Source: Candidatus Poribacteria bacterium
GTDB taxonomy: Bacteria > Poribacteria > WGA-4E > UBA9662
Length of the DNA: 11,794 nucleotides
Assembly (NCBI GenBank): GCA_036339735.1
Contig: JAYZAL010000029.1
Span: 1 to 11,794 of the forward strand
Direction of reading: 5' to 3'
The notes under the pieces are model-generated. The model saw only the letters and a program-made list of their open reading frames with translations. It made no database searches and was not told the DNA's origin. The position numbers and the translations under genes are program-made. This document shows positions 1 through 11,794 of the stretch, piece by piece (position 1 is the first letter of the stretch; every line of letters starts with the position of its first letter).

Positions 1-696
1 TACATCTTCGGGTTGCCCAGGGCGGTACATAAAAATGTAACCTTTATCTGCAGCCTCAACGTAATCGGGAACTCTCACCCTAGCCAAATCTGTGTCAGTA
101 ACACCAGCATCAACACCATTGACTTTGATACCTTCTTCGGCGAGCCGTCCTGCGAAAGTTCGCATACTCATTTCTAAACCTGATTTAGAGATACAGTAGG
201 CAGCTCGATTGTCAGAGGCCACTTGGCTAGAAATAGAAAGAGTGAAAACAATCGCACCTCTTATACTGTGATCAATCATATAATTGGCTACACGCTGAGT
301 GAGAAAATGAGGCCCCCTCAGATTGGTATTCATTACAATATCGTAATCTGCAACTTTTTCCGCTAATATGTCAGAAACTCTAGTAATACCAGCATTATTA
401 ATCAAGATATCAACTGACCCCAATGTTTCAACTGTGTATTGAACTAATTTTTCGTGATCAGAAATCTTACCTACATCGGCCTGAATAATTTCAGAACGAC
501 GTCCCATTTGATGAATAAGCCGCTGAACTTCGATAGCCGCATCTCGGTTGCTATTATAATTGATCAGCAAATTGCAGCCTTTCCGAGCAAGTTCTAAGGC
601 GATGGCACGGCCAATGCCACGGCTACCACCAGTCACGATGGCATTTTTCCCGGAAAACGACACAGGATTTGCAAAAAACCCCAAATCACTTGACAT
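1..696 (-). CDS. SDR family NAD(P)-dependent oxidoreductase (FabG-like), 3' end beyond the window
   Basis: Not in the ORF track; translated by hand from ATG at 696: MSSDLGFFANPVSFSGKNAIVTGGSRGIGRAIALELARKG...DILINNAGIT...TLSISS...AAYCISKSGL...IKVNGVDAGVTDTDL...RPGQPEDV, open to position 1. It has TGxxxGIG, NNAG, the catalytic Ser and YxxxK. A GAGGT Shine-Dalgarno overlaps the upstream TGA. Confidence 0.95.
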   Translation of the reverse strand, partial: MSSDLGFFANPVSFSGKNAIVTGGSRGIGRAIALELARKGCNLLINYNSNRDAAIEVQRLIHQMGRRSEIIQADVGKISDHEKLVQYTVETLGSVDILINNAGITRVSDILAEKVADYDIVMNTNLRGPHFLTQRVANYMIDHSIRGAIVFTLSISSQVASDNRAAYCISKSGLEMSMRTFAGRLAEEGIKVNGVDAGVTDTDLARVRVPDYVEAADKGYIFMYRPGQPEDV

Positions 697-705
697 ATAA
701 TTACC

Positions 706-2097
706 TCATCTGGGCAGAATTTCGACGACGACCCGTCGATAGTTATACAGGCAAGGCTTTCCATTATCCTTGACTTCCAAGACAATATGTATCGTCTCAG
801 GTTCTTGAACGGAAGGTGCCATAAAGCTAGCCTTAATTTCGGAGTGATTTTGAATGTCAATCTTCTGCTTCAGACTACCAACTTCTTGGTATTGAAACCA
901 ACAGGCGGCAATGGCGTCCCCATCTGGGTCAGCCGAGCCTTCAGCACTTAGCTCAACCATTTGACCTGATTGAACTGTCAAGTGAACTACGCCGCGACTA
1001 ACATCACCAGCGAAACCTGCGATTGGGTTATGGTTCGCTGATTCAAAATTATCAGTGTTACTCCAATCAATACGAGCAGCAAAATCGTGTTGGTACGCTT
1101 CTCTCCAACGCCAGATGGTAGCCTGGTTGGTTTGGTATATTTTACCGTCGTGGCCAAGTACCTGATCAGTGGTATCCGTCCATATAGGACGAGTTTCTTT
1201 CTGGTAATGCCATGGCATTTGATCAGGGGTATACAGTTCATAACGCCCTCCCCAACTTCCATAATTAGGCAATTCTGGTACACCTAAACCATTTGGAATT
1301 AGGTACAAAAAAGTAGGAGTATCCCCTTCCATCAAAAATTTGGTCTGTGGGTGTAAGGCTCCCAATGGTCCGTGATTATATCGGATATGTTGATCTAGCC
1401 AGAGGTTATCGACAAGCTCAAAGTCAGCACCAGAAAAACGTCCATGAAATTTATCTCCGGAGATACCCACCCAAGTTGAATGATGATAGCCACCTGCACC
1501 ATTTTCTTCGTAACCTGGGCTAACTATATAGAACAAATTAGGAAATTCTTGCCGAATCCAAGGCGCACTATTATCTTGATCCGAGATCGTATAAACTCGT
1601 AATTTAGCAACAAACTTGTCAACTTCTACAACAGATCGTGTTTGACGAATTTCCCATAACGCCTGGGCTAAACAATTAACTCCTCCCCAAACACAAATCC
1701 ACACCGGTCGTGGATCTGGTTTATCGACTGCATCGATTATCAGTTGAGAACCTGCTGATGATTTACCTTGGCCAACTCCATCCATACCGTAGATGGGAAT
1801 TCCCGTCGTAGTGAGGTTTAACAGGGATGAGGCTGTTGGGTAATATGGAGCATGGTGTAGCAAATTGTCTCTTACTTGCCCATAGGCTTGAATTCTCTCT
1901 ATAATTTGCTCTGGCGCAACTCGGTCCCGAAGCCAACAGGAGGTTGTGGCTACCAGCCCCTCAATATCAAACTCATTAGAGTAACATAGGAAACGAACCA
2001 TAGATTGTTCATCGTCAGGTTCATTAGTAATGTCAGTTAAGACAATTACCCTAGAGCGTTGGGTTTGTTGAATCTGCATTTTTAAATATTCTAACAC
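706..2097 (-). CDS. DUF1593 / Sde0182-like nucleoside hydrolase-like protein with C-terminal Ig/PKD-like domain
   Basis: Family motifs RVIVLTDITNEPDDEQSMVRFLCYSNEFDIEGLVATTS, DPRPVWICVWGG, KLRVYTISDQD, MEGDTPTFLYLIPNGL, WGGRY, TIWRWREAYQHDFAARIDW and the C-terminal SADPDGD...HIVLEVKDNGKP..YRRVVV. The start may be GTG 2097 or ATG 2079. Confidence 0.88.
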   Translation of the reverse strand: MLEYLKMQIQQTQRSRVIVLTDITNEPDDEQSMVRFLCYSNEFDIEGLVATTSCWLRDRVAPEQIIERIQAYGQVRDNLLHHAPYYPTASSLLNLTTTGIPIYGMDGVGQGKSSAGSQLIIDAVDKPDPRPVWICVWGGVNCLAQALWEIRQTRSVVEVDKFVAKLRVYTISDQDNSAPWIRQEFPNLFYIVSPGYEENGAGGYHHSTWVGISGDKFHGRFSGADFELVDNLWLDQHIRYNHGPLGALHPQTKFLMEGDTPTFLYLIPNGLGVPELPNYGSWGGRYELYTPDQMPWHYQKETRPIWTDTTDQVLGHDGKIYQTNQATIWRWREAYQHDFAARIDWSNTDNFESANHNPIAGFAGDVSRGVVHLTVQSGQMVELSAEGSADPDGDAIAACWFQYQEVGSLKQKIDIQNHSEIKASFMAPSVQEPETIHIVLEVKDNGKPCLYNYRRVVVEILPR

Positions 2098-2178
2098 TCT
2101 CTTTTGGTCCTTGGATCACTAAATTAGACGACGAATGTTCTTTCTACTAAACTCATTCAAAGAAGTAAAAATACAGGT

Positions 2179-3987
2179 TTAGGGATAGAGGTCCAAGGTA
2201 CTTAACCAACGGGTTTTATGATCATTTGTGATACTTGACCGAGATAGATCCAGCGGTCGTCCGCGTGTATCTACCACGAGTCCAACAACTCCACCTGTAA
2301 CTACTTTTTCCACGGCTACACCTCCACCTGCACCTAGGTCAAAATGTCTATCAGGTTGTAGGTGTACATGCGCAGTTTCTCCAACTGGCAGTGGATAACA
2401 ATGGATTTCGTTGGCGGAAATTTCTTCTTCCACTTTACCACTCGGTAAATCAACCATGATTTTCAGCTTACCTTCCGAACCAATTGGGGCAATACAAGAT
2501 CCTAGGTGGATTAGGCAGTCTTGCTTAAATACTTGTGTTGCCGCTTCGGGGTTCACTTGTGCTAATACACCCAATTGAGGCATCATAAAGATACTATCTA
2601 CGGCTAACTGGGTAACTCCTTCTGGTTGGAAGGCATCCATCATAATGATCATGGCTTGTTGTCTACGTGGCGCGTGAGATAGTACACCACCGCTACCTAC
2701 TAACAGATCTAGCGCCATTAGATCAACTAATGTTTGGCCTGACTCGGTCTGGTCAAATGCATCAGAGATGGTCCGTTGCTGCTGAACTCCCCGGAGCTCG
2801 ACAGCTAAGTCTTTATGTTGCTCAAAAGCTAGGCGTAGGGCCTCTCTAGCTATAGCTTGTTCCAAAATCAGATCAGAAACGGTTTGGGGTATGGTAGTCG
2901 GTCGAATCATCTTGTTCTTAATTTGGTTGCCAATTTCAGTAGAACCCGCTTCGACATATTGAACTGGTAACCAGCGCAGGATTTGGTCTAGTCCTGCCTC
3001 AGCAACCACATTAGAAATGCTGTAACTCATTCCCAGATTAGCACTAACTGTTCGATTGAAAACGGGAACATCATCACGGTTACGGAAAACCGAGAATACG
3101 TCAGTTGTAGCACCACCAATATCAACTCCAACCACCTGAATGTTATCTTGCTCAGCGATAGTCTGCATGATTGAACCAACTGCACCTGGTGTGGGCATGA
3201 TCGGCACATCAGCCCAAGACATCAGCTTTTTATAGCCAGGAGCATGTGCCATTACATGCTCCAAGAATTGATCTTGAATCTTCATACGAGTTGGCATCAG
3301 ATTTTCTTCTTCCAATACAGGTCGCAGGTTGTCAACCATTTCCAAGGACATCTTATCTGACAAACTTTCAGAGACAATATGTCGGGCATCTTTATTGCCG
3401 GAGTAAATAACAGGCAACTGATAAGAGAGACCTAATCGTGGTTGCGGATTAGCCGCTGATAATATTTCTGCCATTTCCGCAACGTGTGTGGTAGTGCCAC
3501 CGTCGGTCCCACCTGAGAGTAAGATCATGTCTGGTCTCAACTGGCGAATTCGTTCAATTTTCTGGTAAGGCAAACGTCCATCATTGGTAGCGATTACATC
3601 CATTACAATGGCACCAGCGCCTAAAGCTGCGCGTTCTGCGCTCTCAGCTGTAAGGTTGCGAACAACCCCGGCGACCATCATCTGTAACCCTCCCCCGGCG
3701 CTACTGGTAGAAATGTAAAGATCTACCCCTTGGTCTGCAATTTGCGGTTTAATAATCTGTTGATTGTCATCAAGTATTCGTCGACCAGATAATTCTTGTA
3801 CTTCGGTTATGGCATTGATCACACCAACAGTCACATCTTCTACCGGAGATTCGACTGTGGTGGGGGCCTCACCGCGAACGGATAATTGGTAATTACCATT
3901 CGCCTGCAGCTCGATCAGAATTGCTTTCGTCGTTGTACTACCACAATCAGTAGCTAAAATTGACTGGATGTTATGGTTCGTGGACAC
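2179..3987 (-). CDS. Glutamate mutase L (GlmL/MutL)-family protein, actin-like (ASKHA) ATPase fold
   Basis: Phosphate-loop motifs ILATDCGSTTTK and GVDIGGATTDVFS, plus TSSAGGGL, SAERAALGAGA, PDMILLSGGTDGG, IMPTPGAV, FNRTVSANLGMSYS and GSGGVLSHAP. This is the 600-aa long form ending GGVVGLVVDTRGRP. Confidence 0.88.
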   Translation of the reverse strand: MSTNHNIQSILATDCGSTTTKAILIELQANGNYQLSVRGEAPTTVESPVEDVTVGVINAITEVQELSGRRILDDNQQIIKPQIADQGVDLYISTSSAGGGLQMMVAGVVRNLTAESAERAALGAGAIVMDVIATNDGRLPYQKIERIRQLRPDMILLSGGTDGGTTTHVAEMAEILSAANPQPRLGLSYQLPVIYSGNKDARHIVSESLSDKMSLEMVDNLRPVLEEENLMPTRMKIQDQFLEHVMAHAPGYKKLMSWADVPIMPTPGAVGSIMQTIAEQDNIQVVGVDIGGATTDVFSVFRNRDDVPVFNRTVSANLGMSYSISNVVAEAGLDQILRWLPVQYVEAGSTEIGNQIKNKMIRPTTIPQTVSDLILEQAIAREALRLAFEQHKDLAVELRGVQQQRTISDAFDQTESGQTLVDLMALDLLVGSGGVLSHAPRRQQAMIIMMDAFQPEGVTQLAVDSIFMMPQLGVLAQVNPEAATQVFKQDCLIHLGSCIAPIGSEGKLKIMVDLPSGKVEEEISANEIHCYPLPVGETAHVHLQPDRHFDLGAGGGVAVEKVVTGGVVGLVVDTRGRPLDLSRSSITNDHKTRWLSTLDLYP

Positions 3988-4008
3988 TGTGGGTTTGATT
4001 TCTGGATT

Positions 4009-4320
4009 TTACGAACTAGAAGAATCAAACTGATTTTCTCTATCGCTTTCTTCAATCAACTGAATTAGTCGTTCTATATTATTGTCTTGCTCAATGATAA
4101 GAGCAAATTTTTGAAAGTCGGCGGTGTTAAATATGGCTTGCACAAATGGATTGAGTGCGATCATCATCTGGCCTCCAATTAGGTGTAAGGGTTTACACAT
4201 CTCTAGAGTCAGAATAGCAGGAGCAGTGAGTCTGCGACGAACAACAAAAGTTGCGACTTTTTGCAATATAGCCTGTTGTTCATCTAGTGGGATTTCGTCA
4301 ATGATGAATGGAGTTTCCAT
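4009..4320 (-). CDS. Small hypothetical protein, probably conserved
   Basis: 103-aa ORF packed between its neighbours (7-bp and 21-bp gaps). Helical and partly hydrophobic core: VVRRRLTAPAILTLEMCKPLHLIGGQMMIALNPFVQAIF. Confidence 0.8.
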   Translation of the reverse strand: METPFIIDEIPLDEQQAILQKVATFVVRRRLTAPAILTLEMCKPLHLIGGQMMIALNPFVQAIFNTADFQKFALIIEQDNNIERLIQLIEESDRENQFDSSSS

Positions 4321-4327
4321 TGGAATC

Positions 4328-7300
4328 CTATTTTAGGATAATCATCTTTTTCAACCGATTATCTGAGCTAGAATTATCCAGACCCATTGAGGATGGATAA
4401 TCCACTACCTCAATTTGGTAAAAATACAAGCCACTACTAACTTGTTCGCCCTGACCGTTGCGACCATCCCAGTGAGCTGCTCGATCTCTATTGTAGTAAG
4501 TTCCTGCGACTTGATGCCCAAGCCTAAGTTGTCGGATCGGATCTCCATCAGAATTGAAAAGGTTCATAACCACAAAACCATCATTAGCTAATTGATAAGG
4601 AATCCAGGTTTCTGGGTTGAACGGGTTAGGATAATTCTGTAGTAGACGAGTCTGATCAGGCAAAGGCTGCCAGCTTACGGAATGGTAACTGACTGCACGT
4701 TGTAAATCCTGATCTGACAAAATGACTGTAACCGGTTCGAAAGCCGTTCGACCATCATCGGTTAAAGCGCGAAGTCTTATTTGATCTCCAATTGCAACTA
4801 CGGGGCGTCGATTTAAATCAACAAAACTTGCTAGAGCACGAGATCCACTATCAACAGGCAAAATCAGGTTTTGGCTAGTTCTTAAATTGGTAACCTCAAT
4901 GGCTGACGCAGACATTAAAACGTTTGTGTCCAATGCCATAACAAATGCCCAAAAAGGTTGACTAAATTCTTTGTCTATCCAAACTGGAGCTGCTGCCGGT
5001 TTAGTAGAATTATCCCAAACCGTTCCGGCAAGCGTCATTTCTTGTGTAGCTAATACGTTGACAATGTAACCAACACCACCTTCTAAGTCAAAAGACTCAC
5101 TGACTGACAAGCCGGGGATATATGGAACAAACGTTTGGGCATCCACATCAAATCTCATGATCAGAGTTGCATTGATTTTTTTTGCTAAAATCTCAGCCGT
5201 CATACCATCAATCGGTTGAACAGGAAGGGATATAAAATTTAGCCCTTTTTGTAATTGAATAGTAAACTGACCAGTTGGCTTTGTAGTAAAATAGGATTCC
5301 TCAGAGAAGGAAGACCACATACCTTCAGCATCTTGATAACGAACTCTCCAGTAATAAGTTTGATTCAGCTCGATTAACTTCTTAACGCGGATCTGAACTA
5401 AATTTTGAGTATCTCTGCCGCTATCGAAAACGAGGACCTCGTAGTTGCCAGGCATAGACGTTATTTGCCATTGAGATGCTCGGTGTTGGTTGAGTGGGTT
5501 CGGGTCAGAGAAATCCGACCCTCGTAGTTGAACGCCCTCACCACTTTCTAGTTGTAAGCGGGCTACTTGGTGGTCCCTGAAGGGCAGGCTGATCGGCCTG
5601 TTAGGTGGTCGTGCTAGCTGAGCTTCAGCTGGCGTTTTAAACAAATTCGTTCTCTTAACTGAAGTCGTTTGGTCATTTGCCGTAGCCCGTAAACGAAGGG
5701 TATAGTTGCCATCCGGCAGCTGATCTGTATCCCAGATAGCTAACGGAATATCTGAAGAAACATTAGCTTGTCCATCAATAATAGTAGTCCAACCATCTGT
5801 TGCATTAGAACCAGGAGCAAATTCCAATAGCCAATTGATTACACCTTGGCTCACCTCAGCTACTCCCAGTACTTCGATTTTTCCCATTAGTTGGATGTCA
5901 TCAACAGGAGCAACTAAATTTACAGTTGGCAACGAAGTCATATATTTGACTGTTTTACTATCAGATATACGAATATTTCCAGCGTTATCTGTGGCACGTG
6001 CACGGAAATCTAGCAAAACATCGTCAGTCGGTGGAGTGAAAGCATACTGCCAATCAGTTAATTGTGGATTGAAGTTGGGATTACTAGTATCATCAACTAG
6101 GACCCATCCAAATCCACTATCGATCTCAATCCTTCTCACACCAGAAAAGGTGTCCGCCACTTTGCCCGACAAGTAAATTTGACCTTCATGAAAGTTTGCT
6201 CTAGAGGCTGGGGATAAAATTTCGATTCTTGGGGCATCATTGTCAATAATCAATGTATTCGAAGAAACTGTTGAATAGTTGCCAGTTTCATCCCTAATCT
6301 CTAGGTTAAGATAAGTACTTGCTACACCTGTAAAGTCCCGTCCTGGGATATAGCCACTAATAGTGCCATCAGCTAAGACTTCAACTTGTTCGGTAAATTT
6401 AACTGCCAAGTCTCCTGCGTATAATGTTATCGCTGTCACTTCAGCTCCAACTTCTGTAGTACCACTTACCATCATTTTTGCATCATTTCGGATAAAACGA
6501 ACACCTTCATCGTCGAAATCTGACTCTAGGCCCGCACCAGAAATAATTGCTGAGGCCTGAGGTGGTGTGTTGTCAACCTTGACATTGATACTTTTCACGA
6601 CAGTTATGACATTAGTGTCAGTTACACGGAGTCGTAGCTGGTAGTCTCCATCTACAACTTGAGTTGTGTCCCACTGACCCAATTGACTCATTTGAGGCGG
6701 TTGGTTAGAAAATTGAATCGGGGTGAAATTTGCTGGTTCCAATCCGGCCACAGAATAGTCAAGCGTCCAGCTTTGAAGATTGGATCCTTCAGCCCTTCCA
6801 AGAATTGTGACTACACCGAGAATTCTCCGAATTTCTGTTGTTTGTTTCGCTTCATCTTCGATACTTTTCTGATCAGGCAGACGAATTTGAGATTGAATGT
6901 GATTGGCTAGGACGACCGGTTTAGAGATAGCTGTATCAGAAAGTCGAGGTAAAATGTAGGCTTCTACCGATTCTAATACGGCCTCATCAGTTGAACCGCC
7001 AACTGCGTAGATAGTACGACCAATAGAAACAAGGCCATGATACCGTCGGGCGGTCGGCATAGGAGCTGCTGTTGACCAGGTATCAGTAGCGGGGTGGTAG
7101 ACCTCAACGGTGTTCAACACCCTCGTTCCATCATGCCCACCAATAACGTATATTTTATCCCCAACGACTGTTGCAGCAACTCCGTATCGTGCTGTGGGCA
7201 TTGACTTGATTGTTCTCCAAACATCCCGGTTGGGGTCATACATTTCCACAGTTGCCAAATAACCATTGCTGTGTCCGCCGATAGCATAAATTTTTTGCCC

Positions 7301-8188
7301 CAAAGTTACAGCTGCAAAAGATTGACGTACCGTATTCATTGGAGCTTTAGTTTCCCAAAGGTCTTGTGCTATATTGTACGCCTCATTGCTGCGAACCAGC
7401 GAGCTGCCATCATCTCCACCTAGTACATAAATTACATCGTTGACTAGAACTGCGGACAATGCTTTACGAGCGGTCGGCATGGGTTGTACCATCTGTACCG
7501 ATTCAGGTTGGAAAGATACAAACTCGTTAGTTGTTAGTCGGGTTTTTCCATCATACCCACCAATCAAGTAGATGCCGCTATTATGAGTAACGGCAGCCAA
7601 ATCGATCCGAGCTGAAACAGGCAAGGCTGTTGCTGGCTGCCAAGTATTTACTGTGGGGTTGTATTCTTCACTGTTAGCCAGTTTGCCACGATTATGGCCA
7701 CGAATAGCAATTATCTTTCCGTTCCAGACAACCACATTAGGAAATGCTCTGGGGTTTTCTAGAGGCGCTACGGATTGCCAAGTCCCCCCCAAACCAATTT
7801 CTGTATCATAAACCTGCATGCGAAATAGTAATGCAGGAAGGTATGCTCCAGATGGACTGTTGAGACCTAAGCGTGTATCCCACTCTAAGATATGCTGACC
7901 CGCTGGCTTCGGCGCATTGTTGAAAATAGCAGTTTCATCGATTAGTATCCAAGTAGCACCGCCGTCAGTACTATACTTCCAACCTCCTGTCGACAACTGC
8001 TTTCCTTCTGCATCAGCAGTTGTATAATGGATTTTCAGGATCCCATTATTTCCTTCGATACGATCAATAGTCAATAATGGCACATCCGAAGCATCAGCTT
8101 CCGGAGTGAAAAAGAAAAAAAAGAGTCCTATGATACCAACAGTAAAATAGAGCCAAATTGTAGTTTTTGCAGAATTGTCCGCCCTCAT
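4328..8188 (-). CDS. Large secreted multidomain protein: signal peptide, six Kelch repeats, several Ig-like domains, FN3-like domain, C-terminal FlgD-Ig/T9SS-A-like sorting domain
   Basis: Hydrophobic N-terminus ending ADA. Six Kelch blades (e.g. WSTAAPMPTARRYHGLVSIGRTIYAVGG) at ~6944-7783. Repeated WDT..DG.Y.LRLR Ig-like units, an FN3-like TYYWRVRYQD..G.WS segment, and a C-terminal LLQNYPNPFNPETWIPYQLA...WDGRN..GE.VSSGLYFYQI...KMIILK. Confidence 0.9.
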   Translation of the reverse strand: MRADNSAKTTIWLYFTVGIIGLFFFFFTPEADASDVPLLTIDRIEGNNGILKIHYTTADAEGKQLSTGGWKYSTDGGATWILIDETAIFNNAPKPAGQHILEWDTRLGLNSPSGAYLPALLFRMQVYDTEIGLGGTWQSVAPLENPRAFPNVVVWNGKIIAIRGHNRGKLANSEEYNPTVNTWQPATALPVSARIDLAAVTHNSGIYLIGGYDGKTRLTTNEFVSFQPESVQMVQPMPTARKALSAVLVNDVIYVLGGDDGSSLVRSNEAYNIAQDLWETKAPMNTVRQSFAAVTLGQKIYAIGGHSNGYLATVEMYDPNRDVWRTIKSMPTARYGVAATVVGDKIYVIGGHDGTRVLNTVEVYHPATDTWSTAAPMPTARRYHGLVSIGRTIYAVGGSTDEAVLESVEAYILPRLSDTAISKPVVLANHIQSQIRLPDQKSIEDEAKQTTEIRRILGVVTILGRAEGSNLQSWTLDYSVAGLEPANFTPIQFSNQPPQMSQLGQWDTTQVVDGDYQLRLRVTDTNVITVVKSINVKVDNTPPQASAIISGAGLESDFDDEGVRFIRNDAKMMVSGTTEVGAEVTAITLYAGDLAVKFTEQVEVLADGTISGYIPGRDFTGVASTYLNLEIRDETGNYSTVSSNTLIIDNDAPRIEILSPASRANFHEGQIYLSGKVADTFSGVRRIEIDSGFGWVLVDDTSNPNFNPQLTDWQYAFTPPTDDVLLDFRARATDNAGNIRISDSKTVKYMTSLPTVNLVAPVDDIQLMGKIEVLGVAEVSQGVINWLLEFAPGSNATDGWTTIIDGQANVSSDIPLAIWDTDQLPDGNYTLRLRATANDQTTSVKRTNLFKTPAEAQLARPPNRPISLPFRDHQVARLQLESGEGVQLRGSDFSDPNPLNQHRASQWQITSMPGNYEVLVFDSGRDTQNLVQIRVKKLIELNQTYYWRVRYQDAEGMWSSFSEESYFTTKPTGQFTIQLQKGLNFISLPVQPIDGMTAEILAKKINATLIMRFDVDAQTFVPYIPGLSVSESFDLEGGVGYIVNVLATQEMTLAGTVWDNSTKPAAAPVWIDKEFSQPFWAFVMALDTNVLMSASAIEVTNLRTSQNLILPVDSGSRALASFVDLNRRPVVAIGDQIRLRALTDDGRTAFEPVTVILSDQDLQRAVSYHSVSWQPLPDQTRLLQNYPNPFNPETWIPYQLANDGFVVMNLFNSDGDPIRQLRLGHQVAGTYYNRDRAAHWDGRNGQGEQVSSGLYFYQIEVVDYPSSMGLDNSSSDNRLKKMIILK

Positions 8189-8274
8189 CGGTTAAAAATC
8201 CCCAAATTTAGAGTCAGTTCGCCAGCAAATTGTATCGTCTTTAATTAAACTTTCTGTCGGAAACATACGGGCCT

Positions 8275-8303
8275 ACAATAGCATAGTTGGTTCGTTTTTG
8301 CAA
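8275..8303 (-). promoter_or_regulatory. Putative sigma70-type promoter for the Kelch-protein gene cluster
   Basis: The minus strand reads TTGCAA-17 bp-TATTGT with an extended -10 (TGc TATTGT), ~87 bp upstream of the ATG at 8188. Confidence 0.5.
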
Positions 8304-8509
8304 GCCATTAGCCTCTCCACTGCCCTCGGTCTTTTTGTTGATATCTATTACTTGTTTAGAATGTGAAACAGAAAAATAGTTGGCCTGTAGCTTGGGAAAA
8401 TATTAATTAAAGTGGAGAGTTACACGAAGGTAAATGCCCTGAGCATAACATGAGATAGGTAGTTATTTGATGCAAGATTGGGAGTGGCCTTAGAATAAGA
8501 ACCTCAATT

Positions 8510-8941
8510 TTAATGTGATTCTGATTGGTCTGGTGAACTGGTACAAGTTAGTGCCTCTTGAATTTGAGGGAAACTTTGAGGTCGCCCCCGATCGTTTAGC
8601 GAAGTCGCCGTAAAAATAGAACTTAGTATCAAACGCTGATCGTTACGATTGTAAATATCTTGGTGAAATTGGTAGCGGATCTTGGATGTTTGATGTATAT
8701 TGAGGCCAATCCAGAATTGGTCTCCGGATTTGAGTGGCCAACGATAATCAAGCTCTGCGCGGGTGACTACCAAGGTAATGCCTTGTTGGAACAGAAGTGA
8801 AAAATCTAAACCAACAGTTTTAAGAAATTGATGTCGAGCATGTTCTAGGTAGTTTTGATATACTGAATTGTTTACAATCCCTTGTAAGTCACACTCATAG
8901 TCTCGAACCAAGAAATCAATCTTAAATAGGTAATTTTTCAT
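8510..8941 (-). CDS. Acyl-CoA thioesterase, 4HBT/YbgC (hotdog fold) family
   Basis: Motif VRDYECDLQGIVNNSVYQNYLEHAR (D-x-x-G-x-V-x-N-x-x-Y) and LVVTRAELDYRWPLKSGD; 143 aa. Confidence 0.92.
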   Translation of the reverse strand: MKNYLFKIDFLVRDYECDLQGIVNNSVYQNYLEHARHQFLKTVGLDFSLLFQQGITLVVTRAELDYRWPLKSGDQFWIGLNIHQTSKIRYQFHQDIYNRNDQRLILSSIFTATSLNDRGRPQSFPQIQEALTCTSSPDQSESH

Positions 8942-9106
8942 TATCTAAACATCCATCACTACGATCTAATTTTCTCATATTTAGGCTAAATCTTACCAGA
9001 CAGAAAAAGTAAATTTCCAGCTATGCGTTTGGGGGGTGTTAATCGCTGAAAACAAAATAGCCTTGGTTATTGAGGGGATTTGTCATATGAAAACACACAG
9101 ACATAC

Positions 9107-9135
9107 TTGACGATACAAATCTAACACGCTATTAT
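9107..9135 (+). promoter_or_regulatory. Sigma70-type promoter of tmRNA
   Basis: TTGACG (9107-9112), 17-bp spacer, TATTAT (9130-9135), ending 16 bp before the mature tmRNA 5' end. Confidence 0.75.
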
Positions 9136-9151
9136 TATTTTTGTTAATTAT

Positions 9152-9517
9152 GGGGGTGTCACGGTTTCGACGGAAGCAGTTGAGATTAAGGTTGCATGTC
9201 GAGGATTCCGCAGGCCTCGTTAAATGGGCGGAAACAATTTAATTGCCGATAACCAATTGGCTTTAGCCGCTTAAGCGGCTCGCTCCGTTAATCTGTTGCC
9301 TATCGGATTAACCTGAGCGTCAAAATAATAGGCTTTGCTGGCCTGAGATGTTGGAGGGCAGGTTGGCAAGATTTACTCCATCTAGCTTCGATTGAATCCG
9401 GCATCAGGGAGTTATGGTAAGCGAACGAGGATTAAGAGTCCAGAAAATCTGATGACAAACATGTAGTAGCTTTTTTTGAGATGTTTTCGGACGCGGGTTC
9501 GACTCCCGCCACCTCCA
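9152..9517 (+). ncRNA. ssrA: tmRNA (transfer-messenger RNA); tag peptide (A)ADNQLALAA at 9245-9274
   Basis: 5' end GGGGGTGTCACGGTTTCGAC; 3' end GACGCGGGTTCGACTCCCGCCACCTCCA. The acceptor stem GGGGGTG/CACCTCC has the G3.U alanyl identity pair, and the T-arm is GCGGG-TTCGACT-CCCGC. The tag frame is GCC GAT AAC CAA TTG GCT TTA GCC GCT TAA, with the stop in hairpin AGCCGC-TTAA-GCGGCT. Length 366 nt; CCA is not encoded. Confidence 0.97.
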
Positions 9518-9540
9518 ATTTCTCTTTTCAAATCCTTTAG

Positions 9541-9553
9541 TATCAAGGATTTA
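9541..9553 (+). promoter_or_regulatory. IHF-consensus site in the putative attL arm
   Basis: TATCAAGGATTTA matches WATCAANNNNTTR exactly. It overlaps the inverted repeat AAATCCTT-7 bp-AAGGATTT (9530-9552). Confidence 0.55.
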
Positions 9554-9620
9554 ACCGCTTTTTGATACATTTTGATAGTGGGATGACCATTTTAGTCACA
9601 TTTGAGGTCACACTTCAATC

Positions 9621-10973
9621 ATGTCAAAAAGTAACTCTTATCTAGTTCATAGAAAAACTGGAAGTTCCTATTTCTTCCGTTCCATTATTCCCAAAGACCT
9701 ACAACCCAAGTTAGGCAAAAGAGAATTCCAACTTTCTCTCAGATGCGGAATTCTCAAACAAGCCAAATCTCTATCTTTTCAACTCTTTAATAAAACTCAG
9801 TTGATCTATGCTTCAATTAGAGATGAATCTATGTCTAAGCATATCTCAACTCAACAAATTAAGGAATTACTGAAGCAAGAATTAGATCAAAATAACTCTC
9901 AACAGTCTCAATCATCTAACCAAGAAAAGAACAACTTGGCTAATAATCAAAGCAAACAAAAAATAAGACAAAAATCTTCTGAAGGTGTTTCTTTGGTCGA
10001 ATTATGCAAGAAATTTACAGAATCAAGACTGGATAGAGGTTTTAATGAAAAAACTATCAATGATTATCAAGATTCAAATAATCTGTTGCTGGAGTTTTTT
10101 GGTAATGTTCCTATTGATACTTTGACTCATCAAAATGGCAGGGATTACATCCAATTGCTAAAACATCTACCTACTAATCGGAAGAAAAAATATCCGAATA
10201 AGACGATAAAACAGTTGGTTGAGCTAAAAGATGTTCAATTAATGAGTCCCAGGACAATCAGTAAACACACCGAAAGAATATCGGCTTTGTTTAATTGGGC
10301 GACTAATCAAGGCTACACTAATCAAAACGTGTTCAGGGGCAAATTAGAACCGATTAGAAGCCAGCAGATAATAGAGAAACACTTCACTTCAGATGAAATG
10401 AATCTGATTTTAGGTGATAAGTTGATATCAGAATCATTAGCAATTAACAAACCTGAAAGATACTGGGTAACTTTACTATCAGCTTATTCAGGAGCTAGAT
10501 TGAATGAGATTTGTCAATTGAATGTTTCTGATATTGAAAAGATGGATGGAATTTGGGCAATCAATCTTAATGCTGATGGTGAAGATAAAAGTATTAAAAC
10601 TCAAGCTGGTAAGAGACTTGTTCCTTTACATGCGAAGATTCTGAAACTTGGTTTTCTCGATTATGTGGATCAGATTAGGAATGAAAGTCACCTAAAACTA
10701 TTCCCAAATTTGAAAAAAATGAAAAGCACAGGTTATGGCACAATGATTAGCAGGTGGTTTGCTAAATATTTGAAGAAACTTGGAATTAAAAAGAAAGGTA
10801 AAAACTTTCATTCCTTCAGACATACAGTAGTAAATAGACTAACCAATCAGAAAGTTTATGAACCATTTATTAAAGAGCTAATTGGACATTCTCATGGATC
10901 TTTAACAATGGACGTATATGGAGGAAGAAAACCATTGGATGTATTGTTGAATGAGTGTGTGATTAAAATCTGA
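9621..10973 (+). CDS. Site-specific tyrosine recombinase/integrase with N-terminal DUF6538-like arm-binding domain
   Basis: N-terminal YFFRSIIPKDLQPKLGKREFQLSLR. Catalytic residues are intact: R (YSGARLNEI), K (IKT), HxxR (FHSFRHT), H (LIGHS), Y (TMDVY). Confidence 0.95.
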   Translation: MSKSNSYLVHRKTGSSYFFRSIIPKDLQPKLGKREFQLSLRCGILKQAKSLSFQLFNKTQLIYASIRDESMSKHISTQQIKELLKQELDQNNSQQSQSSNQEKNNLANNQSKQKIRQKSSEGVSLVELCKKFTESRLDRGFNEKTINDYQDSNNLLLEFFGNVPIDTLTHQNGRDYIQLLKHLPTNRKKKYPNKTIKQLVELKDVQLMSPRTISKHTERISALFNWATNQGYTNQNVFRGKLEPIRSQQIIEKHFTSDEMNLILGDKLISESLAINKPERYWVTLLSAYSGARLNEICQLNVSDIEKMDGIWAINLNADGEDKSIKTQAGKRLVPLHAKILKLGFLDYVDQIRNESHLKLFPNLKKMKSTGYGTMISRWFAKYLKKLGIKKKGKNFHSFRHTVVNRLTNQKVYEPFIKELIGHSHGSLTMDVYGGRKPLDVLLNECVIKI

Positions 10974-11016
10974 AGGATTTGGACATTGAATGGAAAAGAC
11001 AAGGTAGAAATTTAAG

Positions 11017-11149
11017 CAGGTAATTTTCTCTTATATAATATAAGAAGATTTTACCTGGTAACTTAAGATCCCAATCTGTGTTATTTTTGTCTTGATGTTC
11101 AGAGCAAGTAAATAATAGAAACCTTTGATCTGATTGACTTAATTGATTT
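11017..11149 (+). repeat. 133-bp direct repeat, copy 1, beginning with an imperfect palindrome (11017-11057)
   Basis: Matches 11662-11794 at 131/133 positions. The differences are 11027 T vs 11672 C and 11038 A vs 11683 T. Confidence 0.97.
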
Positions 11150-11661
11150 AGTTTGTAAGTTAGAAGGTACTACTAAACATATACCATTCAAGCGGGGAAT
11201 TCGCACTATCTAGTAGGAATCTTGTTAATCATTCAGAATCTAGTTGAAGGTCTGATATCAACTCAAAGGTAATGTCTGGAATTCTCTCATTTCTCATTTA
11301 ACCTAAGATAACAATTAATTAGATTTACAAATGTATTTGTTTATCTTCAGGATAGGTAGAGCACTGGAGAAATGTAGACGGTTCAATTTAATAATGAATA
11401 TGATTTACAAATTACTGCCGATTCAATGTTAGTCAATGCATATGCAGGATTTAACATGAACATGGCAGTAATATAAAAGATCCTGTGAAAACATGAAACA
11501 CAACATTGATTTAATACCACAGGAAAGGAAGTGTTGATATCTTTGAATTTGCAGGATTGGTGTTTTCATGGCTACCTAATAATAAATACTATAAGGTGGG
11601 TGTGAAAACGTTAAATCAAGATCTAAAGGATTTGCACACAAAAGATAAAGGCAAATTCAAC

Positions 11662-11794
11662 CAGGTAATTTCCTCTTATATATTATAAGAAGATTTTACC
11701 TGGTAACTTAAGATCCCAATCTGTGTTATTTTTGTCTTGATGTTCAGAGCAAGTAAATAATAGAAACCTTTGATCTGATTGACTTAATTGATTT
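11662..11794 (+). repeat. 133-bp direct repeat, copy 2, reaching the window end (palindrome 11661-11703)
   Basis: Offset 645 bp from copy 1. CCAGGTAATTTCCTCTTATA-TAT-TATAAGAAGATTTTACCTGG forms 20-bp arms with 17 Watson-Crick pairs. Confidence 0.97.

Follow-up and report, generated by a model that had tools for sequence, protein, structure and literature searches.

A conserved non-coding scaffold lies directly behind a tyrosine integrase gene at the end of a Candidatus Poribacteria contig, and its modules recur between unrelated cargo genes at related loci. The explanation that we prefer, and to which we give about an even chance, is that a mobile island, inserted at the tmRNA gene, begins in the contig tail, with the scaffold modules serving as expression punctuation of a tycheposon-like cargo array. 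The modules more likely mark the stops and starts of transcription than serve as recombination sites. Their anatomy, conservation, array organisation and hairpin polarity are observed; termination, promoter activity and the mode of gene exchange are what we infer. The window that we analysed, 11,794 nucleotides long, is an entire contig of the assembly (C29:1-11794), and its features are collected in Table 1.

Table 1. Features of the island start, from the tmRNA gene to the contig end (window positions).
Feature	Position	Strand	Remarks
tmRNA gene, tag ADNQLALAA	9152-9520	+	ARAGORN; Rfam RF00023, 172.8 bits; putative integration target of the island
RAAGGATTTR motif	9529-9538	-	Just past the tmRNA; opposite in orientation to its copies at 10972-10981 and 11625-11634; also in inverted repeats I10 and I13
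Tyrosine integrase, 450 aa	9621-10973	+	Pfam domains DUF6538, Phage_int_SAM_5 (SAM_5) and Phage_integrase
A module, copy 1	10962-11173		Diverged left extension 10962-11007; conserved 45-nt hairpin 11017-11059; A_tail 11071-11173
B1 module, about 110 nt	11174-11283	-	Sharp boundary at 11174; on the minus strand upstream of genes or terminator-type hairpins in relatives
B2 module	11284-11404		Missing from the short C1-B1 form; candidate minus-strand hairpin with many G-U/A-U exchanges
C1 hairpin	11411-11472		Base stem CTGCC/GGCAG; inner stem around GTT/AAC (inverted repeat I2)
E hairpin in Ctail	11483-11524		CCTGTG ... CACAGG; helix of 7 pairs with 91% of cells paired and one compensatory change
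D palindrome	11562-11609		GTTTTCA ... TGAAAAC plus ACCT ... AGGT
A module, copy 2	11615-11794		Hairpin 11660-11704; truncated by the contig end

The integrase gene sits directly beside the 3′ end of the tmRNA gene, as in an island. Its homologues adjoin either tmRNA genes (L062, L065 and L071) or tRNA-Sec genes (L067, L079, L086 and L087), and eight of the ten loci with integrase relatives are labelled Candidatus Poribacteria. Two further marks of an island, replication-type genes and stacked or degraded copies, are found in relatives only. For example, L063 encodes DEAD/ResIII helicase domains on a protein of 635 aa or more, truncated where its contig stops, and related N-termini occur in G003:C138 and L086. 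Tandem integrases, together with fragmentary or decayed ones, are seen in L087, in L086 and in all seven genomes of the family. In a 94%-identical relative (L065) the stretch equivalent to window positions 9497-9580 recurs 3.8 kb downstream. Within the assembly itself neither a duplicate of the tmRNA 3′ end nor a continuing contig was found; the contig ends first. The RAAGGATTTR motif has three matches in the window against 0.23 expected, a number reached in 2 of 200 shuffles.

An earlier, sequence-only reading of this DNA had called the integrase DUF6538-type rather than IntI-like, and the Pfam and NCBIfam searches agree. There is no integron-integrase model among the NCBIfam matches, which are all sub-threshold and Xer-type, the best reaching 61.6 bits against a cut-off of 220 (XerA). 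The enzyme is a tmRNA/tRNA-Sec island integrase, not an integron integrase. A literature search for DUF6538 found no paper. No integrase remnant was detected by tblastn in the sequence between the repeats (best E = 0.14).

The near-identical direct repeat that the same reading had placed 645 nt apart behind the integrase is confirmed. A repeat search of the window gives two copies of 142 nt at 97% identity (11008-11149 and 11653-11794), and gapped blastn lengthens the match to 188 columns at 88.8% (10962-11149 against 11615-11794). The extended alignment of the A copies contains an 8-nt indel and its left portion is far more diverged; in copy 1 this portion overlaps the final codons and stop of the integrase gene. 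The repeats had been described as long palindromes. A hairpin is indeed present, but the palindrome covers just 45 nt of the unit, with arms at 11660-11680 and 11684-11704 in copy 2. That the unit is not an att duplication of the tmRNA gene was rightly judged, as the tmRNA 3′ end is single in the assembly and the repeat is unrelated to it. A CRISPR repeat is likewise ruled out on reading: the unit is far too long, and a search of the whole assembly returns two copies only.

The window being the whole contig, it is the contig itself, and not merely the window, that ends within copy 2, as had been suspected. No piece of sequence beyond 11794 turned up among the assembled contigs of public runs. 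An end of this kind raises the possibility that copy 2 is an assembly artefact, or that the repeat is a one-off local duplication of no wider meaning. The final 90 or so nucleotides (11705-11794) are 100% identical to copy 1, whereas the Ctail-adjacent A copies in L087, L079 and L094 carry a different right flank, and the assembly has just the two copies. Even so, we regard this account as very improbable. The left 90 nt of copy 2, the junction between Ctail and hairpin included, differ from copy 1 and have contiguous homologues in G003:C138 (429 columns, 76%), L087, L079 and L094, all of which share the Ctail-A junction; a contig from an RNA library spans 11605-11706; and the A ... A arrangement is found again in L087, L079, L086 and G003:C138. 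A one-off duplication, which the sequence-only reading had named as its own possible undoing, is not upheld either, with the A unit and the sequence between the copies kept beside homologous integrases elsewhere. For the part of copy 2 that holds the hairpin, the artefact is thereby largely refuted; the identity over 11705-11794 could reflect either gene conversion or an assembler that ran into copy 1.

Behind the integrase the modules run A, B1, B2, C1 hairpin, Ctail (with the E and D hairpins) and A, about 645 nt in all, and the series from integrase to second A recurs in metagenome contigs. The roughly 510 nt between the repeats had been taken for a unique spacer, and this fails: the sequence is multi-copy and conserved across the family. 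The tail modules (B1, B2, C1 hairpin and Ctail) have matches in all six same-family genomes that were compared and in none of 54 from the order's other families. B1 matches number 15 and 11 in two 7-Mb genomes and one or two in the others, and the C region behaves similarly. Within the assembly of our window the stretch between the repeats is single-copy save for a 66% paralog at C7:28012-28326. In two public DNA runs the depth over 11256-11631 is about five to six times the depth over the single-copy flank; the figure pools related organisms and should not be taken as a copy number. The modules account for the breaks that assemblies of this family show just past the integrase.

The 45-nt hairpin is identical at 45 of 45 positions between genera, and the hairpin sequences are conserved far more strongly than their flanks. 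The palindrome of the apical A stem is preserved by compensatory changes in four copies, while one stem pair of C1 exchanges A-T for G-C (10 against 6 of 18 copies). On either side of the A hairpin the copies are still homologous, though diverged, and the sequence does not change suddenly at the base of the stem; 12 of the 30 distinct A hairpins lie within 72 nt of the end of integrase C-terminal coding sequence. The sharp boundary of B1, on the other hand, joins at least eight unrelated flanks. A strict C1 pattern finds one locus in the genome, about the chance rate (3 hits in two shuffled genomes), so the C1 copy of this genome rests on homology and not on the pattern. The longest ORF between the A modules reaches 46 aa at most, and the lengths of the indels in the unit are not multiples of three. 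B1 was rejected as a structured RNA, with no consensus fold (consensus energy -0.35 kcal/mol). Across the window Rfam 15 gives only the tmRNA at gathering score, and a permissive search of 10900-11794 returns nothing at E-value < 0.1.

The arrays in related loci show how the modules are used. The array-type organisation proposed from the sequence alone survives in part: units alternate with unrelated cargo genes in relatives, but the spacer is not unique. Among 14 of the roughly 95 loci, selected for holding arrays, 72 of the 73 module hits with an orientation point the same way as the others of their locus, and one order is kept in the longer arrays. Besides integrases, these arrays enclose 40 ORFs of 100 aa or more, of which 30 run opposite to the modules and the integrase; the remaining 10 run the other way. 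The cargo genes are of many kinds (LamG, lipoprotein, MazG-like, glyoxalase, desaturase, cyclase-TPR and hexapeptide transferase), and they are found at various points of the unit: after B1, after C1, after Ctail, or between B1 and B2, where L079 has a 558-aa ORF. In G003:C138 a LamG gene is flanked by two copies of C1, against the single C1 of the window. The empty state is also found elsewhere; in L087 an integrase fragment is followed by an empty unit with A copies about 630 nt apart. Modules also stand singly, upstream of protein genes. About 16 of 54 B1 copies (by our own count) are followed, on the minus strand, by two hairpins, one short and the other GC-rich and variable, with a run of five T after these in at least four of the copies.

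What might such modules do? The A hairpin is polar. In all 30 copies the 15 nt after the hairpin hold 7 to 10 T on the minus strand (mean 8.2) and 2 to 5 on the plus strand (mean 3.3); a U-rich tract would thus follow the stem-loop on the transcribed strand, as in an intrinsic terminator. The hairpin also lies some 120-135 nt past the stop of a convergent gene in L024, L023, L087 and L079, three of these genes carrying a T9SS C-terminal domain. With this polarity and this location after convergent stops, A fits a terminator better than a recombination site. That said, the stem of A is rich in A+T instead of G+C and is interrupted by an internal loop, and a scan with a consensus terminator did not call it. 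The near-invariance of the 45 nt exceeds what a terminator needs and suggests recognition by a protein, as does the conservation of C1 and D. For promoter activity, the best sigma-70-like site of the tail falls in the most conserved portion of Ctail, where the D palindrome encloses it on the minus strand (TTCACA, 16 nt, TATTAT, from 11606 to 11579). Promoter-like sites are not enriched in the region, where six were found against 9.9 expected. Consensus folds were rejected as a means of picking the transcribed strand, as both strands fold alike, and G-U usage is inconsistent, favouring the plus strand for C1 and the minus strand for the B2 helix.

We describe the following model in conditional terms. 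An island would have integrated at the tmRNA gene of this metagenome-assembled genome, bringing the scaffold directly after its integrase, and the two A modules would bound its first cargo slot, which appears to be empty in this genome. In related islands, where the modules recur whole or in part between unrelated genes mostly running towards the integrase, they may punctuate minus-strand transcription units: A as a terminator-type hairpin with the added role of shielding the convergent integrase, Ctail as the carrier of a promoter within a palindrome, and B1 as a leader or second promoter. Slot genes could be gained, lost or swapped by recombination among the repeated modules and by the stacking of islands at one site, presumably not by the integrase acting on the hairpins. 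Simple homologous exchange leaves the sharp B1 boundary unexplained, as this has the look of a defined junction.

That junction counts in favour of another account, integron-like capture, in which A, C1 and perhaps D are recombination sites, a tyrosine recombinase (the adjacent DUF6538-type enzyme or another) moves single-gene cassettes, and the window shows an empty cassette. We think this unlikely. More doubtful still is its stronger form, that the three are sites of a previously undescribed cassette-capture platform on the tmRNA/tRNA-Sec islands of pelagic Poribacteria, served by the DUF6538-type integrase and amounting to an integron analogue built from different parts. Unrelated small genes in one orientation, parted by conserved imperfect palindromes beside a tyrosine recombinase, speak for capture, as do hairpins conserved far more strongly than their flanks, the C1 duplication around the LamG gene and the pair exchange in C1. 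The cargo types also appear to resemble those of chromosomal integrons. However, the integrase matches no integron integrase, has a tmRNA/tRNA-Sec target of its own, and is convergent with the cargo where an integron has a divergent integrase, attI and a co-oriented array; here A follows the integrase stop. Integron attC sites are imperfect palindromes ending in RYYYAAC and GTTRRRY. Such ends had been reported as not clear, and we read the A and C1 hairpins in the same way: the boxes are kept neither in the flanks of 30 A hairpins nor at the ends of 18 C1 copies, and C1 has its 5′ GTT and 3′ AAC in the opposite arrangement, internal to the base stem. Genes occur at several points of the unit rather than at one crossover point, the flanks of A show no switch at the stem base, and the T-rich polarity has no role in a capture model. 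The search for excised circles of about 645 bp, proposed along with the claim, found no excised or deleted form, and no joint that skips the 645-nt unit or closes it into a circle, in the assembled contigs of public runs. What stands of the recombination-site claim, then, are the conserved units and cargo arrays; an integron integrase and attC boxes are missing, the assembled contigs show no excised form, and a terminator fits better. In the accessible portions of the literature we found no relevant work on integrons in Poribacteria.

Also improbable, in our judgement, is that the 400-560 nt or so between A hairpins form an island ncRNA gene, transcribed on the minus strand from the Ctail promoter and ending at the A1 hairpin. 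Such an RNA might, for example, regulate the convergent integrase, and copies between cargo genes would be duplicates or derived leaders; modules are, however, also found on their own ahead of protein genes. In its favour, the empty unit is itself conserved, in the window and independently in L087, and the short ORFs and the indel lengths point the same way. The minus-strand consensus fold has 92.1% of cells paired against 38-44% in slid controls, with eight pairs changing on both sides, but the structure was predicted from the very alignment on which it was scored. Moreover, folding is no weaker on the plus strand (-32.6 against -30.1 kcal/mol), most pairs lie within palindromes that read alike on either strand, B1 alone is without a consensus fold, and no Rfam family matches. 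Contigs from RNA libraries of two studies cover 11017-11706 piecewise, with the integrase body mostly uncovered in X15, although these contigs are strandless and of low depth, RNA libraries may hold DNA, and the modules are multi-copy in the community.

If punctuation is the right reading, the mobile islands of uncultured marine bacteria have a standardised non-coding frame that is reused around many unrelated cargo genes. This would be a simple means for islands to keep new genes expressed and insulated, with an empty slot conserved by the integrase and the modules offering homology handles for gene swapping between islands. If the hairpins were recombination sites instead, they would represent a second, independent invention of integron-like gene capture.

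How does the scaffold compare with known systems? Integron arrays, with IntI, attI, attC and species-specific repeats, likewise place a tyrosine recombinase by mostly co-oriented, unrelated small genes and conserved imperfect palindromes. Here, by contrast, there is no IntI signature and no attC end boxes, the convergent integrase has its own tmRNA/tRNA-Sec site, and the repeat unit is a multi-module composite of up to 645 nt with genes at several positions. REP/BIME-type or IS200/IS605-derived palindromes are also short, conserved, imperfect and intergenic, with sharp ends and no terminal inverted repeats, but our modules are low-copy (1-15 per genome) and tied to integrase islands. An origin from a MITE or IS200/IS605 element was rejected: B1 copies are direct and not inverted, and no link to Y1 or TnpB was found. 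The Y1 (HUH) transposase PF01797 is absent from G000, G002 and G005, all of which have the modules, and lies on other contigs in G003 and G004; a TnpB-type domain was found in G004 only.

Intrinsic (Rho-independent) terminators resemble A in having a stem-loop with T-rich sequence behind it on one strand and in lying downstream of stop codons, and differ from it in that the A stem is AT-rich, has an internal loop, is uncalled by the consensus scan and is near-invariant across genera. The ‘morons’ of phages and satellites are genes that sit in a mobile element together with a promoter and a terminator of their own. Our cargo genes similarly each lie between sequences that resemble promoters and terminators, and they run against the integrase of the element, but here the flanks of different genes copy the same few conserved modules, and the empty slot is itself conserved.

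The closest overall comparison is with the tycheposons of Prochlorococcus (bioRxiv 10.1101/2020.12.28.424599). The Poribacteria island belongs to another host phylum, has tRNA-Sec as a second target and is known here by its near end, the far end being unassembled; in the accessible part of the tycheposon description we found no repeated 645-nt hairpin scaffold between cargo genes. As far as that part goes, the two have much in common: a tyrosine recombinase beside a tRNA or tmRNA gene, helicase- or primase-type genes (here in related islands), stacking at one site with integrase fragments left behind, cargo genes, and a host among the bacteria of the marine plankton.

The window's non-coding tail is most economically read as belonging to islands whose cargo would be arranged in minus-strand transcription units, punctuated by a few reused modules (see the table). 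The sequence-only reading started from a long direct repeat behind the integrase with 645-bp spacing, and this is indeed the only such repeat in the window (11008-11149 and 11653-11794, 142 nt, 97% identity). In a gapped comparison it extends left to 10962 and 11615 (188 columns, 88.8% identity, an 8-nt indel), so that the unit starts within the last integrase codons. The palindromic part is just 45 nt with 21-nt arms (11017-11059 in copy 1, 11660-11704 in copy 2), and the single-stranded DNA of both stretches folds better than shuffled controls (z-scores -3.3 to -4.9). A search of the assembly with the tmRNA 3' end showed that the repeat is not the att duplication, in agreement with the sequence-only reading, and neither repeat nor spacer matches a known RNA family.

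Features of the window; limits of the tail modules were set by match starts and ends
Feature	Position	Strand	Remark
tmRNA gene	9152-9520		
RAAGGATTTR motif	9529-9538	-	inverted copy, directly past tmRNA
Tyrosine integrase	9621-10973		450 aa; DUF6538, SAM-like and catalytic domains
RAAGGATTTR motif	10972-10981	+	direct copy at integrase stop
A hairpin	11008-11070		
A_tail	11071-11173		
B1	11174-11283		
B2	11284-11404		
C1	11405-11478		
Ctail	11479-11614		
RAAGGATTTR motif	11625-11634	+	third copy, ahead of A copy 2

The window is the entire contig C29, so the contig itself stops inside copy 2, which bears out the suspected assembly break. The source assembly (107 contigs, 92% complete) holds exactly two copies, but this is no one-off duplication, as the modules are conserved beside homologous integrases elsewhere. 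Nor is copy 2 a simple assembly artefact: its Ctail-to-hairpin junction differs from copy 1, and contiguous homologues of that junction occur in four other contigs. The contig's final ~90 nt are provisional: they match copy 1 exactly, whereas their counterparts in three other loci (L087, L079 and L094) carry a different right flank. A contig from an RNA library also spans the junction; these public-run data consist of assembled contigs only, hence transcript ends, strands and rare junctions are not visible there.

The ~510 bp between the copies had been taken as unique. This does not hold: the tail matches 6/6 other genomes of the family versus 0/54 genomes of the order's remaining families, and B1 is multi-copy, with 15 and 11 matches in two 7-Mb genomes and one or two in each other genome. 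The C region behaves alike. Many module copies are found where a contig stops or on very short contigs (500-700 bp), and the spacer holds no ORF longer than 46 aa. A weak paralog of B1-B2-C1 (window 11174-11485; 66% over 318 nt, minus strand) occurs in the same genome at C7:28012-28326, in a long-ORF-free stretch of a 57-kb contig.

The order A, A_tail, B1, B2, C1, Ctail, A is kept across loci, with missing pieces or inserted genes. Homologous integrases do have the repeat and its intervening modules beside them, in some cases with genes inserted, a check that the sequence-only reading had proposed. In L087 an integrase fragment precedes an equally empty unit (module identities 79-97%, A copies ~630 nt apart), followed by a convergent gene with a T9SS-type C-terminal domain at its end. 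In L079 a 558-aa ORF is inserted between B1 and B2, and in a related genome (G003:C138) a LamG-domain gene is flanked by C1 hairpins on both sides, against a single C1 in the window. Orientation was counted in 14 of ~95 fetched loci, picked for holding arrays: 72/73 non-palindromic module matches agree with the orientation of their own locus, and of the 40 ORFs inside the arrays that reach 100 aa and do not encode integrases, 30 point against the modules and towards the integrase. The cargo proteins scanned are mutually unrelated (LamG, small lipoprotein, T9SS C-terminal fragment, MazG-like, glyoxalase, fatty-acid desaturase, cyclase-TPR and hexapeptide transferase); a helicase-domain protein is encoded deeper in the islands. 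The window itself encodes a 1286-aa protein (4328-8188, minus strand) with Kelch repeats and a C-terminal FlgD-Ig/T9SS-type domain, the type that adjoins A modules in islands.

What might the modules do? An A-hairpin scan of metagenome contigs gave 22 stretches, which bring the distinct A copies to 30 once the window and the genome loci are added. The hairpin is nearly invariant, a copy from another genus being identical to the window at 45/45 nt with flanks at ~70-80%; in four copies the apical stem is altered on both sides and the palindrome preserved. The flanks are diverged homologues on both sides, with no abrupt switch at the stem base. In all 30 copies the 15 nt after the hairpin hold 7-10 T on the minus strand and 2-5 on the plus strand. 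In L024, L023, L087 and L079, a minus-strand gene stops right before A_tail, with the hairpin ~120-135 nt farther on. This polarity and position suggest that A would be a terminator-type hairpin; 12/30 copies lie within 72 nt of the C-terminal coding end of an integrase, and at the first slot A may also separate the convergent integrase from transcripts of the cargo.

Two additional inverted repeats lie in Ctail: in the D palindrome 73.6% of cells pair, versus 33-45% in slid controls, and the E hairpin has 7 pairs with one compensatory change. The best sigma-70-like site predicted in the region lies within D (minus strand, 11606 to 11579), and this stretch is the most conserved portion of Ctail across genera. 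Ctail may be a promoter set in a palindrome, an arrangement suggestive of regulation. B1 could be a leader or a second promoter. Its edge at 11174 is sharp, with at least eight unrelated sequence classes (read by eye) beyond it among 54 distinct copies; one class is A_tail. In a second, of ~16 copies, B1 leads on the minus strand into a short hairpin and then a variable, GC-rich one, with a run of 5 T after them in at least four. Other classes are 5' regions of genes. B1 has no consensus fold. ORFs of 72-76 aa, comprising nothing beyond the end of a T9SS C-terminal sorting domain, begin at the ATG closing B1 (L024:1674-1904, L023:6616-6834, L026:7056-7286 and also L078), which looks like a cut through a secreted-protein gene at the B1 junction with later copying of that junction.

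Could the modules instead have an integron-like capture role? We consider this unlikely. By the usual end-box criterion neither A nor the C1 hairpin (~54 nt, CTGCC/GGCAG base, inner stem around GTT/AAC and, among 18 distinct copies, 10 with A-T and 6 with G-C at one inner pair) qualifies as an attC site, much as anticipated, and the integrase, of DUF6538 type and, as first described, not IntI-like, has no match to the integron-integrase signature. The idea stays alive because punctuation alone explains poorly why three different hairpins are so strongly conserved in sequence, why B1 ends in a sharp junction and why C1 is duplicated around a gene. It is also possible that one non-coding RNA spans the unit, with 92% of cells paired in a consensus minus-strand fold, a structure, however, predicted from the very alignment on which it was scored; moreover, the plus strand folds equally well and palindromes account for most pairs. 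No link to Y1 or TnpB transposases was found.

The integrase gene starts 100 nt past the tmRNA gene. Its relatives, 8/10 of whose loci are named as Candidatus Poribacteria MAGs, adjoin tmRNA (L062, L065, L071) or tRNA-Sec (L067, L079, L086, L087). Several integrase copies occur in 7/7 family genomes, many fragmentary or with internal stops. In L065, the closest relative (94% DNA identity over tmRNA and integrase), window 9497-9580 is duplicated 3.8 kb downstream at 7728-7811. This is the picture expected of islands integrating at these genes and stacking. The stretch L065:4975-7811 has an integrase cut at residue 327 and two other ORFs in place of the A-B-C scaffold; with the duplicate at its end, it would be a small island or else the point where a second one begins. 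Next to tRNA-Sec, single contigs of L087 and L086 carry as many as four tandem copies or fragments of integrases of this family, each with A-type modules behind it; such a stack would hold islands that differ in age. The window's own genome has a second long paralog (C49:55230-56840, 58% identity, open over 562 aa) along with two decayed copies (C77:44749-45369 and C49:14687-14842), none of the three followed by A-B-C modules. The RAAGGATTTR motif has 3 matches in the window versus 0.23 expected, two of them bracketing the integrase gene; also conserved upstream of A hairpins at other loci, it may be a protein-binding site.

Under the punctuation reading, the window would comprise the integrase, one empty slot and then the terminator of the next unit, impassable for the assembler. 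Genes would be gained, lost and exchanged by recombination among the repeated modules, and also through islands stacking at one site. The latter would resemble the stacking described for the tycheposons of Prochlorococcus (bioRxiv 10.1101/2020.12.28.424599).
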